A DNA stretch of 64,000 nt from an uncultured Chloroflexia bacterium (GCA_963766735.1 CAVYBU010000030.1:192001-256000); one strand, 5' to 3'; numbered from the stretch's first letter, positions 1 to 64,000 are shown. A program made the numbers and translations. Notes: a model not told the origin generated them from the sequence alone.

Positions 1-1
1 G

Positions 2-817
2 GACGGGAAGATCCGGATGGACCCGTCGTCGCCGTTCGCGATGGCGCGGCTCGTGGAGCTGCGGGACCGCTTCGACCTGGCGCTTGCCAACGACGCGGAC
101 GCGGACCGCCACGGGATCGTGGTGCCGGGTGCCGGGCTCATGAACCCGAACCACGTGCTGGCGTCCGCGATCTCCTACCTGTTCGGTGGGGGGCGCGCCT
201 GGGGCGATGACGTCGCCGTCGGCAAGACGCTCGTCTCGTCATCGATGATCGACCGCGTCGTGGCCGACCTCGGGCGCCGCCTCGTGGAGGTGCCGGTCGG
301 GTTCAAGTGGTTCGTGGACGGGCTGGTGGACGGGTCCATCGGCTTCGGCGGCGAGGAGAGCGCCGGGGCCTCGTTCCTGCGCCGCGACGGCAGCGTCTGG
401 ACGACCGACAAGGATGGGCTCATCGCCTGCCTGCTGGCCGCGGAGCTGACGGCGCGCCTGGGCCGGAACCCGGCGGAGGTCTACGCCGGGCTGACAGCCC
501 GCTTCGGAGCGCCCGCCTATCGGCGGATCGACGCGCCGGCGACGCCCGAGGTGAAGGCGGCCCTCGGCCGGCTGTCGCCCGCCGCCGTGACCGCGACCAC
601 GCTGGCCGGCGATCCCATCACTGCCCGCCTCACCCGGGCGCCCGGCAACGACGCACCCATCGGTGGGCTCAAGGTGGTGAGCACCGAGGGCTGGTTCGCC
701 GCCCGCCCGTCCGGGACCGAGAACGTGACCAAGCTGTACGCGGAGAGCTTCCGCGGCGCGGAGCACCTGGGCCTGATCCTGGACGAGGCGCGCGCGATGG
801 TCGACGCCGCGGTCTGA
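2..817 (+). CDS. pgm: phosphoglucomutase (alpha-D-glucose phosphate-specific), 5'-truncated by window edge
   Basis: Motifs [19 protein letters not shown] (metal-binding), GFKWFV, GGEESAG and [10 protein letters not shown]. Confidence 0.95.
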
Positions 818-943
818 CGGCCCGGCCGTTACCCCAATCGGGTGGTACCGCCCATGACCGTTTCGCCGCTCGCGCTGGCACGCCGCGTCGGCGAGGATGG
901 GGGTCGGTCCGTCCCGTGCTCGGGCGGCCTTCGAGGAGATCGC

Positions 944-1477
944 GTGCCGGCATCAACCACAACCCTCGTCTGCCTCCAGTGCGGCACCGCCGCCAGCCGC
1001 GCCGGGGCGCAGATCTGCCGCCGCTGCGGCCTGCGCTTCGGCGATGCCCCGCCGGAGTTCGCCCGCCTCGCGACGTGCCCGGTCTGCTACCGCACGACCG
1101 ATGCGGACGGCCGCCTCCCGTCGCTGGGCCAGCCGGGCCGCCGCCTCGACATCAGCGCCCACATGGACGAGCACGACCGCTTCCCCGTGGGTGACGACAC
1201 CTGGCTCGAGACCCTGCGCGAGCACGACAGGATTCGCATCGGACGCTGGACCGCACCCTACGATCTTGTGCGCCGGTACCTTGTCACGGGGGCGGTGGAC
1301 GCCGGGCGCAACCGACTGGCGCAGCACAACGCGATCGTGACTGCGATGACCCAGATACAGCGATGGGGCCGCGATCCGGAGATCCTGGGTGACCAGGAGG
1401 CGTGGCGGCTCGCGCGCGATGCGGTCGCACAGCTGATGGATCGCTATCACCGGCCGCGCGTGGGGCTCGCAGGCTAG
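944..1477 (+). CDS. hypothetical protein with double zinc ribbon plus C2H2-like motif
   Basis: CLQC..CRRC, then CPVC...HMDEH; GTG at 944 follows GAGGAG and is in frame with ORF 842..1477. Confidence 0.65.
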   Translation: MPASTTTLVCLQCGTAASRAGAQICRRCGLRFGDAPPEFARLATCPVCYRTTDADGRLPSLGQPGRRLDISAHMDEHDRFPVGDDTWLETLREHDRIRIGRWTAPYDLVRRYLVTGAVDAGRNRLAQHNAIVTAMTQIQRWGRDPEILGDQEAWRLARDAVAQLMDRYHRPRVGLAG

Positions 1478-1540
1478 GGGCTCGCAGGCCAGGGGCTCGC
1501 AGGGTCGAGCGCGGCCAGGGGCTCGCAGGGTCGAGCGCGC
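1462..1540 (+). repeat. short tandem repeat, 4x GGGGCTCGCAGG core (two 15-bp units, then two longer ~23-26-bp units)
   Basis: Read directly at 1462, 1477, 1492 and 1518; overlaps the stop codon of the upstream CDS. Confidence 0.85.
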
Positions 1541-1652
1541 CGCCGATCGCGATTGCCGGGTAGGATCGAGCGAGTCGACGACCGCCACGCGGCCGGTCGA
1601 CCTTCTGCCCGCGCCGTGACAGCGCCGGGCCGCATCGATACGGAGCCAGATC

Positions 1653-2138
1653 GTGATGATCCATCCCACCACCTCGTCCGCGACCGCCGGTGTTCGCCGG
1701 GCCGGCCTCCTCGCCGGCCTCCTCGCGGTCCTTGCCCTCGCAGCCGCCGCATGCGGATCAGGCGGAGCCGTCGCAACCACCGCACCCGTGGCTTCGGCTC
1801 CCGTTGCCGGCGCCCCGGCCGCCCTCGCCGCGGAGGTGAGCGTCGACGAGGCGTCCCAACTGCGCGACGCCGGTGCCTTCATGCTGGACGTCCGTGAGCC
1901 CGACGAGTGGGCCGCCGGCCACATCGAGGGCGCGACGCTCATCCCGTTGGGCGAGCTTGCCAACCGTGTCGCCGAGGTGCCGGCCGACCGCCAGGTCGTG
2001 GTGGTCTGCCGCTCGGGCAACCGTTCTGCGCAGGGCCGCGACATCCTGCTCGGCGCGGGACTGCCCTCGGTCACCAGCATGGCCGGCGGCATGAACGACT
2101 GGTCGGGATCGGGCAAGCCGGTGGTCACCGGCCAGTAG
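1653..2138 (+). CDS. rhodanese-like domain lipoprotein
   Basis: Lipobox AAAC-G; DVREPDEW..GHIEGA; active-site loop CRSGNRS. Confidence 0.9.
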   Translation: MMIHPTTSSATAGVRRAGLLAGLLAVLALAAAACGSGGAVATTAPVASAPVAGAPAALAAEVSVDEASQLRDAGAFMLDVREPDEWAAGHIEGATLIPLGELANRVAEVPADRQVVVVCRSGNRSAQGRDILLGAGLPSVTSMAGGMNDWSGSGKPVVTGQ

Positions 2139-2235
2139 CGCAGCCGGGCCAGCCGGGCACAGCCGAGCCGGCACGCCCGGGCCGGCAGCGCGCGGTCGAG
2201 GCCGCCTCCCGGCCCCGAGGCCCGCCCCAGCTCGG

Positions 2236-3234
2236 TCAGGCCTCCGCCGTCCCGGTCTCCTGGACCGTCGTCGGGGCTCCATGCACGGCTGGGATCTGAC
2301 CCAGGCGCCCGGCCTGGTAGTCCTCGAAGGCCTGCATGACCTCCTCGCGCGTGTTCATCACGAACGGGCCCGCCCACGCGACCGGCTCCCGGATGGGGCG
2401 GCCGCCCAGGACCAGGATGTCCAGGTTGGGGGAGCGGCTTTCCTGGACGGGGTCCGCGGTGAAGGTGAGCGTGTTGCCGGGCCCGAAGACCGCGAGCTGG
2501 CCGAGGCGCGCCGGCCGGCCCTCGGCGCCGACCGAGCCGGCTCCCGCCAGCACGTAGGCCAGGGCGTTGTAGTCGCCACGCCACGGCAGCTGCACGGTGG
2601 CGCCCGGGGCGAGGGTCATGTGGACGAGCGTCATCGGCGTGTAGGTGGACCCCGGACCCGCGTGCCCCGCGACCTCTCCCGCGATGACGCGAACGAGCGC
2701 CCCGCCGTCGTGTGAGGAGAGCAGCGACACCTCGCCGGCCCGGATGTCCTGGTAGCGCGGAGCGGCGAGCTTCTGGGCCCGCGGCAGGTTCACCCACAGC
2801 TGGAAGCCGTGAAACAGGCCGCCCTGGGCGACCAGCCACTCCGGCGGCTTCTCGATGTGCAGGATCCCGGCACCGGCCGTCATCCACTGGGTGTCGCCGT
2901 TGGTGATGACGCCGCCACCGCCGTTCGAGTCCGCGTGCTCGAACACGCCGTCGAGGATGTAGGTCACCGTCTCGAACCCGCGATGCGGGTGCCACGGCGT
3001 GCCCTTGGCCTCGCCGGGTGCGTACTCGACCTCGCCCATCTGGTCCAGGTGGATGAACGGGTCCAGGTCCTCCAGCAGGGCGCCGGCGAAGGCGCGGCGG
3101 ACGGGGAACCCCTCCCCCTCGTAGCCGAGTGGGGCGGTGGTCAGCGTGCGGACCTGCCGCTGGCGGGCGGTCATCGGGTCCGGGACGGGGAGGCGGGGGA
3201 GGATCGTGATGTCGTCGACGGTGATTGCCGGCAT
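2236..3234 (-). CDS. pirin family protein
   Basis: DPFIHLD, WHPHRGFETVTY, QWMTAGAGILHIE, FQLWVNLP and GPFVMNT; start placed at MPAIT (3234). Confidence 0.95.
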   Translation of the reverse strand: MPAITVDDITILPRLPVPDPMTARQRQVRTLTTAPLGYEGEGFPVRRAFAGALLEDLDPFIHLDQMGEVEYAPGEAKGTPWHPHRGFETVTYILDGVFEHADSNGGGGVITNGDTQWMTAGAGILHIEKPPEWLVAQGGLFHGFQLWVNLPRAQKLAAPRYQDIRAGEVSLLSSHDGGALVRVIAGEVAGHAGPGSTYTPMTLVHMTLAPGATVQLPWRGDYNALAYVLAGAGSVGAEGRPARLGQLAVFGPGNTLTFTADPVQESRSPNLDILVLGGRPIREPVAWAGPFVMNTREEVMQAFEDYQAGRLGQIPAVHGAPTTVQETGTAEA

Positions 3235-3272
3235 GGGACGTCCGCTCGTTCTGCCGATCCCGGGGCGGGATC

Positions 3273-3335
3273 GTTGCACGTGCAACTATCTCATGCCCCG
3301 GCGCGCCTGTCAACCGGCGTCGACGCCGGTTGACA
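3273..3335 (-). promoter_or_regulatory. sigma70-like promoter of pirin with overlapping palindromic operator
   Basis: Minus strand TTGACA (3313-3308), 17 bp, GATAGT (3290-3285); perfect palindromes GTTGCACGTGCAAC (3273-3286) and 28-bp TGTCAACCGGCGTCGACGCCGGTTGACA (3308-3335). Confidence 0.6.
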
Positions 3336-3996
3336 ACCCCGGCGAGCGTGAGCGCTGCGACGGCATGCGAAGGATGGCGAACTGGTAGGGCCAGTCGTTG
3401 CCCGGGATGTCCCACGTTTCGAAACGCTCGATTGCGCCGTGCCGCTCGAGGATCTCGCGGAGGACCGGATGACTGCGGCGGCTGAAGAAGCGCTTCGGCT
3501 CGATCGTGTCGTCCTCGTTGATCGCCTCCTCGTCCGGGCCGCCCCAGAGGCCGATCGCGAGCGGCGCTCCGAGCACGAGGACACGCGCTATCTCGTCGAG
3601 GGCGGCGTCGATGCGGTTGTTGGGGACGTGCAGCAGGGTGCTCATCGTCCAGCCGGCCGCGAACGCACCGTCCTCGAACGGGAGCTCGAAGACGGAGGCG
3701 AGGCGGGTGTCGATGCCGCGCTCGCGGCAGATGCGGACGTGCTCGGGCGAGAGATCGATGCCGGCGACGGTGAGGCCGGCGGCCAGAAACGCCGCGGCGT
3801 CGTGGCCGGCGCCGGCGCCGACCTCGACGAGCGTGGTGCGGCCCTCGGAGCGCAGCTGGGCGAGAAAGTCGTCGCGCGCGGTCTCGCGCCACGACCCACC
3901 GCTGCCGCGCTCAAGGCGGCGCGGAGCCTGCTGGTCGTAGAAGGCGGCGAGATCGGATTCGAGGCGATGTCGGTCGGGCAGCAAGGCGCCTTCCAT
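3310..3996 (-). CDS. class I SAM-dependent methyltransferase
   Basis: Motif I VEVGAGAGHD; GIDLS; LPF; LLHVP. Start uncertain (MEGALL at 3996). Confidence 0.85.
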   Translation of the reverse strand: MEGALLPDRHRLESDLAAFYDQQAPRRLERGSGGSWRETARDDFLAQLRSEGRTTLVEVGAGAGHDAAAFLAAGLTVAGIDLSPEHVRICRERGIDTRLASVFELPFEDGAFAAGWTMSTLLHVPNNRIDAALDEIARVLVLGAPLAIGLWGGPDEEAINEDDTIEPKRFFSRRSHPVLREILERHGAIERFETWDIPGNDWPYQFAILRMPSQRSRSPGLSTGVDAG

Positions 3997-4061
3997 CGGC
4001 GGCGTGATCGGCGTACGCGACTTCGTGGGATGGTAGCGGCTGGGTCGAGCGCGGTGCGATT

Positions 4062-7000
4062 GTGAGGTCGGGACTCGACGGGCGTGGCCGTGCCGGAGGG
4101 TGGACCCCAGGGGTGGCGCGCGGACCCCACGTCCCCGCCCCGGCACCGTACCCTTGGCAGTCGAGCGCCCGCGATCTCGCCGACCTGGAGCCCGCCATCA
4201 CCGCCGTTCACGACCCCGACCTCGCCGATGCCGTCGCGCGCCTTGTCCCGCGCCTGCGACGGTCGCTGCGCGGCGACGTGCACACCGACGCGGTGACCCG
4301 CGCGCTGTATGCCTCGGACGCCTCGAACTACCGGGTGCTGCCGGCCGCGACAGCCGTCCCCCTCGACGCGGACGACCTGGCGACGGTCGTCACGCTCGCG
4401 GCGGAGGCGTCGGTTCCGCTGACGATGCGGGGGGCGGCGACGAGCATCGCCGGGAACGCCATCGGCCCAGGGCTCGTCGTGAACCTGACCCGCCACCTGG
4501 CCGGGATCCTGGAGCTGGACCCGGACGGTGCGACGGCGACGGTCCTGCCGGGGACGGTCCTCGATGACGTCAACCGGGCTGCGGCCGTGCACGGCCTGCG
4601 GGTCGGACCGGATCCCTCCACGCACAGCCGCTGCACGGTCGGCGGGATGCTGGGCAACAACGCCTGCGGGCCCCGCTCGGTCCGCTGGGGGACGATGGCG
4701 GATGCCACCCTGGGTCTCGAGGTCATCACCGTCGATGGCGTACGCCGCCGGGTTGGCGACCTGCGCGGCCCGGCCGCGCTCGCCGGCGCGCCGCTCGACG
4801 CGGCGCTGGAAGAGCGCATCGCGGCGCTCCTCGCCCGCCACGGCGACGACATCCGGAGGGACCTGCCCCCGTGGCCGAGGCGAGTGTCCGGGTACGCGCT
4901 CGACTGGCTGCTCCCCGAGCGCGGCGGCGACGTCGCCCGGGCGCTGGTGGGCAGCGAGGGGACGTGCGCCGTCGTGTCGGCGGCCACGATCCGTCTCGTG
5001 CGGCCGCCGGCGGTGCGGGGCCTCCTGGTGCTCGCCTTCGCTGACGACATCGCCGCCGCCGCCGCGGTCCCGTCGCTGCTGCCCGAGGCGCCGTTCACGG
5101 TCGAGAGCCTCACGGCGGACCTGCTCGCGGGCTGGCGCGATCCGGGGCTGCTGCCGCCCGGCGGGGCATGGCTGCTCGTGGAGGCGGGCGGCGACGATGC
5201 TGCCGCCATGCGGGACCACGCCGCACGCCTGGCGCGCGCGATCGGCACGGTGCCCGGGGCGCCCGACGCGGCTCTCCTCGAGGACGCCGGCGCCCAGTCG
5301 GTCCTGTGGCGGGTCCGCGAGGACGGCGCCGGTCGCGCCGCCCGTCTGCCGGATGGCTCTCCGGCATGGCCGGGGTTCGAGGACGGCGTCGTCCCTCCCC
5401 AGCGCCTCGCCGCCTACCTGGGCGAGCTGCGGGATCTCCTCCGCGCCCACGACCTGCGCGGTGTCACCTACGGCCATTTCGGCGAGGGCTGCATCCACCT
5501 CCGCGTGGGGTTTGGCCTGGATCGGCCCGGCGGCGAAGCGCGCCTTCGCGAGTTCATGGAGGCGGCCGCGGACCTGGTCGTGGCGCACGGCGGTTCGCTG
5601 TCAGGAGAGCACGGCGACGGCCGCGCACGCAGCGAGTTGCTGGGCCGGATGTTCGGGCCGGATCTCCTGGCCGCCTTCCGCGCCTGGAAGACCGCGTGGG
5701 ACCCGGCCAACGTGCTGAACCCCGGCATCCTGGTTGACCCGTTGCCACTGGACCAGGACCTGCGCCGGCCGCGCCCGACGCTGATCCCGCTCGACCCGGT
5801 CTTCGCCTACGAGGCGGACGGCGGCGACCTCCGGGCGGCCGTCGAGCGCTGCATCGGCGTGGGGACGTGCATCTCGCGACAGGGCACCGCCGCGATGTGC
5901 CCCAGCTACCGCGCCACAGGCAAGGAGCGTCACTCCACGCGCGGCCGGGCTCGCCTCCTCCAGGAGATGGTCGCCGGTTCGCTGGCGGTCGATGGCTGGC
6001 GCTCGGAGGCGGTCCGCGACGCCCTGGACCTGTGCCTGTCGTGCCGGGCCTGCGCCACCGACTGCCCCACGGGCGTGGACATGGCGACGTACAAGAGCGA
6101 GTTCCTCGACCACCACTACCGTGGTCGGCTCCGGCCCCGGTCCCACTACTCGCTGGGCTGGCTGCCAACCTGGCTGCGGCTCGTGCACCGCATTCCGGGG
6201 GCCCCGCGGCTGGTCAACGCACTGATGGGGTTTCCGGTCACGCGCCGGGCGTTCGCGCTGGTCGGCGGCATCGCGCGCGAGCGCCGCATCCCGCGCCTCG
6301 CGCCGCGGACGTTCGTGCAGACGTTCGGCCGCTCAACCGGTCGCTCATCGGGCCGCTCAACCGGCCGCCCGAGCCCGACCGGGGAGACGTTCAGCCGCCC
6401 GGGCCCGACGGCGCCCACCGGCGGCCGGGTCGTCCTGTGGCCGGACACGTTCACCAACCACCTCTCCCCGGAGGTGGGGCACGCGGCCGCGCGGGTCCTG
6501 GCCGCGGCGGGGTTCGACGTGCTGGTCCCCGAGAGCCCCGTCTGCTGCGGTCTGACCTGGATCACGACTGGGCAGCTGGACCGCGCACGGGCGGTTCTGC
6601 GGCGGGCCCTGGACGTCCCTGCGCTCGCCGGCGACGATCCGATCGTCGTCCTCGAGCCGTCCTGCGCCGCGACCCTGCGGCATGACCTGGCCGAGCTGCT
6701 CCCCGACGATCCGCGCGCGGCCTCGGTAGCCCGTCGCGTCGCGACGCTGGCGGAGATCCTGGACGGCGCCAGCTGGATTCCGCCCGGCGGCGAGCCGAGC
6801 GCGGCGCTCGTCCAGCCCCACTGCCACCAGCGGGCCGTCCTGGGCACGGAGGCCGACGTGCGCGTCATGGCCCGGGCCGGAATCGAGCCGACCACGGTGC
6901 TGTCCGGCTGCTGCGGTCTCGCCGGCAACTTCGGAGCGGCAGCCGGTCACGAGCGGATCTCACGCGGGGTCGCGGAGCTCGAGCTGCTGCCGGCGCTGCG

Positions 7001-7133
7001 GGCGACCCCCGAGGACACGGTCGTTCTCGCGGACGGGTTCAGCTGTCGGGCCCAGGTCGCATTCCTTGACGGGCGCCGCGCGCGTCACCTGGCCGAGGTC
7101 CTGGCGGACCGGCTCGACCGGGGCCGCGAATAG
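4062..7133 (+). CDS. FAD-binding and Fe-S-binding oxidoreductase (GlcD/GlcF-type fusion, 2-hydroxyacid dehydrogenase-like)
   Basis: YASDASNY, GPDPST..CTVGGM, GHFGEGCIH, SGEHGDG, CLSCRACATDCP and CCG domains; true start probably somewhat downstream. Confidence 0.9.
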   Translation: MRSGLDGRGRAGGWTPGVARGPHVPAPAPYPWQSSARDLADLEPAITAVHDPDLADAVARLVPRLRRSLRGDVHTDAVTRALYASDASNYRVLPAATAVPLDADDLATVVTLAAEASVPLTMRGAATSIAGNAIGPGLVVNLTRHLAGILELDPDGATATVLPGTVLDDVNRAAAVHGLRVGPDPSTHSRCTVGGMLGNNACGPRSVRWGTMADATLGLEVITVDGVRRRVGDLRGPAALAGAPLDAALEERIAALLARHGDDIRRDLPPWPRRVSGYALDWLLPERGGDVARALVGSEGTCAVVSAATIRLVRPPAVRGLLVLAFADDIAAAAAVPSLLPEAPFTVESLTADLLAGWRDPGLLPPGGAWLLVEAGGDDAAAMRDHAARLARAIGTVPGAPDAALLEDAGAQSVLWRVREDGAGRAARLPDGSPAWPGFEDGVVPPQRLAAYLGELRDLLRAHDLRGVTYGHFGEGCIHLRVGFGLDRPGGEARLREFMEAAADLVVAHGGSLSGEHGDGRARSELLGRMFGPDLLAAFRAWKTAWDPANVLNPGILVDPLPLDQDLRRPRPTLIPLDPVFAYEADGGDLRAAVERCIGVGTCISRQGTAAMCPSYRATGKERHSTRGRARLLQEMVAGSLAVDGWRSEAVRDALDLCLSCRACATDCPTGVDMATYKSEFLDHHYRGRLRPRSHYSLGWLPTWLRLVHRIPGAPRLVNALMGFPVTRRAFALVGGIARERRIPRLAPRTFVQTFGRSTGRSSGRSTGRPSPTGETFSRPGPTAPTGGRVVLWPDTFTNHLSPEVGHAAARVLAAAGFDVLVPESPVCCGLTWITTGQLDRARAVLRRALDVPALAGDDPIVVLEPSCAATLRHDLAELLPDDPRAASVARRVATLAEILDGASWIPPGGEPSAALVQPHCHQRAVLGTEADVRVMARAGIEPTTVLSGCCGLAGNFGAAAGHERISRGVAELELLPALRATPEDTVVLADGFSCRAQVAFLDGRRARHLAEVLADRLDRGRE
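6327..6374 (+). repeat. in-frame 12-bp tandem repeat (GRST/GRSS/GRST/GRPS linker)
   Basis: ggccgctcaacc ggtcgctcatcg ggccgctcaacc ggccgcccgagc. Confidence 0.7.
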
Positions 7134-7257
7134 CGGCGGGCAGCGCCGGTTCGCGTGAGTGCTCACACGGTGGAGTAGCATCACCTGGCGATCCCCCCGT
7201 CCGCCACGTGTTGCCAGCCTCGACCAGCCGGAGCGCCGTGCCCCTGGAGGTGACCCC

Positions 7258-8214
7258 GTGACTTCGCCTGGACTGCCTGCCCCCGGAGTCGATGGCCAGC
7301 CTCCGTTTGCCGAGGCGGACGGCTTCGAGCGCGCCGTCATCGATCATCTCTACGACGGCGTCTACTACGTCGATCGTGCGCGCCGGATCCGCTACTGGAA
7401 CGACGGGGCTGAGCGCCTGTCCGGCTACGAGGCCGACGCGGTCATCGGGCGCTTCTGCTACGAGAACCTGCTCAACCACGTGGATGACGCGGGCATCCAG
7501 CTGTGTCGCACCGGGTGTCCACTTGCGGCGACCATGAGCGACGGCGAGCCGCGCGAGGCCGCGGTGTTCCTGCGCCATCGTGGCGGCCATCGCGTCCGGG
7601 TCCGCGTCCGCACTGCGCCCGTCCGTGACCGGGCGGGACAGGTGATCGGGGCCATCGAGATCTTCAACGAGTTGACGGATTTGTCCGCGGCGCGGGAGGA
7701 GGTCTCCGAGTTGCGGGACATCGCGATGCGGGATCCGCTCACGGACCTCCCGAACCGGCGCCACTTCGACATGTCGATCTCGTCCAGGATCGCCGAGCTC
7801 GCAGGCTACGGACGCCGGTTCGGCCTGCTGATCGCGGACATCGACCGGTTCAAGCTGGTCAACGATCAACACGGGCACGCCGCCGGAGACCTGGCCCTCC
7901 GCACGGTTGCAAAGACCCTCCTTGGAGCCTCTCGCGCTACTGATGACATCGCCCGCATCGGCGGTGAGGAGTTCGCCATCACGATCACGGACGGAAGCGA
8001 GGAGGCACTCAAGACCACGGCTGAGCGGTTCCGGATGCTCGTGGAGCGGTCCCTCGTTCGCGTGGACGAGCGGGACCTCCCGGTGACGATCTCGATCGGT
8101 GGCACCATCGCGGTGATCGGCGACAGCGCGAAATCGGTCTTCGAGCGCGCCGACGCGGCAATGTATCGGGCGAAGCGCGGCGGTCGAAACCGGGTGGAGC
8201 TGGACCTCGCCTGA
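7258..8214 (+). CDS. PAS-domain diguanylate cyclase
   Basis: PAS (YWNDGAE), DPLTDLPNRR, DIDRFKLVND, I-site RATD and GGEEF; GTG start after GGAGGT. Confidence 0.92.
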   Translation: MTSPGLPAPGVDGQPPFAEADGFERAVIDHLYDGVYYVDRARRIRYWNDGAERLSGYEADAVIGRFCYENLLNHVDDAGIQLCRTGCPLAATMSDGEPREAAVFLRHRGGHRVRVRVRTAPVRDRAGQVIGAIEIFNELTDLSAAREEVSELRDIAMRDPLTDLPNRRHFDMSISSRIAELAGYGRRFGLLIADIDRFKLVNDQHGHAAGDLALRTVAKTLLGASRATDDIARIGGEEFAITITDGSEEALKTTAERFRMLVERSLVRVDERDLPVTISIGGTIAVIGDSAKSVFERADAAMYRAKRGGRNRVELDLA

Positions 8215-8226
8215 CCAGCGGAGGCC

Positions 8227-9510
8227 CTAGCCCAGCTGGACCTCGCCGCGGAACGCTCCGGGTTCCTCGAGGCGGCGCCGCAGCGAGCCCAGGAACCGGG
8301 CCGCCAGCTCGCCGTCCACCTGGCGGTGGTCGGCCGAGAGCGTCAGCTTCATGATCGACCGGACGGCCATGCCATCCCCGATGGCGACGACCGTGGGGAC
8401 CGCGGAGGCGACCGCGAGGATCGCGGCCTCGCCCGGGTTGATGATCGCGCTGAACTCGTCCACGCCGAACATGCCCAGGTTGGACACCGTGAAGGTGCTC
8501 CCCGTCATCTCGTCCACCGGCAGGGTTCCGCTCCGCGCTCGGACGGCGAGGTCCGCGGCCCGGTCGTGAAGTTCCTCCAGCACCAGGCGATCGGCATCGC
8601 GGATGACCGGCACCACCAGGCCTCCCGGCAGCGAGACCGCCACACCGAGGTGGACGCGCCGGCGTGGCCAGACGGAGACGCCGTCCGAGCGCGAGTTGAC
8701 GTCCGGGAACTCCGCGAGGGTCTGGGCGGTGGCCGAGATGACGAAGTCGGTCACGGTCAGGTTCGTGCCGGCGGCCTTGAGCTCCGCGCGGAGGGCAAGG
8801 AGGCGCGTGACGTCCACGGCGACGGTCACCGTGAAGTGCGGGATGGTGGTCCAGGAGGCGGTGAGCCGGTCGGCGATGACGCGGCGCATCCGGGTGAGCG
8901 GCCGCGGCTCCTCCTCGCCGTCCACGGGCGCGACGGCCATCGAGGCGGCGGGCGAGCTGGCGGGCGCGGCGGCCGGTACGGCGGCAACTCGGGCGGCGAC
9001 GGCCGCCACGACGTCCTTCTCCGTGATCCGGCCCTCGGGTCCGGTGCCGGTGATCGTCCGTGGGTCGAGGCCCGCGTCGGCGGCGGCGCGGCTTGCGCGT
9101 GGACTGATGCGCAGGCGCGGGCCAACGCCCTGAGCCGGGGCCGTTGCCGCAGCCGGAGCTTGGGCCGGGGCCGCAGCCTGGGCCGGGGCCGTTGCCGCAG
9201 CCGGAGCCGCTGCCGCGGCCTGAACCGTCTCGGCCGGTGTCGCCGGCTCCGGTGCTTCCGGGATCGCCTCGCCCGGCTGGCCCACCCAGGCACAGACCTG
9301 GTTGACCGGGATCGTGGCGCCCTCCTGGGCGACGATCCGCAGGAGGACGCCCTCGTCGAAGGCCTCCACCTCCATGGCGGACTTGTCGGTCTCGATCTCG
9401 AACAGCACGTCGCCCCTGGCAACGTGGTCACCCTCGCGCTTGTGCCAGGCGATGACCGTGCACTCCTCGGTCGCCTGCCCCGGCTTCGGCATCAGGATCG
9501 CGTGCGGCAT
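8227..9510 (-). CDS. 2-oxoacid/acetoin dehydrogenase E2 (dihydrolipoamide acyltransferase)
   Basis: Lipoyl motif ETDKS, Ala/Pro linker, E3-binding ISPRA..GTGPEGRI, catalytic DHRQVDG. Confidence 0.93.
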   Translation of the reverse strand: MPHAILMPKPGQATEECTVIAWHKREGDHVARGDVLFEIETDKSAMEVEAFDEGVLLRIVAQEGATIPVNQVCAWVGQPGEAIPEAPEPATPAETVQAAAAAPAAATAPAQAAAPAQAPAAATAPAQGVGPRLRISPRASRAAADAGLDPRTITGTGPEGRITEKDVVAAVAARVAAVPAAAPASSPAASMAVAPVDGEEEPRPLTRMRRVIADRLTASWTTIPHFTVTVAVDVTRLLALRAELKAAGTNLTVTDFVISATAQTLAEFPDVNSRSDGVSVWPRRRVHLGVAVSLPGGLVVPVIRDADRLVLEELHDRAADLAVRARSGTLPVDEMTGSTFTVSNLGMFGVDEFSAIINPGEAAILAVASAVPTVVAIGDGMAVRSIMKLTLSADHRQVDGELAARFLGSLRRRLEEPGAFRGEVQLG

Positions 9511-9552
9511 GGCTCGTGGCCTCCCTGCGTGTCGGTCGTGCCCGGGTCGGGG

Positions 9553-11853
9553 CTAGAGGAGGCCCTTCGCCGCCGTGTAGATGTCCCCTGCGTTGGGGAG
9601 GAACGCCTTCTCCAGGCCCTCCGCCTGCGGGGAGATGCCGTTCTGGGCACCGATCCGGGCGACGGGGGCGTCGAGGTAGTCGAAGACCTCGCCCTGGATT
9701 CGCGCGACGATCTCGTTCACGAAGCTGCCCGACAGCACGGCCTGTGCCGCCACGACGCACCGCCCCGTCTTGCGGACGGAGGCGAGCACGGTGTCGATGT
9801 CGAGCGGGACGAGGCTCCGGATATCGATGACCTCGGCCGCCACGCCGTCCTCGTCTGCCAGCCGCGCGGCCGCCGCCAGGCAGTCCGCCACCGCGGGCCC
9901 CCAGCTGACCAGCGTCACGTCGGAACCCTCGCGGGCCACGCTGGCAACGCCGATCGGCACGAGGCTCTCGCCCTCGGGGACGATGCCCTTGGCCGTGTAC
10001 AGGCCCTGGCTCTCGACGAACATCACCGGGTTGCTGGTGCGGATCGCGGACTTCAGCAACCCCTTGGCATCGGCCGGATTGGACGGGTAGACGACGTAGA
10101 TGCCCGGGAGGTGCGTGAACAGGCTCTCCAGGGTCTGGCTGTGCTGCCCCCCGTAGCCCTTGCCGGCGCCGACAGAGGCCCGGATGACGAGCGGGACCTC
10201 CACCTGGCCGCCGCTCATGTAGTGCCACTTCGCGGCCTGGTTGGCGATCTGGTCCGACGCCATGAGCGCAAAGTCCATGTACATCAGCTCGACGACCGGC
10301 CGCAGGCCGACGATGGCGGCACCGACCGCCGTTCCGCAGATCGCGGCTTCGCTGATCGGCGTGTTGAAGACCCGATCCCGCCCGAAGGACTCGAGCAGGC
10401 CCTTGGTGAGCTTGAACGCGCCGCCGTACTCTGCGATGTCCTCGCCGTAGGTGATGACGCGGCGGTCGCGGACCATCTCCTCGATCATGGCCTCGCGGAG
10501 CGCGTCCTTGTAGCTGATCGCACCGTCGGGACCGCGCTTGGCCTCGGGGAGGGGAGCGAGGAGCTCCGCCGCCGTGTCCGCCGGGAGGTCGTCGGAGCTG
10601 CCGTCCGTGTACAGCAGGCGCAGCGCGTCGGACGGATCGGGATCCGTCGCGAGCGAGGCACGGACGGCCGCACGGGCGTTGCGCTCCTTCACGCGGGTCT
10701 CGACAGCAGCGACGCCAGCCTCGTCGGCGACGCCCGCCTCCAGGATCTGGGCCTTCAGGCGCTCGATCGGGTCGATCGCCCGCCAGGCAGCCTCCTCCTC
10801 GCGCGTCCGGTACTCGTTGCGCGGGTCGGACAGCGAGTGGCCGTAGTAGCGATAGGTGCTGGCCTCGATCAGCACCGGCCCCTGCCCGGTACGGCACAGC
10901 TCCACGGCGCGGCGGACCGCGTCCCGGACGGCCAGCACGTCCATGCCGTTGACCGTCTCGGCGTGCATCACGTTGTCCGCGAAGCCGGCGGCCCGCTGGG
11001 CCAGGTGGGCGACGCCCATGACCTCCTCGTCGGAGCGATGCGTCATGCCGTAGTGGTTGTTCTGGATGAAGTAGATGACCGGCAGGCCGTAGGGGTGATC
11101 GCCCGCCATGTGGTTGGTCCACTGCGCCTGCGCCGCCCAGTTGAGCGACTCGAGGACCACGCCGTTGGCATAGGCGCCGTCGCCCGCGAAGCAGCAGACG
11201 ACCCGGTCCGAGCGCTCGTAGCGGTGGGCCATCGCGGCACCGGTCGCGATCGGCACGCTTCCGCCCACGATGGCGTTGGCGCCGAGGTTGCCGGTGGAGA
11301 AGTCCCCGATGTGCATGCCGCCGCCGCGGCCCGCGCAGTAACCCTCCTCCTTGCCGAACAGCTCCGCGATCACGCGGTAGACATGCTGCTCGAGCGCAGC
11401 CTCGAGGAGCTCTTCGTGTGTCCCGCCGGCGCTGCCCGGAACCCGGGCGCGAAGCTGCTCGTCGTCCATGGTCCGGATGGAGGCGAAGCCCTTGGCGACG
11501 GCATCGCCGTGGCCGCGGTGGGAGCTGGTGACGTTGTCGTCGGTGCGGAGCATGCTGCAGGCGCCGACCGGGGAGGCTTCCTGTCCGATGGAGACGTGCG
11601 TCGGTCCGCGGTAGTCATAACCCGGGAGTGCGTCGTAGCCGCCCGACCGAAGCCGGACGATCATCTCCTCCACCTCGCGGATCGCGAGCATGTTGTCGAA
11701 CAGCTCCAGCGCCTCCGCAGGCGTGGTCGTGCCGGCCGCGATCTCGCTCGCCAGGCTGCCTGCATAGGTGAAGCCCCTGACAGTCCCCAGGGCCACCTCG
11801 AAAGGCTCCATGTCCGGGCGCACGTCGCTCTTGTAGGCCGTCTCGTTTGTCAC
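9553..11853 (-). CDS. fused E1 alpha/beta ThDP-dependent dehydrogenase (pyruvate/acetoin dehydrogenase family)
   Basis: GQEA, HRGHG, GRGGGMH, GDGA...NN and YRYYGHS, then beta-subunit GEDI, NTPISE and QHSQ; GTG start after GGAGGA. Confidence 0.9.
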   Translation of the reverse strand: MTNETAYKSDVRPDMEPFEVALGTVRGFTYAGSLASEIAAGTTTPAEALELFDNMLAIREVEEMIVRLRSGGYDALPGYDYRGPTHVSIGQEASPVGACSMLRTDDNVTSSHRGHGDAVAKGFASIRTMDDEQLRARVPGSAGGTHEELLEAALEQHVYRVIAELFGKEEGYCAGRGGGMHIGDFSTGNLGANAIVGGSVPIATGAAMAHRYERSDRVVCCFAGDGAYANGVVLESLNWAAQAQWTNHMAGDHPYGLPVIYFIQNNHYGMTHRSDEEVMGVAHLAQRAAGFADNVMHAETVNGMDVLAVRDAVRRAVELCRTGQGPVLIEASTYRYYGHSLSDPRNEYRTREEEAAWRAIDPIERLKAQILEAGVADEAGVAAVETRVKERNARAAVRASLATDPDPSDALRLLYTDGSSDDLPADTAAELLAPLPEAKRGPDGAISYKDALREAMIEEMVRDRRVITYGEDIAEYGGAFKLTKGLLESFGRDRVFNTPISEAAICGTAVGAAIVGLRPVVELMYMDFALMASDQIANQAAKWHYMSGGQVEVPLVIRASVGAGKGYGGQHSQTLESLFTHLPGIYVVYPSNPADAKGLLKSAIRTSNPVMFVESQGLYTAKGIVPEGESLVPIGVASVAREGSDVTLVSWGPAVADCLAAAARLADEDGVAAEVIDIRSLVPLDIDTVLASVRKTGRCVVAAQAVLSGSFVNEIVARIQGEVFDYLDAPVARIGAQNGISPQAEGLEKAFLPNAGDIYTAAKGLL

Positions 11854-11903
11854 CTGGTTCCTCCGGTCCGCCGTCGGGCGCCCGGGAGGAGTCCCGCCGC
11901 CGC

Positions 11904-12710
11904 TCATGCCTTGATCACGTTGATGCCAAGCCGCGCGAGGGTGCGCGCCGCCCGTTCGTCGATGCCCTCATCCGTCACCAGGATGTCCACCTGGTCCAGT
12001 CGCCCTGCGTTGACCAGGGAGCGCGTGCCGAGCTTGCCGCTGTCGGCCAGCAGGATCACCTCGCGCGCTCGCCCGATCACCAGTTCCTTGGTGTAGGCCT
12101 CGCCGGGATCCGTGGTCGTCATCCCGCCCTCCAGCGAGAACGCGAACGTGCCCATCAGCGCTCGGTCCACGTGGATGTCCTCGAGGAGTCGGCGGGTCAT
12201 GGGTCCGACCATCGCCTGGCTTCGCTCGCGCAGCTCGCCGCCGACCAGGATGAGCCGCGGCCCGCGCCCGAGCAGCTCGTTGGCCACGGGCAGGCTGTTG
12301 GTGACGACCGTGAGGCGATCCCAGCCATGGAGGAGCCGGGCGGCCGCGAGGACCGTGCTGCCGGAGTCCAGGTAGACGGTGTCGTCCGGGGCGAGGAGCC
12401 GCACGGCACGGTCGGCGATCCGCGCCTTCTGGGCGGCGGCGGCCTCGGCCTTGACGTCGAAGTGCGGCTCGTCCAGGCGACCGTCCATGGCGACGGCCCC
12501 GCCGTGCACGCGACGGAGGCGCCCGCCCGCCGCCAGCTCGTTGAGGTCCCGGCGGACCGTGGCCGGGGAGACGCCCAGGGTGGCGCTGAGCTCCTCGAGA
12601 CGGACTGCCCGACGCGTGTCCACGATGGCTCCGAGGCGCTCGCGGCGGGCTGCCGCGAGGTCGTGCGTCGGGGCAGGTGCAGCCGAATCGCTCACGTTTG
12701 GCAACGACAT
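11904..12710 (-). CDS. DeoR/GlpR family transcriptional regulator
   Basis: VSPATVRRDL..L.RVHGGA; LDSGST; VTNS; LADSGK. Confidence 0.93.
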   Translation of the reverse strand: MSLPNVSDSAAPAPTHDLAAARRERLGAIVDTRRAVRLEELSATLGVSPATVRRDLNELAAGGRLRRVHGGAVAMDGRLDEPHFDVKAEAAAAQKARIADRAVRLLAPDDTVYLDSGSTVLAAARLLHGWDRLTVVTNSLPVANELLGRGPRLILVGGELRERSQAMVGPMTRRLLEDIHVDRALMGTFAFSLEGGMTTTDPGEAYTKELVIGRAREVILLADSGKLGTRSLVNAGRLDQVDILVTDEGIDERAARTLARLGINVIKA

Positions 12711-12847
12711 GAGCAGATACTAGCACAATCGTGCATGATCGATCACATCTGGCGGAGCGGTCTCGCGGGGGCCATGCGGCGAGCGGGTCACCTTCTCGCG
12801 TGGGCGTGAGCGGTAGACTCTGGCCTATCGGACCCACTGGAGCCCCC

Positions 12848-13516
12848 ATGCCCGAAGACCGTGCCATCTCGCGCAGTGTCCTGGCCGATCAGGTCAAGGA
12901 CCGCCTGCTGCAGGGCATCCTTTCGGGCCGCTATCCACCCGACTCACGGATCGTGGAAACGCGGGTAGCACGCGAGCTGGGCACCAGCCAGGCGCCCGTC
13001 AGGGAGGCCCTCCGGGGTCTCGAGGCACTGGGCGTCGTCGAGATCCTGCCCTTCCGTGGCGCGCGCGTCCGGAGCCCAAGCCTCCAGGAGCTGCTGGAAG
13101 CCTATGCGGTGCGCTCGGCGCTGGAGTCACTCGGCGCGCGGCTGGGGATCCAGCGCATGACGGATGCGGACCTCGCGGAACTGGAGACGCTGCACGAGGC
13201 GATGCAGCAGGCCGCGAAGATCGGGGACCGACACGAGGTCGCGGTTCACGACGCGGCGTTCCACGCGCGGCTCCTTGCCCTCGCGGGCAACCGGACGCTG
13301 GAGAGCGTGTGGAGATCGCTCGAGCCCTTCTCGCGGACCTACATCACGCTCGTCGCGCCGGGTGCGGACGCCCGATGGACCGCGGACCTGCACCCGCGCA
13401 TCCTGGCGGCCGTGCGCTCGCGGGATCCGGAAGCCGTGGTCGCGGCGCTGCGGCACCACTTTGACGAGGCCTCCGCCCACCTGGCCGAGGGCTGGCAGAC
13501 GGAGCCCACCAGCCGA
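12848..13516 (+). CDS. GntR (FCD) family regulator; no stop codon at the expected end, frame stays open to 14629
   Basis: GTSQAPVREAL HTH; DAAFH and H...HF FCD motifs; paralog of 34979..35683. The end shown is an inferred domain end at a CGA codon. Confidence 0.8.
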
Positions 13517-13591
13517 TGGCCGCCGGTCGCGCGCCGCTGCGGGACGGGTGCTGCGGGACGGGTCACGCTGCCGGGAGCAACCGAGACCCTC

Positions 13592-14536
13592 TCAGGCGCG
13601 ACCCAGGATCGCGAGCACCTGTTCCGCGACCCGCGACGCCGACAGCCCGTAGATGTCCAGCAGCGCGTCGTTCGGGCCCGACTGGACGTAGGTGTCCTGG
13701 AGCCCGATCCGGTTGAGCTGCGTCGGGCGAAGCTCGCCCAGCACCTCGGCCACGGCGCCGCCCAGCCCACCGAGCACCGTGTGCTCCTCGACGGTGATCA
13801 CGCGGCCGGTCCGCTCCGCGGCGTCCACGATCGCCTCCGTGTCGAGGGGCTTGACCGTCGGCACGTGGAGGACGTGGGCGTCCACGCCCCGGGCCGCCAG
13901 CAGCTCGGCAGCCTCCACCACGCGCGGGGTCTGGGTACCCGTCCCGATCAGCGTGACGTCGCGCCCCTCGCGGACCACCACGGCCTTGCCGAACGCGAAG
14001 CGGTAGCTCGCGTCGAACAGCCGGGCGGTGCCGTCGCGCACGAGGCGCACGTAGCAGGGTCCCTGGTAGGCCGCGGCCCAGCGGAGGACCAGGTCGGCCT
14101 CCACGTCGTCCGCCGGCGCCACCGAGACCATGCCCGGCATCGCCCGCATGATCGCGAGGTCGTCCACGATGATGTGGCTCATCCCCGTCTGGCCCGTGAA
14201 CATCCCGGCATACCCGGGCGTGATCTTCACGTTCGCGCCCGTCTGGGCGATCAGCACCCGGATCTGGTCCAGCGGCCGGACCACCGCGAACGAGACGAAC
14301 GTGCTGATGAACGGGATGAGGCCCATGGTGGACAGCCCCGCGGCCACGCCCAGCATGTTCTGCTCGGCGATGCCCATCTGCAGGTAGCGGTCCGGGTGGG
14401 CCTTCTCGAAGATGTCGGCCCGCGTGGACGAGCCCACGTCGCCATCCAGCATCACGATCCGCGGGTCCTCGGTGGCCAGCGCCGCCACGGTCTCGCCGAA
14501 GATCTCCCGCATCGGGCGGCCAATCGGCAGCGTCAT
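13592..14536 (-). CDS. transketolase C-terminal (pyrimidine-binding) subunit, split type
   Basis: MGIAEQNM, GQTGMSH, EEHTVLGGLG; ATGA overlap with the N-terminal subunit. Confidence 0.92.
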   Translation of the reverse strand: MTLPIGRPMREIFGETVAALATEDPRIVMLDGDVGSSTRADIFEKAHPDRYLQMGIAEQNMLGVAAGLSTMGLIPFISTFVSFAVVRPLDQIRVLIAQTGANVKITPGYAGMFTGQTGMSHIIVDDLAIMRAMPGMVSVAPADDVEADLVLRWAAAYQGPCYVRLVRDGTARLFDASYRFAFGKAVVVREGRDVTLIGTGTQTPRVVEAAELLAARGVDAHVLHVPTVKPLDTEAIVDAAERTGRVITVEEHTVLGGLGGAVAEVLGELRPTQLNRIGLQDTYVQSGPNDALLDIYGLSASRVAEQVLAILGRA

Positions 14537-15411
14537 CGTCCGGCCCCTTCCGCGGTAGCGGGCTCGCCCAGCTCGGCCATGGCCAGCTCGTACTCCTCGG
14601 GCTTGATCGCCCGCGTATGCCAGAAGTAGCGGCCCTCCATGAAGGAGACGCCCTTGCCCTTCACCGTGTGCGCGATGATCGCGGTCGGGCGACCATCTCC
14701 CTGCTCGGCCTCGCGCAGAACGCCGACGATGGCGGGCATGTCGTGCCCGTCCAGCTCCAGGACCCGCCAACCGAAGGCGGCCCACTTGGCAGCCAGCTCT
14801 CCCGGTACCTGGGGCGCGATGCGCCCGTCGGGTCCGTCGCCCGGCCAGCCGTACTGCTGGAGCTTGTTGTGGTCGACGATGGCCACCAGGTTGTCCAGCC
14901 CGTAGCGCTGGGCGGCCATGGCGGCCTCCCAGACTTCGCCCTCCTGGCATTCGCCGTCGCCCAGCATCACCCACGCCCGGACGTCCCTGCCCGTGAGCCG
15001 CGCGCCGAGAGCCATGCCCATGGCGGCGGAGATCCCCATGCCCAGCGACCCGGTGGACATGTCGAGGCCGGGCAGCCGGGTCATGTCCGGATGGCCCTGG
15101 AGCCGTGAGTGGGCGCCGTCGAACGTGAGCAGCTCCTCCACGGGGAAGTAGCCCCGCAGCGCCATCGCCGCATACAGCGCGATGGACGAGTGGCCCTTGG
15201 ACAGGATGAAGCGGTCCCGGTCGGGCCAGGCGGGATCGTCCGGCCGGATACGCAGCTCGTGGAAGTAGAGGGCAGCCAGGATGTCGGCGGCGGAGAGGGG
15301 ACCGCCGAGGTGGCCCGCGCGGGCGTAGTAGACGCTGCGGATGATCTCGACGCGGATGTTGCGAGCCACCTCCTCGAGACGCGCGATCCCGGCGGTGTCC
15401 AACGTGCTCAC
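14533..15411 (-). CDS. transketolase N-terminal (ThDP-binding) subunit, split type
   Basis: GHLGG, DRFILSKGH, LQGHP, STGSLG, GDGECQEG..WEA and TVKGKG. Confidence 0.93.
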   Translation of the reverse strand: MSTLDTAGIARLEEVARNIRVEIIRSVYYARAGHLGGPLSAADILAALYFHELRIRPDDPAWPDRDRFILSKGHSSIALYAAMALRGYFPVEELLTFDGAHSRLQGHPDMTRLPGLDMSTGSLGMGISAAMGMALGARLTGRDVRAWVMLGDGECQEGEVWEAAMAAQRYGLDNLVAIVDHNKLQQYGWPGDGPDGRIAPQVPGELAAKWAAFGWRVLELDGHDMPAIVGVLREAEQGDGRPTAIIAHTVKGKGVSFMEGRYFWHTRAIKPEEYELAMAELGEPATAEGAGR

Positions 15412-15776
15412 TGGGGGTCCTTCCTCTCGTAGGAACCGGAGACCACCGGGGGCGAGAACAGGCACAGGAGCTCCAGCGGCTCCGGGCCGTCCGCCTCGGT
15501 CGCGTGGAAGGTGCCGGGCGGCACGTGCACCACCACGCCGGGCTCAACCTCCGCCACGCCGTCCGAGGTCACGATCCGGCCGCGGCCCGCCGTGCAGTAG
15601 ATCGTCTCCTCCTCGGCGGGATGGACGTGGCCGGTGGGCTTCGAGCCGGCGGGGTAGACGGAGACGCCCATCGAGACCTGGCGGGCGTCGCTGTTGTGGG
15701 GCCCGAAGTACGAGTGCCATACCCGGCCGGGAAGCGGAAACTGCTCCGCCTCGTTGCGTGCGACCCGCTTGATCAT
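15408..15776 (-). CDS. cupin domain protein
   Basis: HVH...EE and PPGTFH cupin motifs; GTGA overlap with the transketolase gene. Confidence 0.85.
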   Translation of the reverse strand: MIKRVARNEAEQFPLPGRVWHSYFGPHNSDARQVSMGVSVYPAGSKPTGHVHPAEEETIYCTAGRGRIVTSDGVAEVEPGVVVHVPPGTFHATEADGPEPLELLCLFSPPVVSGSYERKDPQ

Positions 15777-15818
15777 CGAGGTACCTCACCGTCGGACGGC
15801 AGGCGCCGTCTCGGACAC

Positions 15819-15861
15819 ATAATCGATTATCGACGATACGCGCCCCGGCGCCGGCGGTCAA
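15819..15861 (-). promoter_or_regulatory. promoter plus island operator (site 1)
   Basis: Minus strand TTGACC (15861-15856), 17 bp, TATCGT (15838-15833), running into TCGATAATCGATTAT (15833-15819). Confidence 0.65.
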
Positions 15862-15917
15862 GGCCGCGACGGGGCGTAGTGAGCCCGCCGCCCGGCGGGG
15901 GAGGCGCAAGCGGGCAC

Positions 15918-15958
15918 GAAAAGGGGGTCCTCCGCCGCATGGCGGGAGGACCCCCTTC
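15918..15958 (-). terminator. intrinsic terminator after the ABC substrate-binding protein gene
   Basis: Hairpin AAGGGGGTCCTCC-GCC-gcat-GGC-GGGAGGACCCCCTT followed by TTTT on the minus strand. Confidence 0.75.
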
Positions 15959-15989
15959 GACTGGCGTCAGACGAGCTGGCGCCGGGCTA

Positions 15990-17393
15990 CTACCACTGGC
16001 ACTTGTTGGGAGGAGTCTCCGGGTCGCACGTCGCGACGGACTTGATCTGGTCGAGGATCTCCAAGCCCTTCGCGGCGTCGAGGAGGACGGCCTCGCCCGC
16101 CGTGCCGTCCGCGTTGAACGGCGTGTAGGAGGGGTTGACGGCGTTCACGCCCCCATCGGTGTAGAGGCCGGGACCGGTGATGCCGTCGTAGTCGATGTCC
16201 GTGCCCGCGCGGATGAGGGCCAGGCAATCGGCGTACGTGTAGCACTTCTCGCCATCTTCGCCGACCGCATGCATGGCCGGAGCCCAGGCACTCGCCTTGT
16301 ACGACCCGGCGGCTTCGACGGCAAGCGCCGTCTGGATCATCACGTCGTACGTGGAGAAGTGGTACTGGTCCTCGGCGCCGCCGAACTTGTCGCCGTTCAC
16401 CTGGTCCCACAGCGGCTGGTAGAACGCCCACGCGGCGGTGGAGGTGTCGGGCGAGAAGGCCGCGAAGCCGATGCCCTTCTGGGAAGCGATGGGCGCGGTG
16501 CCCAGCGTGTTGATGAACTCCTGCAGGACCCAGCCGGTCTCGCCGATCCAGTTGAGCGACAGGCCGGCCTCATCCGCCTGCTTGATCAGCGTGGCCGATT
16601 CCACCGAACCCGCCTGGACGATGACGGCGTCCGGCTTCAGGTCGGCGATCTTCTGGGCTTCTGCCCGGTAGGACGGCTGCTCGGCCGGGCTGTCGATGCG
16701 GGCCATTACTTCGAGCCCAAGTGCCTCGGCAGCCTTCTCGGCCGCGTCGGCTGCCAGCTGGAAGCCTTCGACCTGGGTGGCGAAGACCACGATCTTCTTG
16801 GCACCGATCGACTCCGCGTACAGGCTCCCGGACGTGCCCAGGGCCTCGTCGAGACCCTGTGCCCGGAAGATCGGCTCCGCGGCCTTGCCGCCCAGGTTGC
16901 CCGGGATCGCGCCGCCGTGGACGGACGGCCCGAGCGGCGAATCGTTCTCGGTCCACCAGTCCATCATGTAGTCGCGGTAGGTGCGGTACCCGTGGGCGAT
17001 GCTGACCACGATCTCGGCGCCGCGCTGCTCGAGGCAGGCCCGGGCCGCCTGGGCCTCACCGACCGTGCCGAGGTCCTCGTGGTACAGCTCCCACGTGCGG
17101 CCCAGCGGCGGGTCGAGGTTGATGACCTCGTTGACCGGGAAGACGACGTCGTTGGTGAGCGATTCACCGTACGCCGCGAATTCGCCCGTGTAGTAGGCCA
17201 GCTCGCAGACCGCTACCGGCCCGGTCTCGGCGGGCGGTGCGTCGGTGGCTGCGGGCGGTGCGTCGGTGGCTGCGGGCGGCGCGGCGGTGTCGCCGGGTGC
17301 CGCTGTGGATGATGCGCCGCCGCACGCGGCGACGAGCAGGGCGAACACCATGATGAAGACCACGGCGCGACCCGACTTGATCCTGTCGACCAT
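15990..17393 (-). CDS. ABC transporter substrate-binding lipoprotein (Liv/HAAT type)
   Basis: Lipobox VAAC-G; APPAATD repeat linker; last gene of a livH/M/G/F-type operon. Confidence 0.85.
   Translation of the reverse strand: MVDRIKSGRAVVFIMVFALLVAACGGASSTAAPGDTAAPPAATDAPPAATDAPPAETGPVAVCELAYYTGEFAAYGESLTNDVVFPVNEVINLDPPLGRTWELYHEDLGTVGEAQAARACLEQRGAEIVVSIAHGYRTYRDYMMDWWTENDSPLGPSVHGGAIPGNLGGKAAEPIFRAQGLDEALGTSGSLYAESIGAKKIVVFATQVEGFQLAADAAEKAAEALGLEVMARIDSPAEQPSYRAEAQKIADLKPDAVIVQAGSVESATLIKQADEAGLSLNWIGETGWVLQEFINTLGTAPIASQKGIGFAAFSPDTSTAAWAFYQPLWDQVNGDKFGGAEDQYHFSTYDVMIQTALAVEAAGSYKASAWAPAMHAVGEDGEKCYTYADCLALIRAGTDIDYDGITGPGLYTDGGVNAVNPSYTPFNADGTAGEAVLLDAAKGLEILDQIKSVATCDPETPPNKCQW
17230..17280 (-). 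repeat. 21-bp in-frame tandem repeat (APPAATD linker)
   Basis: gcgggcggtgcgtcggtggct x2 plus a partial copy. Confidence 0.8.
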
Positions 17394-17437
17394 TCTGATT
17401 CTCTCCTCCTGCTTCGGGACACCCTTGGAATTGGGGG

Positions 17438-18154
17438 TCAGATCCGGTATCCCTCCTTGAGCTGCTGGGTCGTCAGTTGGGCGGCGTCCATCACTGCGAA
17501 CGCCTCGCCCAGGCTCAGGACCATCACCCGGTCGGCGACCTGGAGAGCCTTGGTGGCGTTCTGCTCGGCGAGGATGATGGCGACGCCCCTGGTCTGGTGG
17601 ATCTCCTTGATCTTGTCGAAGAACATGTCGACGTAGAGCGGGGAGAGGCCCGCCGTCGGCTCGTCGAGGAGCAGCACCTTGGGGTCCTGCATGAGGGCCC
17701 GCCCGCAGGCCACCATGCGCGACTCGCCGCCGCTGAGCGTTCCCGCCTGCTGGGCCTGCTGGTCCTTGAGCGACGGGAAGAGGTCGAACACCTCCGCCAG
17801 CCGCTCGTCGCGAGACCGGCTGCCGATCATCCCCCCGACCTGGAGGTTCTCCAGGACGGTGAGCTTGGCAAAGGTGCCCTTCTCCTGGGGCACGTAGCCG
17901 ATTCCCCGCCCGGCGGTCTCGTACGGCGGCAGGGCGGACACGTCCTCCCCCTGGAACCTGATCTTCCCGGCCATGAGCGGGATGAGACGCGCCAGGGTTG
18001 CCAGCAGGGTGGTCTTGCCCGCGCCGTTGGCGCCCAGCACGGCGAAGACCTCGTTGCCGACCGAGAAGTCGAGCCCCTTGAGGACGGTGACCCCGTGGTA
18101 GCCGCTGCGCAGGCCTTCGACCTCGAGAGAGACGGAGACGGCCCCGTTAGACAT
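17438..18154 (-). CDS. ABC transporter ATP-binding protein (LivF-like)
   Basis: GANGAGKT, LSGGE, LLLDEP, AEQN. Confidence 0.92.
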   Translation of the reverse strand: MSNGAVSVSLEVEGLRSGYHGVTVLKGLDFSVGNEVFAVLGANGAGKTTLLATLARLIPLMAGKIRFQGEDVSALPPYETAGRGIGYVPQEKGTFAKLTVLENLQVGGMIGSRSRDERLAEVFDLFPSLKDQQAQQAGTLSGGESRMVACGRALMQDPKVLLLDEPTAGLSPLYVDMFFDKIKEIHQTRGVAIILAEQNATKALQVADRVMVLSLGEAFAVMDAAQLTTQQLKEGYRI

Positions 18155-18938
18155 GGCCCTCTCCCAGGTAGTTCTCGACCACGGTCCGGTTCTCGCGGAT
18201 CATCTGCGGGTCACCCTTCAGGACCACGTTGCCCTCGGCCATGAAGTTGACCTCGTCGCACAGGCCCCAGATGACGTTGAGGTCGTGCTCCACGATCACC
18301 ACCGAGGTGCCCGCGGCCGCGAGGTCCCTGACCACGCTCATCACCTTCTCGGTCAGGTCATCGGGAAGACCGGCCGTCGGTTCGTCGAGCAGGAGGAACG
18401 TGGGTCGGAGGAGCAGACAGCGAATGATGTCGAGGAGCTTCTTCTCGCCGGCCGACATCGCGAACGTGGTGGGATCGGCGAAGCCGAAGTAGTCCAGGTA
18501 GTGGCGGATCTCGTCTTCGTGCTGCCTGAAAACGGTTCGCTCGCTGAAGATCCGAGCCGGCTGCTCGTACCTGGCCTCGGCCACGGCGAGCAGGAGCGAG
18601 TCCCAGATGGTGAGCTTGTCGAAGTCCATGATCACCTGGTTGGACTTCACGACGCCGAAGCGCGCCATCCTGCTGGCGGGCAGGCTGGAGAGCATGACCT
18701 CGGCGCCGCCCGGGCGCACGAGGGAGACCGTGCCGCTGTCGAGCGGGGTGGAGTGCATGATCATCCGCATCAGCGTCGTCTTGCCGGCCCCGTTGGGTCC
18801 GATCAGCCCCTCGATCGGCTTGTCGCCCAGGACGAGGTCGTCGACGTTCACCACGACGCGACCGGAGAAGCTCTTGACGGCCCCCTGGACGCGGATCTGG
18901 GGACGGCTCACGGCCTTGGCCCCGGCATCAGCGACCAT
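18147..18938 (-). CDS. ABC transporter ATP-binding protein (LivG-like)
   Basis: GPNGAGKT, LLLDEPTAG, VEHD, YLG. Confidence 0.9.
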   Translation of the reverse strand: MVADAGAKAVSRPQIRVQGAVKSFSGRVVVNVDDLVLGDKPIEGLIGPNGAGKTTLMRMIMHSTPLDSGTVSLVRPGGAEVMLSSLPASRMARFGVVKSNQVIMDFDKLTIWDSLLLAVAEARYEQPARIFSERTVFRQHEDEIRHYLDYFGFADPTTFAMSAGEKKLLDIIRCLLLRPTFLLLDEPTAGLPDDLTEKVMSVVRDLAAAGTSVVIVEHDLNVIWGLCDEVNFMAEGNVVLKGDPQMIRENRTVVENYLGEGHV

Positions 18939-19866
18939 GGATCTTCTCCATGAGCCTGTCGCGCCGCATGTCGCCCAGGATGCCAGTCGGCCGGAACAGC
19001 AGCACGATGATCAGCGTGAGCCCGAACACCGCCTCCCGCAGCACCGGGATCGCCTGCGTGTACCACTCGCGCGGGAGGGGCAGGTAGGACTGGATCACGA
19101 TGTCGAACAGCCCCACGGAGAGGACGACGCCAACGACCGCTCCCCAGACGCGCGCCGAGCCGCCCAGCACCAGGCCCACCATGACGGCCAGGGTGAGGTC
19201 GACCCCGAGGTTCGAGATCTCGAGGGTCCGCACGAAGACCCCGTACATCGCGCCCAGGAACCCCATCGCCGCCGAGGTGAGCGCGAACATCCAGAGCTTG
19301 GAGCGGAACGTGGCCTTCCCCAGGCTCCGTGCCAGTGGCTCGTTGCCGCCGATCGCGATCAGGAGGCGCCCGTACGGCGAGCGGTGGACCCGCCACACGT
19401 AGGCCAGGATTGCGGCCACGACGAGGGTCAGGATCACCAGCCACAGGAACTCGTTGTCCTTGACGCCGCCGACGTCAAAGGGGAAGTCGAGTCCACCCAT
19501 GCCGCGCGCCCCGCCGGTGAGGTCATCCTCGGTGGTCGCCAGGATCGCGACGGCGGTGGCGAACCCGAGCGTTCCCACGAGCATGCCGTCCGTGTCGAGG
19601 TCGGAGATCAGCCAGCCGACGAGGAGGCCCGCAAGGCCGGCGACCACGGCCGCCAGCGCGGCGCACACCAGGAACACCAACGGCTCTCCGAACGGCCAGT
19701 CCACCCGGACCTGCAGCACGCCGAAGACGTACATCCCGAGGCCCCAGAAGCCCACCACGCCGAAGTTGGCGACCCGGGTGAGGCCCAGCTGGAGGTGCAG
19801 CAGCAGGCCGAGGCCGATGATCATCACGACCTCGAACAGCCCGGCAATCAGGAATGCGTCGAGCAT
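18928..19866 (-). CDS. ABC transporter permease (LivM-like)
   Basis: Hydrophobic; LTGG..G, SPYGR..IAI, LGG. Confidence 0.88.
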   Translation of the reverse strand: MLDAFLIAGLFEVVMIIGLGLLLHLQLGLTRVANFGVVGFWGLGMYVFGVLQVRVDWPFGEPLVFLVCAALAAVVAGLAGLLVGWLISDLDTDGMLVGTLGFATAVAILATTEDDLTGGARGMGGLDFPFDVGGVKDNEFLWLVILTLVVAAILAYVWRVHRSPYGRLLIAIGGNEPLARSLGKATFRSKLWMFALTSAAMGFLGAMYGVFVRTLEISNLGVDLTLAVMVGLVLGGSARVWGAVVGVVLSVGLFDIVIQSYLPLPREWYTQAIPVLREAVFGLTLIIVLLFRPTGILGDMRRDRLMEKIHGR

Positions 19867-19870
19867 GCCG

Positions 19871-20743
19871 CTACACCTTTGCCGTCTCGGTGAGCCGGCG
19901 ACCGCGCACCTTGAGCAGGACCATGAAGAAGACGATCAGCGCGAGCTGCGCGTAGAGCACCTGGCCGAAGGTCAGGGACATTGCAGCCAGGGCCACGCCC
20001 GTGAGCACCCCGACCCCGATGACGCCGCCGAGCCCCCAGCTGCCACCCACGAGGACCACCAGCAGGATGAACAGGAACTGACGCCAGCCGAGCAGCGGCG
20101 CCACGTTTGAGCCGACACCGAGGAACAAGCCGGCCAGCCCTCCTGCCACGCCGGCGATGAACCAGATCAGCGTCGTGACGGCGAGGGGACGGATCCCGCT
20201 CGCCTGGGCGAGGTCTTCGTCGCTGGCCAGGGCCCGGATCTGGAGGCCGTACCGCGATCGCTGGATGAACAGGTACAGGAGCCCGGCGAGCACGGCGACG
20301 CTGGCGAGCGCGAGCAGGCGGAATGACGTCACCCCGACGCCGATCACCATGACCGTGTCGGGGGGCGGGACGTCGAAGAACCGCACCGGATAGCCGAACA
20401 CGAACTGAAGGCCGTGCCGGAGGAGGATCGACAGTCCGAACGAGATGATGATCAGTTCCAGCGAGCCCACGTTGCGCTTCTTCGCGGGCCGGAAGATGGC
20501 GAAGTAGGTGGCGACGCTGAGGACGCCGGCCATCAGCGCGGCCGGGAGCACGACGGCGTAGAAGTCGAGGCCATACGTGGTGTTGAGCCACATCCCGAAG
20601 TAGGCGCCGAGCGTGATGGTCTCCGAGTACGCCACGTTGATCAGGCCGGTCAGGCGGTACAGCAGGGCGAAGCCCAGCGCTGCCAGGATCAGGGGGGCGT
20701 ACTCGGACAGGCCGATGACCACGGACTGGGTGACGAACTCCAT
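19871..20743 (-). CDS. ABC transporter permease (LivH-like)
   Basis: LAALGFAL....G.IN.A; G..IRALA...LA..SGI. Confidence 0.88.
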   Translation of the reverse strand: MEFVTQSVVIGLSEYAPLILAALGFALLYRLTGLINVAYSETITLGAYFGMWLNTTYGLDFYAVVLPAALMAGVLSVATYFAIFRPAKKRNVGSLELIIISFGLSILLRHGLQFVFGYPVRFFDVPPPDTVMVIGVGVTSFRLLALASVAVLAGLLYLFIQRSRYGLQIRALASDEDLAQASGIRPLAVTTLIWFIAGVAGGLAGLFLGVGSNVAPLLGWRQFLFILLVVLVGGSWGLGGVIGVGVLTGVALAAMSLTFGQVLYAQLALIVFFMVLLKVRGRRLTETAKV

Positions 20744-20926
20744 CAGCCGTGGCCCGCCCGTCGCGGGCATACCGCGTCGCTATTCCAGGCGGCACCGAAC
20801 CCCCGGGATCCCCGGGATCCCAAGGGCATCTCTCTGGTCAATCCTGGTCCGCTCGGGGGGGCTGGCTCATGCCGCTGCTCCTGAGGGGTGCTCGATCACA
20901 TGTGAACTGGGACGCGTGATAGCTGG

Positions 20927-20987
20927 ATCATCGATTATCGAGGATAGTAGACGGCGCACCGCCCCGATGCAAGCGATAATCGATGGC
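20927..20987. promoter_or_regulatory. divergent promoter region with two operator copies (sites 2 and 3)
   Basis: ATCATCGATTATCGA (20927-20941) and GCGATAATCGATGG (20973-20986); minus-strand TTGCAT, 17 bp, TACTAT between them. Confidence 0.65.
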
Positions 20988-21020
20988 CCCGACCGTCGGG
21001 AACAGAGCCGGAGGGCACCA

Positions 21021-21818
21021 ATGGCGGCACACGCGGGCGCGACCATCCCCGACGCGGCGAATCTCGCCCGGCGTCCGCTGGTGGGGACAAGCTGGAAGAT
21101 GAACCTGGTCCCGTCCGAGGCGCGCGCCTGGCTCGAGGCGGCGCACCCGGCCCTCGCGGCCATCGGGGATCGCGACCTGTTCGTGCTGCCCGCGTTCCCG
21201 GCCATCCCTGTCGCGCGCGAGGTGCTCGCCGGCAGCAACGTCGCGTGGGGAGCCCAGGACGTCCACCCGGACGACGCGGGGGCCCACACCGGCGACGTGT
21301 CGGCACCGATGCTCGCGGACCTGGGTTGCCGGTTCGTCGAGGTCGGTCACGCCGAACGGCGGCGCGACCACGGCGAGACGCCCACCCTCGTGGCCGCGAA
21401 GCTGCGGGCGGTCCTGCGCTGGGGAATGGATCCCATCGTGTGCATTGGCGACCGGGAGCGCGGCGAGCCCGCCGCCGCAGCCGCGGCGCTGATCGAGGAG
21501 ATCGGGCTCCTCATCGAAGGGATCGACGACGCCTCGCTCGCGCGCGTCGTGCTGGCGTACGAGCCGGTCTGGGCAATCGGGGAGGGAGCGATGCCGGCGC
21601 CGCCGGACGTCGTGGGGACGGTGCACCGGGCGATCCGCGCGTGGCTCGATGGGCGCAGTCCGGCCGGGGGGCGCGTACGGATCATCTACGGCGGGAGCGT
21701 GGACCCCGACAACGCGGGCCTGCTGCTCGCGCAGGATGGCGTCGACGGCCTGTTCGTCGGCCGGCGGGCGCTGGACCCGGCCGTCTTTGCGGAGATCGCC
21801 TCGACGCCGATTGGCTAG
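21021..21818 (+). CDS. triosephosphate-isomerase-like protein, L-erythrulose-1-phosphate isomerase (EryH/LerI) type
   Basis: GTSWKMN rather than AGNWKMN; GHAERR, YEPVWAIG, YGGSV, GLFVGR. Confidence 0.75.
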   Translation: MAAHAGATIPDAANLARRPLVGTSWKMNLVPSEARAWLEAAHPALAAIGDRDLFVLPAFPAIPVAREVLAGSNVAWGAQDVHPDDAGAHTGDVSAPMLADLGCRFVEVGHAERRRDHGETPTLVAAKLRAVLRWGMDPIVCIGDRERGEPAAAAAALIEEIGLLIEGIDDASLARVVLAYEPVWAIGEGAMPAPPDVVGTVHRAIRAWLDGRSPAGGRVRIIYGGSVDPDNAGLLLAQDGVDGLFVGRRALDPAVFAEIASTPIG

Positions 21819-22288
21819 GCCTTCGGCTCGCCGGCCGCGCCGAGCCGCTGCTCCTCCGCGCTGATGAGGCCCACCTTGCGCGCCGAGCCGCCCCCCGCGA
21901 ACTCCGCGTGCAGCCACGTCCGGACCAGGGTCGCGGCGAGCTCCGGACCGATCACCCGGGCGCCCAGGGTCAGGATCTGGGCGTTGTTCGACTTGCGGGC
22001 CCGCTCGGCCGAGTACGGGTCATGGGCCTGTGCTGCCCGCACCCCCGGCACCTTGTTCGCCGCGATCGCCATCCCGATGCCGGTCCCGCAGATCAGGACG
22101 CCGCGCTCCATCTCGCCGCGTGCGATCGCGTGCGCCACCGCGAACGCCACATCGGGATAGTCAACCGGTTCGGGAGAATGGCAGCCGAAGTCGACCACCT
22201 CCCAGCCCTCGGCGCGGATCACGTCGCACAGCCGGGCCTTGAGCTCGAACCCCGCCTCGTCGCTGCCGATCGCGACCGCCATCGTCAT
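21815..22288 (-). CDS. RpiB-family isomerase, D-erythrulose-4-phosphate isomerase (DerI/EryI) type
   Basis: GSDEAG, DYPD, ICGTGIG, ANKV, HDPYSAERARKSNNAQ. Confidence 0.8.
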   Translation of the reverse strand: MTMAVAIGSDEAGFELKARLCDVIRAEGWEVVDFGCHSPEPVDYPDVAFAVAHAIARGEMERGVLICGTGIGMAIAANKVPGVRAAQAHDPYSAERARKSNNAQILTLGARVIGPELAATLVRTWLHAEFAGGGSARKVGLISAEEQRLGAAGEPKA

Positions 22289-22373
22289 TGCATCCTCCCG
22301 CCGCCGGGCGGCGCCCCGGCGTTCGTGGTGGCGGGGCGCGCGTCGGAGGCTGCGCTCCAACCCCGGCAACCTC

Positions 22374-22392
22374 TACGATTATCGATGATCGA
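22374..22392 (+). promoter_or_regulatory. island operator (site 4) overlapping a TACGAT -10-like box
   Basis: TACGATTATCGATGATCGA in the divergent gap between the RpiB-like and TIM-barrel genes. Confidence 0.6.
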
Positions 22393-22433
22393 GAAAGCGG
22401 CCCGCTCTGCGGATACACGAGGAGGACACCACC

Positions 22434-23285
22434 GTGGCTCGCCAGCACACCCGGAGCGAAGTCCTGGAGCGCCTGTCGGCGACGCTCGCGGGCGGGCACC
22501 CGCTTGTCATCGGCGGCGCCGGGATCGGTCTCGTCGCCAAGGCGGCCGAGCACGGTGGCATCGACCTCGTGATGGTCTACAACACCGGCCCGTTCCGGAT
22601 GGCGGGGCACGGGTCGCTGGCCGGCTACCTGGCCTACGGCGACGCCAACGCGATGACCATGGCGCTCGGTCACGAGGTCCTGAACGCTGTCGATGAGACG
22701 CCGGTGATCGGCGGCATCGGCGCGGCCGACCCGTTCCGGGACATCGGTCGCCTCCTCGACGAGTACATGGCAATGGGTTTCTCGGGGATCACCAACGTCC
22801 CGACCACCGGGCTCTACCAGGGAGCGTTCCGGCGCCACATCGACGCCACCAACCTGGGCTACCCGCGGGAGGTGGACCTGATCCGGATGTGCCGGGAGCG
22901 CGACGTCTTCACCCTCGCCTACGCCTTCTCGACGGAGGAGGCCGCGGCCATGGCGGACGCGGGTGCCGACGTCATCGGCGCGCACGTCGGCCTCACGTCC
23001 GGTGGCTGGATCGGCGCCGAGGAGCGCATGGACGTCGACGCCGCGTGCGAGGCGACCCAGGCCATGCTGGAAGCGGCCAGGGCCGCACGCCCGGACGTGC
23101 TCGTCGTGGCGCACGGCGGCCCGTTCGAGGATCCGGCGTCGGTTGCCCGCGTCCTGGCGACGACGGACGTGGTGGGCTACCTGGGTGCCTCCTCCATCGA
23201 GCGGCTGCCCGTGGAGCGGGCGGTGTCCGGGGTGGTCCGGGAGTTCAAGGCCCTGCCGTTCCGCGCCAACCAGGCGGGGCGGTGA
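22434..23285 (+). CDS. phosphoenolpyruvate hydrolase-like TIM-barrel protein (Tm-1 C-terminal-like), copy 1
   Basis: GGAGIGL.AK, YNTGPFRMAG, YGDAN, HVGLT, HGGP, GASSIERLP. Confidence 0.88.
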   Translation: MARQHTRSEVLERLSATLAGGHPLVIGGAGIGLVAKAAEHGGIDLVMVYNTGPFRMAGHGSLAGYLAYGDANAMTMALGHEVLNAVDETPVIGGIGAADPFRDIGRLLDEYMAMGFSGITNVPTTGLYQGAFRRHIDATNLGYPREVDLIRMCRERDVFTLAYAFSTEEAAAMADAGADVIGAHVGLTSGGWIGAEERMDVDAACEATQAMLEAARAARPDVLVVAHGGPFEDPASVARVLATTDVVGYLGASSIERLPVERAVSGVVREFKALPFRANQAGR

Positions 23286-23312
23286 CCAGCGGGTGCATCG
23301 GAGGCTGCGTCG

Positions 23313-24592
23313 GTGACTGACGAGACCGGTCCGAGCGTCGTCCTCGTCGGGACGCTCGACACGAAGGGGCGGGAGTACGCGTTCGTGCGGGACAGGCTTC
23401 GTGCGGCGGGCATCCCCGTGACCGTGATCGACGTCGGGGTGCTCGGCGATCCGCCGTTTGCCCCTGACGTGACGTCTGCGGAGGTTGCCCAGGCGGCGGG
23501 CGCCGTGCTCGAGCACCTGCGCTTCGCCCGCGAGGGGAGCGACACGCGGGCGGTGGCGCTGGCGGCGATGGGGCGCGGCGCCACGGCGATCGTCCGGCAG
23601 CGGTTCGACGCGGGCCTCGTCCTGGGCGTCATGGGACTCGGGGGCAGCGGCGGCTCGACTGTCGTGTCCGAGGTGCTCCGGTCGCTGCCCGTCGGCGTGC
23701 CCAAGCTGCTCGTCTCCACCCTGGCCTCGGGCGACGTGCGGACGTTCGTCGGCACCAGCGACCTCACCCTCGTTCATCCCGTCACCGATGTCGCGGGGCT
23801 CAATCGTGTGTCGCGCCGCGTGCTCGCCAACGCGGCCAATGCGATGGCCGGGATGGCCCGGTTCCGCGCCGACGACGCGCACGGCGACGCGCCGCTGGTG
23901 GCGATCACGATGTTCGGGGTGACGACCCCTGGCGTGCTGGCGATCCAGGCGGGCCTCGAGGGATGGGCTTCGAGACGATCGTGTTCCACGCCGTGGGCTC
24001 CGGGGGGCGGGCGATGGAGGAGATGATCGATGCCGGGCTGATCGACGCGGTGGTGGACCTCACGACCAGCGAGCTCACCGACGAGCTGCTCGGCGGTGCC
24101 TTCGGGGCCGGTCCGCATCGCCTGGAGGCGGCCGGGCGCCAGGGGATCCCCCAGGTGGTGATCCCGGGCGCGCTCGAGGTGCTCAACTTCGGGCCACGGG
24201 CCTCGGTCCCCTCGCGCTACGACACGCCGGACCGGCCGCTCGTCGTCCACAACCCGTCTGTCTGCGCCGTCCGCACGAACGCGGAGGAGTCCCGCCGGCT
24301 CGGGGAGCTGCTCGCCGTCAAGGTGAACGCCGCGACCGGCCCGTCAGCCGTGGTCCTGCCGACGGATGGCCTGTCCAAGTACGAGCTGCCAGGCGGCCCG
24401 TTCCGGGACCTCGAGGCGGACGAGGTCCTGTTCGGAGCCATCCGCGCGACCCTCCGCCCGGGCATCGTCCTGCGCGAGGTGGACGCGAACGTCAACGACG
24501 CCGAATTCGCCGCAGCCGTGCTGGACGTCTTCCGCGAGCGCTGGACACGTGTCCGGTCACTCCCAGTTCCCCTACCCGAGGAGAGTCGATGA
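23313..24592 (+). pseudogene. Tm-1-like ATP-binding domain protein (UPF0261), split by a frameshift near 23960
   Basis: GTLDTKG, GGSGGS and TMFGVTT in 23313..24026; FHAVGSGG and HNP in 23963..24592; together colinear with the intact paralog at 31101. Could be a sequencing error. Confidence 0.8.
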
Positions 24593-25401
24593 ACCGTGCC
24601 GAGATGCTGGCGCCGCTGAGGGCGCGACGGGCGGCGGGGGAGGCGATCGTGGTCGCCGGCGTGGGGAGCGGCATCACCGCCGACGCGGCGCGTGCCGGTG
24701 GCGCGGACCTGCTCGCCTGCTACGGCACGGCGGTGTACCGGATCCTGGGCGTGCCGACCGTCCTCGCCTTCCTCCCCTACGACGATGCCAACAAGCTCAC
24801 CCTGGAGCTGCTGCCGATCGTCGTCGAGCGGGCCAGGGGCCTGCCGGTCATCGGCGGGCTCGGGGCGCACGATCCGCGCCGATCGCTCGCCTCCCTCGTC
24901 GGCGCCGCCCGGGACGCCGGGGCCTCGGGTGTCACCAACGAGCCGTTCGCAGGGATCTACGGCCCCACCTTCCGCGCGGAGCTGGAGGCCACCGGGTATG
25001 GCTTCTCGCGGGAGCTGTCCATGCTGGAGCTGGCGTCCGGCCAGGGTCTCCTCACGCTCGGGTGGGCGTTCGACCCGGACGAGGCGCGACGCATGGCCGC
25101 GGCGGGCGTGGATGTCGTCGGGACGATGACGGGGATCACGGGCGCGGGATCCGCCGACGGGGCGATGGACGCCTTCGCCGCGATGGTCCGCGCCGCCCGG
25201 GACGAGAACCCGGAGACGATCGTGCTGCTCCATGGGGGGCCGCTGTCCGATCCGGCGTCCGTGGCCACGGGGCTCGCGGCCACCGGCGCCGACGGCTACG
25301 CCACGGGCTCCAGCGCGGAGCGCGGTCCGGTGCTCAGCGGGGTCCGGGAAGCCGTGGCGGCCTTCCGCGCCCTCCGGACGACGAACGCGGCTACCGGGTA
25401 G
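24589..25401 (+). CDS. phosphoenolpyruvate hydrolase-like TIM-barrel protein, copy 2 (divergent)
   Basis: AGVGSGITA, GGADL, PYDDAN, LHGGP, GSSAER. Confidence 0.8.
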   Translation: MNRAEMLAPLRARRAAGEAIVVAGVGSGITADAARAGGADLLACYGTAVYRILGVPTVLAFLPYDDANKLTLELLPIVVERARGLPVIGGLGAHDPRRSLASLVGAARDAGASGVTNEPFAGIYGPTFRAELEATGYGFSRELSMLELASGQGLLTLGWAFDPDEARRMAAAGVDVVGTMTGITGAGSADGAMDAFAAMVRAARDENPETIVLLHGGPLSDPASVATGLAATGADGYATGSSAERGPVLSGVREAVAAFRALRTTNAATG

Positions 25402-25434
25402 GTCCGCCGTCCGGGACTCGGGGTGGGGGAGCAG

Positions 25435-25860
25435 CTACTTGGTGGGGATCTCCCCCGCCGGCACGATCGTGCAATCGGGAAGGCCGCGCAGGAACGCCTC
25501 CGGGCCGCCCGGCGTGTAGATCGCCAGGATGCGGAGCGGCTCCCACGTCGTGTTGATCGTGGAGTGGAACGTGCTGTCCGGGATGAACGCCATGTCGCCC
25601 GCCCTGAGGTGCTTCACCACCGGGTTGCCGTCGGCGTCCTCGATCATCTGGTCGCCCTCGCCCGAGATGAAGTAGAGGACCTCGTCCGAACCGGGGTGGT
25701 TGTGGCGGGCATGACCCTTGCCGGGATCGAGGATGACCACGCCGCTGGTGAAGCGGTCGGCGCCCGTCGTCCGGACCTCGCTCATCCACTTGATCGAGCC
25801 CCAGTCGAAGACCTGGGTCTCGACGTCGTCCGGGGTGATGAACCGAAGATCGGCGGCCAT
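25435..25860 (-). CDS. cupin domain protein
   Basis: GHARHNHPGSDE and FHSTIN cupin motifs. Confidence 0.88.
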   Translation of the reverse strand: MAADLRFITPDDVETQVFDWGSIKWMSEVRTTGADRFTSGVVILDPGKGHARHNHPGSDEVLYFISGEGDQMIEDADGNPVVKHLRAGDMAFIPDSTFHSTINTTWEPLRILAIYTPGGPEAFLRGLPDCTIVPAGEIPTK

Positions 25861-25900
25861 TTCTGCTCCCAGTGCCTGCGCGGTGGTCGTTGGTCGGTCC

Positions 25901-26038
25901 ATAATCGATCATCGATGCCAACCCTGCAAGGCGTCCCGGCCCATGCCGGGCGGGCGCGGGCTCAGCGAGGCAGGTTCGGGCAAGTTCCGGCTTGACGCCG
26001 GACCGGTTCTGTTCCTACCATCGCTAATCGATTATCGA
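25901..26038. promoter_or_regulatory. divergent promoter region with operator sites 5 and 6
   Basis: ATAATCGATCATCGAT (25901-25916); plus-strand TTGACG (25992), 18 bp, TACCAT (26016), then CTAATCGATTATCGA (26024-26038). Confidence 0.7.
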
Positions 26039-26120
26039 ACGTCACTTGTTCGAGACGTCCCGGCACCGGCAGCGCCGGAGCCAGCTCCAGACCCATCTCG
26101 CACCTGTGGGAGTGCACTTC

Positions 26121-26999
26121 TTGCCGAAGGAACTGGTCGAATTCCTGACGGTCGTCCTCAACGGCGTCACGCTCGCAGCCGTGTACTTCATCGTCGCCAG
26201 CGGATTCACCCTGATCTTCGGACTGATGCGGACGACCAACATGGCCCACGGGGCGTTCTACCTGCTCGGCGCGTACGCGGGCTACACGGCCGTGAGCATC
26301 ACCGGCAGCTGGGTGATCGGGCTCCTCGTGGGCGCCGCGGTCGTTGCGGTGGTCGGAACGGCAATCTACCTGGGGCTGCTCGCACGGATGGCCGGCCAGG
26401 ACCTGCGGCAGGCGCTGGTGACGATCGGTGTCTCGATCATCATCGCCGACCTGATGCTCGCCCGGTACGGCGGCGTCACGTACCAGATCCCGGTGCCGAG
26501 CCTCATCTCCGGCAGCACACAGCTGCCGTTCGTGGTCGGTGGCGGGTATTCGACGATCCGGCTGTTCGTGGTGGTGCTCGCAGTCGCGGTCTACGCCGGC
26601 CTGTGGCTGGTGCTCAACCGGACGCGCATCGGCATGTATATCCGGGCGGGCATCGATGATCGCGACATGCTCTCGGCGCTGGGCGTCAACGTGTCGCGCG
26701 TCTTCCTGTTCACGTTCGCCCTCGGCTCGGCCCTGGCGGGGCTTTCCGGCGTCGTCGGCGCGACGGTCCTCTCCGTCTCGCCCGGAGAGGAGGGGCGCTA
26801 CCTGCTGTCGTCCCTCGTCGTCGTGATCGTGGGCGGGATGGGAAGCCTCAGCGGGGCGGCGATCGGCGCCCTGATCGTCGGGCTCGCGGAGCAGGTCGGG
26901 CTGTTCTACGAGCCGACCTATTCGGTCCTGATCACGTTCATCATCATGGCCGGCGTGCTCGCGGTCAGACCCCAGGGTCTGCTGGGGCGACCCGCATGA
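26121..26999 (+). CDS. ABC transporter permease (LivH-like)
   Basis: ASGFTLIFG.M...NMAHG, TRIG..IRAG, VGGMGSL; start uncertain (TTG after GGGAG). Confidence 0.9.
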   Translation: MPKELVEFLTVVLNGVTLAAVYFIVASGFTLIFGLMRTTNMAHGAFYLLGAYAGYTAVSITGSWVIGLLVGAAVVAVVGTAIYLGLLARMAGQDLRQALVTIGVSIIIADLMLARYGGVTYQIPVPSLISGSTQLPFVVGGGYSTIRLFVVVLAVAVYAGLWLVLNRTRIGMYIRAGIDDRDMLSALGVNVSRVFLFTFALGSALAGLSGVVGATVLSVSPGEEGRYLLSSLVVVIVGGMGSLSGAAIGALIVGLAEQVGLFYEPTYSVLITFIIMAGVLAVRPQGLLGRPA

Positions 27000-28183
27000 G
27001 CCGCCTGGCCGGCGGGCGCCGGATCGCGGAGCCCTGGGTGCAGCGGCTCACGCGCCGACCCTGGCTGCTGCCTGCGGCCGGGGTGGCAGCGCTCGTCCTG
27101 TACCCGGTGGTCATGTCACTCATCCTGCCGGCGAACCCGGCCCGGTTCTGGACCCTGTCCATCGGGGCCCAGACCTTCATCCTGGGCATCGTCGCCCTGA
27201 GCCTCGTGTTCATGTCCGCCTATGGCGGCATGGTGTCGCTTGCACAGGCCGCGGTGTCCGGGTTCGCCAGCTACATGGTCGCGCTGGCAGCCCTGGAGCC
27301 GAGCACCAATGCGATCGGCTCCACGATCGGCCTCGGCCTGCCGGCCATCCCGTCGGCGGTGATCGCCCTGGTGCTGGCCACGCTGGCCGGGGTGGTCATC
27401 GGGGCCATCACCGCCCGATCGTTCGGCATCTACGCCCTGATGCTGACCCTCGCCCTGGCGGTCGGGTTCTTCTACCTCGTCCTCCAGAACTACGACATCT
27501 TCGGCGGCCACATCGGGTTCGCCGGCATCGTCGGGCCCACGGGCCAGCCCCGTGCCAATCCGCTCGAGTTCTACTACCTGTGCCTGGTCGCCGCCGCCCT
27601 CACCTACCTGGCACTCCGGTACATCGTCCGGTCCACCCTTGGGCTCACGTTCCAGGGCATCCGGGACAACCCTCGTCGCATGAGCGCGCTGGGCTACCGG
27701 GTGGGGCTGCACCGCATCGTCCTGTTCGCCATCGGCGGCTTCGTCGCCGGCGTCTCGGGCGTCCTGGCGGTCTGGTATCGCGGCAACGTCTCCCCCGGTG
27801 TCGTGGACCTGACCCGAACCATCGACGTGCTGATCGTCGCCGTCATCGGCGGCCTCGGCTACCCGATCGGTGCGTTCGTCGGGTCAGCGGTGTTCCTGAT
27901 CATCGACACCTTCGCCAGCAGCATCCAGATCCTCGACTTCAGCTTCCGGGAGAGGTTCAACTCGCTTATCGGCCTCGGCTTCGTGATCATCGTGCTCGTT
28001 GCCCCCAACGGCATCGTCGGCTTTCTCGATCGCGGCTGGCTGTCCGCCGGGCGACGGGGCGGGAGGCATCGTCGGGCCGTGGACCCGCTGGCCGTGGAGG
28101 CCGGCATCGCCTCGGAGCCGGAACCGATGCCGCTCGTGCCCCCAGAGCTCCCTGACGACGACTCCCCGACCCCAAGCGGCTAG
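26996..28183 (+). CDS. ABC transporter permease (LivM-like)
   Basis: GMVSLAQAA, GIRDNPRR..ALG, IGG, PNGIVG. Confidence 0.9.
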   Translation: MSRLAGGRRIAEPWVQRLTRRPWLLPAAGVAALVLYPVVMSLILPANPARFWTLSIGAQTFILGIVALSLVFMSAYGGMVSLAQAAVSGFASYMVALAALEPSTNAIGSTIGLGLPAIPSAVIALVLATLAGVVIGAITARSFGIYALMLTLALAVGFFYLVLQNYDIFGGHIGFAGIVGPTGQPRANPLEFYYLCLVAAALTYLALRYIVRSTLGLTFQGIRDNPRRMSALGYRVGLHRIVLFAIGGFVAGVSGVLAVWYRGNVSPGVVDLTRTIDVLIVAVIGGLGYPIGAFVGSAVFLIIDTFASSIQILDFSFRERFNSLIGLGFVIIVLVAPNGIVGFLDRGWLSAGRRGGRHRRAVDPLAVEAGIASEPEPMPLVPPELPDDDSPTPSG

Positions 28184-28275
28184 CAGCGCAGGAGGACAGC
28201 AACCCAGAGACGCACAGGGTGATCCATCTGGACCACATGCCTCCCGTGCAGGACACGGAGAGGACAGGAGGAGCG

Positions 28276-29565
28276 ATGTTCGGATTTTCGACCGGCCGCA
28301 GGCTGGTAACGCTCATGATTGCCGTGGGGCTCGTCGCGTCAGTGTCCGCGTGCGGCGGCAGCGACGCCGAGAAGACCCCGATCAAGATCGGCGGTCTCGC
28401 GACGCTCGAGGGCCCGTTTGCGGTCCCCGGCCAGGACGGCATGCGCGGCATCGAGCAGGCGCTGAACAAGTTCGCGCCCAAGAATGCGGCCGGCAACTGG
28501 GAGATCGCGGGTCGCGAGATCATCCTGATCAAGGAGAGCTCGGACGGCGCCCCGGCGGTCGCGCTCGAGAAGGCCAAGAAGCTGATCGAGCAGGACGACG
28601 TTGACATCCTGATCGGCCCCCTCTCGGGTGACGAGGGACTGGCGATCAAGGACTACGCCAAGACAGTGCCGGACAAGACGTTCGTGAACGGGTCGTCTGC
28701 GGCCCAGGACACCACGTTCCGAGACCCCGCCCCGAACTTCTACCGCTTCTCGACCGACGGCGCCCAGTGGATGGCCGGCGTCGGCAACTACGCCTACAAC
28801 GACAAGGGCTACAAGACCGCCGCCGTCGTGGCGGAGGACTACTCCTTCCCGTACACCCAGGTGGGTGGCTTCATGTACGAGTTCTGCGCAGCCGGCGGCA
28901 AGGTCCCGTTCAAGGCCTGGGTCCCGCTCGGCACGAAGGACTACGCCTCGGTCGTCACGTCGATCCCGACGGACGTCGATGCGATCTACATCGCCCTCGG
29001 CGGCTCCGACGCGGTCAACTTCTTCACCCAGTACGCGGCAGCCGGCGGCAAGGCCAAGTTCATCGGCGGATCGATCACCGTGGACCAGAGCGTGCTGTCG
29101 GTCGAAGGCGACTTCAAGGACCAGCTGGTTGGCACCATCGCCGGTGGCCCCACCGCTGACACGACGGACGAGCCCGCGTGGAACGAGTACGTCAAGGAGT
29201 ACAAGGCGACGTTCCCGGACGGGCTGCCGTTCCCGGGCCTGTTCGCCCTCAGCTACTACAACGAGACCGTCGGCGTCCTGCAGGCCCTCAAGGAGGTCAA
29301 CGGCGACCTCAGCGACGGCCAGAAGGTCTTCATGGAAGCCCTCAGCAAGGTCGAGTTCGAGGGACCCACCGGGCACATCGCCCTCGATGGCAACCGCCAG
29401 GCTATCGCCCCCAACTACGTGACCGAGGTCCAGAAGGACGCCAGCGGCAACCTCGTGAACAACGTCATTGCCAAGGCTGTGGACATCGACCAGACGCTTG
29501 GCCTGGGTGCGGACAGCCCGTACCTTGCCCAGCCCGTCAGCCGGGACTTCCCGGACTGCAAGTGA
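28276..29565 (+). CDS. ABC transporter substrate-binding lipoprotein (Liv/HAAT type)
   Basis: RBS AGGAGG; lipobox SAC-G; IKIG, IGPLSG, DYSFP. Confidence 0.9.
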   Translation: MFGFSTGRRLVTLMIAVGLVASVSACGGSDAEKTPIKIGGLATLEGPFAVPGQDGMRGIEQALNKFAPKNAAGNWEIAGREIILIKESSDGAPAVALEKAKKLIEQDDVDILIGPLSGDEGLAIKDYAKTVPDKTFVNGSSAAQDTTFRDPAPNFYRFSTDGAQWMAGVGNYAYNDKGYKTAAVVAEDYSFPYTQVGGFMYEFCAAGGKVPFKAWVPLGTKDYASVVTSIPTDVDAIYIALGGSDAVNFFTQYAAAGGKAKFIGGSITVDQSVLSVEGDFKDQLVGTIAGGPTADTTDEPAWNEYVKEYKATFPDGLPFPGLFALSYYNETVGVLQALKEVNGDLSDGQKVFMEALSKVEFEGPTGHIALDGNRQAIAPNYVTEVQKDASGNLVNNVIAKAVDIDQTLGLGADSPYLAQPVSRDFPDCK

Positions 29566-30350
29566 CCCAGTCCACCAGCGCCGAGGCGCTCGTCCCCGCC
29601 CTGCGACTGCAGGGCGTGGGGCGGCGCTTCGGCGCCCTCCAGGCTCTACGCGACGTGACCATGGAGGTCGCCGTCGGTGAGCGGCGCGCCATCCTCGGCC
29701 CGAATGGGGCGGGGAAGACGACGCTGTTCAATGTCGTCACCGGTGACTATCTCCCGACATCCGGGAAGGTCGAGCTGTACGGGGCCGACGTGACCAGCCT
29801 GCCGCCTCACCGGCGGACCCGGCTGGGTCTGAGTCGGACCTACCAGAACTCCATGCTGTTCATGGGGCTCACCGTTGGCCAGAGCCTGTTTCTCGCGATC
29901 CGGGGCGTGCAGCGCGGGCGCTTTGACCCGCGCCGCCCGTCCGCCACTGATCCGGGCAGGGTGCGGTCCGAGGAGATCGCCTCGCTCGTGCACCTGTCGG
30001 ATGTCCTCAAGACCGCCGTGGGATCGCTTGCCCATGGCCAGCAGCGCCAATTGGAGCTGGGCATGGCGATCGCCGCGAGCCCTCGCCTCCTGATGCTGGA
30101 CGAGCCGGCCGCGGGGCTGTCGCCCGGCGAGCGGACTCTCCTCTCGCAGCTCCTCAGGGACCTGCCCCGCGAGATCACCGTGATCCTCGTCGAGCACGAC
30201 ATGGACGTTGCCCTCGCGGCCGCGGACCGGGTGACCGTGATGCACGAGGGCACCGTCATCGTCGAGGGCACGCCCGACGAGATCCAGGTCAACAGCATGG
30301 TCCAGGACATCTACCTGGGCCATCGCGTCACGGGTGATCATCGTGGCTGA
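29562..30350 (+). CDS. ABC transporter ATP-binding protein (LivG-like)
   Basis: GPNGAGKT, LDEPAAG, VEHD, YLG; GTGA overlap. Confidence 0.9.
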   Translation: MTQSTSAEALVPALRLQGVGRRFGALQALRDVTMEVAVGERRAILGPNGAGKTTLFNVVTGDYLPTSGKVELYGADVTSLPPHRRTRLGLSRTYQNSMLFMGLTVGQSLFLAIRGVQRGRFDPRRPSATDPGRVRSEEIASLVHLSDVLKTAVGSLAHGQQRQLELGMAIAASPRLLMLDEPAAGLSPGERTLLSQLLRDLPREITVILVEHDMDVALAAADRVTVMHEGTVIVEGTPDEIQVNSMVQDIYLGHRVTGDHRG

Positions 30351-31086
30351 TCCCGTCCTCGAGATCTCGGGGCTCAACGTCCGCTACGGCCGGAGCCACA
30401 TCCTGCAGGGCGTGGATCTCGTCGTCGGCGCCGAGCCTCTCTCGCTCATCGGCCGCAACGGGATGGGCAAGACGACGCTGTGCAACGCGATCGTGGGGCT
30501 GGTTCCCTCCTTCAGCGGCTCCGTCCGGCTCGCCGGCAAGGAGCTCACGGGCCTCAAGCCGCACGAGATCGCCCGTGCGGGGATCGGGTACGTTCCTCAG
30601 GGTCGCCGCGTGTTCCCGTCGCTGTCGGTTGCCGAGCACCTGAAGATGGTCGCGCCCCGGAACGGCAATGGCTGGACCATCAAGCGGATCTACGAGCTCT
30701 TCCCGCCCCTGGCGACGCGCAAGGGGCACGGTGCCATGCAGCTGTCCGGCGGCGAGCAGCAGATGCTCGCGATCGCACGCGCGCTGCTCCTCAACCCGCA
30801 CCTGCTGATCATGGACGAGCCTTCGGAGGGTCTCGCGCCGATCGTCGTGGAGCACCTGGTCGGTGTCCTGCGTGACGTGGCGAAGGAGGGCGTCGGGCTG
30901 CTGCTCGTGGAGCAGAACCTGGGCGTCGCAACGTCGGTGGCGGATCACCTCGCGATCATGGTCACCGGGAGAATCGCGCTGGAGACCACGTCCACCGAGC
31001 TCGTTGGGGACGAGGCCGCCCAGCGTCGCTACCTCGGCGTGAGCAGCCATCTCGAGCAATCGGCCGAGGCTCCGGCCAAACCCTAG
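30343..31086 (+). CDS. ABC transporter ATP-binding protein (LivF-like)
   Basis: GRNGMGKT, LSGGEQQM, MDEPSEG, VEQN. Confidence 0.92.
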   Translation: MADPVLEISGLNVRYGRSHILQGVDLVVGAEPLSLIGRNGMGKTTLCNAIVGLVPSFSGSVRLAGKELTGLKPHEIARAGIGYVPQGRRVFPSLSVAEHLKMVAPRNGNGWTIKRIYELFPPLATRKGHGAMQLSGGEQQMLAIARALLLNPHLLIMDEPSEGLAPIVVEHLVGVLRDVAKEGVGLLLVEQNLGVATSVADHLAIMVTGRIALETTSTELVGDEAAQRRYLGVSSHLEQSAEAPAKP

Positions 31087-31100
31087 GAGGTCATTCCCTC

Positions 31101-32351
31101 ATGGCGAGCGTCGTGCTCCTCGGAACCCTTGATACCAAGGGGGCCGAGTACGAGTTCCTGTGCAACCGCGTCCGCGAATTCGGCTGTGACGTGATCCTCG
31201 TGGACGCGGGCGTGACGAGCGCCTCGTCCGCGGCGGACATCTCGGCGGACGACGTCGCCGCCGCCGCTGGCGTCGACCGTGCCGCTCTCGCCGCGGCGCA
31301 TGACCGGGGCCCCGCGGTCGCCGCCATGACCCGCGGCGCGATCGAGGTCGTCAAGCGCCTCTACGCCGAGGGCCGCCTCAACGGGATCCTGGGCGCCGGC
31401 GGCTCTGGGGGAACCTCGATCGTCTCGGCTGCCATGCAGGCACTCCCAGTGGGGGTGCCCAAGCTCGTCGTCTCCACCGTTGCCTCGGGGGATACCCGCC
31501 CGTACGTCGGCACCTCCGACGTGGCGATGATGTACTCGGTCGTCGATATCGCCGGGATCAACGGCCTGTCCGAGAAGATCCTCACCAACGCTGCCGCGGC
31601 GATCGCCGGGATGGCCCGCGCGGACGCGTCGTTCGTGTCCACGATCGAGCGGAAGCCCCTGATCGGGGCGACGATGTTCGGGGTCACGACGCCGTGCGTG
31701 ACGCTTGCCCGCGAGCTGCTCGAGGCAAAGGGCTACGAGGTCCTCGTCTTCCACGCCACGGGCGCCGGCGGCCAGTCGATGGAAGCCCTCATGAAGGCGG
31801 GCTTCATCACCGGGGCGCTGGACGCCACCACCACGGAGCTGGTGGACGAGCTCGTAGGTGGCGTGCTCTCCGCGGGCCCCGACCGCCTGGAGATGGCAGG
31901 CTCGCTGGGCATTCCACAGGTCGTGTCGCTGGGTGCCCTCGATATGTGCAACTTCGGGCCCAGGGACACTGTCCCCGCGCAGTTCGACAAGCGGAACCTG
32001 TACGTGCACAACGCGACGGTGACGCTGATGCGGACCACCGAGGAGGAATGCGCCGAGCTGGGGCGGATCATCGCCCGCAAGCTCAACCTCGCGAAGGGTC
32101 CCCTGACGGTGTTCATCCCCTTGGGCGGCGTCTCGATGATCGCCACGCCGGGTGGCCCCTTCCACGATGCGGCCGCCGATGCGGCCCTGATCCGGGAGCT
32201 GAAGGCCGGTCTCCGGCCAGACGTCGAGGTGGTCGAGATGGCCACCGACATCAACGATCCCGCCTTTGCGACGGCGATGGCCGAGCGCCTCGATGCGCAT
32301 TACCGCGCATGGGCCGCCGCGAAGGCGCAGGACGAAGGAGGACCCGCATGA
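31101..32351 (+). CDS. Tm-1-like ATP-binding domain protein (UPF0261)
   Basis: GTLDTKG, GGSGGT, LPVGVPK, VDIAGIN, TMFGVTT, FHATG, HNA..TLMRT. Confidence 0.92.
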
Positions 32352-33178
32352 ACGGGCAACAGGCGCTGGCGCGCCTCCGCGGCACCCTCGACGGGGGTGG
32401 CGTGATCATGGGTGCCGGCGCCGGGACCGGCCTCTCCGCCAAGTGCGCAGAGGCCGGCGGCGCGGACCTCATCATCATCTACAACTCCGGGCGGTACCGG
32501 ATGGCCGGCCGCGGCTCGCTCGCGGGCTGCATGCCCTACGGCGACGCCAATGCGATCGTGATGGAGATGGCCTCCGAAGTCCTCCCGATCGTCCGGGAGA
32601 CACCGGTCCTGGCCGGCGTCTGCGGCACCGATCCGTTCCGACTCATGCCGGTCTTCCTCGAGGAGATCAAGCGGGTCGGGTTCTCCGGCGTCCAGAACTT
32701 CCCGACGGTGGGGCTGTGCGACGGCCAGTTCCGCCAGAACCTGGAAGAGACCGGGATGGGCTACGGCCTCGAGGTGGACATGATCGGGGACGCCCACGCG
32801 GCTGGCCTCCTGACCACCCCGTACGTCTTCGACCCGGACCAGGCCGCCGCGATGGCGAAGGCCGGAGCTGATGTCGTCGTCGCCCACATGGGCCTCACCA
32901 CGAAGGGCGCAATCGGCGCCACCACCGCCCTCACGCTCGAGGCCTCAGCGGAACGGGTCCAGGCGATCCGGGACGCGGCGGTCGCCGTCAAGCCGGACAT
33001 CATCGTCCTGTGCCACGGCGGTCCGATCGCCGAGCCGGAGGATGCCGAGTACGTCCTGTCGCACACCACCGGCGTCGCCGGGTTCTTCGGTGCCTCGAGC
33101 ATGGAGCGGCTCCCGACCGAGATCGCGATCACCGAGAACATGAAGCGCTTCAAGAGGATCGGCCGCGGGGCGGCCTGA
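32348..33178 (+). CDS. phosphoenolpyruvate hydrolase-like TIM-barrel protein, copy 3
   Basis: [49 protein letters not shown]. Confidence 0.92.
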
Positions 33179-33218
33179 CCCAGTCATCGTCTCGCTGTAC
33201 GCGAAGGAGGAAGCACCG

Positions 33219-34952
33219 GTGCCCCTCAAGGAAGAAGTCCTCGGCGAGTTCCTCGGGGACGAGACGTTCCCGATCGAATGGACGTCCGAGACCGAGAAGC
33301 TCCTGTTCTGGGTCTACGACGACCTGCACTGCCCGAAGCCGCTCAGCCCGATGTACGAGGACATCGGCGGCTGGTGGCTCTCCTGCGACCACATGTTCCG
33401 CCGCTTCGGCACGCCGTTCGCGTCGGACTGGATCTACAAGAACATCAACGGGTACCTGTACACCACCGCGATCCCGGCCGAGGCCGGCGTTGACGTCGCG
33501 ACGCAGGAGTACAACTACCAGACCCACCCGATCGTCCCCGAGGACAACGAGTACGCGGCGAAGATCGGGGCGTACCTCGGCCTCGTCCTGCCCGTCTACG
33601 GCAACAACTTCACCTTCTGGTGGAAGACCCGCTTCGTCCCGGAGATGCAGCGCAACTTCGACTACATCGAGAGCATGCTCGACCGGAAGGATGAGCTCAG
33701 CCTCGCGGACCTGGCCGTCCTCCTCGAGGACGCCGTCGACATGCACGACCGCCACTGGAAGATCCACTGGATGCTGAACTTCGCGCAGCTCAGCGCGACG
33801 CTCAACCTCAAGGCCGTCATGCAGGAGACGCACGGCAAGGTGGACGACGTCCTCCTCGGCCGCCTCCAGAACTCCGCCGACGACCGGAACTGGGACAAGG
33901 TCCGGGCGCTGTGGGAGATGAAGGAGGAGGTCAAGGGCGACGCCGAGCTGCGGGCCGCCTTCGCCAAGGGCCGTGCCACCGACATCGTCCCCGCCCTGCA
34001 GGCCACCGACCGGGGCCGCCGGTTCATCGACGAGCGGGTGGTCCCGTACCAGAAGGAGTTCGGCTGGCACGCCGTCTGGAGCCACGAGTTCATCTACCCG
34101 AGCTTCCGCGAGGACATGAACCCGGTCATCCAGCTCGTCTGCGACCAGTACACCGAGGACTACGACTACCCGACCAAGGTGGCGGCCCTGGCGGCCGACA
34201 TCGCCGCCGCGGCGAAGGAGATCCTCGAGGGGCTCGAGGGCGAGGCGCTCGACAAGATGCGCGCCGCCAACGAGATCAACCTCAAGATGGCGCCCCTCAC
34301 CCCTGACCACCACTTCTACATCGACCAGGGCGCCAACGCGCACGTCCGCCTCGTGCTCATCGCCATCGGCGAGAAGCTCGTCGAGATGGGCATGCTCGAC
34401 CAGCCGGACGACGTGATCCTGTTCCGCTACAACGCGCTGCGCGCGTTCATGGGCGCTCCGGACGCGGAGTCCGGGCGTGCCATGGCCGCCGCAGGGCGGG
34501 CCAAGCGCGCCGCCGCCGAGCAGATCCGCCCGAAGGACTGGGTCGGCACGGCCACGGCGACGCAACTGGCCTTCCCGTACCTCAACCTGTGGGGCTTCCC
34601 CGACAAGTTCAACCGGCCGCGCGAGATGCACGGCGACACGATCGTCGGCATCGGCGGCTCGCCGGGCGTCGTCGAAGGCACGGCGCGGGTCGTCATGTCC
34701 ACCGACGAGTTCGACAGCCTTGTCCCGGGCGAGATCCTCGTCTGCGAGATGACCAACCCGGCCTGGCAGGTCCTGTACGGGAAGATCATCGCTGTCGTCA
34801 CCAACGCGGGTGACTTCGTCGCCCATCCGGCCGTCCTCGCCCGCGAGTACGAGATCCCGGCGGTGGTTGGGACATCTGTCGGCACCTACCGGATCAAGAC
34901 CGGCGACCGCATCCGCGTGGACGGTGGCGCCGGGTTCGTCAAGATCCTGTAG
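33219..34952 (+). CDS. PEP-utilizing enzyme: large N-terminal domain plus swivelling phospho-His domain, no ATP-grasp domain
   Basis: C-terminal GSPGVVEG.ARV, TNPAW, AHPAVLAREYEIPAVVG, VDG; no GGK/VRSS ATP-grasp motifs. Confidence 0.82.
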   Translation: MPLKEEVLGEFLGDETFPIEWTSETEKLLFWVYDDLHCPKPLSPMYEDIGGWWLSCDHMFRRFGTPFASDWIYKNINGYLYTTAIPAEAGVDVATQEYNYQTHPIVPEDNEYAAKIGAYLGLVLPVYGNNFTFWWKTRFVPEMQRNFDYIESMLDRKDELSLADLAVLLEDAVDMHDRHWKIHWMLNFAQLSATLNLKAVMQETHGKVDDVLLGRLQNSADDRNWDKVRALWEMKEEVKGDAELRAAFAKGRATDIVPALQATDRGRRFIDERVVPYQKEFGWHAVWSHEFIYPSFREDMNPVIQLVCDQYTEDYDYPTKVAALAADIAAAAKEILEGLEGEALDKMRAANEINLKMAPLTPDHHFYIDQGANAHVRLVLIAIGEKLVEMGMLDQPDDVILFRYNALRAFMGAPDAESGRAMAAAGRAKRAAAEQIRPKDWVGTATATQLAFPYLNLWGFPDKFNRPREMHGDTIVGIGGSPGVVEGTARVVMSTDEFDSLVPGEILVCEMTNPAWQVLYGKIIAVVTNAGDFVAHPAVLAREYEIPAVVGTSVGTYRIKTGDRIRVDGGAGFVKIL

Positions 34953-34978
34953 GCACCGGGAAACCGAGGGACATCGGG

Positions 34979-35683
34979 ATGACCGAGACGGTGATCTCCC
35001 GCGCTGTCCTGAGCGACACTGTCAAGGATCGCCTCCTGGAGGCGATCCTTGACGGCCGGTACCCACCCGGGTCCCGGATCGTGGAGACACGGGCCGCCCG
35101 GGAGTTCGGGACCAGCCAGGCCCCCGTCAGGGAGGCCCTCCGCGACCTCGAGGCGCTCGGCGTCGTGGAGATCTCGCCGTTCCGCGGCGCGCGCGTCCGG
35201 CGACCATCTCGCGAAGAGCTGCTCGAGGCCTACGTCGTCCGTGCGGAGCTCGAGGCCCTCGGGGTCCGGCTGGCCCTCCCCAGGCTGACCCAGGAGGATT
35301 TCGCAGCGCTCGGCGTGTACCTGGAGGAGATGCACCGGGCCGCGGCGGCGGGCGAGATCGTCGAGGAGGTGTCCGCGGACGCGGCCTTCCACGGCTATCT
35401 CGTGGACCGCTCCGGCAATGCCACGCTCAAGCGGGTGTGGGGCATGCTCGAGCCCTACTCGCGAACCTACATCACGATTGCCGTGCCCGGCTCGGACCGC
35501 CAGCGGATCGCCGGGCTCCACGGACCGCTCCTCGACGCCCTCCGCTCCCGTGAGGCGGACAGGGCCGACGCGGCGATCCGCAACCACTTTGCCGATGCCA
35601 GGGCAATGCTCGCCGGCCTCTGGCCAGACGAGTCCGGCGTCGCACCCGGACCATCGCCCGGCCCCGTGCCGGCACGCACCTAG
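34979..35683 (+). CDS. GntR (FCD) family regulator
   Basis: GTSQAPVREAL, DAAFH, LH...NHF. Confidence 0.92.
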   Translation: MTETVISRAVLSDTVKDRLLEAILDGRYPPGSRIVETRAAREFGTSQAPVREALRDLEALGVVEISPFRGARVRRPSREELLEAYVVRAELEALGVRLALPRLTQEDFAALGVYLEEMHRAAAAGEIVEEVSADAAFHGYLVDRSGNATLKRVWGMLEPYSRTYITIAVPGSDRQRIAGLHGPLLDALRSREADRADAAIRNHFADARAMLAGLWPDESGVAPGPSPGPVPART

Positions 35684-35699
35684 AGACCGAAAGGACACG

Positions 35700-36587
35700 A
35701 TGAACGCCAAGCTGCAACTGACGGAGGAGTTCTCGGCGGGGGCCGCTCGCCTCCGCGTGGACGTGTACGGCGGCGAGCCGCGCGAGCATGTGCTCGACGA
35801 CCTGACCTTCCTCAACTACCGCCTCGCCGACGTCCGCATCTCCCCCGAGGTCACGCTGGCCGACGCCGACATCGTCTGGAACCAGGACGGCGCCAAGAAG
35901 GTCTCGTATGACGGCCGGGTCGTGACCTTCACGGGCGACTGGCCCGCCGGCCCGATCCAGAAGGTGATCGTCGCGGTCCTCGCGCTCCGGATGGAGGCCG
36001 TGGGCCTGCACCCGTCCCACAGCGCGGCCGTCAACTACCGCGGCAAGACCCTGCTGTTCCTGGGCGGCGAGTCCAACCACGGCAAGAGCATGGGCCTCAT
36101 CGAGGCCGGCGTCCGGGGCGCCCTCCAGGTCGCGTCCGAGACGACGGTCATCGACGAGGACGGTCGCGCGGCCATGGGCTCCGTGGACACGTTCCTCGTG
36201 AAGCGCACCGAGGGCACCGAGCGGTCCGACAAGGCCGCGCCCAACAAGGGCGTGGAGAAGTTCTGGGGCGAGATGCCCAGCTGGGGCATGTACCAGGGCA
36301 CGCCGAACATCGACATCGTCATCGTGCCCGCGATCGACGGCAACTTCGACCCGGCGACCAACGCGCTCATCCCGTTCGAGCGCCAGTTCCAGTTCCTCCA
36401 TTCGCTGCAGAACTACTTCCTCACCAACGAGCTGCTGGCCCCGGGCCACGTCATGCCGATGGTGGACAACGATGCGCTCCGAGCGAAGCGCGCGGACTTC
36501 GTCAACAGCTTCTGCGAGCGGCCGTTCTTCTTCATCCGCGCGGCGACCCCCCAGGTCCTCCTGGACGAGGTCGACAAGCTCCTCTAG
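35700..36587 (+). CDS. hypothetical protein with HprK-related P-loop
   Basis: LHPSHSAAV...LFLGGESNHGKS resembles the H-x-A-A-V / GxSxxGKS layout; RBS AAGGA. Confidence 0.55.
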   Translation: MNAKLQLTEEFSAGAARLRVDVYGGEPREHVLDDLTFLNYRLADVRISPEVTLADADIVWNQDGAKKVSYDGRVVTFTGDWPAGPIQKVIVAVLALRMEAVGLHPSHSAAVNYRGKTLLFLGGESNHGKSMGLIEAGVRGALQVASETTVIDEDGRAAMGSVDTFLVKRTEGTERSDKAAPNKGVEKFWGEMPSWGMYQGTPNIDIVIVPAIDGNFDPATNALIPFERQFQFLHSLQNYFLTNELLAPGHVMPMVDNDALRAKRADFVNSFCERPFFFIRAATPQVLLDEVDKLL

Positions 36588-36607
36588 GCAAGGCTGGGCC
36601 GGTTGTC

Positions 36608-37472
36608 ATGCACACCTTCGCCTACGCTCGGCCCGGCTCCCTGGCCGAGGCGGTCGCGCTCCTCGACGCCCACGGTCCGGACGCCCGCGTCCTGGCCGGG
36701 GGGACGGACCTGATCGTCCGGCTTCGCGACGGGTCGGCCACGCCGTCCGTGGTGATCGACGTCAAGCGGATCGCCGAGCTCCGGCCCGGCATCCGCGAGA
36801 CGGGCGGCCGCGTCGTCATCGGGGCCACGACCGTGATGACGGACGTGGCCGGAGACCCGCTCGTCCGGCGGCACTTCCCGGCGCTGGCGGAGGCCGCCGC
36901 CGTGGTGGGCTCGGTCCAGATCCGGAACCGGGCGACGCTTGCGGGCAACATCTGCAACGCCTCACCGGCAGCGGACACCGCCCCGTCGCTCCTGGTCCAT
37001 GGCGCGTCCGTCGTGGCCGAGGGCCCCGGTGGGACCCGTCGCATCCCCGTCGATGAGCTGTTCGTGCGCTCCGGCGTGACGACGCTCGCCCGGGGGGAGC
37101 TGGTGACCGCGATCGAGCTGCCGATCCCGGCGCTGCGCATCGCGAGCGTCCACGTGCGACGGACGCGCCGTCGGGGCCACGACCTGGCCTCCGTGACGCT
37201 CACCTGCGGCGTTGACGCGACCGGGATGACCCGGATCGCATACGGGAGCGTGGGCCCGCGGGCCGTGCTCGTGACCGACGAGAGCGGCGTCCTGGCGGAT
37301 CCGGCCGCGACGGACGAGGCCAAGGCCCCGATCCTCGAGGCGATGTTCGCTGCCGCCAGCCCGTCCCCACGCTCGATGCGGGCCGGGCCCGGAGTACCGC
37401 CTGGCGATGCTCCGCGTCCTGGGCCGGCGGGCGCTGGCAGCTGCCATCGAACGCCTGGCGGCGGGGGAGTGA
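36608..37472 (+). CDS. xanthine dehydrogenase family FAD-binding subunit (CoxM/XdhB-like), +1 frameshift near 37385-37391
   Basis: LAGGTDL, GSVQIRNRATLAGNI.NASP; the canonical end EYRLAMLRVLGRRAL..* lies in the +1 frame and stops at 37472. Confidence 0.85.
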
Positions 37473-37951
37473 GCGACATGGTCGAGATGCATCCCATCGA
37501 GGTCACGGTCAACGGGCGCCTCCGGGCGCTCGAGGTGGCCGGCCACCACTCGCTGCTGGACGTCATCCGCGACGACCTGGGCCTGACCGGCGCCAAGGAG
37601 TGCTGCCTCGTCGGCGAATGCGGTGCCTGCACGGTCATGGTGGACGGGCGCACGGTGGACTCCTGCCTGGTGCTCGCGGTGGAGGTCGACGGTGCGGAGC
37701 TGACGACGGTCGAAGGGCTCGCCGCGGACGGCGAGCTGGCGCCGATCCAGCAGGCGTTCCTGGACAAGGGCGCCGTGCAGTGCGGGTTCTGCATCCCGGG
37801 CCAGCTGATGTCTGCGCACGTGCTGCTCGCGGAGCACGAGCATCCGACCGGGGCCGAGATCGAGGAGGGCATGGCCGGCAACCTGTGCCGGTGCGGGTGC
37901 TACCAGCAGATCACGGACGCGATCCTCGCGGTCGCGGAGGACGGACGATGA
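37469..37951 (+). CDS. xanthine dehydrogenase family (2Fe-2S)-binding subunit (CoxS/XdhC-like)
   Basis: C..GECGACTV, DSC, QCGFC, NLCRC. Confidence 0.92.
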   Translation: MSDMVEMHPIEVTVNGRLRALEVAGHHSLLDVIRDDLGLTGAKECCLVGECGACTVMVDGRTVDSCLVLAVEVDGAELTTVEGLAADGELAPIQQAFLDKGAVQCGFCIPGQLMSAHVLLAEHEHPTGAEIEEGMAGNLCRCGCYQQITDAILAVAEDGR

Positions 37952-40227
37952 CCGGCGAGCGGATCGGCGGCTCGCCGGCGCGCGTCGGCGGCGTCGGGCG
38001 CGTCACCGGTGCCCAGCAGTACCTCGCGGACCTCCCCGCGGAGGACGCGCTGCACGCCAAGCTCGTCACGCTGGACTGCGCACGGGCACGGATCGTGTCG
38101 GTGGACTCGTCCGCCGCGCTGGCGCTGCCCGGCGTGCACCTGGTGATGACGGCCGAGGACCTGCCGGATCCGATGCCGCGGTTCGGACCGCAGTTCACCG
38201 ACCGGCCCATCCTCGCCGTGGGCGAGACCAAGTGGCACGGCGATGCCGTCGCCCTGGTCGTCGCCGACACGCGCGAGCTGGCGGAGCAGGCCGCGTCGCT
38301 CGTCCGCGTGGAGCACGAGGTGCTGCCCGCGGTGTTCACGCTCGACGCCGCCCTGGCGCCCGGCGCGCCGCTGGTCCAGGATCCCTCGATCCGGCGCAAG
38401 GACGCCCTGGCGCAGACCAACGTCCTCAACGAGCACCGCGTCGGCTGGGGCGACGTGGACGCCGCGGCGGCGGCAGACGGCCTGGTCATCGTCGAGAACC
38501 GCTACAGCTTCCCGATGGTCACCCACTTCGCCATCGAACCCCACGCGATCATGGCGGCCCCCGATGGTGACGGCGTGGCGGTCTGGAGCACGATCCAGCA
38601 TCCGAACTGGCTCCAGAAGCTGATCGCCTCGGTGCTGGGGATGCCGCTGGCCAAGGTCCGCGTCTACGCGCCGGACCCGGGTGGCGGCTTCGGCGGCAAG
38701 CAGCACGCCAAGCTGGAGCCAGCAGTCGTGTTCGCGGCCCTCAAGGTCGGCCGTCCCGTCCGCCTGGTCCTCACGCTGGAGGAGACGTTCCAGGCGGTGC
38801 GCCGCGCGGCCTGCGAGACCCGTGTCCGGACCGGGTTCCACCCCGACGGCCGGATCGCGTTCCAGGACGTCGAGGCCGACTACCTCATCGGCGCCTACGC
38901 GGACATCGCGGACAGGGTCGTGGGCAAGGGCAGCTACCCGGCCGCCGGGCCGTACAACGTGCCGGCCGTCCGGATCCTCGGTCGGAGCGTCCTTTCGCAC
39001 ACCACGCCGTCCACCGCGTTCCGTGGCTTCGGCAACCCGCAGGTCAACTGGGCGGTGGAGTCCAACCTGGACGAGGGCGCCCGCGCCCTGGGGATGGATC
39101 CCCTCGAGATCCGGCTCCTGAACCTCGCCCACAAGGGCGACGCGTTCATCCCGTTCGACACGCCCGCGGACGGCGATTGGGAGCAGACCGTGCGCCTGGC
39201 GGCGGAGCGGATCGGGTGGGAGACCCCGCTCCCTGCGGGCCACGGGCGGGGCATCGCCCTCGGCATCAAGTCCGGCCCGACCACCGGTCTCTCGTACTCC
39301 GCCGTTCGCCTCCTCGGCGACGGCAGCGTCGTCGTGTTCGCGGGGACCTCCGACATGGGCCAGGGCGCCCGCACCGTGTTCGCCCAGATCGCCGCCCAGG
39401 AGCTGGGCGCCCCGCTCGGCTGGGTGACGGTGGTGATGGGCGACACCGCGATCGTGCCCTATGACCAGCAGACCTCCGCCAGCCGCTCCACGGTCCTCAT
39501 GGGCAATTCGGTCCTGATGGCCTGTCGCTCGATCCAGGCCCAGCTGCGCACGATGGCCGCGCGTCTCCACGGCGTGGAGGAGGCCCAGGTCAGCGTGGAC
39601 AGGGGTGTCGTCCGTGTCGGAGACCGGGAGCTCACCGTGCTCGACGTCCTGGTGCCCGGCCTGGGCAGGCTCGGCGGCGAGCTCACCGGGCTGGGCGAGG
39701 TGCGCAAGGACGCGGAGCCGTCCCACCCCCTGGGAGGCGCGCCGGCCTTCTTCGAGTTCAACTGCACGGCCGTCGAGGCCGTGGTGGACCACGAGACCGG
39801 CGACGTCACCCTCGTCAAGCACGTCACCGTGTCCGACGTGGGCAAGGCCCTCAACCCGCTCCAGGTCCGGATGCAGGACGAAGGCGCGGCCATCATGGGT
39901 CTCGGCCACACGCTCATGGAGCACTACATCTACGACGACGCGGGTCGGATCCGGAACCTCGGTGCCATCGACTACCGGATCCCGACCAGCATGGATCTGC
40001 CGCTGTGGCTCCACAGCGAGACCGTCGAGAACGAGGACGGACCCGGCCCGTACGGGTCCAAGGGCATGAGCGAGGGCGCGCTGCTGTGCGTTGCCTCCGC
40101 CGTCGGGTCGGCCGTTCGGGAGGCCATCGGCGTCCCGATCCGCGACCTGCCGCTCACGCCGGAGCGCGTGTGGCGGGCCATCCACGACGAGGCCGCCCCG
40201 ACGGGCGGCGGAGAGGCAGGATCATGA
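37948..40227 (+). CDS. xanthine dehydrogenase family molybdopterin-binding subunit
   Basis: GGGFGGK, AFRGFG, DMGQG, ASRST, GPYGSKGMSE. Confidence 0.93.
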   Translation: MTGERIGGSPARVGGVGRVTGAQQYLADLPAEDALHAKLVTLDCARARIVSVDSSAALALPGVHLVMTAEDLPDPMPRFGPQFTDRPILAVGETKWHGDAVALVVADTRELAEQAASLVRVEHEVLPAVFTLDAALAPGAPLVQDPSIRRKDALAQTNVLNEHRVGWGDVDAAAAADGLVIVENRYSFPMVTHFAIEPHAIMAAPDGDGVAVWSTIQHPNWLQKLIASVLGMPLAKVRVYAPDPGGGFGGKQHAKLEPAVVFAALKVGRPVRLVLTLEETFQAVRRAACETRVRTGFHPDGRIAFQDVEADYLIGAYADIADRVVGKGSYPAAGPYNVPAVRILGRSVLSHTTPSTAFRGFGNPQVNWAVESNLDEGARALGMDPLEIRLLNLAHKGDAFIPFDTPADGDWEQTVRLAAERIGWETPLPAGHGRGIALGIKSGPTTGLSYSAVRLLGDGSVVVFAGTSDMGQGARTVFAQIAAQELGAPLGWVTVVMGDTAIVPYDQQTSASRSTVLMGNSVLMACRSIQAQLRTMAARLHGVEEAQVSVDRGVVRVGDRELTVLDVLVPGLGRLGGELTGLGEVRKDAEPSHPLGGAPAFFEFNCTAVEAVVDHETGDVTLVKHVTVSDVGKALNPLQVRMQDEGAAIMGLGHTLMEHYIYDDAGRIRNLGAIDYRIPTSMDLPLWLHSETVENEDGPGPYGSKGMSEGALLCVASAVGSAVREAIGVPIRDLPLTPERVWRAIHDEAAPTGGGEAGS

Positions 40228-41114
40228 GAATCGGCAAGGAGATCGGCCCTGTTGGAGACATGCCGGCCGAGCAGGTCGTCCGCGCGGCGCAGCTGGTGCG
40301 CGAGGGCAGGATGGTCTCCCTCGCGGCGGCACGGTTCCCCGGTATGCCGCTGTTCCCCGGGCACCCGCCGTTCCAGGTGCTCAACTACCGCACCCCGCGC
40401 GGGATCCGCGTGACCGGCGCCCAGCCGTGGGGTCCGGTCAACGACGCCGGCCTGGGCTACATGGCCGAGTACGTGATGGCGACCAGCCACTCTGGTGCCC
40501 ACATGGACGCGCTGGCCCACATGACCGTCGGCGATGACATGCACTGGTACGGCGGCGGCAACGCGGACGAGCACCTGACGGACTTCGGGCCCGTGCACGG
40601 CGATGCGGCCAAGATGCCGCCGTTCTTCACCCGGGGCGTCCTGATCGACGTCCCGACGCACCGGGGCGTGGACTGCCTGCCCAAGGGCTCGCCGATCGAT
40701 GCCGCCGAAGTGGAGGCGATCTGCGCGGCCCAGGGCGTGACCGTCGGGAAGTGGGACGTGGTCGTGATCCGGACCGGCTACATGGGCCTCTGGCCCGATG
40801 CGGAGCGGATGGCTGCCCACAAGACCCCGGGCCCCGACATCTCCGTTGCCCACTGGCTGCTGGAGCGGGGCGTCATCGCGACCGGCACCGACACCGAGAC
40901 CTACGAGGTCCAGCCGGCCCCGGATCCCGGCCCCGAGGGGAACCCGCAGCCCGTTCACACCGCGCTCCTCATCGAGAACGGCGTCTACATCATGGAGAGC
41001 CTGGACCTCGAGGAGCTCGCCCGCCAGCGCATCTACGAGTTCCTGTTCGTCGCGCTGCCGGTCAAGATCCGCGGCGCCACTGGCTCGATGGTCGACCCGA
41101 TCGCGGTCATCTAG
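40224..41114 (+). CDS. cyclase / kynurenine formamidase-like metal-dependent hydrolase
   Basis: HSGAHMDALAH, IRTG, GTD, VH..LL...G..I.E, G.TGS. Confidence 0.88.
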   Translation: MRIGKEIGPVGDMPAEQVVRAAQLVREGRMVSLAAARFPGMPLFPGHPPFQVLNYRTPRGIRVTGAQPWGPVNDAGLGYMAEYVMATSHSGAHMDALAHMTVGDDMHWYGGGNADEHLTDFGPVHGDAAKMPPFFTRGVLIDVPTHRGVDCLPKGSPIDAAEVEAICAAQGVTVGKWDVVVIRTGYMGLWPDAERMAAHKTPGPDISVAHWLLERGVIATGTDTETYEVQPAPDPGPEGNPQPVHTALLIENGVYIMESLDLEELARQRIYEFLFVALPVKIRGATGSMVDPIAVI

Positions 41115-41145
41115 CCCACGCAACCACGACCAAGGAGTCAACCCG

Positions 41146-42213
41146 ATGTCCGCCGTGCCCTCGACCATGCAGGCCCTCGTCGTCCTCGAGCCCTCGGTGC
41201 TCGAGATCCAGGAGGTCCCGGTCCCCGTGCCCGGACCCAACGAGGTCCTCGCGCGCGTGCGCGCGGTCTCGATCTGCGGCACCGACGCCCACCTGATCCG
41301 GGGCGACTACCCCGGGTTCTGGCCCCCGGCCTTCCCGTTCATCCCGGGACACGAGTGGGCGGGCGAGATCGCGGCCCTGGGCCCCGGGGCCGAGCGCTTC
41401 GGCTGGCAGATCGGCGACCGCGTGGCCGGCACCTCCCATGACGCCTGCGGCGTCTGCCAGAAGTGCGTCGAGGGCCGCTACAACCTGTGCGAGAACTACG
41501 GCAAGGGCGGTCTCCACAAGCAGTACGGCCACAGCGTCCAGGGCGTCGATGCCACCTATGCGGTCCACGGCGTCAAGTGCGTCTTCCCGCTGCCCGACGG
41601 CCTGTCCTTCGCCCAGGGCGCCGTCATCGACCCCGCGTCGATCGGCCTCCACGTCGCCAACCGCGGCAACATCACCCCCGGCGACACGGTGGCGATCACG
41701 GGTGCGGGCGCAATCGGCCTGCTCGCAGGCGACGCCTCGCTGGTGCGCGGCGCGGGCCGCGTGATCATGCTCGAGCGCAACCCCGGCCGGATCGCCAAGG
41801 CCCGCGAGATGGGCTTCGAGACCATCGACTCCGGCGAGGGCGATCCCGTCGCCATCGTCCGCGCGATGACCGACGGCCTGGGCGTGGACGTGGTCCTCGA
41901 GTGTGCCGGCGTGCCGGCCACCGTCCAGCTGGCCCTGGGCATGCTCCGGCGCGGAGGACGATGCGCGGCGGTCGGGATCCCGACCCTGGGCGTGGAGATC
42001 GCCATGCAGCGGCTGGTGCTCGACGAGCTGGAGCTGGTCGGCTGCCGGGCGTCCGCGGGCGAGATGCGGCGCGTCATGCCCCTGGTGGAGCAGGGCCGGA
42101 TCAGGGTGGACGACATCATCACCCACCACTTCCCGCTGTCCGACTACCCGTCCGCCCTGGCCACGTTCAACGACCCGGCGAGCGGCGCGATCAAGATCAT
42201 CGTCGAACCCTAG
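41146..42213 (+). CDS. Zn-dependent alcohol/polyol dehydrogenase (MDR), copy A
   Basis: ICGTD, GHE, structural Zn C..C..C.......C, GAGAIG. Confidence 0.93.
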   Translation: MSAVPSTMQALVVLEPSVLEIQEVPVPVPGPNEVLARVRAVSICGTDAHLIRGDYPGFWPPAFPFIPGHEWAGEIAALGPGAERFGWQIGDRVAGTSHDACGVCQKCVEGRYNLCENYGKGGLHKQYGHSVQGVDATYAVHGVKCVFPLPDGLSFAQGAVIDPASIGLHVANRGNITPGDTVAITGAGAIGLLAGDASLVRGAGRVIMLERNPGRIAKAREMGFETIDSGEGDPVAIVRAMTDGLGVDVVLECAGVPATVQLALGMLRRGGRCAAVGIPTLGVEIAMQRLVLDELELVGCRASAGEMRRVMPLVEQGRIRVDDIITHHFPLSDYPSALATFNDPASGAIKIIVEP

Positions 42214-42242
42214 AGCCGCCGAGCGGCGCCCCGAGCAAGAGG

Positions 42243-44417
42243 ATGTCCCTGCCCGTGACCCACGTCTACGCCTACGACCACCGCCACGACCTGCCGCTCA
42301 CCGAGCTCGCCCTGGTCATCGGCGGCAAGGCCGCCAACATCGCCACGATGGCCACGGAGCTGGGGCTCCCGGTCCCGCCGGCGTTCACGATCAGCACCGT
42401 GGCCTGCAACGAGTACCTCGCGACCGGCTGGCCGGACGGCCTGGACGACGAGATCCGCGAACACCTGGCGCGGATGGAGCAGCTCGTGGGCCGCCGCTTC
42501 GGGGACGCGGCGGACCCGCTGCTGGTCAGCGTCCGGTCGGGTGCCCCCCGCTCCATGCCCGGCATGATGGACACGATCCTCAACCTGGGCCTCAACGACT
42601 CCACCGAGGCGGGCCTGGCGGCGGCGTCCGGTGACCCGGTCTTCGCGGCGGACTGCCATGCGCGCTTCCGCAAGATCTACCAGGACGTCGTGGGCGTCAG
42701 CGTTGTCCCGCAGGACCCGTGGCAGCAGCTCCGGGGCGCCATCGAGGCCGTGTTCCGGTCCTGGAACAGCGACCGCGCCCGTGCCTACCGCGCCCACGAG
42801 GGGATCAGCGAATCCCTGGGCACGGGCGTGACGGTGCAGACGATGGTGTTCGGCAACCGTGGCGCAGACTCCGGGACCGGCGTGCTGTTCACCCGCAACC
42901 CGGCCACCGGCGAGAACGCCTTCTATGGCGACATCATGTTCAACGCCCAGGGCGAGGATGTGGTCGCTGGCACGCACAGGACCGAGGACGTGCGGATCCT
43001 CGACGATCGCATGCCGGCCGTGGCGGCAGAGCTCCGCGGCTACGCCACGACCCTCGAGCACCGCTACCGGGACTGCTGCGACATCGAGTTCACCATCGAG
43101 CAAGGCCGCCTCTGGATGCTCCAGGTTCGCGTGGGCAAGCGCACGCCCCAGGCGGCCCTGCGCATGGCTGTCGAGATGGCCGAGGACGAGGCGTTCCCGC
43201 TGTCGCGCGAGGAGGCGGTCCGCCGCGTGGCCGCGATCCTCACCACGCCCCCCACCACCGTCACCGGCCGCTCCGATGCCGGCCCTGCGTTGACGAGAGG
43301 CCTGGCGGCCTCCCCGGGTGTCGCCTGCGGAGAGATCGTCCTGACGCCCGAAGCTGCGGTCGCGGCCGCGGACGCCGGGCGCCGGGTCATCCTCGTCCGG
43401 TCCGAGACATCCCCGGACGACGTCCACGGCATGAGCCGGGCGGCCGGGATCCTGACCAGCACCGGCGGCTTTGTCAGCCATGCGGCGGTCGTCGCACGAG
43501 GGTGGGGAATCCCGGCTGTGGTCGGAGCCCCGGGCGTGGTGCTCGGGGAGGGGAGCGTCGCGATCGGTGGGACCGTCCTGTCCGCGGGTGACACGATCAC
43601 CATCGACGGTGCCAGCGGCGACGTGTTCCTCGGCGCAACGGCGGGCGCCTCCCAGGTGGTCCCCGAGGCGGCGACGCTTCTCGGGTGGGCCCGGGACCTG
43701 GGGATCGAGATCGACGTGGCGACGGCAGAGGAGGAGGCGGAGGCCATGACCGAGAACACGCCCGACGCAGGGCCTGGACCGACGGCCGCCAGTGCGGGCA
43801 TCTCGCCGGACGATGCCATCCGCGTCCTGGTGGTCAAGGGGTACGCAGGCCCGGACGGCATCGCGACAGCACTCCGTTGTAGGGAGGAGGACGCGGCGGC
43901 CATGCTGGACCGCCTGGTGGCGGACGGCATCGCCGAGATGGCCGCCGGCTCCTTCCGCCTCACCGCGGACGGCAAGGCGATCGGTGCCGAGAAGATCGCC
44001 GAGGACCGGGCGACCTGGGGCGTTGACAACGCCCTCGCCGCGCTGGACACGTTCCTGGTCCTGGACCACCGGATGAAGGACACGGTCACCGCCTGGCAGA
44101 TGCGAGAGGCGGACGGCGCCCAGACGTTCAACGACCACAGCGACGCGGACTACGACGCAGCGGTGCTGGCGCGCCTTGCGGCGCTCCACGAAGACGCTGC
44201 CGCCTGGCTGGCGCCGCTTGTCGCCGGCCTGCCTCGCCTAGCCGCGTACCGGGAGCGCCTGGAGCTTGCCGCCGCAAGAGCCGCTTCCGGTGATGGCAAG
44301 TACGTGGCGTCGCCACGGGTGGACAGCTACCACAGCATCTGGTTCGAGCTGCACGAGGATCTCATCCTCCTCGCCGGCCGCAACCGTGCCGACGAGGTTG
44401 CCGCGGGGCGGGCGTGA
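42243..44417 (+). CDS. pyruvate-phosphate-dikinase-like protein (ATP-grasp + phospho-His) lacking the PEP TIM barrel, fused to an HTH/helical Rv1126c-like domain
   Basis: GGKAAN, VSVRSGA, SMPGMMDT, GTGVLFTRNP, QGEDVVAG, DIEFT, SHAAVVAR; C-terminal NDH.D..YD and DSYHSIWFELHEDL. Confidence 0.85.
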   Translation: MSLPVTHVYAYDHRHDLPLTELALVIGGKAANIATMATELGLPVPPAFTISTVACNEYLATGWPDGLDDEIREHLARMEQLVGRRFGDAADPLLVSVRSGAPRSMPGMMDTILNLGLNDSTEAGLAAASGDPVFAADCHARFRKIYQDVVGVSVVPQDPWQQLRGAIEAVFRSWNSDRARAYRAHEGISESLGTGVTVQTMVFGNRGADSGTGVLFTRNPATGENAFYGDIMFNAQGEDVVAGTHRTEDVRILDDRMPAVAAELRGYATTLEHRYRDCCDIEFTIEQGRLWMLQVRVGKRTPQAALRMAVEMAEDEAFPLSREEAVRRVAAILTTPPTTVTGRSDAGPALTRGLAASPGVACGEIVLTPEAAVAAADAGRRVILVRSETSPDDVHGMSRAAGILTSTGGFVSHAAVVARGWGIPAVVGAPGVVLGEGSVAIGGTVLSAGDTITIDGASGDVFLGATAGASQVVPEAATLLGWARDLGIEIDVATAEEEAEAMTENTPDAGPGPTAASAGISPDDAIRVLVVKGYAGPDGIATALRCREEDAAAMLDRLVADGIAEMAAGSFRLTADGKAIGAEKIAEDRATWGVDNALAALDTFLVLDHRMKDTVTAWQMREADGAQTFNDHSDADYDAAVLARLAALHEDAAAWLAPLVAGLPRLAAYRERLELAAARAASGDGKYVASPRVDSYHSIWFELHEDLILLAGRNRADEVAAGRA

Positions 44418-44439
44418 CCGCGTCCCGGGAGGAGAAGGC

Positions 44440-45212
44440 ATGAGCGTCGAGGGTCGCCGGATCGTCGTCACCGGGGCGTCCAGCGGGCTCGGCGCACACA
44501 CCGTTCGCCTGCTCGCTGGGCGTGGGGCACAGGTCGTGGCCGCCGGCCGGCGGCTGGATCGCCTGGAGGCGCTCGCCGCGGAGCTCGCGGACGCCCCGGG
44601 CGCGTGGTTCCAGTGTGCGCGGACGTCACGGTGGAGGACGACGTGGCTGCGCTCATGGCGGCCGCCGTCGCCGCCCTCGGCGGCATCGACGTCCTCGTCA
44701 ACAACGCCGGCAGCGAGGTCCAGGGCCCCATCGACCGGCTGTCCCTGGACGACTTCGAGGGCATGTTCCGGGCCAACGCCGTCAGCGTGTTCCTGTGCGT
44801 GCGGGCGGCCCTGCCCGCGCTCCGCGAGAGCCGGGGCATGGTCGTCAACCTGGGATCCACGGTGGTCGCGCGCCCGCCGCGCGGTCGTTTCGGCTACGTC
44901 GCGAGCAAGGGCGCCGTGGAGGCGATGTCCAGGGGTCTCGCCGTGGACCTGGGGCGGGACGGGATCCGGGTCAACTGCATCCGGCCCGGGATCATCCCGT
45001 CCGAGCTTCGCGGCCTGACCGAGGACGAGGAGCGGGCGCGGTTCGAGGCGGGGCTCCACTTCGGGCGCCAGGCGCTCTCGACGGTAGGGGAGGGCCGCGA
45101 CGTGGCCGAGGCCATCGCCTGGCTCTGTGGAGAGGGCGGCCGCTTCGTCACGGGTACGGTGATCGACATCGACGGCGGCTTCACGCTCGGGACGGCGGAC
45201 GTCCTGGGCTGA
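44440..45212 (+). CDS. short-chain dehydrogenase/reductase, frameshift near 44600
   Basis: TGASSGLG in one frame; NNAG, YVASK and VNCI.PG in the other (44604..45212). Confidence 0.82.
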
Positions 45213-45271
45213 CGTCGTCGGTCGACGAACGACCCGGTTGCCGGGCGACCCGGTCGTCGCGTCGCCAGGCC

Positions 45272-45314
45272 TCGCGCCCTGTCCCTACGGGTTCGCGCCC
45301 TGTCCCTACGGGTT
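45272..45314. repeat. 21-bp tandem duplication covering the ADH copy B stop codon
   Basis: tcgcgccctgtccctacgggt x2. Confidence 0.8.
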
Positions 45315-46370
45315 GACCAGGATCTTGATCGCTCCGGATGAGCGGTCGTTGAACGTGGCCAGCGCCTCCGCGTAGTCCGCGAGGGCGAACCGGTGGGTCA
45401 CCATCTCGCGGACCCGCATGTTGCCCTGCTCCACGTGAGGGATCACGCGCCGCATCTCGCCGGCGGATGCCCGCGACCCGACAAGCTCCAGCTCGTCGAG
45501 GACCAGGCGCTGCATGGCAATCTCCACGCCCACCGTCGGGATCCCGACCGCCGCGCATCGCCCCCCGCGCCGGAGCATCTCCAGCGCCGCCTCGACCATC
45601 TGCGGGACGCCCGCGCACTCCAGCACCACGTCCACGCCATAGCCTCCGGTCATCGCCCGGACCGTGCCCACCGGATCGCCGGCCGCGGTGTTGACCGTCT
45701 CGAAGCCCATGGCCGCCGCCTTGGCCAGCCGATGGCCACGGCCCACGACGATGACCCGCCCGGCTCCCCGGATCCGCGCCGCATCGCCGCCGAGCAGGCC
45801 GATCGCGCCCGCACCCGTGATCGCCACCGTGTCGCCGGGGGTGATGTTGCCGCGGTTGGCGACGTGGAGCGCAATCGACGCGGGGTCGATCATCGCCCCG
45901 TCCTCGAAGGAGAGGCTGTCCGGGAGGGCGAAGATCGTCTTGACGCCCTGGACGACGTAGGTGGCATCGGCGCCCTGGACGCTGTGGCCGTACTGGCGGT
46001 GCAGCCCCTCGCGCCCGTAGTTCTCGCACAGGTTGTAGCGGCCCTCGACGCATTCGCGACAGACGCCGCAGGCATCGTGGGAGGTACCGGCCACGCGGTC
46101 GCCGACCTGCCAGCCGAAGCGCTCGGCCCCGGGACCCAGGGCCGCGATCTCGCCCGCCCACTCGTGCCCCGGGATGAACGGGAAGGCCGGGGGCCAGAAC
46201 CCGGGGTAGTCGCCCCGGATCAGGTGGGCGTCGGTGCCGCAGATCGAGACCGCGCGCACGCGCGCGAGGACCTCGTTGGGTCCGGGCACAGGGACCGGGA
46301 CCTCCTGGATCTCGAGCACCGAGGGCTCGAGGACGACGAGGGCCTGCATGGTCGAGGGCACGGCGGACAT
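45306..46370 (-). CDS. Zn-dependent alcohol/polyol dehydrogenase (MDR), copy B
   Basis: Same motifs as copy A; N-terminal ~87 aa identical. Confidence 0.93.
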   Translation of the reverse strand: MSAVPSTMQALVVLEPSVLEIQEVPVPVPGPNEVLARVRAVSICGTDAHLIRGDYPGFWPPAFPFIPGHEWAGEIAALGPGAERFGWQVGDRVAGTSHDACGVCRECVEGRYNLCENYGREGLHRQYGHSVQGADATYVVQGVKTIFALPDSLSFEDGAMIDPASIALHVANRGNITPGDTVAITGAGAIGLLGGDAARIRGAGRVIVVGRGHRLAKAAAMGFETVNTAAGDPVGTVRAMTGGYGVDVVLECAGVPQMVEAALEMLRRGGRCAAVGIPTVGVEIAMQRLVLDELELVGSRASAGEMRRVIPHVEQGNMRVREMVTHRFALADYAEALATFNDRSSGAIKILVNP

Positions 46371-46432
46371 CGGGTTGACTCCTTGGTCTGTGGACCGGAC
46401 CACCGACCCGCCGTTGGGACGCTCAGAGGCGA

Positions 46433-47326
46433 TCAGCGCGGCGGCGCGTCCTTGGCCGGATACGTGGTGCTCGTGGGGGCGGTGAACTTGTCGTAGAGCG
46501 CCCCGGCGTTCCGCTCCTGGATGTAGTCCATCATGTATTCCTGCCCGATATCCACCGGGTAGCGCTCGGCGAAGTTGACGCGCGCCATCGTCTCCTCGCG
46601 GGTCCAGCCCTTGGCAACGGCGATGGCCACGGCGGCCTTCCACTCGAGCATGAACGAGCGCTGGGTCGCGAGGTATGCCTTTCCCTGAACGGGTCCGTGA
46701 CCCGGGATGACGTGGTCGATGTCCAGGGCGCGGATCCGGTCGAGGGCCAGGATCCACTGGTCGACATCCGAGGTCATCAGCCAGGTGGTGCACTCCGAGA
46801 AGATGGTGTCGCCGGTGAACACGGCGCGCTCTTCCGGGACGTACACGGCGACCTGGCCCGGGGTGTGTCCGGGGGTGTGGAGCAGGTGGAACGTGCGATC
46901 GCCAACCTTGAGCGTCACGTCGCCCGAGAAGACGATGTCCGCGGTGCCCATGTTCGCGTAGTAGGTCTCGCGGTCGGGGACCAGCGCGGCGCCGTCCGGG
47001 TCGTCGGTCGGCAGCGCCTCGAGCGCGTACTCGAACGGATCCAGCTCCGGGTAGACGGTCATGAACCGCTCGTGGACGCCCTGGTGGTGGATGATCGGGC
47101 CGGCGCCCTTGAACCAGTAGTTGCCGAAGATGTGGTCGACGTGGTGCTCGGTGTTGATCACGTACTGGATCGTCCCGTGCTCCTCGACCTGCTTGCGCAT
47201 CGCGACGGCCTTCGTCGGCAGCTGCGGCGTGTCGATGACGACAGGCCCCTTGGACGTCAGCACGAAGGACGGGTTGCAGCCGCGCACCTTGGTCTCGGCG
47301 AAGATTCGGTCGGTGACCTGCTGCAT
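46433..47326 (-). CDS. MBL-fold metallo-hydrolase (cyclase-like)
   Basis: IDT, NTEHHVDHIFG, PGHT, FTGD, PGHG. Confidence 0.9.
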   Translation of the reverse strand: MQQVTDRIFAETKVRGCNPSFVLTSKGPVVIDTPQLPTKAVAMRKQVEEHGTIQYVINTEHHVDHIFGNYWFKGAGPIIHHQGVHERFMTVYPELDPFEYALEALPTDDPDGAALVPDRETYYANMGTADIVFSGDVTLKVGDRTFHLLHTPGHTPGQVAVYVPEERAVFTGDTIFSECTTWLMTSDVDQWILALDRIRALDIDHVIPGHGPVQGKAYLATQRSFMLEWKAAVAIAVAKGWTREETMARVNFAERYPVDIGQEYMMDYIQERNAGALYDKFTAPTSTTYPAKDAPPR

Positions 47327-47348
47327 GGCTGGAGGCTCCCTCTGCGTG

Positions 47349-48134
47349 CTACTGGGTTGCGGTGAGGCCGCCATCGACGCCCAGGACCTGGCCGGTGACG
47401 AAGCCGGCGGCGTCTGAGGCCAGGAAGACGACCGGGCCGGTCATGTCCGACGTGTCGCCGACGCGCCCGAGCGGAATGCGGTTGACGACGCCGGCCTTGA
47501 AGGCAGGGTCGTCGAGCAGCATCGCGACCTGGGGGGTGTCAACGAAGGTGGGGCGGATGGCGTTGACCCGGATCCCGTGCTTCGCCCATTCGGTCGCCCA
47601 CTGGCGGGTCAGGGAGCTGATAGCCCCCTTCGCGGCCACGTATGCCGAGTAGCCCGCGTTGATCCCGAGGTCCGCCCGTACCGAGCTGATGTTGACGACG
47701 ACGCCGCCGTTGCCGGCCTTGATCATCGCCTTGACGGCGGCCTGGGTTGCGAGCAGCGTCGAGCGGACGTTGAGCTCCATGATCCAGTCCCAGTCGTCCC
47801 GCGGGTAGTCCTGGGCATCGTGGAGCACCTTGCCAGCGCCGCCGCCGACGCAGTTGACGATGATGTCCACCTTGCCGAACCGCTCGACGGTGGCGGCGAC
47901 GATGCTCTCGCAGCCGGCCTCGCTCGTGACGTCCGCAGACAGGGCCAGGACCTCGGCGCCGGTCGCGCGGATGGTCTCCGCGGCCGCGTCGGCGCGCTCC
48001 TGCGTCACGTCCACGACGGTGACCTTCGCGCCCGCACCAGCCAGGGCTCCCGCGATCGCCGACCCGATGGCGCCGCCACCGCCGGGAACCAGGGCCACCT
48101 TGCCCTCGAGGCTGAAGACATCGAGATAGCTCAT
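47349..48134 (-). CDS. short-chain dehydrogenase/reductase (gluconate 5-dehydrogenase-like)
   Basis: GGGGAIG, NISS, YVAAK, EWA..GIRVNAI, VDGG. Confidence 0.9.
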   Translation of the reverse strand: MSYLDVFSLEGKVALVPGGGGAIGSAIAGALAGAGAKVTVVDVTQERADAAAETIRATGAEVLALSADVTSEAGCESIVAATVERFGKVDIIVNCVGGGAGKVLHDAQDYPRDDWDWIMELNVRSTLLATQAAVKAMIKAGNGGVVVNISSVRADLGINAGYSAYVAAKGAISSLTRQWATEWAKHGIRVNAIRPTFVDTPQVAMLLDDPAFKAGVVNRIPLGRVGDTSDMTGPVVFLASDAAGFVTGQVLGVDGGLTATQ

Positions 48135-48179
48135 CTGGACTCCCTCCCGGACGGCGCCCGCCGGCGCATATCGGCACGT

Positions 48180-48222
48180 ATCATCGATTATCGAGCATAC
48201 GTGAGAACGGGTTCCCGGTCAA
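48180..48222 (-). promoter_or_regulatory. promoter plus island operator (site 7)
   Basis: Minus strand TTGACC (48222-48217), 17 bp, TATGCT (48199-48194), running into TCGATAATCGATGAT; the 15-mer is identical to site 2. Confidence 0.7.
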
Positions 48223-48313
48223 CGGACGCGGGCGCGCGAGGGACCTATGCGAGCGGCCGACCTCTGCGCTGGGCGGCGCGGATCCCACCAGTCGCCGGAG
48301 TCGCCCGGTCCGT

Positions 48314-48622
48314 TCAGTCGGCGGGTGCGAACAGCCGGGCCCAGCCGTCGTACGGGCGCAGGCCCATCACCTCGAACGTGAGGATGCCCGCCTTGACGAA
48401 CGGAAGCGATGCCAGCGCCTCGCGCGCGGCGTCCTCATCCGGCGCCTCGAGGATCATGACGCTCATGCGGGCGCCCGTGCGGAAGCTGATCTCGCGCACG
48501 GTCCCGGCCTGGTGGAGCTCCCAGGCACGTCGTGCCTCCGCACGACCAAGGGCTTGCGCCTCGTCGCTGGAGAAGCCGGGAAAGGTGCTGTCCACTTCGG
48601 AACCGAGGGCGAGGAAACGCAT
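48314..48622 (-). CDS. muconolactone isomerase-like / YCII-like small protein
   Basis: EARRAWEL...G.VRE, L.SLPFVKAG, L.PY pattern. Confidence 0.65.
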   Translation of the reverse strand: MRFLALGSEVDSTFPGFSSDEAQALGRAEARRAWELHQAGTVREISFRTGARMSVMILEAPDEDAAREALASLPFVKAGILTFEVMGLRPYDGWARLFAPAD

Positions 48623-48663
48623 GTCCTGATCGTACCGCCGTTGGCAGGCCAGGTGGGGACCGG

Positions 48664-49449
48664 CTAGATCGGGACCGCGAACGCCACCACGACGACCGCG
48701 ATGGACGACACGATCTCGACGATGCCCACGTGGATCGGCCGGAGCGGCCTGGGACTCATGGCAAGCCGGCGCTGGACCACCGGCAGGGCGATGGCGCGGG
48801 CCGCCAGCCCGGCCGCCAGAATCGCGTAGGCCGGGGGGAGCGCCACGGCCGCCAGGGCGATGAGGGCCACGTGGAACCCGGCGGACAGTGACGCGAAGGT
48901 CCCGTTGCCGCGCTCGCGGAGGACGGAACGGACCATCAGCACCGTCCCGAACAGGTACCCCGCAGCCACGAGCGTGTACGCGATGACGATGGCGGACTCG
49001 AACTCGCCGGAGACGTACGCCGCCGCGGGCACCAGGACCAGCGCCTGCACCACCTGGACCAGGCTGTTGGCGAGATCCCGGCGCGTCCCCGGCTGTGCTC
49101 CACGGAACACGATGAGCGAGGTCGGCACCACCACCACGAGGATGGCGAGCAGGGCCGGGAAGGCGACGACCAGCAGCAGCCCGAGCGCGGCGAACGCGGT
49201 GCCGTATACGGCGATCGGGGCCCGGTAGGCAGGCGGGCGGCGGGCCCGGGACCACGCCTGCAGGGTGACCGATGCCAGGTAGCCGGTCAGCGCGGCACCG
49301 GCGACGGCCAGCTGCCAGGGGCTCGGCCGGCTCGCCGCCACGCCCAGCAGGACGGGTAGCAGGAGCATTGCCCAGGCGCCGTGCTGGCGCGGCACCCAGA
49401 GACGATGACCTGAGGGTCGGCGGGGATCGGGACGGGCGGGCGCGGTCAC
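48664..49449 (-). CDS. YwiC-like membrane protein
   Basis: WVPRQHGAWAML; multiple TM segments; VRS..RER; G..E. Confidence 0.85.
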   Translation of the reverse strand: MTAPARPDPRRPSGHRLWVPRQHGAWAMLLLPVLLGVAASRPSPWQLAVAGAALTGYLASVTLQAWSRARRPPAYRAPIAVYGTAFAALGLLLVVAFPALLAILVVVVPTSLIVFRGAQPGTRRDLANSLVQVVQALVLVPAAAYVSGEFESAIVIAYTLVAAGYLFGTVLMVRSVLRERGNGTFASLSAGFHVALIALAAVALPPAYAILAAGLAARAIALPVVQRRLAMSPRPLRPIHVGIVEIVSSIAVVVVAFAVPI

Positions 49450-49509
49450 GCCCCCCACGCTAGCACCCACCTTCCCGCGGGCGGAAGGCGCCCGGACACG
49501 CCGGATCAG

Positions 49510-49546
49510 GGGTGGGGCTTGGGGTGGCCTACGGGGCTCGAACCCG
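49510..49546. repeat. att-like direct repeat of the tRNA-His 3' end (37 bp)
   Basis: gggtggggcttggggtggcctacggggctcgaacccg, identical to 51462..51498. Confidence 0.9.
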
Positions 49547-49633
49547 GTGAGCGGGTCCGGGACGCCCTGGCCATCGCCGGGTCACGTCGGCGAGCGTATG
49601 CTCACCAGGCCCGTCACCACAGTGGACCCATCC

Positions 49634-50857
49634 GTGACCGATCCCTCCCCGCAGGTCAGTGTCCTGATCCCGTGCTGGAACGCGGCCGGCACGATCGAGC
49701 GTGCGCTCGACTCCGTCCTGGACACGACCGGCCCAACCATCGAGTGCATCGTGGTGGACGATGCATCCACCGACGGGACCGCGGACCTGGTCCGGTCCCT
49801 GGCCGATCGCGATCCGAGGATCGTGCTCGTGCGGGCGGCTGAGAATGCCGGGGCCTCCGCTGCGCGCAACCTGGGGCTTCCCCTGGTTCGCGGCGAGTGG
49901 CTGACCTTCCTTGACAGCGACGACCGGATGCTGCCCGGTGCCCTCGCCGCGCTGCACCACGCCGCCGTGGCGACCGATGCGCTGGCCGTCATCGGACAGC
50001 GGATCTGGTCCGACGGCGTGGACACGTGGATCACCAGGCAGTACGACCGGCCGGACATCCGCGAGCCAGGGCGCAAGTCGCTGGTCGCCAACCCGGGCTT
50101 GATGTTCTACGCGTCGGGGACGGGCAAGCTCTTCCATCGCTCCATTCGCGAGGGGCTGCGTTTCGAGGGCCGGGTGCTCGGCGACCAGCCCTGGACGCTG
50201 TGCGCCCTGCTCCGGGCCGGCGACCGGATCGAGGTGATCGGGGACGTCGTGTACGAGTGGGACCGCCCTCGGCCGGGCAACGAGTTCACGTCGATCACCG
50301 AGGAGAAGCGCAGGTCGGCGGCGCGTGCGGCGGAGGCCGTCGAGGTGGCGATCGGAGCCTGGCGGCAGGTCGCAGATGAGGCCGACCGTGTCCTGACCGA
50401 CGTGGCCTCTCGGCGCCTCGTCCACGCCGCCTATCTCGACCGACTGGTGCGCGCCGACTTCTCAAGTTGGCTTGAACGCGACGCCGATGACGCCGACGCG
50501 CGACTCTTTGAGCGCCTTGCCGCGTTCGTTGAGCGCCTCGGCGATCAGGTCGACCACGTGCCGTGGCATGCTGAAGTTGATATCGCTGGCGGCCTCGATG
50601 AACCGGTCGGTGAAGTCGAACTCGCGCGCTCGCCACGACAGGTAGTACGAGTCCACAGAGATGCATTGGCCGCCCACGCCCGGCCCTGGCATGAAGCGCA
50701 TGAAGCCGAATGGCTTGGTAGCAGCGGCGTCGATGATCTCCCACACGTCCAGGTCCATCCGCTCGCACAGCAGCGCGAGCTGGTTGACGAACGCGATGTT
50801 CACGTTGCGGAAGGTGTTCTCGAGCAGCTTGGCCATCTCGGCCGCGTGCGGCGATGA
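49634..50857 (+). pseudogene. family 2 glycosyltransferase, probably truncated near 50460 and reading on antisense to the neighbouring gene
   Basis: VSVLIPCWN, VDDASTD, N.G.SAARN.G, FLDSDD; after ~50461 the frame is the antisense of the dehydrogenase. Confidence 0.7.
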
Positions 50858-51452
50858 CATCTCCACGACGCGGTCGTTGACGTTGGCCAGCAGGGCCGCG
50901 ACGCGCCGCGTGGCGGACTCGGTGGTGCCGCCGACGAGACGCGGGACGCTGCGACTCGAGCTGGCGGGGTCGCCAGGGCTCACGCGCTCGGGCGCGAAGG
51001 CCAGGTCGAAGTCGGTGCCGGCCAGGAGGCCGCTCTCCTCGATCGCTTTGCGGAACGGCCCGGTCGTGGTGCCCGGGAACGTCGTGGACTGGAGGACGAC
51101 GAGGTGACCGGCACGGATGCCGTCCCGGACGAAGGTGGCCGCCGCTAGTACAGGGCCGAGGTCCGGGTCCTTGGTAGACGTGATGGGCGTCGGCACGCAG
51201 ACGAACACGGCATCGACATCCGCGAGGCGCGCGTTCAAGGGTTCGACCACGCGCAGGCCCGCGTCCAGCGCCGCGGACAGGCGCTCGTCGGAGATGTCAT
51301 CGATGGGGGATCGGCGGGCGTTGGAGCTCGGCGACGCGTGACGGGGAGGCGTCCACTCCCTCGACCTCCAAGCCGGCCTCGACGAACCCGATGGCGAGCG
51401 GGAGGCCCACGTACCCGAGCCCGATGATCGCGACGCGCCGATCCTGGGTCAT
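50462..51452 (-). pseudogene. UDP-glucose/UDP-GlcNAc dehydrogenase family remnant, frameshift near 51323, C-terminal domain missing
   Basis: GLGYVGLP, CVPTP, STT.PGTT, PER..PG, KLLENTFR, GPGVGGQC; stops right after GVAFKP. Confidence 0.85.
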
Positions 51453-51471
51453 ACGTCCTCCGGGTGGGGCT

Positions 51472-51547
51472 TGGGGTGGCCTACGGGGCTCGAACCCGTA
51501 ACCTTCGGAGCCACAATCCGATGCTCTGCCATTGAGCTAAGGCCACC
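51472..51547 (-). tRNA. tRNA-His (GTG)
   Basis: GGTGGCCTTAGCTCAATGGCAGAGCATCGGATTGTGGCTCCGAAGGTTACGGGTTCGAGCCCCGTAGGCCACCCCA: cloverleaf, anticodon GTG, G-1, encoded CCA. Confidence 0.97.
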
Positions 51548-51909
51548 GCGAGATCAGATCGGGCATCGGGCGGTCGTCGTGCGACCGCCGCTGACACCCT
51601 ATCTGCGCCGCGAGAGTGTACCCGACCTCGGGCCGACTCTTGGCTGTGCCGGGCCGCCGGAACCGGCGATGCCCGCGCTCACAGGCGGTGCGCAGACCGG
51701 TGCGTGAAGGCACCGTTCGGCCTCTCGGGACGGCGAAAGGGGCCGAATGCCACGTTCCCGAGCGCCACAGGTTTCCGTACGTTTGACCATCTCTTGTCCA
51801 AGTCTGACTCGAGAAGCGCACGACTGGGGGTAGTCGTTGATCGATCCTCAACGGATCCGAGCGCGCCACCGGGCCGGTCACGACACAGACGACCACGCTG
51901 AGCAGCGCC

Positions 51910-53472
51910 GTGTCTGACCCTCGAGCACCCTCCGGTCCGCGTGCGGTCTGGCTTGACCGCGTCATGATCGGCGTCGTCATCGTCCTGACGCTCGGCACGG
52001 CTGCCTCCTTCCTCGTGCCCGATCTGCTCGCGGGCGTCTTCAATCCGTCGCTGGACCTCGTCATCCATACGATCGCCACGGTCGTGACGATCTCGGTCGC
52101 GGTGCTGGCCTGGGTACGCTTGCGCCAGGGGGGCGAGTCAGGCGCCGCGTTCCAGGCGGCCGCATTCCTGGTGCTCGCGATCGTCAACGTGCAAGCCATC
52201 CTGCTCGTCGTGACGGGCGCCGACGGCCAGGCAGGCATGCCAGCCGCATTGCCTAGCGACGCGCCGCTCTACATGCCGATGATCGTCCGCCTGTTCGCGG
52301 CCGCACTACTGGTGCTCGGCGGGCTCGCGTCCCTGCCCTCGGTTCGCATCCACCGCGCACTCATCGTCGCGCTCGGAGTGTCCGCCGCGATCCTGATCGT
52401 CATCACCCTCGTCGTGAAGGGGTCCGCGCCACTTCCGCCCGAGTGGATGATCGGGGTGGGTCTGCCGTCGCTGGTCACTGCGGACGCAGCGTGGCCGCTT
52501 CCGACTCCGATGGCGCTCGGTGCCGCCACGCAGGCGCTCGGGGCGGCACTGTTCCTGTGGGCGGCCGGACTGTTCTGGAGGCAGTACCACCGGGAAGGGC
52601 TGGTCGGCGATGGCTTCCTCGCGGTCGGGCTCGTCTTCGCAGCGTTTGCACAACTCCAGCCGGCTGCCTACCACGGCGCGTATGCGGGCCTGGTCACGAG
52701 CGGCGATCTGCTGCGCCTGGTCTTCGACGTGGTCCTCCTGGTCGGCATCCAGGCACAGGCGGGTGCGCACCTCGCGAGCCTCCGCCTGGCCAACGCGGCG
52801 ATGGCCCGGTCCAGGGAGACCGACGCGGAGCACGCCGCCCTCGAGGAGCGCGCACGCCTTTCGCGGGAGCTGCACGACGGCCTGGCACAGGACCTCTGGG
52901 TGGCGAAGCTCAAGACGAGGCGGCTGACCTCCCAGCCGGACCTCGGGCTCGAGGCGCGCGCACTCGCCGGCGAGCTGAGCGCTGCGATCGACGCCGGGCT
53001 CGCTGACGCGCAGCAGGCTGTGGCGGCCATGCGCATGCCCGGCGAGTCGGCCGCGACGTTCGGGGAGCTGATGGCGCGGTCCGTCGATGAGTTCGCGGAC
53101 CGGTTCGGCCTCCGTGTTGAGTTCGTGTGCGAGCAGGCGCTTCCGCCGCTCCCGGCGCGCGCCCAGGCCGAAGCGCTGCGGATCGCACGGGAGGCGCTCA
53201 TCAACGCGTCCCGTCACGCGGACGCGACGGTGGTCCGCGTGCGAGCAAGCGTGGAGGACGGCAGGCTCGTCATCGTGGTCGGTGACAATGGCCGAGGCTT
53301 CGACCAGAGCGCCGTGGGCCGCTCCGCGTTCGGGTTGGCGGGCATGCGAGAGCGGGCTGCCCAGATCGGCGCAGAGCTTCGCATCGACTCTCGGCCGCAC
53401 GACGGGACGCGGGTCAGCCTGTTCGTCCCGCTCACGGGCGCGGCAGTGCCGGTCATCGCTGGCGCCGGGTGA
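51910..53472 (+). CDS. membrane sensor histidine kinase (HisKA_3, NarX/DesK type)
   Basis: Multi-TM N-terminus; [36 protein letters not shown]. Confidence 0.92.
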
Positions 53473-54131
53473 CCACTCGGGCCCGCACCGGGCACCTCCG
53501 CGTCATGCTGGTCGACGACCACGCTCTGGTCCGGGCTGCGGTGCGTCAGGCGATCACCGCACCTGACGTGGAGCTCGTCGCGGAGGCATCAACCGCAGAG
53601 GAGGCGCTCGAGCTCGCGCCGCGGGTTCGCCCGGACGTGCTGCTCGTCGACATCGATCTGCCCGGGATGGACGGCGTGGCGCTCGTGCGTGAGCTGGCGC
53701 CCCGGCTTCCGGATACCCGGATCGTGATGCTCACCGTTTCGAGCGCAGACCGGCATCTCCTGGATGCGATGCGCTACGGGGCGAGCGGGTACCTGACCAA
53801 GAACCTGGACCCCGACGCCCTGCTCCGCGCCGTGCGAAGCGCACACGCGGGCGAGCTGGCGATGCCGCGGGGACTCGCCGCCCGGCTCGTCCACCGGCTC
53901 GTGGAAGCGTCCGGTCCGACGACGGATGCCGAGGATCCGGCCCTCGAGTCGCTCACGAGCCGCGAGGTGGAGGTTCTCGGCCTCCTTGCGGACGGCCTGA
54001 CCGACCGGGAGATCGCGGACTTGCTCACCATCTCGCCGCGCACGGTGGAGACGCACGTGAGCAGCGTGCTGCACAAGCTCGGGGCGCGGAACCGCGCCGA
54101 GGCTGCGCGCCGGTATCGCGAGCCGGTCTGA
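53469..54131 (+). CDS. NarL/LuxR family response regulator
   Basis: VDDH, D..LP.MDG, GYLTK, LT.RE.EVL, TVETHV. Confidence 0.95.
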
Positions 54132-54158
54132 CCGAACCCCCGTTCGACCTGTGGCCGG

Positions 54159-54656
54159 TCAGCCCCTCGCGAACGCGCGCGCGGTCGCGACCTCGACCCG
54201 GAGCAGGCGGGGTTGCGCGACATCCAGCGAGACGCCCGTCCCACCGCACATGACCAGCAGCAGGCGCTCCCCGGACACCCCGACCTCCTCGATCTCCCCG
54301 AGGTTGAACGAGAGGGTCTGACGGCCGACGAGCACGAGCCGCCGTGAGGTCAGGTAGAGGTCGCCCGCGAGACCCAACGGCGCATCGGGGCCCGGGGTGG
54401 CGTGCCGCCGGTCGAGCTGGGCGGAGCGCCGCACCGCTACGACCCGTTCGCCAGGATCCAGCAGCGGGGCGACCGCCGCATCGGGCTCGAGCGAGGCCAT
54501 CGGCTGGGTGCGGTACGCCTCGCGAGCGAGGTCCGCGGCGGCATCGTCCGCTTGCGCGCGCACGATGATCGCCGACGCGTCCCGGATCGCCGGCGCGTCC
54601 GCTGGCGAGTCGTCGGGCGCGGTGACCTGGGCCTTCCGCCTGCTGAACCGCTCCAC
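54159..54656 (-). CDS. hypothetical protein (PH-like fold)
   Basis: L.PGE.V and G.LYLTSRRLV pattern typical of bacterial PH domains; start uncertain. Confidence 0.55.
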   Translation of the reverse strand: MERFSRRKAQVTAPDDSPADAPAIRDASAIIVRAQADDAAADLAREAYRTQPMASLEPDAAVAPLLDPGERVVAVRRSAQLDRRHATPGPDAPLGLAGDLYLTSRRLVLVGRQTLSFNLGEIEEVGVSGERLLLVMCGGTGVSLDVAQPRLLRVEVATARAFARG

Positions 54657-54932
54657 GACGCGACTGTACGGCGGCGGGACAGGTGGCCGCCATCGGGGAA
54701 GGTACGGACGCGGGTACTGGTTTCTCTCTACGTGTCCCGGGGTTCACCGCCATTGGTGACAGGAGGCACCGGATGTACGGAGGGCCGAACCCGTACCCCG
54801 GTCCGGGCTGGCACGGATGGCAGCGTGGCGGGTTCGGGGCAAGGTGAGGCAAGTCATCGGGCGTCGAGCGCCGGGGGGTGCCCGGGTGACACGGGGCGCC
54901 CGCCCGGCTCCAGACCGACAGTTACCAGGGGC

Positions 54933-55487
54933 ATGGAAACGACGGTCCCGAACAACTTCCCTGACGAGAGCGCCAAGGCGTCCAGCGATCTTGCCCGGCG
55001 CACGAGTCGCCGCCCCCGCCTCTCGACAGGCCTTGTCGTCGCGGCCGGTGTCGCGGTCCTGGCGGCCGGCATCGGCTTCCGGATGAGCGACATACATGTC
55101 CAGACGGTCCTGTCCGGTTCGATGCGACCCACCATCTCGCCGGGCGACCTCGCGATCACCCAGGCCGTCCCGGTTGGTTCCGTTCAGGTGGGTGACGTCA
55201 TCGTGTTCGCGCCGCCGGACGGCACGAAGCCGGTTCTCCACCGGGTCGCGTCGCGTGAGGGGGACGTCCTCACGACGAAGGGTGACGCGAACAGTGTCGC
55301 CGACCCTTGGCGCATCACGCTTGCAGGCACGACCGGCTACCGGCTGGTGTTCGTCGTGCCCTTCCTCGGCTGGCTGACCCAGCTGCGAGGCATCGCCCTC
55401 ATTGGCGCCGGGCTGATCGTGGCCCTGCTCATCCTCCTTGAAATTCGAAAGGGGGTGGGGTCCCGTCGATCCCAAGTCGCGTCCTGA
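54933..55487 (+). CDS. sipW: signal peptidase I, SipW/ER type (S26B)
   Basis: TM, VLSGSM.P...GD, HRV (Ser-His dyad), TKGDAN..D, VP.LG, C-terminal TM. Confidence 0.88.
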   Translation: METTVPNNFPDESAKASSDLARRTSRRPRLSTGLVVAAGVAVLAAGIGFRMSDIHVQTVLSGSMRPTISPGDLAITQAVPVGSVQVGDVIVFAPPDGTKPVLHRVASREGDVLTTKGDANSVADPWRITLAGTTGYRLVFVVPFLGWLTQLRGIALIGAGLIVALLILLEIRKGVGSRRSQVAS

Positions 55488-55532
55488 GTTGCCCATGTGC
55501 CCAATAGCGCGTCCCCAGGAGAGTGACAAACC

Positions 55533-56402
55533 ATGACTCTGCGCAAGCTCGCCGGACTCCTCGCGGCGTTCGGCCTCACCGTCGGACTTATCGGAGGCGG
55601 CGTCGGTGCCGTCTTCCAGGACCAGGTCACCGCAACCGAGGAAATCAGCGTCGGTGACGTCGCGTGCGAGATCACCAGTGCGAGTCCTGCGGGCCCGGAC
55701 ATGGTGATCGCCGATGGCGGGAAATCCGTGACCTACACGCCTCCCATGATCACCAGCTCCGCAGCCAACGCTACCGGTCTCAAGTTCGACTTCACCGTGC
55801 AGAACACGGGCACCATCCCGGCGAACTTCACGGTCAATTCGCCTGACACCCAGGGATCGCAGTTCGCGACCCATGCGCCTGCGCCCAGCGGTCCCAACCC
55901 AGTCGCACCCGGTGCCTCGATCATCTACACGGGCGCCGGCGTCACCTGGGACGACCTCACGACTGAAGCAGGCATGAGCTACTCGTTCACGTGGACCGTG
56001 AACTGCGGCGAGGTGCCGCCCGTTCGACTTTGGAGCGCGGGGATCGCCGGTCCGGTTGACGCCGTGTTCCCCAGCACGATGGCAGCCAATGAGGCCAATG
56101 ACCTCCCCTACGCAACGGTCAATGACTCCACGATCACGTTCCAGAGCGTGACTCAAATCGCCGCCATGTGCATGGAGTACCGCTTCAACGACAACTCGCC
56201 CGACCAGAAGGTGTCCGACACCAACTACAACACGCTCGTCACCGACGGCCTGTGGCCGTTCCGGTGCTTCGGGTCAGGCTACAATTCGCCGTTTGCGACT
56301 GTCGCGATCCCGGACTGGGCCACGACCATCGAGGTCCGTCATTCGTTCGGCGGCGAGAGTGATTGGCGGTTCGGCTGGACTCGCTTCAACCTCCTGCCGT
56401 AA
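55533..56402 (+). CDS. secreted protein with SipW-cognate signal peptide (TasA/CalY-like fibre subunit candidate)
   Basis: MTLRK-hydrophobic-GGGVGAVFQD...ISVG; F.VQNTG.I beta-sandwich motif; directly downstream of sipW. Confidence 0.75.
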   Translation: MTLRKLAGLLAAFGLTVGLIGGGVGAVFQDQVTATEEISVGDVACEITSASPAGPDMVIADGGKSVTYTPPMITSSAANATGLKFDFTVQNTGTIPANFTVNSPDTQGSQFATHAPAPSGPNPVAPGASIIYTGAGVTWDDLTTEAGMSYSFTWTVNCGEVPPVRLWSAGIAGPVDAVFPSTMAANEANDLPYATVNDSTITFQSVTQIAAMCMEYRFNDNSPDQKVSDTNYNTLVTDGLWPFRCFGSGYNSPFATVAIPDWATTIEVRHSFGGESDWRFGWTRFNLLP

Positions 56403-56463
56403 CGGCATCAATCCGGGCGGCATTCGGGGGACGCCGCTGGTAGACGGCTTGTCCACAGAAGAG

Positions 56464-56495
56464 CCCAGCCCGGCGTGCGTTCACACCGGGCTGGG
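56464..56495 (+). terminator. intergenic stem-loop (partial terminator or mRNA stabiliser)
   Basis: CCCAGCCCGG-cgtg-cgtt-caca-CCGGGCTGGG, no U-tract. Confidence 0.5.
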
Positions 56496-56578
56496 TGACC
56501 CGTTCGGTTCTCGGTCGTCGACCCGACGACGTCGGAACGATCCACCAGCGTGATCAATCCCAGGAGAGACCGGAGTCA

Positions 56579-59500
56579 ATGAGCGGCACCCAGGTCCTGA
56601 GGCGCGTCCGCGGTACCGCCGCGGGCGCCTCAGCGCGCCTGGTAACGCCGCTGCCGCGACGCGGTCGCGCCTGGCGTCATGTCTTCGCCGCGATCAACTT
56701 GGTGCTCGTCACCGCGATCGCGGCCATCGTGCTCCTAGACCTCGGGATCGCCGGCAACCCGTGGTACCGCATCGTCGGGATCACGGGTGGTTCCATGGAG
56801 CCGGCAATCAGTCGCGGTGACCTGATCGTGATCGCGCCCGCTCCTCCTACGGTCGAGCCGGGCATGGTCCTCCTGATGTCCGTCGGCGGCAAGGTCATCA
56901 CGCATCGCGTGGCCGCCGTCAACGCCGACGGGTCGTTCGTGACCCGCGGTGACGCGAACAGGGTGACCGACGCCTGGTCGGGCCGACCGATCCGCGTCAA
57001 CGGCCTGTACGTCGCCACCATCCCCTGGCTCGGCCACATCCTGCCGATCAAGAGCGGCTCCGGCGCGTCCTTTGCCGATAACTCCAGCGCCGCGATGAAC
57101 ATCACCGTGGGCCCCTGGGCCACCGGGGTTGCTGCCACGCCGACGCAGGAGCCCCCGGCGAACGCAGCCGGCTGGAACAGCACCGACGTCGTCGTGACCT
57201 GGAACTGGTCCGACACGGGTGCGGGGATCGACCCCGCCACGTGCACGACGAGCAGCACCTCCAGCGGCGAGGGCGCACTGGCCCTCACGGCCTCGTGCAC
57301 GGACAAGGCCGGCGTCACCGGCAGCGCCTCCTACGCCGTGAACGTCGACAAGACGCCGCCCGCGGTGACGATCGACGGCCACCCGAACGACACAGGCGGC
57401 TCGACAACGGCCGCGTTCACGTTCGAGGCTGACGACATTGGCGGCAGCGGGCTCGACGCGCTCAGCTGCATGCTCGATGCGGGGCCGGCCACCACGTGCG
57501 ACACCCCCATGTCGCAACGCTATACCGGGCTTTCAGACGGCCCCCACACGTTCACCGTCACCGCGACCGACAGGGCCGGAAACCCCGGCCCGGCGACCTT
57601 CACCTGGTCCGTTGACGCGGTCGGGCCGGTCATCGCCCCGCATGATCCCGTGGCCGCCGAGGCCACCGGGCCGACGGGGGCGCTCGTCACGTACACCGAA
57701 CCCACGACCAGCGACGCAAATGACGGCCCCGGAGTCGCGACGTGCGTTCCGGCCACGGGCAGCCTGTTCGCCCTCGGCCCGACGACGGTGGCCTGCGACG
57801 CCACCGACGCTGCCGGCAACGCTGCCTCCCAGACCAGCTTCGTGATCACCGTCGTCGATACGACCGGCCCTGCCTTCGCGGCCCCGGCCGACCAGGAGAT
57901 CCCGTCGACCGGGCCGGAGGGCGCGGTCTCCACCTGGCCAGATCCGACGGCCACCGACGCGGTTGACGGCACCGACCCCGTGCACTGCCTGCCCGCCTCG
58001 GGCTCCACGTTCCCGGTTGGCTCGACCACCGTGACGTGTACCTCGACCGACGCGGCATCCAACACCACGACCCACACGTTCTCGGTCACCGTCGTCTCGG
58101 ACGCGCCGACCGCCGCGCCGGTCATCGAGCCGCATGGCGACGTTACGGCCGAGGCCACGGGTCCCGAGGGCGCCCAGGTGACGTACGACCCGCCCACGAC
58201 AAGCGATGAGCAGGACGGATCCGGCGTCGCGACCTGCGGCCCGGCCTCCGGCAGCCTGTTCCCTCTTGGGTCTACGACCATCCTTTGCGATGCCGTCGAT
58301 TCCGACGCGAACCATGCCGCGCAGACCCAGTTCAACGTCACGGTTCGCGACACCACGCCCCCCACCTTCGCGGCCCCGGCCGACCAGGAGATCCCGTCGA
58401 CCGGGCCGGAGGGCGCGGTCTCCACCTGGCCAGATCCGACGGCCACCGACGCGGTTGACGGCACCGACCCCGTGCACTGCCTGCCCGCCTCGGGCTCCAC
58501 GTTCCCGGTTGGCTCGACCACCGTGACGTGTACCTCGACCGACGCGGCATCCAACACCACGACCCACACGTTCTCGGTCACCGTCGTCTCGGACGCGCCG
58601 ACCGCCGCGCCGACGCAGGCGCCGGCCGCGAACGGCAACGGCTGGAACAACGCCGACGTCGTCGTGACCTGGCACTGGTCCAGCGCCGGGTCGACGATTG
58701 ACGCGGCCCAATGCACGGCCAGCTCCACGTCGAGCGGCGAGGGCACGCTCACCCTCACGGCCACGTGTGCGAACGTGGCCGGCAACGCCGGCACCGCCAC
58801 GTACGCCGTGAAGGTCGACAAGACGAAGCCCGCGGTCGCGATCACGGGCCAACCCACCAGCCCGAGCAGCTCGGGCTCGGCCTCGTTCACCTTCAGCGCC
58901 ACGGACGCCGGCAGCGGCATCGACACCGTCAGCTGCAAGCTCGACGCCGGCCCCGCTGCTCCGTGCGACACCGCGACCTCTCATGGCTACACGGGCCTCG
59001 ACGCCGGCTCGCACACGTTCACGGTCATCGCCACGGACCTGGCCGGCAACGACAGCCAGGCGACCTTCACCTGGTGCATCAAGACCGCGGGGCCATCGGT
59101 CACGGTCGACCACGAAGTCGACGGGTCCAACGGCTGGAACCGGTCGTCCCCCGTCGCCCTTGTCATCACGGTCACGCCAGCCACCGCGCCGGTCACGGCC
59201 CCGCCGGTCTGCACCGACAACGGCCAGCCGTTCTCGCTCACCGGCCAGGCATCGCCGTACGCGGCCACGGTCACAGGCGATGGTACGCACGAGATCAGGT
59301 GCAAGGTCACCGACACGGCTGGCGTCTCGGCCACCGGCACCGACCCCGTCAAGATCGACACGACACCGCCCAAGGTCACGGTCCCGGCCGACATCGACGT
59401 CGGATCGGTTGACAAGGACGGGGTGGCCGTCAGCTACGCCGCGACGTTCGGTGACGCCACCAGCGGCCTGGCGAAGAAGGCGTGCACGCCGGCCTCGGGC

Positions 59501-60079
59501 TCGACGTTCCCGATCGGGATCACGACGGTGACGTGCTCGGCGACCGACAAGGCCGGCAACAGCCAGTCGCGGTCATTCACGATCACGGTCAAGATCCAGA
59601 CGGCGGTCGAGGCGAGGCAGGCGATCCTCGTGAGCCTCCAGGACGAGCTGGCCTGCACGGCGAGCAAGAACCTGAGGAGCCGACTGTCCGATGCGATCGG
59701 GCACGTCCGCGACAGCCTCGCCGCCAGCCTCTGGGTGGCGACCGGGCGGTTCGCCGACGGCAATCACCTGGATCCCGTCAGCGGCGAGACGGTCTTCGAC
59801 GCGGACAGGGCTGCGGTCGAGGCGCTGACGGGGATCAAGAAGCCGTCGTTCGCCGTCAAGGCGGCGATCGCGGACCTTGCCGCGGCCGACGAGCTGCTTG
59901 CCCAGACGGCGATCGACGACGCGATTGCCGCGAACGCCGATCCCCGACTCATCAGCGCCGCCCAGGAGCAGATGACCGCCGCCGAGGGCGACGCGGCGAA
60001 GGGTCACTTCGACCTGGCGATCGACCACCGGAAGTCCGCGTGGAGCGACGTGACGCCTGCGCCTCTGCCCGCCAGTTGA
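56579..60079 (+). CDS. SipW-type peptidase fused to Ig-like/HYR repeat surface protein
   Basis: N-terminal TM, GGSMEP...GD, HRV, TRGDAN; then repeated D.TPP, C.PASGS.FP.G.T.VTC.ATD..GN (HYR) and Ig-like units; helical C-terminus. Confidence 0.88.
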   Translation: MSGTQVLRRVRGTAAGASARLVTPLPRRGRAWRHVFAAINLVLVTAIAAIVLLDLGIAGNPWYRIVGITGGSMEPAISRGDLIVIAPAPPTVEPGMVLLMSVGGKVITHRVAAVNADGSFVTRGDANRVTDAWSGRPIRVNGLYVATIPWLGHILPIKSGSGASFADNSSAAMNITVGPWATGVAATPTQEPPANAAGWNSTDVVVTWNWSDTGAGIDPATCTTSSTSSGEGALALTASCTDKAGVTGSASYAVNVDKTPPAVTIDGHPNDTGGSTTAAFTFEADDIGGSGLDALSCMLDAGPATTCDTPMSQRYTGLSDGPHTFTVTATDRAGNPGPATFTWSVDAVGPVIAPHDPVAAEATGPTGALVTYTEPTTSDANDGPGVATCVPATGSLFALGPTTVACDATDAAGNAASQTSFVITVVDTTGPAFAAPADQEIPSTGPEGAVSTWPDPTATDAVDGTDPVHCLPASGSTFPVGSTTVTCTSTDAASNTTTHTFSVTVVSDAPTAAPVIEPHGDVTAEATGPEGAQVTYDPPTTSDEQDGSGVATCGPASGSLFPLGSTTILCDAVDSDANHAAQTQFNVTVRDTTPPTFAAPADQEIPSTGPEGAVSTWPDPTATDAVDGTDPVHCLPASGSTFPVGSTTVTCTSTDAASNTTTHTFSVTVVSDAPTAAPTQAPAANGNGWNNADVVVTWHWSSAGSTIDAAQCTASSTSSGEGTLTLTATCANVAGNAGTATYAVKVDKTKPAVAITGQPTSPSSSGSASFTFSATDAGSGIDTVSCKLDAGPAAPCDTATSHGYTGLDAGSHTFTVIATDLAGNDSQATFTWCIKTAGPSVTVDHEVDGSNGWNRSSPVALVITVTPATAPVTAPPVCTDNGQPFSLTGQASPYAATVTGDGTHEIRCKVTDTAGVSATGTDPVKIDTTPPKVTVPADIDVGSVDKDGVAVSYAATFGDATSGLAKKACTPASGSTFPIGITTVTCSATDKAGNSQSRSFTITVKIQTAVEARQAILVSLQDELACTASKNLRSRLSDAIGHVRDSLAASLWVATGRFADGNHLDPVSGETVFDADRAAVEALTGIKKPSFAVKAAIADLAAADELLAQTAIDDAIAANADPRLISAAQEQMTAAEGDAAKGHFDLAIDHRKSAWSDVTPAPLPAS
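57873..58612 (+). repeat. exact 248-bp internal direct repeat (57873..58120 and 58365..58612)
   Basis: Identical HYR-coding blocks 492 bp apart. Confidence 0.9.
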
Positions 60080-60183
60080 ACGACTGAGGGTTCGAATTCG
60101 ATGACGCCTGGGGCTCATTGCGATCGCCCACCCGGTGTGTGAGACCTGTTGGTCGAGAAGCCCTCGTGACACCGAATGATCTA

Positions 60184-60218
60184 TTGACATCCGAGCGAAA
60201 GCAATCGACAATCGATAG
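60184..60218 (+). promoter_or_regulatory. probable leaderless promoter
   Basis: TTGACA (60184), 17 bp, GACAAT (60207), 6 bp, ATG (60219); no RBS. Confidence 0.55.
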
Positions 60219-60695
60219 ATGAACACGCTCGCAGGTCGGCTTCTCCGCGTTGCTCTTGTCGTCCTCCTGCTCGGAACCGTGTTCGTGCAGGTCCTCGTGC
60301 CCGTGCAGGCGACCATGGTGGGAACGAGCATCCCCGAAGTCGCCTACCTCGTCGCCCCGTATTCGACGGCCGCCATCCTCTTCATCGTCTGCGTCCAGGT
60401 GGCGCTGCTGGTCGTCTGGCGGCTGCTGTCCCTGGTCGACGGCGGGGTCATCTTCACCCACCGCGCCCTGCGCTGGGTCGATGTCATCATCACCTGCGCG
60501 GTGGTCGCCACGGTCCTGAGCGCAGCCGTCCTGATCCACATGCTCGGCTTCGTCCCCGGCGGCGGCGGACCGACGATCTACTTCATGCTCGCCTGCATCG
60601 CCGGCGGGCTGGCGTTCGTGCTCCTCATGATCGTCATGCGAGGCCTGCTCGAGTCGGCGATCGCCGACCGCACCGAGCTCGACGAGGTGATCTGA
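60219..60695 (+). CDS. DUF2975-like membrane protein
   Basis: Four TM segments, IF....LRW, C-terminal ELDEVI; paired with a Cro-type HTH gene. Confidence 0.82.
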   Translation: MNTLAGRLLRVALVVLLLGTVFVQVLVPVQATMVGTSIPEVAYLVAPYSTAAILFIVCVQVALLVVWRLLSLVDGGVIFTHRALRWVDVIITCAVVATVLSAAVLIHMLGFVPGGGGPTIYFMLACIAGGLAFVLLMIVMRGLLESAIADRTELDEVI

Positions 60696-60910
60696 TGGCC
60701 CTCATCGTCGAGCTCGACGTCATGCTCGCCCGGCGCAAGATGTCCGTGGGCGACTTTGCCAACGCCGTCGGCATCACCCCGGCGAACGTCGCCGTCCTGA
60801 AGAACGGGCGCGCCCGAGCGATCCGGTTCTCCACCCTGGACTCGATCTGCCGGGTGCTCGAGTGCCAGCCGGGTGACATCCTCCGGTGGACCGCCGACCC
60901 GCCCGCCTAG
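60695..60910 (+). CDS. YozG-like Cro/C1 HTH regulator
   Basis: LDVMLA.RKM, GIT.AN..LK.G.A.AIRFSTL..IC..L.CQPGD. Confidence 0.92.
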   Translation: MALIVELDVMLARRKMSVGDFANAVGITPANVAVLKNGRARAIRFSTLDSICRVLECQPGDILRWTADPPA

Positions 60911-61097
60911 CGGGAACGCGTTCGATGTCGGCAATCCTCACCATCGTCAACGTCTGCATCGTCCTGGCGCTCGGGCAGTCTGTTCGGCATGACGAGCCCG
61001 GCCGAGTGTCCTTGGCTGGGAGGTCTCCCACGCCCGGTGGCGCAGTTGAGCCGTGAGCGCCGTTGACAGGCCGGGATCTGGAGCAGAAGGTTTAGCC

Positions 61098-61274
61098 ATG
61101 ATCGACGACTGCCCCATGACCGAGGACTGTCCTGGCTACGACCGCGACCGCCGGGTGTGCCTCCTCCGGTCGGTTGACTGCGAGTTCGCGCCCGGTGCCG
61201 GCGAGGCCGCCCTGGTGTTCGAGATGCCCGATGCGCTGACGCCCGACGCTTCCGCAGAGGCAGTGTCGCGATAG
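61098..61274 (+). CDS. small Cys-rich hypothetical protein
   Basis: MIDDCPMTEDCPGY...VC......CEF; TTGACA at 61063 upstream. Confidence 0.45.
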   Translation: MIDDCPMTEDCPGYDRDRRVCLLRSVDCEFAPGAGEAALVFEMPDALTPDASAEAVSR

Positions 61275-61613
61275 GCAGGCAACCGACGGCGCAAGTGCGG
61301 CTCGTGTTCCGCCCTCGTGTCCGCCGCGATCGCTACCGGCTCGGTTCCTGTCCGCCTGGATCGGGACGCCAGCCGCAGCCTCCGCAGTAGCCGCCGGCCT
61401 CATGGCCATAGGCACGGCGACGATGCCTGTCGTATCCAGGCAATGACCCCGCCCGACTCCGCAATCCCGGCGCCGTCTCCGTCGGCCCGGCGCGCCGGCC
61501 GGCAGAGGGACAAGCGACGTGGGCATTTCGGCTCTTGCCGCACCTCTCGATGCGGCGCGAGGATCGTGGCGAGGAACCGCGCTGAGCCACCACCTGCGGT
61601 CGCCGCGTGAACG

Positions 61614-62231
61614 ATGGAAACCCTGGCGATAACGTCGATCACCAACTTCGTCCTGGCCAGCGAGCTCTTCTTCCTGGCCGGCCTGATGGTGAAGACCCCG
61701 AAGGCCCGCTTCTCGGCGGCCTGGTTCTGGGGCGGGGCCATGTTCGCTCTGGCGTCGAGCGCGCTCATCGGCGGCATCGACCATGGCTTCGTCGAGCCGG
61801 CCGGGCTGTCGCGCTACTTCATCCAGCGGCCGAACTGGATCGTTGCGGGCGTGGCGACGTTCTGCATGCTGCTTGCGACGGCGCGGCAGTTCTTCCCACC
61901 CCGCTGGCAGCGGACTGCGCTGATCCTGGGAGCGATCCAGCTCATCGTCTACGTCATCGCCGTCCTGCTGATCGGCGACTTCCGGATCGTCATCGTCAAC
62001 TACCTGCCCGTGATGCTCCTCCTGCTGCTGTTGAGCGTCCTCAGGCTGAGGCACGGCACCGGCTCCTGGCAGATGGTCGTGGGCGTCCTCGTGCTCCTGG
62101 CCGCCTCAGCCGTCCAGGTCCTCGGCGTGGACCTGTTCAACCCGGTGGATCGGAACGGCCTGTACCACACGATCTCCATGGTGGGCGTGCTGTTCATGTA
62201 CTGGGGTGGACAGCGCCTGAAGGTGTCCTGA
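61614..62231 (+). CDS. multi-pass membrane protein (DUF6962-like)
   Basis: About 7 TM segments; GG..HG and N..YH motifs. Confidence 0.7.
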   Translation: METLAITSITNFVLASELFFLAGLMVKTPKARFSAAWFWGGAMFALASSALIGGIDHGFVEPAGLSRYFIQRPNWIVAGVATFCMLLATARQFFPPRWQRTALILGAIQLIVYVIAVLLIGDFRIVIVNYLPVMLLLLLLSVLRLRHGTGSWQMVVGVLVLLAASAVQVLGVDLFNPVDRNGLYHTISMVGVLFMYWGGQRLKVS

Positions 62232-62471
62232 CCTGGGGTGGTCCGCGGCCCCCGCGGGGCTGGGGGCGACTCGGGCCGCGCGCCTCTCGGATCGTCCCGG
62301 CTTGCCGGCCAGTCGGGGTGCGGGCAGACCGGGGCGCAACAACCTGCCGTCCCCCGCGTCCCATCCTCAGCGGGAGGCTCTGACACGCGGTCCATCACTC
62401 ACGGCCGCTGGGACCGCGCCGTGGGACTGGCGAGACCGACCCGCGTGATGGGCGTCCCCAGGGAGTGCGCG

Positions 62472-63937
62472 ATGGTTCCGCGACCTTCAACCGGCCGGCT
62501 TATCGTCGGTCTCACCGCGGCTGCATTGCTGGCCGGGTGCGCCGGCGGCACGACCCCCAGCGAGCGCCCCGCGGCATCGGCCCGGCCGTCGGCCACTCCG
62601 GCCGAGGCGACGCCCAGCGACGCGCGGATCGGCCCGGCCGTCGGCCACTCGGCCGAGGCGACGCCCAGCGAGCGCCCCGCGGCATCGGCCGGCGTCGGCC
62701 ACTCCGGCGGGTCGTCCCGACCGCGCCGAGCGCGGGCACGACCCCACCTGCGTCGGCGATCCCGGCCCTCGCGTGGCAGAGCGGGTTGATCCCGTCGATG
62801 TTGGAGGGTTATGGCCCGACGCCTGCCGCCGTCGGCGGCGGAGACGGCGGGTTCGCGGCCGTCGGCCGTCGGGTGTTCCGCGACAACGTTGGGCCGGGCG
62901 GCGGGACGGCGAGTGCATGGCACTCGGGGGATGGGCTCGCGTGGGAGCCCGCGACGGCCGACGCGGGCCTTGCCGTCGGGGACACCGTCCCCATCGACGA
63001 CTATCCCGACATCGGCCTCACCGATGTTGTCTGGGGACCGGCCGGTTTCGTCGCCGTCGGCATGACGGCCGCGCCAGACCCTCGCGGCGGTACGGCACGG
63101 ACCTCGAGCGACGGCGAGACGTGGACCCGCGCGAAGCTTCCTGACGCGGCCCATTCCTGGCCGGCGGCGGTGACCTGGAACGGATCGAGCTATGTCATCG
63201 TCGGCGTCGCCCGCGAGGAGGGCACCCCTCGCGCTGCGGCTTGGCTCTCGACCGACGGTCGATCTTGGCGGCGGGTGCCCGACGGCGACGCCTTCGACAT
63301 CGGCGGCTATGTCACCTACGCCTCAGCCTACAACTCGGGCGGGCCGGCGGACGTCGTGACGACCTCGGAGGGCTCCCTCGTCGCGGTCGGCAGGACCTGC
63401 ACCGCCACCTCGACCATGGAGGAGCAGTCGACGTGTCGACCGCTCGTGCTGCAGTCCGTCGACGGCGAGGCCTGGACGCGTACCCTCGTTCCCGACGACG
63501 CCGACGTCGTGCTCACCTCGGTCGCGGCGACATCGGGGCGGATCGTCGCGCTTGCCAACGGGGCCGGCGAGGCCGGCGATCACGCACGTCTGCTCCTGTC
63601 GGACGAGGCCGGCTGGCGCCTCGTCGAGCCGGCCGGCGTGCCCGTGCTCGCTCGGATCTCGGCATTCGGCGACGGGTTCCTCGCGGTGTCGACCATCGGC
63701 AACCGGATCGGGCTCTGGGCGTCGATCGACGGCGAGGCGTGGGCCGAGATGCCGGGCATCCCCCAGCCGACGATCGACCCCGACTGGGGGCCCGAGATGC
63801 AGGCGTTCGGCGACGTGGACATCGCCGTCGCAGGCGACCGCGTCGTGGTCGTCGGCCAGAACGAGGCGGATCCCGTGGGACCCACGGCCTTCTCGATCGT
63901 CGGGACCTCCTCCGCGACCTCCAGCCGGGCACCCTGA
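62472..63937 (+). CDS. lipoprotein with BNR/Asp-box-like beta-propeller repeats; frameshifted in its repeat linker
   Basis: Lipobox LAGC in the frame of ORF 62238..62789; repeated W.S.DG..W in the frame of ORF 62465..63937. Confidence 0.7.
62550..62710 (+). repeat. degenerate ~60-bp tandem repeat (TPSERPAASARPSATPAEA linker)
   Basis: Three copies of acg(a)cccagcga...ggcatcggcc...tcggccactc; copies 2 and 3 carry small deletions. Confidence 0.75.
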
Positions 63938-64000
63938 CCGGCACTGCCGCCCCCGGCAACGGACCGTGCGCTCCGCGCGAATGGCCCTTCGCCTCTGCCC

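Follow-up and report, generated by a model that had tools for sequence, protein, structure and literature searches.

P0001, a 1166-aa protein encoded on the + strand at 56579..60079 of the window (the whole stretch of DNA that was analyzed, 64,000 nt from an uncultured Chloroflexia bacterium), fuses a signal peptidase, a junction with a predicted cleavage site and an adhesin-like passenger in one open reading frame. We consider it somewhat probable that P0001 is a SipW-type signal peptidase joined to a TapA-like fiber initiator/adhesin and cut at Ala163|Ser164. The ATG at 56579 was taken as the start because GGAGAG lies ~10 nt upstream and orthologs have an equal start (profile positions 1-184).

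The peptidase domain

The first ~160 residues of P0001 make up an intact signal peptidase of the SipW/archaeal type (S26B); it has one N-terminal membrane helix and the residues Ser72, His109 and Asp125 (codons at 56792-56794, 56903-56905 and 56951-56953, + strand). TIGR02228, alignments and AF2 placed the catalytic domain at residues 38-157 (56690..57049, +), where AF2 pLDDT was >92. TIGR02228 scored these residues at 52.2 bits, just above its cut-off of 51.85, and scored P0001 at 56.7 bits in a six-frame search of the genome. Ser72 (GGSM), Asp125 and Asn127 (RGDAN) and Asp131 were invariant in a 78-sequence alignment, with His109 (HRV) nearly so (at least 90%), and all five were invariant in a 5-sequence alignment. 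The preliminary description, which proposed an intact SipW-type domain at this N-terminus, is borne out by the profile score and the conserved catalytic residues. Among solved structures the best match was human SEC11C (7p2q_A; E 7.1e-5, TM 0.55 on target, 27% identity).

The membrane helix spans residues 30-58 in the AF2 model (56666..56752, +), after an Arg-rich cytoplasmic tail; by the positive-inside rule it would be a signal anchor with the catalytic domain outside. B. subtilis SipW has a second, C-terminal membrane helix. Its absence from P0001 had also been proposed, and holds: between 20 and 80 aa past GDAN the maximum 19-residue Kyte-Doolittle mean (KD19) was 0.81, versus 2.64 in the stand-alone peptidase encoded nearby, P0002.

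Neighboring genes

P0002 (54921..55487, +) is a SipW/archaeal-type signal peptidase I with N- and C-terminal membrane helices, scoring 82.7 bits with TIGR02228 (cut-off 51.85); a hydrophobic segment covers residues 142-181. Next comes P0003 (55533..56402, +; 289 aa), a candidate major fiber subunit with a SipW-type signal peptide and a predicted cut at Ala26|Val27. The monomer model leaves residues 27-44, the N-terminal strand, without structure (pLDDT 49-60); they are followed by a confident Ig-like beta-sandwich at 45-160 and, at 180-289, by another beta domain. TIGR04088, the profile for cognate SipW signal peptides, gave P0003 16.2 bits, under the cut-off of 19, and gave the corresponding neighbors at L021 and L022 18.4 and 15.9 bits. 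The TasA/camelysin profile Peptidase_M73 (PF12389) reached 15.6 bits against a cut-off of 22.5, and only over residues 4-47, the signal peptide. Fold searches (Foldseek, VIA) returned generic Ig/MSP/PapD-like matches only (TM ≤0.27, Z ≤7.5). P0003 is not detectably of the TasA fold or the TasA family.

Between the P0003 stop and the P0001 start lies a GC-rich hairpin of 14 pairs (56463..56496, +), with a centroid of -28.6 kcal/mol and z of -2.65; 4 of 200 shuffles folded equally well. It could be an attenuator or an mRNA-stabilizing element that sets the major:minor stoichiometry. Upstream of the cassette are a sensor histidine kinase (51910..53472, +; Pfam HisKA_3 and HATPase_c) and a LuxR/GerE-type response regulator (53469..54131, +; Pfam Response_reg 94.9 bits, GerE 69.2 bits), a pair that adjoins the cassette in genome G030 as well.

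The junction

From the peptidase the P0001 chain runs directly into SGSGA|SFADNSSAAMNITVGPW and then into HYR/Ig-like repeats. This junction (57062..57118, +) comprises the predicted cleavage site Ser161-Gly162-Ala163|Ser164-Phe165, its predicted cleaved bond lying between 57067 and 57068, and a donor-strand-like segment, residues 164-180. A gap-free match to a segment of the upstream gene had been reported, and we recovered it: residues 162-178 of P0001 (GASFADNSSAAMNITVG, 57062-57112) and 25-41 of P0003 (GAVFQDQVTATEEISVG, 55605-55655) are identical at 8 of 17 positions. Both have small residues at -3 and -1 and an aromatic at P2' (S161-G-A163|S-F165 in P0001, V24-G-A26|V-F28 in P0003). Phe at P2' is a SipW signature; TasA carries it and requires SipW (PMC10269814). 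Directly before the motif, where P0003 has a hydrophobic signal peptide (residues 1-26), P0001 has the peptidase domain, with neither a signal peptide nor a start codon context at the junction. TIGR04088 gave no hit to the P0001 junction fragment.

As a test of chance resemblance, we built a 27-column profile of the motif region from P0003 homologs of other genomes only and ran it over every six-frame ORF of the source genome, 32,187 in total with 5.83 M residues. P0003 was the top match, followed by the P0001 junction at 12.5 bits (E 0.19). Such a match is weak alone; we take the resemblance to be beyond chance because it falls exactly at the end of the S26B domain, in the adjacent gene, and because the motif is kept in orthologs. 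In an AF2 model of P0001 1-280, residues 160-162 (P4-P2) form a short strand packed against the peptidase domain; mean pLDDT in the monomer was 86 at 151-160, 68 at 161-170 and about 50 at 171-200. In silico evidence supports the junction as a conserved substrate-like cleavage motif.

The passenger

The passenger (57119..60076, +) consists of OmpL47-type/Big_13/HYR Ig-like repeats and a C-terminal region of about 160 aa. Profile scans found five HYR, three Big_13 and three OmpL47-type barrel domains, and gave no family match to the C-terminal ~160 aa. The passenger has no LPXTG and no membrane helix (maximum KD19 1.16 over the last 200 aa), in agreement with the earlier account of Ig-like/HYR repeats that end without a cell-wall anchor. 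Within the HYR region is a 246-nt direct repeat encoding 82 aa (57875..58120 and 58367-58612, +), identical at 246/246 nt.

A family of fused peptidases

We searched 50%-identity representatives with a profile of the N-terminal 185 aa of P0001, and 86 matched at E ≤1e-30. Helices were counted among the best 150 representatives, a set enriched for the junction since its ranking profile contained it; 119 could be judged, having GDAN and at least 60 aa after it. The second helix was missing in 118 of these, with a membrane-helix-like segment in the other one, and in 97 the chain goes on for at least 100 aa past GDAN. The pattern [small]-x-Ala|x-[F/W/Y] occurred 28-65 aa past GDAN in 86 of 120 sequences (representatives with at least 65 aa past GDAN, plus P0001 and P0004), versus 34 of 415 background windows (8%). 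The preliminary description suggested looking for S26B domains continued by a cleavage motif; P0001 is no isolated case, and the internal motif is conserved in homologs. Since the -3/-1 residues lie outside the docking interface predicted below, their conservation points to proteolysis.

Databases label the members of this fused family only 'signal peptidase I'. We found no description of this architecture in the literature searched or in the Pfam/NCBIfam libraries scanned; gene-neighborhood supplements of papers on the TasA superfamily might show such genes. The architecture had been put forward as undescribed, and to that extent the claim stands; it is not unique, being shared by a large family. 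Passengers vary across the family and include HYR/Ig repeats, RTX-like GGxGxD repeats, a 'VRIxPxTINL' domain and P/T-rich tails, so far as sequence tells a constant junction ahead of variable passengers. One member, P0086, has a C-terminal membrane anchor. Some related fusions (G006, G029, G031, P0044) keep the second helix and a complete second signal peptide.

The cassette of stand-alone peptidase, P0003-like protein and fused peptidase recurs in related Chloroflexota (Limnocylindria) genomes. Gene order is stand-alone peptidase, P0003-like gene(s), fused peptidase in the window, in L022, L023, L024, L025 and L026 (by tblastn), and also in G219/L054; G030 has another SipW-type substrate, then the peptidase, then the fusion. 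A separate SipW-type peptidase adjoins the fused gene in eight of the nine loci examined.

Junctions and the mature N-termini of their neighbors have a common consensus, A|xFxDxVxAxxxIxVGx[FW]. At the divergent locus G201/L055 the neighbor is a true Peptidase_M73 protein (TasA/camelysin; 31.9 bits versus the cut-off of 22.5, profile positions 8-193 of 196) that begins SGA|WFTDSDAVAVTATSG, and the fused junction reads TGA|WATDADSIAASAVSG. This junction is identical to its own neighbor at 8 of 17 positions, versus 1-3 of 17 for six window-type neighbors. In silico comparison thus supports a junction that follows the mature N-terminus of its neighbor across divergent loci, a co-variation seen mainly at this one divergent locus, the window-type loci being close kin and non-independent. 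In the G201 genome (96% complete) the fused enzyme is the sole TIGR02228 match above cut-off, at 68.9 bits, the next scoring 20.5.

Predicted complex with P0003

A complex was predicted for P0003 27-289 with P0001 164-200, along with three controls. Scores were 0.78, 0.83 and 0.80 (median 0.80), versus 0.00 for the best control, with at least 99% of contacts in agreement between runs and a partner pLDDT of at least 63. Of 80 solved complexes 58 reached the pass mark, as did 2 out of 110 mismatched pairs; for the alignments used here these counts are approximate. The predicted interface is exactly P0001 164-180, which lies as a strand flanked by two others in the beta-sandwich of the P0003 N-domain, the tightest pairs joining residues 171-174 with P0003 66-69 and 150-155. 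Insertion of the post-cleavage peptide into the product of the gene at 55533, an expectation of the preliminary description, was thus obtained in the model. The prediction is equally compatible with a cleaved strand and with an internal, uncleaved one. P0001 is TapA-like in two respects, its strand resembling that of P0003 (8/17) and being predicted to dock in the P0003 sandwich.

Proposed mechanism and alternatives

In the mechanism that we favor, the Arg-rich N-terminus and helix 30-58 would serve as a signal anchor, and the peptidase domain would be exported together with the whole passenger. The S26B domain of P0001 itself, or else the neighboring P0002, would then cut Ser161-x-Ala163|Ser164-Phe165. 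The cut would free an HYR/Ig-like adhesin of ~1000 aa and expose residues 164-180, a copy of the P0003 N-terminal strand, as its new N-terminus. By inserting between two beta-strands of the P0003 N-domain, as predicted, this strand would couple the adhesin to one end of a P0003 assembly, which it may nucleate as TapA does for TasA. The peptidase stub would stay in the membrane as a single-helix enzyme. We infer that it could process P0003-type substrates too, because its catalytic residues are conserved and the fused enzyme of G201 is that genome's sole SipW-type peptidase.

A more elaborate form of this mechanism, which we regard as rather unlikely, makes the peptidase domain a self-removing export leader and then a fiber assembly platform, through autoproteolysis in cis at Ala163|Ser164. 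From each chain the cut would yield one initiator adhesin and one SipW-type enzyme with a single helix, the adhesin held beside the active site, so that the first P0003 cut by the same enzyme would be captured at once by the initiator strand. Each fiber would have its own peptidase as the site of nucleation and perhaps of feeding, and adhesins, RTX-like modules and membrane anchors, as passengers behind the common junction, would be exchangeable fiber ends.

Cleavage might instead not occur at all. The tethered junction strand would then dock in P0003, with helix 30-58 anchoring the fiber base to the membrane, the peptidase processing incoming P0003 and the HYR stalk projecting beside the fiber. 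Internal strands can complement, as in the chaperones of chaperone-usher systems, the complex prediction fits a tethered strand equally well, and the passenger lacks an anchor; TapA and AbpB have also been discussed as anchoring components (PMC9245690, PMC10151520, as far as their available parts go). We nevertheless find this arrangement doubtful. The small -3/-1 residues and aromatic P2' are conserved (86/120) although -3/-1 fall outside the predicted interface, the C-terminal membrane anchor of P0086 would be superfluous alongside a lasting N-terminal tether, and the fusions with a complete second signal peptide (G006, G029, G031, P0044) imply that passenger release is the ancestral logic.

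It is quite improbable, in our judgment, that the junction is a pseudo-substrate or fusion relic, either sitting in the active site or controlling it, or just standing in for the second helix at the membrane surface, in a membrane-anchored adhesin/peptidase that donates no strand to P0003. The packing of the short P4-P2 strand on the peptidase in the AF2 model would suit such a role, as would the statistical weakness of the source-genome motif match alone and the generic fold matches of P0003, for which polymerization is only a candidate role. A pseudo-substrate needs P-side residues only, however, and here the mature side (+1 to +17) is conserved and tracks the N-terminus of the neighbor; the complex prediction passed while its controls scored zero, and the three-gene synteny is conserved. 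As for a frameshift or misassembly that made one gene out of two, for a peptidase and for an adhesin, the perfect 246-nt repeat does make the passenger region hard to assemble from short reads. Short contigs from three runs nonetheless span the junction (X1 at 56970-57120 and X2 at 56954-57104 with 0 differences, X4 at 57035-57200 with 16), the fused frame recurs in P0004, G030, G219, G201, L022-L025 and about 100 representative clusters, and the junction lacks a signal peptide or start codon context. With these contigs and independent genomes in hand, we give an assembly artifact almost no weight.

Comparison with known systems

The closest parallel is tapA-sipW-tasA of B. subtilis, for which we draw on the available parts of PMC9674648, PMC10151520 and PMC10269814. 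There too a dedicated archaeal/ER-type signal peptidase stands beside substrates with Phe at P2', the major subunit (for which P0003 is the candidate here) carries a donor strand at its N-terminus, and a minor protein, TapA, has an N-terminus that mimics the major subunit strand on an unrelated body. TapA donates its N-terminus to TasA, TapA residues 44-57 are enough for biofilms to form, and the tapA and sipW genes overlap (PMC10151520, PMC9674648). P0001 differs in joining the peptidase, which comes first, and the accessory protein in one polypeptide; the accessory part lacks a separate signal peptide, and the peptidase has lost the second membrane helix. We saw no sequence homology of P0001 to TapA. 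Unlike at the tasA locus, the neighbor in the window is not a recognizable TasA/camelysin, whereas that of G201 is.

Other TasA-superfamily loci (AbpA/AbpB, AbpX, Tafi), as covered by the available parts of bioRxiv 10.64898/2026.01.04.697558 and PMC9245690, likewise combine an SPase I, a major donor-strand subunit, predicted tip, minor or anchor proteins and two-component regulators, the tip proteins being predicted to join by donor-strand complementation. The same sources note an SPase I fused to a DUF5305 accessory protein; that fusion is to an accessory subunit and not, as in P0001, to a substrate-like tip or initiator, and the parts available make no mention of a peptidase directly ahead of its own cleavage motif. 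In Type V pili (Mfa1/FimA of Porphyromonas), as proposed here, a proteolytic cut makes the terminus or groove for strand exchange (PMC9674648, PMC5954841, in part). Those pili differ in having a separate gingipain protease, the lipoprotein subunits of a diderm and no peptidase-subunit fusion.

More distantly, P0001 shares its catalytic-core fold with LexA, UmuD and lambda cI (S24, of the same clan as S26; UmuD' 1umu_A has TM 0.65 on target, and LexA C-domains match). These proteins have a cut site within their own chain and use it in cis or in trans. In contrast to P0001 they are cytoplasmic Ser-Lys enzymes with the cleavage site N-terminal to the core, and cleavage inactivates or activates a regulator, versus the release of an exported passenger proposed here. 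S. pyogenes SipA/LepA (4n31_A, among the structure matches; function from the entry title) is, like P0001, an S26-fold protein dedicated to surface fiber assembly; unlike P0001, it works on pili of the sortase type, and no pilus component is fused to it. SipA is not known to have catalytic activity.

Implications

The peptidase-adhesin layout is widespread and apparently undescribed, and it suggests a novel mode of surface-fiber export and initiation. If the cut occurs, a signal peptidase would be the cleavable leader of its own substrate, a design for secretion and assembly that the literature searched does not describe, and one gene would unite the parts that SipW and TapA play in the TasA system. 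Were the peptidase also to act as an assembly platform, a signal peptidase would have an usher-like role, and Sec export would have a route needing no signal peptide. Peptidase and junction together could be a compact tag for the export and release of arbitrary passengers. If true, our preferred interpretation would explain at least 118 50%-identity clusters labeled only 'signal peptidase I' and would offer a testable handle on the start and capping of chaperone-free donor-strand fibers in monoderm-type bacteria, with the junction motif as a sequence rule to find fiber-end proteins in uncultured Chloroflexota and beyond.

A signal peptidase that continues into a substrate-like segment

The cassette, in a window of ~70% G+C, consists of three co-directional genes preceded by a histidine kinase and a LuxR-type regulator. 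P0002 (54921–55487) is a stand-alone SipW-type peptidase (TIGR02228, 82.7 bits) with a hydrophobic C-terminal segment at residues 142–181. P0003 (55533–56402; 289 aa), the candidate major fibre subunit, has an N-terminus resembling a SipW-type signal peptide, with Val at −3 of the predicted cleavage site. P0001 (56579–60079; 1166 aa) is the fused protein; its start at 56579 is backed by a GGAGAG ~10 nt upstream and by orthologues beginning at the same place. A strong GC-rich hairpin (56463–56496; 14 pairs, centroid −28.6 kcal/mol, z −2.65) occupies the gap between P0003 and P0001. It is not read as a terminator, the scan flagging the minus strand only and the plus strand having no clear T-run. 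The hairpin could lower read-through or stabilize the upstream mRNA, yielding more major subunit than fused protein.

The kinase/regulator pair is kept beside the cassette both in the window (51910–54131) and in genome G030 (L016 9400–11987), and an unassigned opposite-strand 165-aa ORF (54159–54656) is also conserved in G030. Downstream, at 60219–60910, a small Cro/C1-type HTH protein (HTH_26, 75.6 bits) comes directly after a DUF2975 membrane protein (87.9 bits); the pair is probably unrelated to the cassette. DUF6962 was noted at 61614–62231.

Residues 38–157 of P0001 match TIGR02228 at 52.2 bits, barely above the cut-off of 51.85 (56.7 bits in the genome search). Across 78 aligned relatives Ser72, Asp125 and Asp131 never vary and His109 is conserved in at least 90%; in a 5-sequence alignment none of the four varies. 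The predicted structure of residues 1–280 (78 alignment rows) has a helix at 30–58, a peptidase core (pLDDT > 92) and, past the junction, an Ig-like domain; among solved structures human SEC11C matches it best, with LexA/UmuD and the pilus-assembly protein SipA next. After the IPWLG core motif P0002 has a membrane helix (maximum 19-residue Kyte-Doolittle mean 2.64) and P0001 has none (0.81), continuing instead as ILPIKSGSGA|SFADNSSAAMNITVGPW. In its sequence, catalytic residues and fold P0001 qualifies as an S26B peptidase, yet it has no second helix; the preliminary description had likewise noted an intact SipW-type domain lacking the usual C-terminal TM.

The same description had Ig-like/HYR repeats without a cell-wall anchor following this domain, and the passenger indeed contains five HYR stretches, three Big_13 domains and three OmpL47-type barrels, with neither an LPXTG motif nor a late hydrophobic segment found in P0001. 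For residues 1000–1166 the best ESM Atlas match, a "hypothetical protein" at 0.78, was under the meaningful level. A perfect 246-nt direct repeat in the HYR region (57875–58120 and 58367–58612; 82 identical residues) reflects either recent duplication or an uncertain HYR copy number in this short-read assembly.

Chance, misassembly and conservation of the junction

The 17-residue segments of P0001 (57062–57112) and P0003 (55605–55655) align gap-free as previously described, with 8/17 identities. A profile was built from the signal-peptide end and mature N-terminus of P0003 homologues from other genomes only, and was run against the 32,187 six-frame ORFs of this genome. P0003 came out on top, with the P0001 junction in second place (12.5 bits), at an E-value of 0.19 that is marginal taken alone. 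The resemblance gains its weight from where the match sits, exactly at the missing second helix in the gene adjoining P0003, and from orthologues that keep the motif: the junction reads NTSAA|TFRDGVTAAMHLTVGPF in P0004 and GASEA|TFVDRVTAGMTITAG in the G030 fusion. Short contigs of three sequencing runs bridge the junction and the peptidase end, two of them identical and one with 16 differences, none covering the entire 801-nt stretch. Together with the conservation in orthologues, this excludes misassembly of the fusion for practical purposes. A 62-aa junction fragment had no match in NCBIfam, and no Pfam or NCBIfam model spans the junction or the fused class.

The junction follows the neighbouring protein

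The order of stand-alone peptidase, P0003-like gene (one or two copies) and fused peptidase was found by tblastn in the window and at five further loci (L022, L023, L024, L025 and L026), and the same three-gene order is present in G219 (L054). At L026 (6938–7438) the fused-type frame ends 45 residues after the GDAN motif and has no junction, in a locus otherwise syntenic; the copy may have been truncated or have decayed. In G030 a different 208-aa SipW-type substrate precedes the peptidase and then the fusion. A separate SipW-type peptidase adjoins the fusion in eight of the nine loci examined.

Past the cut, the P0003 family consensus is xFxDQVTATENIxVGTF and that of the fused junctions xFxDxVxAxMxITVGP[FW]. 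A telling locus is in G201 (L055), a genome of the same class and of another family. Its neighbour of the fusion is a bona fide Peptidase_M73 protein (TasA/camelysin; 31.9 bits vs a cut-off of 22.5) beginning SGA|WFTDSDAVAVTATSG, and its fused enzyme has the junction TGA|WATDADSIAASAVSG, identical to its own neighbour at 8/17 positions vs 1–3/17 for six window-type neighbours. Such sequence comparisons show the junction to follow the neighbour's N-terminus. In G201, which is 96% complete, the fused enzyme (68.9 bits) is the sole TIGR02228 match above cut-off, the next scoring 20.5; since no other match passes, we infer that the fused enzyme must serve the TasA-family neighbour.

An unusual multiplication was noted at L050 (283–7364; G086:C56), where four tandem ordinary SipW-type peptidases, each with a second helix, adjoin four tandem proteins sharing the SipW-substrate-type N-terminal motif G|TFAQFNAVTTNxxNTFSTG.

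A large and varied class of fused peptidases

A word-indexed homologue search with P0001 gave 42 matches, mostly through the Ig-like domain after residue 185, and P0004 was the only true fused orthologue among them. Rejected as orthologues were P0024 (matching through the Ig-like domain only), P0026–28 (other S26B proteins with extra regions, the peptidase lying at the C-terminal end) and P0044 (a fusion retaining the second helix). A family profile was built on three orthologues, from residues 1–185 of each, and searched against 1.84 billion representatives; it gave 15,534 matches at E ≤ 1e-3, of which 86 reached E ≤ 1e-30. Among the best 150 matches, 119 have GDAN and at least 60 residues beyond it; the chain continues for at least 100 residues after GDAN in 97 of these, and a helix-like hydrophobic segment follows in one. 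These 150 are enriched for the junction because the ranking profile contained it, and so they show a large class rather than its frequency among S26B enzymes.

The pattern [small]-x-Ala|x-[F/W/Y] lies 28–65 residues after GDAN in 86 of 120 sequences (P0001, P0004 and those representatives whose chain runs on for at least 65 residues past GDAN), vs 34/415 (8%) of other windows of the same proteins. This strict expression and its background control were used, a looser pattern having mixed two registers of "SGAWF". Most of the remaining sequences are near-variants such as SGSWF and TGGWY. The commonest junctions are SEA|SFAD, SAA|TFTD and SGA|WF.D, with G-x-W usually 10–14 residues further on. 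The original observation is both confirmed and generalized.

Behind the constant junction the passengers vary, with HYR/Ig repeats, RTX-like GGxGxD repeats, a "VRIxPxTINL" domain and Pro/Thr-rich tails; the database name of these proteins is only "signal peptidase I". In P0086 (310 aa) the junction leads through a Pro/Thr/Ser-rich linker to a hydrophobic helix, a C-terminal membrane anchor, with an Arg-rich tail. Cleavage would leave P0086 anchored in the membrane and bearing a donor-like N-terminus, which makes it a candidate fibre anchor. Other fusions, in the same genus (G006, L017 5510–12406; G031, L018 2848–4089; G029, L019 3587–4858) and in the Acidimicrobiales protein P0044, retain the second helix; a basic cytoplasmic loop comes next, then a second signal peptide, also complete, that leads to an A|xF-type site. 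Such fusions are probably intermediates in evolution, a step before both hydrophobic segments were lost. The G006 fusion reaches 2298 aa, and a 2298-aa passenger of autotransporter-like repeats was noted in one helix-retaining fusion.

Predicted docking of the junction strand

The P0003 model (36 aligned rows; mean pLDDT 77.6) has a signal helix, an unstructured stretch at 27–44 (pLDDT ∼49–60), a confident beta-sandwich at 45–160 and a second beta domain. The matches from Foldseek and VIA-align were all of a generic Ig/MSP/PapD-like kind (TM ≤ 0.27, Z ≤ 7.5), no TasA, AbpA or pilin standing out; P0003 is therefore not fileable as a TasA fold, and these searches neither support nor exclude a TasA relationship. 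In P0001 a short strand at 160–162 (P4–P2) precedes the predicted cut, pLDDT dropping from 86 to 68 and lying at ∼50 over 171–200.

Complex predictions put the docking idea of the preliminary description to the test, pairing mature P0003 (27–289) with P0001 164–200 and using our own alignments. The scores were 0.78, 0.83 and 0.80, vs 0.00 for the best of three controls; the pass mark was reached by 58/80 solved complexes and 2/110 mismatched pairs, counts that are only approximate with such alignments. The runs share at least 99% of contacts, with partner pLDDT of at least 63. The P0001 side of the predicted interface is exactly residues 164–180, and the tightest pairs place residues 171–174 between P0003 strands 66–69 and 150–155 in donor-strand-like geometry. 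The modelling supports docking of the junction strand in the P0003 sandwich, into which a free N-terminus and a tethered strand would fit alike.

A proposed cleave-and-dock model

Cleavage is argued for mainly because positions −3 and −1 are conserved though they lie outside the docking interface. From the conserved catalytic residues, and from G201 having no other SipW-type enzyme, we argue that the fused domain is probably a working peptidase. Helix 30–58 would serve as signal anchor for the export of P0001, and either the protein's own peptidase domain or P0002 would cut it at Ala163|Ser164. The freed HYR adhesin would join one end of a P0003 assembly, which it may nucleate, and the membrane stub would stay an active peptidase. 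We judge this cleave-and-dock model a little likelier to hold than to fail. In a polar fibre, a protein that only donates a strand can occupy no position but the groove end, and the site of subunit addition would decide whether this end is the distal one. The preliminary description, a self-cleaving adhesin at the fibre tip whose strand plugs into the end of a P0003 fibre, is supported in part: the conserved substrate-like junction, its agreement with the neighbour's N-terminus and the predicted docking speak for it, and against it P0003 scores under both the TasA and TIGR04088 thresholds.

The closest known system is tapA-sipW-tasA. There, TapA donates its N-terminus, residues 44–57 are enough to support biofilm formation, the tapA and sipW genes overlap (PMC10151520), and the Phe at P2′ of TasA requires SipW (PMC10269814). 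Archaeal and bacterial TasA-superfamily loci are described as encoding SPase I and kinases along with tip, minor and anchor proteins, and an SPase I-DUF5305 fusion is noted (bioRxiv 10.64898/2026.01.04.697558, PMC9245690). Unlike in these systems, the P0001 peptidase is fused directly to a substrate-like initiator, with neither a signal peptide nor a second helix between them. Our search of full-text literature found no published description of this architecture; supplementary neighbourhood figures, a kind of source outside that search, might show such genes unremarked. Because P0003 falls under the two thresholds, we claim for it likeness in working and not membership. We place the fusion with the SipW/TapA/TasA kind, as a variation on it.
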